From contig JAADVB010000193.1 of assembly GCA_023334545.1 (NCBI GenBank), positions 1-36,832 of the forward strand: a stretch of DNA of 36,832 nt, read 5' to 3'. This document shows positions 1-36,832 of the stretch, piece by piece (position 1 is the first letter of the stretch; the number at the start of each line of letters is the position of its first letter). The translations under genes and the position numbers were made by a program. Source of the DNA: Salisapilia sapeloensis CBS 127946. Lineage: Eukaryota > Protista > Oomycota. Below the pieces are notes generated by a model that worked only from the letters and a program-made list of their open reading frames with translations, did no database searches and was not told the origin of the DNA.

Positions 1-9221: not shown

Positions 9222-10431
9222 ATCGTCGTGCAGACAATGCGAAGTGATGGCTACGACGGTCGATTCAAAACAGGTTGTGACACTTTGTAGGCTTTTAAAT
9301 GTGTTTGTTATGCACGGAGGCGCTATCTATCGAAACGATTGCTCGGTCCAAATAATGGCTACCAAGTATCAGGAAAAGAAGTCTTTTGCGCAGCCAGTAG
9401 ATGGATGATCGAAATATGGAGACGTCGGCCTCGTCCGCGTCGTCCCACGTACCTGACAGGACGAGAATAGAAGTGACGATTGAAAATATTTGCGCGACTG
9501 TATCCTGTCGTCATATCTGCTACGTGGCTCGCAAAGTCATCGTGGTTAAAATCTTCAGCTTTTCAAATAGTTGATAGCTTTGGAGCTCTGCTTCATACTG
9601 CTGTGTTTATTATTGAAGGGTGAGTCCTTCATTTGCTTGGAAGCCTTGGCCCTGACTTTTATATTGGTTTGATCTCGGCGAGAGAGATGTCGTGTTTTAA
9701 ATGAAAAATTGATAAAAGTTCGTAAGATTCCCACACGAGATTACTTGGATGCGGCGAAGTCGTGAAAAGATAAGCATTGTCAATCGGAGATTCGATGATG
9801 GAGCGAGGAAACGTGAAAGAAGGCTAGAGGGTGGTATAGGCAATAAAAATTTACATATTGGATTGTATCAAAGCTGGAGAAGACGAATTTGAACACGCAA
9901 AAAATGGTGACAAAAATACATGAAAAGTACATGAAAAGTACGCGAGTCTACAGGTAAATCAGGACATCAGTTCAAACTTGGTGCCAGCCTGTTTGCAATT
10001 GCCAAGTTTTACGACCAACTAAGGAAATGAGGTGTCTGGATATTGTCAGAGAAGAGACTAGTCTGGTTGGCGTCTTGAAAGAGAGCTATAGATATGGAAA
10101 CCTAGCTCACTTACAGGCAGAACCAATTGCGGATATCTGGCATCTCTTGCTTTGCTTTGTTGCTTCCCTTAATGCATGTGAAGGAAGACCGGAACCATTT
10201 GCTTCCATAGAGTCGATACCTCAAGCTTCGATCGCGACTACTATCATGCAGAATCGACTTAGTATATCCTAGTATGTCAAAGGACTTGATCACTTCAGCT
10301 ACTGGATGGTATTGGACAATGAAGGCGACCACCTTACTTGTACTATAATTAAAGTCATTCAGCATGATTTCACAAATAAAAGGAAAGTCGAGACAAACAA
10401 TTATTCCAAAGGCATTTAATTCCTCTTTAAA

Positions 10432-11334
10432 TCACGTCCATAGAGCTAGCATACCAAAGATACCGTAGCCGAGCAATAAGAACAAAATCTTGAGCCCAAT
10501 GTTCGACTTAACAGCACCGTGGCGAGGAAACTGTTTCGGAATCACTTCCATAACAGCTACGTAGATAAACGCTCCAGCGGAAAGCGCAATGCAGATACCG
10601 ACTCCAGCTGATCCATCGCTGTAATCAGCAATACCCCATCCAATGACGATTCCAATCACTGTCATAAGCGAAAAGGAAAAGATAAAAATGGCTGCTTGGC
10701 GATTCGATAAAGATGCCTCGATGAACTCTGTGCCAAGAGCGAAAGAAGCCAAACCTTTATGAGCGATGATTGCAATGAAAACATCCCATGCAGCGTCCGT
10801 TTGTGCACCAAGGCCAAGTCCTTCCAAGACCGAATGGAAACTTAGCGCAACAAAGAGACTTATTGCAACAGTGGCCGATGCCGTGTTATTTGTCAATTGA
10901 TGAGCATTAGCCAGGCCCTCATCGATCGGTGCGTCAATGAGGGTGTCTGCATGTGGCGACATGTTTTTCTCGTACGCGGGTGCTTCCAATGAGTGTGCAG
11001 ACTCCTCTTTTCCATTTGATGATGACATGTAGTGCTGAGCAGACTGCTCTAGAATGAGGACTAGAAGGAAGCCGATCGTACAGAAGAGCTGCGCATAGGG
11101 AAAATCGCCTCCCCAAGCAGCTAATCCTTCATTCTCGATCGCATCATTCAGCAAATGGATGAAGCCTCCTGCCAAAAAGACACCTCCTGTCGCCGATGTC
11201 ATCATCTCCAAGGCCAATTCCACACGTGGAGATTTGGAGCGAGATGCAAAGTAGACTGGCAATAGACCTCCAGCAATGGACACAGTCCAGATAACAATGA
11301 TTGAAATGATCTTGAACGTTTCTGCAGAATCCAT
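10432..11334 (-). CDS. ZIP-family (Zrt/Irt-like) zinc/iron transporter (300 aa)
   Basis: GGVFLAGGFIHLL (TM2), ALSFHSVLEGLGLGA (TM4 signature), AIIAHKGLASFALG (TM5), SAGAFIYVAVMEVIP; about 8 TM helices. Confidence 0.93.
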   Translation of the reverse strand: MDSAETFKIISIIVIWTVSIAGGLLPVYFASRSKSPRVELALEMMTSATGGVFLAGGFIHLLNDAIENEGLAAWGGDFPYAQLFCTIGFLLVLILEQSAQHYMSSSNGKEESAHSLEAPAYEKNMSPHADTLIDAPIDEGLANAHQLTNNTASATVAISLFVALSFHSVLEGLGLGAQTDAAWDVFIAIIAHKGLASFALGTEFIEASLSNRQAAIFIFSFSLMTVIGIVIGWGIADYSDGSAGVGICIALSAGAFIYVAVMEVIPKQFPRHGAVKSNIGLKILFLLLGYGIFGMLALWT

Positions 11335-11389
11335 AGCTCTTGTGTAGTGTCAATAAGGATGACCGGTTGGACTCTTCAGCTCCGATTCG

Positions 11390-11396
11390 AAAATGA
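11390..11396 (-). promoter_or_regulatory. Inr of the ZIP gene
   Basis: Minus strand acTCATTTTcg matches YCAYTYY, about 55 nt upstream of the ATG. Confidence 0.5.
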
Positions 11397-12180
11397 GTCC
11401 GGCAAAAGCATATTGCTGAAAGTACCGCCGTCGGAAGAGATATCAATGAAGATACATCATGCATTCCGCCGGCGACCAGGCCACGAACATAGAACTGTTA
11501 TGACGAACATCAGGTAAACGAAGTCGTCGTCGGAGCGGTTGTTACTACTGGTAGCAAGATAATTACTGCACAACTTTATTTTAACTTCTATCTAGCTTTA
11601 AGGGCGGTTTCATGAAGATCTGGATCGATACGATGGTATCTTTGGCATACGCTTACACTGATAATGCGTCGAGCAATATTCACAATGTCTGATAGATTGC
11701 TATTGCTACCGAATATCTACTGATAACTTCGGCATAGCGTGATTTACATCAAATTGCTCAGGTCGCCCTCGAGAAGATTGTACGCAGTAAACTTTTTAGG
11801 AAGCATGCAAACGCTTTTATCTGTGGCCTACTTAACGTAGACAGAAGAATCATCTTTCTCACAGTGCACGATTTCGAGCGACTATGACCATTGCAATGTA
11901 CTTGTACTGTACTAATTTTAGTGCTAGCGACAGCGTAAGTTGCCCAGCAAGGAGTCTTTCGGTCCATATGTCGAGCAGATCGACAGTTCTCGCAACAAAG
12001 CAAATATTCGACGCTCCTAGCACATTCTTTAGAAAATACTTAGAGTGTTCTAAAGGTACCGCCATCGAAAATCCATCATTAGGAATAGTACAAGCGTCCG
12101 TGTCATTGTAGTATAAGGCCCATTCAATTTATCCATTAATAAGAAATATGCTGCTGTCCAAGACTACTCTCTTAGTCCGA

Positions 12181-14007
12181 TCAAGGAGATTTGGGTCGAG
12201 ATCGACTCATTCGACCACTCGGAGCGACGTGGGCTTCCATAAATCTGAGAAAGCGATCTCCATATACGTCTGGTGGAACTGCTGAAATCTCGTTTCGGTC
12301 GTGGCGGAAGCCTTTGATCACATTCTCCGCCATCTTTCGACTGTTGTACTGCTGCAAAACATCAATGATTCCTAAAAAGTAGACCGGTCCGGTCAGTCGG
12401 CCACGTCGATCTCTAGCCGCGACTCCACCATCGTCCTGACAAAATACAGACGGATCTTGGTCTGTAGATCCCAACGACTTTGTCTTATCATCAAAATCCT
12501 CTGCCTCATGCCAATGCTGTGACCCGATTGGTGTATCAACAGATTCATCGCCGCTATCGTCCACATTGCTCGAGGAAGATTTATCATCTACGTTGTTCTC
12601 CACAGCCCAGACCTCTTCCGCGGATGTCACGAAAGCCGTCGCATCCGACATTCGACGTCCTACCGTTGTTTCCACGCTCCGCACAATGGTAGCAGGAGAA
12701 GTAACTTCTTCATCTATCCTCAATTTCGCAGGTGGGTCAGATTCCGATCGAGTCGATCTCCAAAACTTTTCAGCCCCTGCCATCGGAGAATTTGGAAGCG
12801 ACTTGGAGGTGCTCCAGTTTGATTTCAGTTCAGGTATGCGCATGTGCTGAGCAACTTTCCTCCTCCTGGTGCATGTGTTGAATGGATTCTGACGTCCAGT
12901 GGGGTCATGCACGCCTACTAGTAGGCTGTAGTCCATTATCTTCATCTGCTTTAGAAACTCAACATCCTGTTGGAGCTGGACCAGAAAGATAGCTCGACGT
13001 TGCGTACCAAGTTGGAGATGAAAGTTAGCGTCGATTAAATCCAAATCCTTCAATACGGTATCTTGATTGACTTGTTCCTGCTGCTCGGCTCCACTCTGCT
13101 CTTCCGTTTCTTGCTTTGGTTCAGGCAAGGAACGACGGCCGACTGTTGATCCTTTCAGGTCAAATTTCCAATGCACCTCAAGAGGAGAGTAGAAGACACT
13201 CGCCATGATAACAAAGTGCGTCTTTCGATTCACATGCCTTGTCCGCATCTCCACTCGGTGTAGCCCATAGAAACGTGGCAACAATGTGTGTGGGTGCTCC
13301 ATGACGAAACGATAATAGTGAGGTAGCATGCGACGCAAGCACTTAGACTCATCCTTCGTTTGTGTCTTGATAAGAAATCGACCATCGTGCGAGTAGAAGA
13401 AGAACTGGCCAGACTTGGAGTTGCTGAGAAACTCTAGGAAACTGTGTTCATCGCCACCTTTGCACAGCGTCAAGATGTAGTCCATCGAATCGAGTGCGAA
13501 CCGACCGCGTAGTCGACGAAAGACTTCTGGGGCATAGTCTTTAAACTTAAACGTGTGCGGCTGTGGAGCATTCGCTTTAAAAGTATGCTTCTCAATACGT
13601 GAAAAGTCTCCCAGACTTAGTCGCTGCCGAAACAGCACTTGAGTCTGTAAACCAGCAGACTTGAGTATTCCTCGCATCATCCCATAAGTTAGCGCGTACT
13701 GAGCGTGCTTGGAATGGATGACTGTTCCCGGTGGCGTTCGAAAGCCCTGTAGGTTAAATGAATCGCTAGAATGTCGGACATGCGTTTCGGTCCGTGACTT
13801 TGTCTTCTTCTTCTTTCCCTGCTCAGTCTTTGATCCTTCATACTCTTCGTAGTCATCGTTTGGAATCTCAAGTGAAATTGAGGACAGAGCTAATGTCGGA
13901 GCCGCTGCTTGAAGGCGATCGGACTTGCTGCGATTCCTTTGATCTCCCGCCAGGTCGGACTCACTTGCGGAGGGGACAGCAATCATCGTCAAGTGTTCCG
14001 TGGCCAT
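12181..14007 (-). CDS. Phosphatidylinositol phosphate kinase (PIP5K family), about 608 aa
   Basis: FKFKDYAPEVF, SKSGQFFFYSHDGRFLIKT, FDLKGS, LKDLD, MDYSLLVGVH, YFLGIIDVLQQY, ISAVPPDVYGDRF. First ATG at 14007. Confidence 0.93.
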   Translation of the reverse strand: MATEHLTMIAVPSASESDLAGDQRNRSKSDRLQAAAPTLALSSISLEIPNDDYEEYEGSKTEQGKKKKTKSRTETHVRHSSDSFNLQGFRTPPGTVIHSKHAQYALTYGMMRGILKSAGLQTQVLFRQRLSLGDFSRIEKHTFKANAPQPHTFKFKDYAPEVFRRLRGRFALDSMDYILTLCKGGDEHSFLEFLSNSKSGQFFFYSHDGRFLIKTQTKDESKCLRRMLPHYYRFVMEHPHTLLPRFYGLHRVEMRTRHVNRKTHFVIMASVFYSPLEVHWKFDLKGSTVGRRSLPEPKQETEEQSGAEQQEQVNQDTVLKDLDLIDANFHLQLGTQRRAIFLVQLQQDVEFLKQMKIMDYSLLVGVHDPTGRQNPFNTCTRRRKVAQHMRIPELKSNWSTSKSLPNSPMAGAEKFWRSTRSESDPPAKLRIDEEVTSPATIVRSVETTVGRRMSDATAFVTSAEEVWAVENNVDDKSSSSNVDDSGDESVDTPIGSQHWHEAEDFDDKTKSLGSTDQDPSVFCQDDGGVAARDRRGRLTGPVYFLGIIDVLQQYNSRKMAENVIKGFRHDRNEISAVPPDVYGDRFLRFMEAHVAPSGRMSRSRPKSP

Positions 14008-14070
14008 CACAGCTATATTCCTCACTTTTGAATAGTCTTGTGACGTCCTAAGCGTATGATAGTTGGAGAA

Positions 14071-14083
14071 GAATTGGAAATGA
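14071..14083 (-). promoter_or_regulatory. Inr+FPR-like core promoter of the PIP kinase gene
   Basis: Minus strand TCATTTCCAATTC, about 65 nt upstream of the ATG at 14007, which supports that start. Confidence 0.55.
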
Positions 14084-16048
14084 TGTCCCGATAGAAAGTG
14101 AGGTTTTCTTATCTTGAGAGAAACTCCATTCTATCTCTTGCGCCAAAAATAGTGATGGACGATCCGTTGAGTCTTCCACAACATTTCCTGTACACAATTG
14201 CTTGGTTCCCTTCTTCTGCGCGAAATACTATTATCACAGAATCTTTCGTTGAAAACGAAACGGGTTTCACGGCTCCAGCCCAATCGCTCCTATGCAGGTT
14301 TGAGCAGGTAGGTCGTAAGATGAGACTTTGGCGTATAGCTTTGGATGAGATATGGGTTATTCAGATTGTTTCATGTCTGGGTTACCATACGTGCATAATG
14401 AAGATCCCAAGTCAAGCGAATGCTTCATTTGCCATGCACCATAATTTATGCAGGTCGGCATTTCGCAGAATGCTATTTCGATGCGATCCAGTATCCCGAC
14501 ATGAGCTTTGTCCATCCCTATCAAACCATAGAATCCCTTCCTGCTTGGCTTGGGTCCTAGTATCCTTTGCAAAGTGTACAATATCACGATCTTCACACAC
14601 TATCTTCTTCATTCGCCTGGATACTTTCCAATTGTCAGAATCTTACATACGATCGTGCATACCTGATACAGATGCAATTCATGTTATCCTACCTTATACA
14701 ATTCCATATCTGCAAGTATATACTAGGTCGAAATAGCTTCACAAGAACAGCGACTTCTTTCAAAGCAAGTTTATAAATATTTAACGAGATGAGTGCTACT
14801 ACTTCTTGGTTACGTTTTGGATTTTTCTATTGAAGACTTGCGTGCTCGGCATCCAAGTTCGTACACTTGCAGATGATACCTTCCCGACGGAAAAGAAAGC
14901 GTAACAATCTTTGGCTCATGCAGCATCAATCTCATCCACGACTATGTTTCTACGTTTCTACGTCCAACGTGCTTCAAGACTGCAAGGGAAGTATCGAGCA
15001 CGTGCATGTCCGAATAGATGCCATCTACTCAATACGTGCATCTTAACTACAGCGTAAAAGATTTTCGTAGGACCACCTTCAGCTAGGATTTGAAAGGCAC
15101 TAGACTCTGTCGGAAACACATCTGCTGCCTTTTGTTAAGCTTATACAAAGTCCTTGGCTAAGATCGGCACCACCTAAAGTGATTCTACATTGATACGACA
15201 TATCCGCCCATTGCATGCTCACGAGCATGTATCCCTAGTCGAAATGCAGACACAACCTTGGTACATGTACACTTATCCCACATATTGTGCATTTAAGAAA
15301 GGATGAAAGACTTCAACGGTCATATAGACAGCTTGACTACCGCTAAAGCTACCGTCGTGGAATGGCTCAGCACATGCAGCTACAAAAACCTCGCGTCCTT
15401 CGACCTGTTTTTACATAGGATTGAAGTGCAGAATCATAGCATAAGTTCAGATGGGTAGACAGAGGGCTGCAGGAGTTTCAAGGACTAGCCAACGCGACGT
15501 ATAGAGAGTCGTAAATTTTCGAAGCGTCTTGCGCTATACTCGGTCTTGCCACGACCTACACGTCTTGCCAACGTATTTTAATCAATTGACATAGCCACCA
15601 GTTAAAGTAGATATGGTATCTGATTCATGTAAACGGATCGTAGACGACAGCACTCGATCCACGCGAACATCAGTACAAGTGGTACACTCGCCTCTACCTC
15701 GCTGGTCAATTTTGACAGCTCCAGATGCATCGTTGTATCCATCATATCTTAAAAAGCCGTCATCTGATTCTCAGGAAAGCCATGGCAACCGAGCCCGTCG
15801 GCACGCTCGTCACCCACTACACTGCAAAACCTTCACTCGATCAACTGCAAAGGTTCCTTGTCGGAGAATACACACAGAAGAAAACGCAGCAGTAGACGCC
15901 AACGTCCACTATGGTCAGTCGTAAATTTTCATCCGGCTGAGCATTGAATCGATTTCACCGCTTTAATTTTTTTTCGGTCGACTGCTCGCTCGTTGACTTG
16001 ATTTGACTATTCCGCTTCGACACCGGATCAGAACCCGGATCCTGGACG

Positions 16049-16055
16049 TCACTTT
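16049..16055 (+). promoter_or_regulatory. Inr of the 898-aa membrane protein gene
   Basis: TCACTTT matches YCAYTYY, 42 nt upstream of the ATG at 16097. Confidence 0.5.
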
Positions 16056-16096
16056 GCTATTCGCCGCGTCCTGCGCAAGTCTCGAGTACGTTGAAC

Positions 16097-18793
16097 ATGG
16101 CGAGTGGACAAGGAAGCGATATGGATGACGCCACGTCCAGTTTCATGGCGATGCTCCATCCATCCGACGCGCCGTCGGAGGAACATCCGCGACAGACGCA
16201 ATACGGCACTGTCCGACGGCCGAGTGCCGACTGCTCTTGCAGTCGTTGCAGTAGTCACCATCATAGCAGTCGCCACGCTAGTCACCGCGGAAGTCAGTCT
16301 CGACCTTCACAAGGCCACCATTTTCATCACATGAAAAGCTCGCAACAGCTCCAGGAACGAACGAGATCGTTGTTGAAGCAGCAAAGCACGCGGAATCCCA
16401 AGTCACAGGACGAAACGATCATGTATTCCGAGCAGGATGCAAACGATATCATTCTAGCAGCGAATGCACCACCGTCTTACTCTGGCAATTTTGACGAGAT
16501 CATGAACCAGATTCGAGCGCAAAGGTACTACCAGAAGCAGTTTCAACGCGTGCAGGCACAAACCGAGATGAGTCGATTCTTGTACTTTTCCAATCATGAC
16601 GAGACCAAGTACGAGAGCAGGTACTTGGCACTAGCTCAGAACGCGTCCGTCAACCGCGTCCGTTTCTGTTTCTTGCTCGGCATGATCAGCCTCTTTGCAC
16701 TCTACTTCAGCGAAATGAGGAATGGCGATTGGGATCCGGATGACAAGGTCGGACGGACGGAGAGCGACAAGCTCGCGACGACTATCTTGTGCTTTGGCGG
16801 GATGCTACCTGTCTTGTTCTTGGGCATCATGTCGACATTTTCGGGAATCGGACGAGTGCATTTAGAAAACGTGACCGTCGCCGTCTTTCTGATCATCGGG
16901 GAATTGATGATCGTCAAGAAGCCGCTGTCCAAGACGAAAGGTCCGGTCATCCCATTGCTCATTCTTCTCATTCCAGTCTTTGGTATCACCAGGATGAGGT
17001 TTGCCAAGTCGTGCTGTGTCGGATGGGGACTCCTTGTCTCCTACTTGATCGTCCAAATCTCCGCGCGCCATGCTTTCCTCCCAAAACCAGACGCATTCGA
17101 CTCCTCCACGGCATTGTCATACCAGACGATCAACTACGGCATCGCTATCATCGGTGGCATGGTCTCCCAGTACCGTCAAGAGCTGCTACGTCGTCGGAAT
17201 TTTGCACTACGTCTACCCTTCTCTGGCACGCTCGACGCCGAATCACTGTTCGAAATGTCTGTCCACAAATTCGCCCGGAGAGATCTCTTGACGTGGTACA
17301 ACCTTAAATTCAACCACCCGGACGTGGAAGAGTGTTTCTACAAGTACTGGTACCTCATCGACGCGTTTCCGTATCAAAATCCAAACTCTGGAAGTCTCCA
17401 TCAAGGTGTTTTCCGTGTCATCCGCTTCGCCATCTCGACTCTCCTTTTGAATCAAGTCGTGCTCGTCCTCCAGGACTATAAACTGTTAAAACTGCCGGAA
17501 GGACGTCTCGCACGAGAGTTTAACACAGCCATCATCCTCCGTCTAGGCATCACCGTCCCTCTGTACCTTAGTGCCGCACTTGTCATGTATGTTCTCGGCA
17601 AAGCATTTTTCAATTTGTGGGTGAAGCAGGCGGAGGATGCCAAGAACGAAGCGCTGCGAGACTCGTTCACACTCGACGTCCCGCCCAGCATCTCCTCCTC
17701 TCCTTCCTCTCCTTCCTCTCCCTACAGCTCTGCTTCTCCATCGTCTCCCAGGAGCCCTCTCATCCTGAACAACGCGTCGTCACCGATTAAAGACGGACAG
17801 TATCCCCAAGCCTTCGAAGACTACAGTCGTTCGCCAGCCATGAAAGACGTGGCGGAAGAAGCCATGGAGCAGAGGTACTCTAGCAACACCATGGACAGCA
17901 ACACTAGCTCCAATCGTCCGACGTCCTCACAGGAAAAGTCCAAGTACCACAACACGATCTATCAGAACACGGAGCCGTATCCAGAGTACGAAGGTGCATC
18001 CGACTACTCTCGTGCGTCCTCTCCGAGAGGAGACAAGAGGAGCTTCAAGCAGCATCTAGTCGATTCCTATGAGACCATCAAGGACAGCGTGCTGCACATC
18101 CTACTGGCAAAAGGAGGCTACGTACGTACGTCCCAGCTCTACGCTTGCATCGTCATCACTACCCACGTCGGATGCATGGGCGCTCTACTCCTCGTGGTAT
18201 CCTCTGGCGTCCGGCCGCAGCCGGTATACTACATGGGTTTCCTCAACGCCGTCCTCTTCGCCCACCGCAGTGGCTTCCGCGTCCGATTCGTGTATGCCAC
18301 CATCTCGACGTTCATCGTTAGCTTTGGCGTCGTCTTGTGTGCTGCATTCTTCACACCAGACTACTGGAAGGAGTATGCAGGCTACATGGCCGTCATGTTC
18401 GTCCTCGGGATGATGATCAGCTACGAGGAAGAGTCTCTCCGTCGCACGTTTTTCATCCTCAAGAGCATGCGAATGCTCGAGTTTGAAGAGTGGTTTGGCG
18501 TCGTCTTGCGTGTGCAGAATTGGGTCAAGGAAAAGTTTCGTAAGCGATTGGAACGCATTCGAGAGAAGCAACGACAAGAGTATCAAGGTAGCGTCAAGAG
18601 CCTCGTGGACATTATGGACGCGAATCAACATACATGGACGCAGAGCATGCGGACGCGACTAGTAAAACCCCATCGGCCAAGTCCGAAAGTCATCGAGACG
18701 TCGTCGCAACTGGCCATGGCGAGCAAGATGGGCATGTACGCCCAACTCGTCAACATCATCATCGCGCTCGTCGACGTTCTCACGAGCATGTAG
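16097..18793 (+). CDS. Polytopic membrane protein (898 aa) with two cyclase/PDE-like 6-TM modules and no recognisable catalytic domain
   Basis: Long intact ORF with about 12 hydrophobic segments in two blocks. Each block opens with LxF...E..Y and closes with E.LRR.(N/F)F. The CDS is secure; the family call is inferred. Confidence 0.85.
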   Translation: MASGQGSDMDDATSSFMAMLHPSDAPSEEHPRQTQYGTVRRPSADCSCSRCSSHHHSSRHASHRGSQSRPSQGHHFHHMKSSQQLQERTRSLLKQQSTRNPKSQDETIMYSEQDANDIILAANAPPSYSGNFDEIMNQIRAQRYYQKQFQRVQAQTEMSRFLYFSNHDETKYESRYLALAQNASVNRVRFCFLLGMISLFALYFSEMRNGDWDPDDKVGRTESDKLATTILCFGGMLPVLFLGIMSTFSGIGRVHLENVTVAVFLIIGELMIVKKPLSKTKGPVIPLLILLIPVFGITRMRFAKSCCVGWGLLVSYLIVQISARHAFLPKPDAFDSSTALSYQTINYGIAIIGGMVSQYRQELLRRRNFALRLPFSGTLDAESLFEMSVHKFARRDLLTWYNLKFNHPDVEECFYKYWYLIDAFPYQNPNSGSLHQGVFRVIRFAISTLLLNQVVLVLQDYKLLKLPEGRLAREFNTAIILRLGITVPLYLSAALVMYVLGKAFFNLWVKQAEDAKNEALRDSFTLDVPPSISSSPSSPSSPYSSASPSSPRSPLILNNASSPIKDGQYPQAFEDYSRSPAMKDVAEEAMEQRYSSNTMDSNTSSNRPTSSQEKSKYHNTIYQNTEPYPEYEGASDYSRASSPRGDKRSFKQHLVDSYETIKDSVLHILLAKGGYVRTSQLYACIVITTHVGCMGALLLVVSSGVRPQPVYYMGFLNAVLFAHRSGFRVRFVYATISTFIVSFGVVLCAAFFTPDYWKEYAGYMAVMFVLGMMISYEEESLRRTFFILKSMRMLEFEEWFGVVLRVQNWVKEKFRKRLERIREKQRQEYQGSVKSLVDIMDANQHTWTQSMRTRLVKPHRPSPKVIETSSQLAMASKMGMYAQLVNIIIALVDVLTSM

Positions 18794-19190
18794 CACTGCT
18801 AGTTTTAGATGGTACAGCTACGGTACACTACAATTGAATTGTGCATCTTTTTACATTTCTTTCTTTTGACTCTTTTGTCGCATACGATCGAAGCAGGCGG
18901 TACATACAAGGTACACAATTCGATGAAATTTTCGTGTTACCTCAAGTGTCTTGGACTTGACTTTGGACTGCGGGATGGGATGCTACTGTACAGTCCACAG
19001 TGGCAAGTGGGATTGATTGTGCTTGATTCGGGACGATGTAGGTAATTCCGCACCCCTTGCGATACGAAGCTTCTGGTGCATTTTCTCTTAAGAATACTAG
19101 GTTCAATTTTCTTGACCGGACGACTCTATCCCGCCGTGAAGGCTTTCGAACCACTTTTTCGTGCTCTTTCCACTTGCTTTTGCTATCGAC

Positions 19191-19197
19191 GCTCATT
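19191..19197 (+). promoter_or_regulatory. Inr of the TKL kinase gene
   Basis: GCTCATT, the canonical oomycete Inr start, about 65 nt upstream of the ATG at 19262. Confidence 0.55.
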
Positions 19198-19261
19198 ATC
19201 ACACTTGCCGTCCTGCACCCACCCACCCATAGCACTTTCCAATTCACTTGGCTTTTGTATC

Positions 19262-28732: not shown

Positions 28733-29767
28733 GAGAAATTGTGGGAAAGCTGAAAATTGGTTTGTGATGGTTAGATACGCTCAGTGGAATTCAAGCATGT
28801 TACGAATAGATGCGTCTCCAATGTCTGGTTAGCTCCGCCACACGTGATAATTATCTAAAAATAGTGAACTTTTTGATAAGACTACAAACTCATATCTATT
28901 CATACACAAGTTTGCCTGCGCGTCTCGGGCCGGGATGATAATGCCATGAGTAGTATGCAGCTCTTGCACAAAACTTATCGAGGGGTATACAAGCGCTTTC
29001 GTTCGTTTCGTAATGATTACTGGTTCTAGCTAAATATGTGAAGGATATAAGTCGAGACACCACTCAAATATGCTACATCGACTTTTGAGTACTGATGGAC
29101 AAAATGTTGCTAAAATAGGTCTCGTGCAGTGGGCCACACTGTTGGCGGTCGGTAGGTAGTGCTCTTCTGATGTGCGAATGCTATGAGGATGAAAGCCGAT
29201 GAGGAATGGCCAATCCAAACTTGTATGCGTATAGTGCCACAACTCTAATCGTATTGATGAGTATCAGTTACCAGAATATCGATCAGCTTGTGGCTAGGAT
29301 TGACAGGCGAAGTGGCAGTCTCATGCATGCTATCAGCACGACGAGTCACTCTAGCGCATATAAATTGTGTTTCAAAACCACTGTGATGGCATATACAACT
29401 TGCATTCAATTCATGCATTATTTATTCAAGTGGGTCAAATTGCCTATCCTACTCGAAGCATAGCTTCTTCGTAGCATATCATGCGATATGCATCAATCAC
29501 TGCTCCCTTGATTTGCTAATAAGCTTCATACTTCTACGAGTCTACCTAGTATCTTTTCGTACCAGTATATTTAGCATACATGCCTTCAGGTAGTGACTCT
29601 ATCCACATTTTAACCGTCAAATAGCGTAAGAAATGGGCCTTTGGCCTCTTCGAGCTTTGATGTCCGATTATCTTGTCCAAAACTACTCCGCGTTTATTGG
29701 CTATGAATTGATACAAAATCTGTGATTGGTAAAAGGATTGAAACACATCCAGACGGAAGAAGAGCAA

Positions 29768-30564
29768 ATGAGCGAGCAAGTACTAGAGGAGTACACACGC
29801 CTATCAGGGCTCAAGGAGGATGCAGAGACGGAGATCGCTGCCATCGTAGAGGAGCTGACCAGTGGAGATAATCCTCCTGGCATCCAAGGTCCACTGGTCG
29901 ACGAAGAAGGCTTCCCAAGAGCTGACATTGATGTCTATCGCGTTCGCCATCAGCGCCATGCACTCGTGATGAAGCAGAACGACCATCGTGGAATCATGAA
30001 GCAAATCGAGGACATCCTTCCAGAGTATGTACATTTATAGAGTATTTTTATTGGACGATCGTATTGATACATACGCTGCACGACAGAGTATTCCAAGCCA
30101 GACAGTCGATGGCAGACCCGGTACAACCTCCACAAGGTCCTTCATCTCCTCCAACTTCTCCACCCACCCCAGTGACCGATACTAATCAACCCAACGACAC
30201 ACTTCCATCAACCAAGGAAGATCCCGCGGCTACGAATGTGCACAAGAAACCTTTTGCCATCGTCGATAGCGTCCAGCCAGGTTATATGCCTCCTCAGCTC
30301 ATTCTCAACTAGTCTAACAAGATCATAGGTTCACCAGCAGCAGAGGCCGGTCTGTCTCGAGGCGATTTGATCCTGCGCTTTGGCAGTGCCGACGCAGACA
30401 ACCATCGTCAGCTAGTAGCCATCAAGGACATTGTCCAGCATCATCTCAACAAGGCTATTCACGTGGTAATTCAGCGAGAGAGTCAAGTAGAAGAAGTGGA
30501 GCTGACGCCCAAGACCTGGTCTGGCCCGGGCGTCCTCGGCTGCCTCCTCCTCCCGTCAAGTTAA
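29768..30564 (+). CDS. PSMD9: 26S proteasome assembly chaperone p27/Nas2 (228 aa; exons 29768-30024, 30087-30280, 30329-30564)
   Basis: GPLVDEEGFPRADIDVYRVRHQRH (Nas2 N-domain). PDZ region PFAIVDSVQP-GSPAAEAGLSRGDLILRFG...WSGPGVLGCLL is rebuilt by GT-AG introns of 62 and 48 nt that keep the frame. Confidence 0.93.
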
Positions 30565-30641
30565 GAACAAAGAACGATTGCATCCTCTGATTCGTGTCGT
30601 TTTATTCCACCCAGTTAAGCTAGAATGTCCTGGCAATGGGC

Positions 30642-31211
<570 letters not shown>

Positions 31212-31233
31212 GATGCAGACGGGCTTTGATCAG

Positions 31234-31240
31234 AGAATGA
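31234..31240 (-). promoter_or_regulatory. Inr of RPS14
   Basis: Minus strand TCATTCT, 22 nt upstream of the ATG. Confidence 0.55.
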
Positions 31241-31429
31241 ATCGAGCTCAAATGCCTCGAAATGGTTGGAATGGAAGGCTCGAGGACCAACGATAGGCGC
31301 TGGTGTGCATGTCGTTTAGTGGAACGCTGTCGTTGGGCGCCTAAAAACCGAACTTTTACGAGACACTGCAGCTACTTTTATAGATCGCCTGATAAATTGC
31401 CGCGAATAAATCGAGACCAGTGGGGAGCC

Positions 31430-31442
31430 GCTCATTTTCGCC
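31430..31442 (+). promoter_or_regulatory. Inr of the small mitochondrial protein gene
   Basis: GCTCATTTTCGCC, a canonical Inr about 30 nt upstream of the ATG at 31464. Confidence 0.65.
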
Positions 31443-31463
31443 ATCAAAAAACAACGAGAAGAC

Positions 31464-31935
31464 ATGCTGCACCTTGTCAAGCGAGCTGCTGGAGCGACCA
31501 AGACCCGTATGGGCAACCAGGCGCGTGCCATGAGCGACGCTCATGCCGCCCCTCCTGCTGAGGGACTGGAGGCCAAGGTCCGCCACTACCTCCCCCACAA
31601 CCACCAGGTACATAAGGTTAGAACAGTGGAATTAGAAACGAGGTGCTGATAAGTTTTATTAGATTGTGTTGGCGACGCTCGGTGCGTACACCGGTCTGTA
31701 CCTTTTCTTCAAGATCTTGCCGTCCTCCAAAAAGGAGGAAGCTCCTGGTATGCAATGATAGGGGTACGAAGGCTATAGACAGCGTATTAATTGAATTTTG
31801 TCAACAGCTACGAGCAGCAGCAGCTCTTCGGCATCGTCTGCCATTCCGTCTCTCTTTGACGAAGAGTTTGACGAGTGGTCCAAGCAGCCTGGCAACATGG
31901 AACGCTGGGAGCAGAGCCTCGACAAGCTCGAGTAA
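31464..31935 (+). CDS. Small mitochondrial single-TM protein (118 aa; exons 31464-31607, 31663-31747, 31808-31935); candidate ATP synthase subunit k/DAPIT-like
   Basis: Two GT-AG introns (55 and 60 nt) give a continuous frame. Arg/Ala-rich presequence MLHLVKRAAGATKTRMGNQARAM, TM IVLATLGAYTGLYLFFKIL, acidic C-terminus IPSLFDEEFDEWSKQPGNMERWEQSLDKLE. Confidence 0.82.
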
Positions 31936-33054
31936 ATGGATAAAGGCCGAACAAAGTGCCATGAAGAGGCAGCATTGGCCGTGTGATACGAACTGCAAGT
32001 CTCGAGTCAATCGCCAACTTTAAACACGAGTGAATGCCATTTTCCACATTCCATTTCATGTATCTTACAGACATCCATCCAGTTCTAAGTACAGTCTTGT
32101 CACCATGGACGAATGAAAAGCATTTCTCAGTCAAAAGATGGTTATGACGTTTCTGTTTTGTCACTTGGATACCCACATGAGTGCTTCTACTGCTGATACC
32201 GAAATGATCTTCCGACTAGGAAGTCCATCGATAAATCTACGCCAGTGTTATTAATTTTACGTCCTAATCGGGTATATTTATCTTACAACTAAACATGACA
32301 AGAAAGCGTCGAATGGACTCGGCACAGACAAAACTCACTTTATTCTGCGATTACTTGGCTCTACGACTCCAAGTGACGCATATGAAGAGTTTTAGGATAT
32401 TTCTGATGGAAATTTGCGACGCTAAAGTGTCAATTGACCAGTGTACCGCGTTACTACCTTTCATAGTCGACAGACAGCAAGTGGTTTAGATTCAACCTTT
32501 AGATGAACCGAGTGAAACATTAGCATCGAATTTGGTGCCCCAAATAGAGCACGCTAGAGCACAAATAGAATCGTGCGTAGATGAAGAGGAAGGGACTGTC
32601 GTAGTGTGAGAGGATTTGCGCTAATTGGAAACGATAATGCATGGCAAAGCTAAAGACCGCTTGGTTCAGTTCTATATTAACTTCGAGCAAGCAAAGGGCG
32701 GCCCAGTTGAACAGTTTGCATGGGAAAAAGAGGAGAGCTTCGAATGATTACCGCAGCCTATCGGTGTAGCCTCGCTTGCACAAATGGGAAAAGAGGGACA
32801 GACTGTACTTGGTACCGCGAGTAGTACAGCGTCCAAACGCTATGTACTACCGATCAGGACTATAGCACACTACCATACCCTATACGAATGTTTAAATGAG
32901 TCATACCTTGCAAGTTATAATAGATTCTCAGTGAAAGCTAGATACACTTTCGTTCGTCCATCCGATGATTTGCGAAGACGAGAAAGCTTTGAAGATGTTC
33001 ATTTAGTTAATGAGTTTTACATTAAAGAATATAAATGCCATAGCTTCTTTAACA

Positions 33055-36000
33055 CTACTCTTTCTTTTCCTGTGATCGAGGAGATGGAAGCACCTTCGAA
33101 CCGGCTGAGGGCGGATCTACTTGAATCTTTACATCCATGCTCGGCCCGGGTGTCCGTGGTGACACTCTCGCAAAGCGTGGACTTGAAGATGCCGGTGGTG
33201 TAGTCCCGCCATGCGGCTGTGAACCTAAAACTTGCCTTCGAATCCGTGAGACAGGTGAATTACCACTATAGGCTGCCACTGGAGGTCTTCCCGATAGCAC
33301 TGATGCTCCAATTGGAGTAATTTGGTCGACATTTGGCCGAGCGCCCAAAGGAATGTCGGAAAGTGTTGGAGAAACTTTCATGATTCCAGGAAGAGGCCGC
33401 GATGGGCTTCTTCCTTGTGCTGGAATGACTTTGCGACTTGTTTGACAGCCTTCCTGACGATGTGGTACAAGGTCGACAGCTCTCACATTGCCACCACATT
33501 GGTCACAAACGACAAATCGTTGTAGGCAATCCTTTCTTTCGTGCAACTCTCGGTCTTTCGGCAGTATTCGAGTAGTGCAACCCGGTAAACGACAGTTAAC
33601 GGCACTGTTGCTATCCTTACTTGCACATTCTCTTTGGTGCGTTGCCATGGATGTAGTCAATATCAACTTTTCACACGAGTTACATGCGGTCAGACGACAA
33701 TGACTTAGCTCATGGGTAGCTCGAGATCGCGCGACAAGTTGCGCACCACAACCATTTCGACAAGAAACAATACGACGACCACATCTCTGGCGCTTGTGCA
33801 TTTCAACGGCATTTTCTGTTCCTGTAAACTGCCCACACTCACAAGTTTGGAGTGGCTTTGAGGGTTCTGTAGGAATTTCCCTAGGAGCATCTTCAACGGC
33901 CAAAGTACTAGCGTCTGGAAGTACCTTGCTGCCACCCTTGCTCTTATCCTTTTCTTCTAGTGGTACTCTGGGGGAAGAATGCGTTAAAGCAGTGGCTGTA
34001 GCATGATACTGATCGCGAGGTGTATCTTCTACGAGTTCCAAAGGTGGTCCTTTGCTTACCACGAGCTGTGGCATGACTCTGCTGGACGCCTTCCGTGCAG
34101 TGATATCTTCCTGCTTATCCGTTTCATGAGCTGGCAAGGAAGTTTCCTCATTATCATCGTCGAAATCCTCATTACCATCGTGGAACTTCTCATTCATCGG
34201 AATGACCGGCGTTGACGGTCTCGCTGATTGCAAGTCGGAAAACGCATTAAATTCACTGTCATCTTTTGCATGAGGAACTATCAAAACCTTTTTAGGCAAA
34301 GACTGTTGTTCTTCTAAAGCTTTATCTTTGGTATCTCCTGCAGTCATATCCACGGACACTTTGCGCGTATACCGTCTTGCCTTTTCATTCGGACTATCCG
34401 TCTTTTTCCGTATAATCTGCGCCACACCAGAAGTACCGACGGCGGCTGCCGATGCCAGCGCAATTTTCTCTCCTGTCAATGCTCCAAACAAACCAGTACC
34501 AGCGATGAAACCAGCCGCTACAAGTGGCATGACGCCCATGCGTAAACCAATTTTAAGAGGATCAGCGACAAGGTACGTCAGCAGAACACCAGTTAAAAGG
34601 GATCCGATCCACATTTCTGCTTCAACTTTACCGATCGCAAAGGCGAATAGAAGAACAAAGTATGCGCTCCAGACACTCCATCCAAAGCAGATAACGTAGC
34701 AGACGTTGACAACCCACGCTGGGAACATTGGTCGTGAGCGCTGCACTGGTCTCCTACGCAGGAACTGCTTATAAAGCAGTCGGGATGTGCCTTTAAGTTT
34801 CTTAAACTCTTCCAGCTCCTTCTCATATATCTGGCGTTCATGTAAAGGCATCATCGCTAGCCTTCGTTTCTCACGAAGCTCTTGACGAGCTTGAAGTTTT
34901 TTCTTAAAACGCTTGATGCCGCGCAAGCCGGCATACACATCTTTCATTTGCTCTTTTTCCTGCTTTCGTAGCTGCTTTCGTTCTGCTTGTAACTTTCGCC
35001 TTGCCAACTGATACGCACGACGCTTTTCCTGCACTTCAAACGCATTCGCCTTGAGAATGGCTCCATGCTGCTGCTTGAGCTGCACCGTCACACGTCGTCG
35101 ATGCTCTTCTTGCTGTGCGGCCATGGTCTTTCGCCGTGTACCCTTTCTAGCAACTTTTGCTCGAGTAAGGTCAACTGTTGGACTACCCTTTGCAATCTCT
35201 GGGTTTTGCTTGTTCGACTCCATCGTTCTTGTGACAACTTCATTCAGCCGGCGATTGAAATCAGTGTGAATAGCGGTGCGAAGAGCTTGGAATTGCTTCT
35301 CTGTATTTCGCAGCTCAGCTTCTGCTTTCTTTGCTTGTACTGCGGTACTCTGCATACTTGACTCGCAGTACTTGCTGCACTCGAAGACCCACTGCTTGAG
35401 TACATCCAGTGTTTCAAGAGCGCTTTCCATTTCTTCTTCGTCTTCAAATTCAGACTCTAATTCCATGAGATCTAGATCTTCCACCTGAACGCAAATCGTC
35501 TTAAGAGACGATGAAATTGCTAAGCTAATGCATAGTGGGTCGAAATCAAGCAGGGTCGATTTGAGATCGTCCCTACCACCTGACTGAAATAAGTGTACGA
35601 GTCTTTCCATTGCTATGGCTTTCTCCCCTTTAGTTGGTTCGTGAACTCTCTCAATTGCTACAGAAAGATCTGTCTCACTTTCGTCATGTAAAGACGTACG
35701 AGACTGAATATAACGTCTATTTTCCTTCCGGAATGGCAAAAGGGGAGGCAGTCTTGTCTTTCGTCGCTCCAAGCGGTCGTCTAGCTTGAGCTTTGTCGAG
35801 TAAGTTTTCATATCCTTATTGTCCGCTATACAGTTTTGAAGATTCCAAGCCTTTTCAGTTGCATCGGATTCATCCATAGTATTTACCCACGGCTCGCAAC
35901 CGTATAAGACAAGGTATATTCCTCGACAAAGGGCTACAACCGAGGATTCGAAAGCTTGAGTCTTGAATAATTTACTAACCAATACAGCTCCGTCTGAGTC

Positions 36001-36831
36001 CAGAGTTTGTGCAAGGGAAGTAAGTTCCGTTCTCGCTAATTCTACCGGTGTGTGTTCAATCGGCTTTCCGTACGCATCAGTCTGAATTTCCGCCACATTT
36101 CCCTCATCATCCTCGACTTCATATCGAACAATGTATGTATCACGTCGAGCAGATCGCTTAAACATGATAAAGAATGAAAAGGCCACTGGCGTTGTACATA
36201 AAGCAGTCACAATACCAGTAACTAGCATTGATGCCACCGTTTGTGGTCCTTGCTTCAATCTATACAAGAGAGCATTGGTGAACATTTGGGTCATCACCGC
36301 TGAAAACACAACTGTCATGCGTTGTGGACGAGTGAAGTGTTCGTCGTATTTGAAGGCAATGGATACCAGTTTATGGTGCTCTTTGATACCCTGCAAGAAG
36401 CCGCGTAGGACAGCATTTAATTTTGCACGTCGAGTTGTTGCAAGTAGATACTCGGGTTGTTGAAAAAGAGAGCGAATGTGCACCTTTGTCGCTTTTTGCT
36501 GTTGAGATTCCTTTCGCTTTAATCGCAAGTTATTCAAGCGATCTCGGCGATCACAACGATGAGCATATAACAAGCCAATGCCGTATATCACAAACGCCAT
36601 TCCGAGGACAATAATGAGTACCAAGTTTTCTTCGACATCCTCTACAGTCACCGCATGATTAATGACGTCCTGGAAATGCGAAGTGACAAGAGCGATGGAT
36701 TGCTCGACTTGAGTCGAGAAGTCAGTAAGGTGGTTGCAGGCGCATACAGTATACAGACCGTCTGCGGTAGTCCCGTTAACGTAGCAGCCATTGGAAGACC
36801 AGTCTCCAATATCACTGTCCCAAAAGCGACA
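33055..36831 (-). CDS. Polycystin-1/REJ-like GPS membrane protein with C-terminal TRAF-type zinc fingers (3' part; 5' end beyond window)
   Basis: Frame is open to the window edge: CRFWD...WSSNGC...CACNHLTDF (GPS). Then TM1, the FTRPQR-TM2 motif, TM3, a coiled-coil insert, PAWV-TM4, W...DPLKI-TM5, and repeated CxxC...H...C units. TAG at 33055-33057. Confidence 0.88.
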   Translation of the reverse strand, partial: CRFWDSDIGDWSSNGCYVNGTTADGLYTVCACNHLTDFSTQVEQSIALVTSHFQDVINHAVTVEDVEENLVLIIVLGMAFVIYGIGLLYAHRCDRRDRLNNLRLKRKESQQQKATKVHIRSLFQQPEYLLATTRRAKLNAVLRGFLQGIKEHHKLVSIAFKYDEHFTRPQRMTVVFSAVMTQMFTNALLYRLKQGPQTVASMLVTGIVTALCTTPVAFSFFIMFKRSARRDTYIVRYEVEDDEGNVAEIQTDAYGKPIEHTPVELARTELTSLAQTLDSDGAVLVSKLFKTQAFESSVVALCRGIYLVLYGCEPWVNTMDESDATEKAWNLQNCIADNKDMKTYSTKLKLDDRLERRKTRLPPLLPFRKENRRYIQSRTSLHDESETDLSVAIERVHEPTKGEKAIAMERLVHLFQSGGRDDLKSTLLDFDPLCISLAISSSLKTICVQVEDLDLMELESEFEDEEEMESALETLDVLKQWVFECSKYCESSMQSTAVQAKKAEAELRNTEKQFQALRTAIHTDFNRRLNEVVTRTMESNKQNPEIAKGSPTVDLTRAKVARKGTRRKTMAAQQEEHRRRVTVQLKQQHGAILKANAFEVQEKRRAYQLARRKLQAERKQLRKQEKEQMKDVYAGLRGIKRFKKKLQARQELREKRRLAMMPLHERQIYEKELEEFKKLKGTSRLLYKQFLRRRPVQRSRPMFPAWVVNVCYVICFGWSVWSAYFVLLFAFAIGKVEAEMWIGSLLTGVLLTYLVADPLKIGLRMGVMPLVAAGFIAGTGLFGALTGEKIALASAAAVGTSGVAQIIRKKTDSPNEKARRYTRKVSVDMTAGDTKDKALEEQQSLPKKVLIVPHAKDDSEFNAFSDLQSARPSTPVIPMNEKFHDGNEDFDDDNEETSLPAHETDKQEDITARKASSRVMPQLVVSKGPPLELVEDTPRDQYHATATALTHSSPRVPLEEKDKSKGGSKVLPDASTLAVEDAPREIPTEPSKPLQTCECGQFTGTENAVEMHKRQRCGRRIVSCRNGCGAQLVARSRATHELSHCRLTACNSCEKLILTTSMATHQRECASKDSNSAVNCRLPGCTTRILPKDRELHERKDCLQRFVVCDQCGGNVRAVDLVPHRQEGCQTSRKVIPAQGRSPSRPLPGIMKVSPTLSDIPLGARPNVDQITPIGASVLSGRPPVAAYSGNSPVSRIRRQVLGSQPHGGTTPPASSSPRFARVSPRTPGPSMDVKIQVDPPSAGSKVLPSPRSQEKKE
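33445..33843 (-). other. Array of TRAF-type zinc fingers
   Basis: CECG...HKRQRC, CRNGC...HELSHC, CNSC...HQREC, CRLPGC...HERKDC, CDQC...HRQEGC: five C-x(1-4)-C...H-x(3-4)-C units. Confidence 0.8.
36718..36831 (-). other. GPS autoproteolysis motif of a GAIN domain
   Basis: C-x-F-W...W...G-C...C-A-C-N-H-L|T-D-F, with the HL|T cleavage triad intact. Confidence 0.9.
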
Positions 36832-36832
36832 A

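What the first reader, a model, noticed from the sequence alone, without database searches (positions are those of the whole stretch)
16097..18793. Cyclase-less 12-TM protein: two adenylyl cyclase/PDE-type membrane modules with no catalytic domain
Seen: two 6-TM blocks. Block 1 (about 16580-17205) opens LYFSNHDETKYESRYL and closes YRQELLRRRNF. Block 2 (about 17303-18460) opens LKFNHPDVEECFYKYW, carries a long Ser/Pro-rich loop, and closes YEEESLRRTFF. Established: membrane class III adenylyl/guanylyl cyclases and protist membrane PDEs flank each 6-TM module with the same kind of LxF...E..Y and E...R..FL helices. Seen: only about 35 aa separate the blocks and about 110 aa follow block 2, too little for a ~200-aa cyclase domain. 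No FADIVGFT, KTIGD or PDE HDxxH motif is present. Inference: a stand-alone sensory or regulatory membrane module that could act in trans on a cyclase/PDE, or a pseudo-cyclase. This is the best candidate here for an undescribed signalling component.
Basis: partly seen in the sequence, partly recalled or inferred. Interest (0 to 1): 0.75.

Follow-up and report, generated by a model that had tools for sequence, protein, structure and literature searches.

The report
Adenylyl-cyclase membrane domain without a cyclase
This oomycete gene encodes the complete 12-helix membrane domain of an animal-type adenylyl cyclase with no enzyme part attached, so this long-enigmatic membrane domain probably has a function of its own that can now be studied apart from the cyclase.

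Summary
About 60 orthologues across oomycetes and divergent marine-plankton relatives share the architecture. None of the 48 aligned members, nor any other relative scanned, has a Pfam domain.

A template-free AlphaFold model (TM regions mostly pLDDT >90) matches only membrane adenylyl cyclase TM domains in an unbiased search of 48,161 PDB chains. AC9 scores Z 22.1 and AC5 Z 22.0 over about 380-430 residues spanning both blocks. The 6-TM diguanylate cyclase ImcA scores Z 16.3, M. tuberculosis Cya 9.8 and background 9.7 or less.

A profile search of 1.84 billion proteins finds, outside the family, 6-TM modules fused to class III cyclases and histidine kinases. By hhalign, block 1 scores 99.5% (E 1e-22) and block 2 scores 98.4% (E 6e-15).

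The protein is therefore a stand-alone cyclase-type sensor domain, not a pseudo-cyclase or a truncated copy. It is not a recent derivative of the genome's own P4-ATPase guanylyl cyclases.

The mechanism is inferred. I think a membrane-embedded (lipid?) receptor signals through conserved juxtamembrane helices and a positionally conserved IQ-like motif after TM12. I found no published description.

The parts
16097..18793 (+). Complete single-exon CDS (898 aa plus stop) of the cyclase-less 12-TM protein
   Evidence: ORF listing. The N- and C-termini align with about 60 oomycete orthologues. It is single-copy in its own genome.
16097..16426 (+). Disordered N-terminal region (aa 1-110) with a lineage-specific His/Ser/Cys-rich insertion
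   Evidence: pLDDT is below 50. The insertion is absent from homologues in alignment A1.
16430..16558 (+). Conserved cytosolic N-terminal helices (aa 112-154; DAN..IL.ANAPP and Q-F-..-Q motifs)
   Evidence: Nearly invariant columns. Helices H112-122 and H132-154 in the model.
16568..17212 (+). Block 1 (aa 158-372): pre-TM1 helix (L-x-F...E..Y), TM1-TM6, the TM4-5 loop motif TRMRF, and the post-TM6 helix E-LL-RRR-NF
   Evidence: Hydropathy. Model pLDDT is mostly 90-98. hhalign against cyclase and kinase 6-TM modules gives 99.5%, E 1.2e-22 over 194 columns. ImcA scores Z 16.3 at rmsd 2.8 A on aa 157-378.
17213..17302 (+). Short inter-block linker (aa 373-402; invariant L-P-F-x-G), too short for a catalytic domain
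   Evidence: Alignment; no Pfam domain.
17303..17668 (+). Block 2, first part (aa 403-524): pre-TM7 helix (L-x-F...VEE.F), the conserved WYLID-FPY-NPN insert, TM7, and TM8 with its cytosolic extension
   Evidence: hhalign of block 2 against cyclase and kinase modules gives 98.4%, E 5.6e-15 over 197 columns.
17669..18034 (+). Ser/Pro-rich disordered cytosolic loop between TM8 and TM9 (aa 525-646); an in-frame insertion of about 120 aa relative to the homologues' shorter loops
   Evidence: pLDDT is mostly below 60, with 537-580 and 599-643 below 50. The insertion is gapped in all homologues. There are 31 Ser and 15 Pro in 123 aa. The frame is open while the other frames carry stops, so it is coding and not an intron.
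18035..18466 (+). Block 2, second part (aa 647-790): KGGYV helix, TM9-TM12, the TM10-11 loop motif HRSGFRVRF, and the post-TM12 motif EEESLRR-FF
   Evidence: The structural alignment to AC9, AC8 and AC5 runs through aa 798-812.
18467..18592 (+). Long cytosolic continuation of the TM12 helix (aa 791-832) carrying an IQ-like motif (V806-K816, nt 18512-18544)
   Evidence: Helix H757-832. The pattern [ILV]Q-x3-[RK]-x4-[RK] is present in 41 of 48 members. The divergent relative P0106 has a near-threshold Pfam IQ hit (19.2 bits, cut-off 20.3) at the same spacing from the RR motif.
18698..18787 (+). Conserved C-terminal amphipathic/hydrophobic helix (aa 868-897; A-S-K-x-G-x-Y-x-Q ... D-V)
   Evidence: Helix H868-897 with pLDDT about 78-83. 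It is conserved to the last residues in homologues. Weak hydropathy peak of 1.43.

Best explanation
The gene encodes a stand-alone, pseudo-heterodimeric 2x6-TM membrane domain of the type that anchors class IIIa adenylyl/guanylyl cyclases. In bacteria the same 6-TM module is fused to cyclases, histidine kinases and a diguanylate cyclase. Here both catalytic domains are absent, and this has been the conserved state across oomycetes and some marine relatives. That much is shown. The rest is inferred. Homologous modules are everywhere signal-input domains. This family keeps their transmitter face under strong constraint: the TM4-5 R-x-R-F loop and the post-TM6/TM12 E-x3-RR-x-F helices. I therefore think it works as a membrane-embedded ligand sensor, probably for a lipid-like molecule, as reported for mammalian ACs, Rv1625c and CqsS. 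Its conformational change would be read non-covalently by cytosolic partners. The most likely docking site is the long post-TM12 helix with its positionally conserved IQ-like motif, with calmodulin or a calmodulin-like protein as the probable partner. The conserved N-terminal helices, the WYLID-FPYENPN insert and the C-terminal helix could contribute. My confidence in the identity (AC-type TM domain, no catalytic domain, functional gene) is about 0.9. My confidence in the sensor-plus-IQ output mechanism is about 0.35-0.4.
For: Fold. The AF2 model was built without templates from the family's own alignment (pTM 0.74, TM regions mostly pLDDT >90). Foldseek's top hits are the human AC9 TM domain (E 2e-4, TM-score 0.63-0.70 on the target), then AC5, AC8 and bovine AC9. 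VIA-align gives Z 22-23.6 at rmsd about 4 A over 380-446 residues, model 166..804 against AC9 98..1026. The unbiased scan of 48,161 chains ranks AC9 at 22.1, AC5 at 22.0, ImcA at 16.3 and Mtb Cya at 9.8; everything else is 9.7 or less.

Sequence. A profile search of 1.84e9 proteins finds only 75 hits. Outside the family these include 6TM+Guanylate_cyc proteins (P0119, and P0125 as read from its sequence), a two-cyclase eukaryotic protein (P0127) and 6TM+HisKA/HATPase kinases (P0101, P0122-P0124). hhalign gives 99.5%/E 1.2e-22 for block 1 and 98.4%/E 5.6e-15 for block 2 over the whole module. P0119 itself aligns contiguously with human AC5 from its TM region into C1. The ESM Atlas places block 1 nearest AC_N clusters at 0.95 and 0.93. 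The two blocks align collinearly with each other.

No catalytic domain. There is no Pfam family in any of the 48 members or in the divergent relatives.

Constraint. There are about 60 orthologues and about 75 invariant columns concentrated in TM helices and juxtamembrane motifs.

IQ-like motif.

Receptor precedent for this fold. PMC4821796, PMC11606603, PMC12505454 and PMC9433096.
Against: No ligand, partner or localisation is known. The window protein's own IQ-like motif (VQNWVKEKFRK) does not reach any Pfam IQ score; only one divergent relative nearly does. HMMER with the family profile finds no PDB sequence, so the link to mammalian ACs rests on fold plus intermediate sequences. The bacterial modules used for hhalign were picked from hits of the same profile, which inflates those E-values; the whole-database E-values of 3e-10 to 6e-4 are the unbiased ones. 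The extracellular TM3-4 loop is Lys-rich, which is unusual for an outside loop, and I have not explained it. A non-signalling role of the fold cannot be excluded.
Confidence: 0.6

Rival explanations
1. The protein is a trans-acting regulatory subunit of a cyclase or PDE. It would associate through TM-TM or helical-domain contacts with the genome's P4-ATPase guanylyl cyclases or 7TM-cyclase proteins and tune cNMP synthesis.
For: The TM region of the homologous ImcA is required for its interaction with the membrane partner IsmP (PMC10904736). AC5 forms TM-mediated dimers (8sl4). The genome encodes two P4-GCs, a 7TM-cyclase, an 884-aa non-TM single-cyclase-domain protein and two shorter single-cyclase-domain ORFs of uncertain completeness.
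Against: Both halves of the pseudo-dimer are present in one chain, so no unpaired 6-TM face is left to complement a cyclase half. The similarity to the own-genome P4-GC TM modules is only marginal (E 0.007-0.6). No cyclase-transducer element was recognised. No co-occurrence or interaction data exist.
Confidence: 0.15
2. The AC-type 12-TM fold is used here for a non-signalling membrane job, such as lipid handling or scramblase-like activity, ion conduction, or scaffolding of a membrane complex.
For: Conserved polar residues sit within TM helices (Q343, N346, Q453, Q459/D460, H690, N717). The function of AC TM domains is still called a blind spot (PMC12414865).
Against: Every characterised or annotated relative of the module is fused to a signalling output: cyclase, histidine kinase or GGDEF. 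The most conserved parts are the cytosolic transmitter motifs, not a pore-like path. No transporter or channel appears among the structural matches above background.
Confidence: 0.15
3. The gene is a decaying or truncated cyclase, or a mis-delimited gene whose catalytic exons or the downstream TKL kinase (19076-20794, same strand) belong to it.
For: A kinase gene follows 283 bp downstream on the same strand. Eukaryotic gene models can miss exons.
Against: The stop position and the last residues are conserved in about 50 independently predicted orthologues from Peronosporales to Saprolegniales. There are no in-frame stops. About 75 columns are invariant. No family member of any length has a cyclase or kinase domain. 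The kinase ORF has its own ATG and a long low-complexity N-terminus.
Confidence: 0.03

Closest known systems
Mammalian membrane adenylyl cyclases AC9, AC8 and AC5 (TM domain; PDB 6r3q, 9u3q-v, 8buz, 8sl3)
   Same: The 12-helix pseudo-heterodimeric TM fold is the same, made of two 6-TM halves in one chain, with TM6 and TM12 continuing as cytosolic helices. Z is 22-23.6 over about 380-446 residues. The inferred N-in topology is also the same.
   Different: There are no C1/C2 catalytic domains, no recognisable cyclase-transducer element and no Pfam AC_N match. Identity is only about 10-12% in the structural alignment. The TM6 extension is short. The protein has an IQ-like helix and a C-terminal helix instead of C2.
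Bacterial 6-TM class IIIa adenylyl cyclases (Rv1625c/Cya type; metagenomic P0119 and P0125)
   Same: The whole 6-TM module is profile-homologous, and the signature motifs are shared: pre-TM1 T-L-x-F...L-E..Y/F, the TM4-5 loop R-x-R-F/Y and post-TM6 E-x3-R-[RK]-x-F. P0119 in turn aligns with the AC5 TM1-C1 region.
   Different: The bacterial proteins are homodimers of 6TM-CTE-cyclase. The oomycete protein is a tandem 6TM+6TM with no output domain. Mtb Cya itself matches only at Z 9.8.
6-TM sensor histidine kinases (P0101, P0122-P0124) and, from the literature, the CqsS quorum sensor
   Same: The same 6-TM module sits N-terminal to the output in P0101 and P0122-P0124. The literature shows that 6-TM anchors of CqsS and cyclases are functionally interchangeable and that CqsS binds a lipid-like ligand in the membrane (PMC4821796).
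   Different: The kinases carry HisKA/HATPase (with or without a receiver) after TM6. Whether CqsS itself belongs to the same sequence family as the metagenomic kinases found here was not tested.
Pseudomonas aeruginosa ImcA (6-TM diguanylate cyclase; PDB 8wcn)
   Same: Block 1 superposes at Z 16.3 and rmsd 2.8 A over 200 residues. The ImcA TM domain mediates partner binding and is needed for activity (PMC10904736).
   Different: ImcA has a GGDEF output domain and is a homodimer.
P4-ATPase guanylyl cyclases of stramenopiles and alveolates (two copies in this genome)
   Same: They contain 2x6-TM cyclase modules with similar opening (L-x-F...E.EY) and closing (E...RR..L) helices (PMC13466520).
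   Different: They have a flippase module and two catalytic domains. Their TM modules are only marginally similar to this family (E 0.007-0.6), so this protein is not a recent P4-GC derivative.

Membership tests
Membrane class III adenylyl/guanylyl cyclase (mAC-type pseudo-heterodimer) | Twelve-helix TM domain made of two 6-TM halves with the mAC fold | tested here: met
   AC9, AC8 and AC5 score Z 22-23.6 at rmsd about 4 A over 380-446 aligned residues. They are the top hits in Foldseek and in the unbiased VIA scan.
Membrane class III adenylyl/guanylyl cyclase (mAC-type pseudo-heterodimer) | Two cyclase homology domains (Pfam PF00211) after TM6 and TM12 | tested here: not met
   There is no PF00211 hit at E<=1 in the window protein or in any of 48 family members. 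Only 33 aa follow block 1 and 112 aa follow block 2. No catalytic motifs are present.
Membrane class III adenylyl/guanylyl cyclase (mAC-type pseudo-heterodimer) | Helical domain or cyclase-transducer element linking TM6/TM12 to the catalytic core | tested here: inconclusive
   The TM12 helix continues to aa 832 and aligns with the start of the AC helical domain, up to AC9 residues 1026-1032. The TM6 extension ends at aa 372. No CTE-like L-P motif at the cyclase spacing was recognised by eye.
Membrane class III adenylyl/guanylyl cyclase (mAC-type pseudo-heterodimer) | Pfam AC_N (PF16214) sequence match | tested here: not met
   There is no hit at E<=1. The ESM Atlas feature search does place block 1 next to AC_N clusters at 0.95 and 0.93, which is a lead only.
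6-TM signal-input module shared by bacterial class IIIa cyclases, histidine kinases and ImcA | Profile-level homology over the whole six-helix module | tested here: met
   Whole-database HMM E-values are 3e-10 to 6e-4. hhalign gives 99.5%/E 1.2e-22 for block 1 and 98.4%/E 5.6e-15 for block 2.
6-TM signal-input module shared by bacterial class IIIa cyclases, histidine kinases and ImcA | Signature motifs: pre-TM1 L-x-F...E..Y/F, TM4-5 loop R-x-R-F/Y, post-TM6 E-x3-R-[RK]-x-F | tested here: met
   All three are present, and invariant or nearly so, in both halves: TRMRF and GFRVRF, E-LL-RRR-NF and EEESLRR-FF.
6-TM signal-input module shared by bacterial class IIIa cyclases, histidine kinases and ImcA | Covalently attached cytosolic output domain (cyclase, HisKA/HATPase, GGDEF) | tested here: not met
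   There is no Pfam domain anywhere in the protein or in its family.
IQ-motif calmodulin-binding proteins | IQ motif (Pfam PF00612 or the pattern [FILV]Q-x3-[RK]-G-x3-[RK]-x2-[FILVWY]) | tested here: inconclusive
   The loose pattern is present in 41 of 48 members and the strict pattern in none of the 48. There is no Pfam IQ hit in the 48. The divergent relative P0106 scores 19.2 bits against a cut-off of 20.3 at the same spacing from the RR motif.
IQ-motif calmodulin-binding proteins | Binding of calmodulin or an EF-hand light chain | not testable with these tools
   This needs a binding assay.
Protist membrane phosphodiesterases | PDEase_I catalytic domain with the HD-x2-H metal site | tested here: not met
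   There is no Pfam PDE hit and no HDxxH motif.
Protist membrane phosphodiesterases | TM module homologous to the PDE N-terminal 6-TM region | not tested
Pseudo-cyclase (pseudo-enzyme retaining a degenerate cyclase fold) | A recognisable but inactivated cyclase homology domain | tested here: not met
   No globular cytosolic domain is predicted. The regions outside the TM blocks are single helices or disordered, and there is no PF00211 match.

The most novel reading that the evidence does not exclude
This would be the first natural 'TM-only' relative of membrane adenylyl cyclases. It is an autonomous 12-TM receptor that has been kept without any cyclase since before the oomycete radiation. Its output would go through a Ca2+/calmodulin-type IQ helix instead of cNMP synthesis. 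If so, the AC membrane domain is an independent sensory device with its own ligand, not an anchor, and this family offers a catalytic-domain-free system in which to find that ligand class.
Probability: 0.35. Interest if true: 0.85.

Novelty: new variant of a known kind. Interest (0 to 1): 0.7.

Why it matters
What the 12-helix membrane domain of adenylyl cyclases does has been an open question since 1989 and is still called a 'signal transduction blind spot' (PMC12414865). Recent work argues that it is a lipid receptor (PMC11606603, PMC12505454). A family that keeps this domain under strong purifying selection with no cyclase attached is natural evidence that the domain has a cyclase-independent function. 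It is also a cleaner system for finding ligands and downstream partners. The family is present in all sampled oomycete groups, including major plant and animal pathogens, and it is unannotated ('Transmembrane protein' or hypothetical, with no Pfam model). The work also shows that the 6-TM input module shared by bacterial cyclases and kinases has no Pfam model.

Tried and rejected
- **Pfam and PDB sequence searches.** Neither the protein nor the family profile gave any hit, so sequence alone does not link it to solved AC structures.
- **Derivation from the genome's own P4-ATPase guanylyl cyclase.** Rejected as a recent event: hhalign of blocks 1 and 2 against the two P4-GC TM modules gives only E 0.007-0.6. 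The bacterial-type set links to both block 1 and P4-GC module 1.
- **Split cyclase with a soluble partner.** I found no clear candidate. The other PF00211-bearing proteins are a large sAC-like protein with predicted nucleotide-binding, zinc-finger and PH-like regions as read by eye, a 7TM-cyclase, an 884-aa non-TM protein and two shorter single-cyclase-domain ORFs that may be incomplete. None has a CTE-like helix that I could recognise.
- **Longer Aphanomyces homologues (1225 and 1267 aa) as catalytic-domain carriers.** Rejected: they are two tandem family copies fused in one gene model.
- **The Ser/Pro-rich loop as an unspliced intron.** Rejected: it stays in frame for about 123 codons while the other frames carry stops.
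- **Literature searches for a prior description.** Nothing found.
- **Unused tools.** I did not run the second structure job or further large protein searches, because the result was already clear.
Full report
**1. Observation**

The + strand carries one open frame, 16091-18793, with its first ATG at 16097. It encodes 898 aa. Hydropathy gives six hydrophobic helices at aa 188-358. It gives six more at aa 438-775, split by a long loop.

Thirty-three residues separate the blocks and 112 follow block 2.

No F-x-D-I-x-G-F-T-like, K-T-I-G-D-like or H-D-x-x-H motif is present. Pfam finds nothing above noise.

**2. Gene model and family**

A word-indexed search found 60 homologues, all from oomycetes: Phytophthora, Pythium, Globisporangium, Peronospora, Bremia, Plasmopara, Albugo, Saprolegnia, Achlya, Thraustotheca and Aphanomyces. 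They are 53-62% identical to the window protein in Peronosporales, Pythiales and Albugo (BLASTP local alignments). They are 36-42% identical in Saprolegniales (alignment identity). They are annotated 'hypothetical' or 'Transmembrane protein', and none has a precomputed Pfam domain.

The alignments (A1 with 21 sequences; A2 with 48 sequences) show that both termini of the window ORF coincide with those of the homologues. About 75 columns are invariant. They are concentrated in these motifs:
- G-P-V-x-P-L...F-G-I-T-R-M-R-F
- Y-Q-x-x-N-Y...Y-R-Q-E-L-x-R-R-R-N
- W-Y-L-I-D-x-x-P
- Y-x-M-G-x-x-N...H-R-S-x-x-x-x-R
- E-E-E-x-L-R-R-x-F-F

Two stretches are specific to this organism: a His/Ser/Cys-rich N-terminal patch and a Ser/Pro-rich stretch of about 120 aa in the TM8-TM9 loop. 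The latter stays in frame for about 123 codons while the other frames have stops, so it is coding and not an intron.

The gene is single-copy in its own 22.4-Mb assembly. None of the 48 aligned members has any Pfam family at E<=1. The two long Aphanomyces astaci models (1225 and 1267 aa) are head-to-tail fusions of two tandem paralogues, not catalytic-domain carriers.

**3. Distant relatives**

I searched the family profile with HMMER against 1.84 billion representative proteins, with no length filter. Only 75 proteins scored E<=1e-3.

Beyond oomycetes there is a divergent eukaryotic branch. It comes from EukProt, Tara Oceans, ENA and Logan assemblies, and the taxon is unnamed. It includes P0084 (837 aa) and P0131 (822 aa), and it has no Pfam domain. 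The two-block architecture was verified for P0084 and, partially, for the incomplete P0094. The other members are fragments.

The remaining hits are informative:
- P0119 (442 aa) has six TM helices plus Guanylate_cyc. P0125 (446 aa) has the same architecture as read from its sequence; I did not scan it against Pfam.
- P0127 (1473 aa) has two cyclase domains, and its second TM module matches block 1.
- P0101, P0122, P0123 and P0124 have six TM helices plus HisKA/HATPase, with or without a receiver domain.

Their TM modules share three motifs with both halves of the oomycete protein:
- pre-TM1: T-L-x-F...L-E..Y/F
- TM4-5 loop: R-x-R-F/Y
- post-TM6: E-x3-R-[RK]-x-F

hhalign of block 1 against these eight modules gives 99.5% probability and E 1.2e-22 over 194 columns. 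Block 2 gives 98.4% and E 5.6e-15 over 197 columns. These values are inflated by the way the set was chosen. The unbiased figures are the whole-database E-values of 3e-10 to 6e-4.

The two blocks align collinearly with each other (204 columns, E 0.002). This points to an old internal duplication, or to descent from an already duplicated cyclase.

P0119 aligns contiguously with human AC5 from its TM2-6 region into C1 (query 65-412 against AC5 258-623). This closes a transitive sequence chain to mammalian ACs.

**4. Structure**

AlphaFold2 was run without templates on alignment A2. The model has pTM 0.74 and mean pLDDT 74.9, with the TM regions mostly above 90 and the disordered loops below 50.

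| Search | Match | Score |
|---|---|---|
| Foldseek against PDB | human AC9 TM domain (9u3q, 9u3v, 9u3s) | E 2e-4 to 4e-3, target-normalised TM-score 0.63-0.70; next come AC5, AC8 and bovine AC9 |
| VIA-align second look | AC9, AC8, AC5 | Z 22.0-23.6, rmsd 3.8-4.5 A, 379-446 aligned residues, model 159/166..797/812 against AC9 97/98..1020/1032 |
| VIA-align second look | ImcA (8wcn_B) on block 1 | Z 16.3, rmsd 2.8 A, 200 residues |
| VIA-align second look | next best hit | Z 8.2 |
| Foldseek-independent scan of 48,161 representatives | 6r3q_A / 8sl3_A / 8wcn_B / 7yzi_A (Mtb Cya) | Z 22.1 / 22.0 / 16.3 / 9.8; background 9.7 or less |

The AC alignments cover both halves plus the start of the helical domain. 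The ESM Atlas feature search independently places block 1 next to AC_N clusters. The fold assignment is therefore firm.

**5. What it is not**

- It is not a pseudo-cyclase. No globular cytosolic domain is predicted, and outside the TM blocks there are only helices and disorder.
- It is not a recent derivative of the genome's own P4-ATPase guanylyl cyclases (two loci; modules read). Their TM modules score only E 0.007-0.6 against blocks 1 and 2.
- It is not joined to the downstream TKL kinase, as far as conservation of the stop position in about 50 orthologues can tell. cDNA would settle this.

**6. Mechanism (inferred)**

Relatives of this module sit N-terminal to signalling outputs, including ImcA with its GGDEF domain.

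For this fold the literature reports membrane-embedded ligand sensing:
- CqsS anchors can replace the Rv1625c anchor and confer ligand control (PMC4821796).
- Fatty acids act on mammalian ACs (PMC11606603) and on Rv1625c (PMC12505454).
- The Cya structure suggests a receptor role (PMC9433096).
- The ImcA TM region is needed for partner binding (PMC10904736).

The oomycete family conserves the cytosolic transmitter motifs best. It also conserves cytosolic elements with no counterpart in cyclases. These are the N-terminal helices, the W-Y-L-I-D...N-P-N insert before TM7 and a K-G-G-Y-V helix before TM9. They also include a continuation of TM12 of about 55 residues and a C-terminal helix.

The TM12 continuation carries [ILV]-Q-x3-[RK]-x4-[RK] in 41 of 48 members. 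In the divergent relative P0106 the same position, 23-24 residues after the R-R motif, holds a canonical IQ motif. That motif scores 19.2 bits against a Pfam cut-off of 20.3.

I therefore propose a ligand-sensing 12-TM receptor whose state is read by calmodulin or a related protein on the post-TM12 helix. This is a hypothesis. The window protein's own motif does not score in Pfam.

**7. Rivals**

- **Trans-regulator of a cyclase or PDE (0.15).** This is possible by analogy with ImcA-IsmP and with AC dimers. But both halves of the pseudo-dimer are already present in one chain, and no specific link exists.
- **Non-signalling use of the fold (0.15).** This is not excluded.
- **Truncated or mis-delimited gene (0.03).** Conservation argues against it.

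**8. Context**

The neighbouring genes are:
- a ZIP transporter at 10435-11334 (-)
- a PIP5K at 12184-14025 (-)
- a TKL kinase at 19076-20794 (+)
- a 1434-aa ORF at 20993-25297 (-)

**9. Novelty**

I found no description of a catalytic-domain-free homologue of the AC membrane domain. The places searched were:
- a search on the Phytophthora orthologue's locus tag
- oomycete signalling papers
- the P4-GC survey
- an evolutionary review of mAC isoforms
- the 2025 review on AC TM domains
- a targeted full-text query

I class it as a new variant of a known kind. The fold and module are known. The stand-alone, output-less, deeply conserved architecture is not.

Noticed in passing
window 12184-14025(-), 19076-20794(+), 10435-11334(-): The 12-TM gene is flanked by a PIP5K (divergently transcribed) and, 283 bp downstream on the same strand, a TKL kinase with a long Lys/Glu-rich N-terminus. 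A ZIP zinc transporter lies further upstream.
   Followed up: partly
P0052 and P0059 (Aphanomyces astaci gene models): These two models of 1267 and 1225 aa are head-to-tail fusions of two complete family copies, so the paralogues are tandem in that genome. Saprolegniales have several paralogues, whereas the window's genome has one copy.
   Followed up: yes
P0101, P0119, P0122-P0125 (metagenomic bacterial proteins): The 6-TM input module shared by these cyclases and histidine kinases has strong motifs (T-L-x-F...L-E, P-P-P in the TM3-4 loop, R-x-R-F/Y, E-x3-R-[RK]-x-F). It received no Pfam match at E<=0.01 in the five proteins scanned (P0125 was not scanned), so it appears to be an unmodelled sensor domain family.
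   Followed up: partly
G000:C1200 (L013:1641-5747, minus strand): This is a 1368-aa soluble protein with two weak cyclase homology domains. By eye it is followed by a P-loop/STAND-like region, a Cys-rich FYVE-like finger and a PH-like C-terminus. It looks like an sAC-like multidomain cyclase. Only the cyclase domains were confirmed with a tool.
   Followed up: no
G000:C773 (L016:1390-3675, minus strand); G000:C426 and C623: The C773 ORF encodes a 762-aa protein with about seven TM helices followed by a divergent cyclase domain, which is GPCR-cyclase 'bigram'-like. Two shorter ORFs on C426 and C623 have the same divergent cyclase type and are probably 3' exons.
   Followed up: partly
window 17669-18034 and 16220-16350: Two low-complexity insertions are specific to this organism: a Ser/Pro-rich TM8-TM9 loop (31 Ser and 15 Pro in 123 aa) and a His/Ser/Cys-rich N-terminal patch. 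Both are absent from all homologues.
   Followed up: partly
window aa 275-283 (nt about 16919-16945): The TM3-TM4 loop is predicted to be extracellular by the AC topology. It is Lys-rich (K-K-P-x-x-K-x-K-G-P) and highly conserved in oomycetes, whereas the bacterial modules have P-P-P there. This is unusual under the positive-inside rule and I have not explained it.
   Followed up: no
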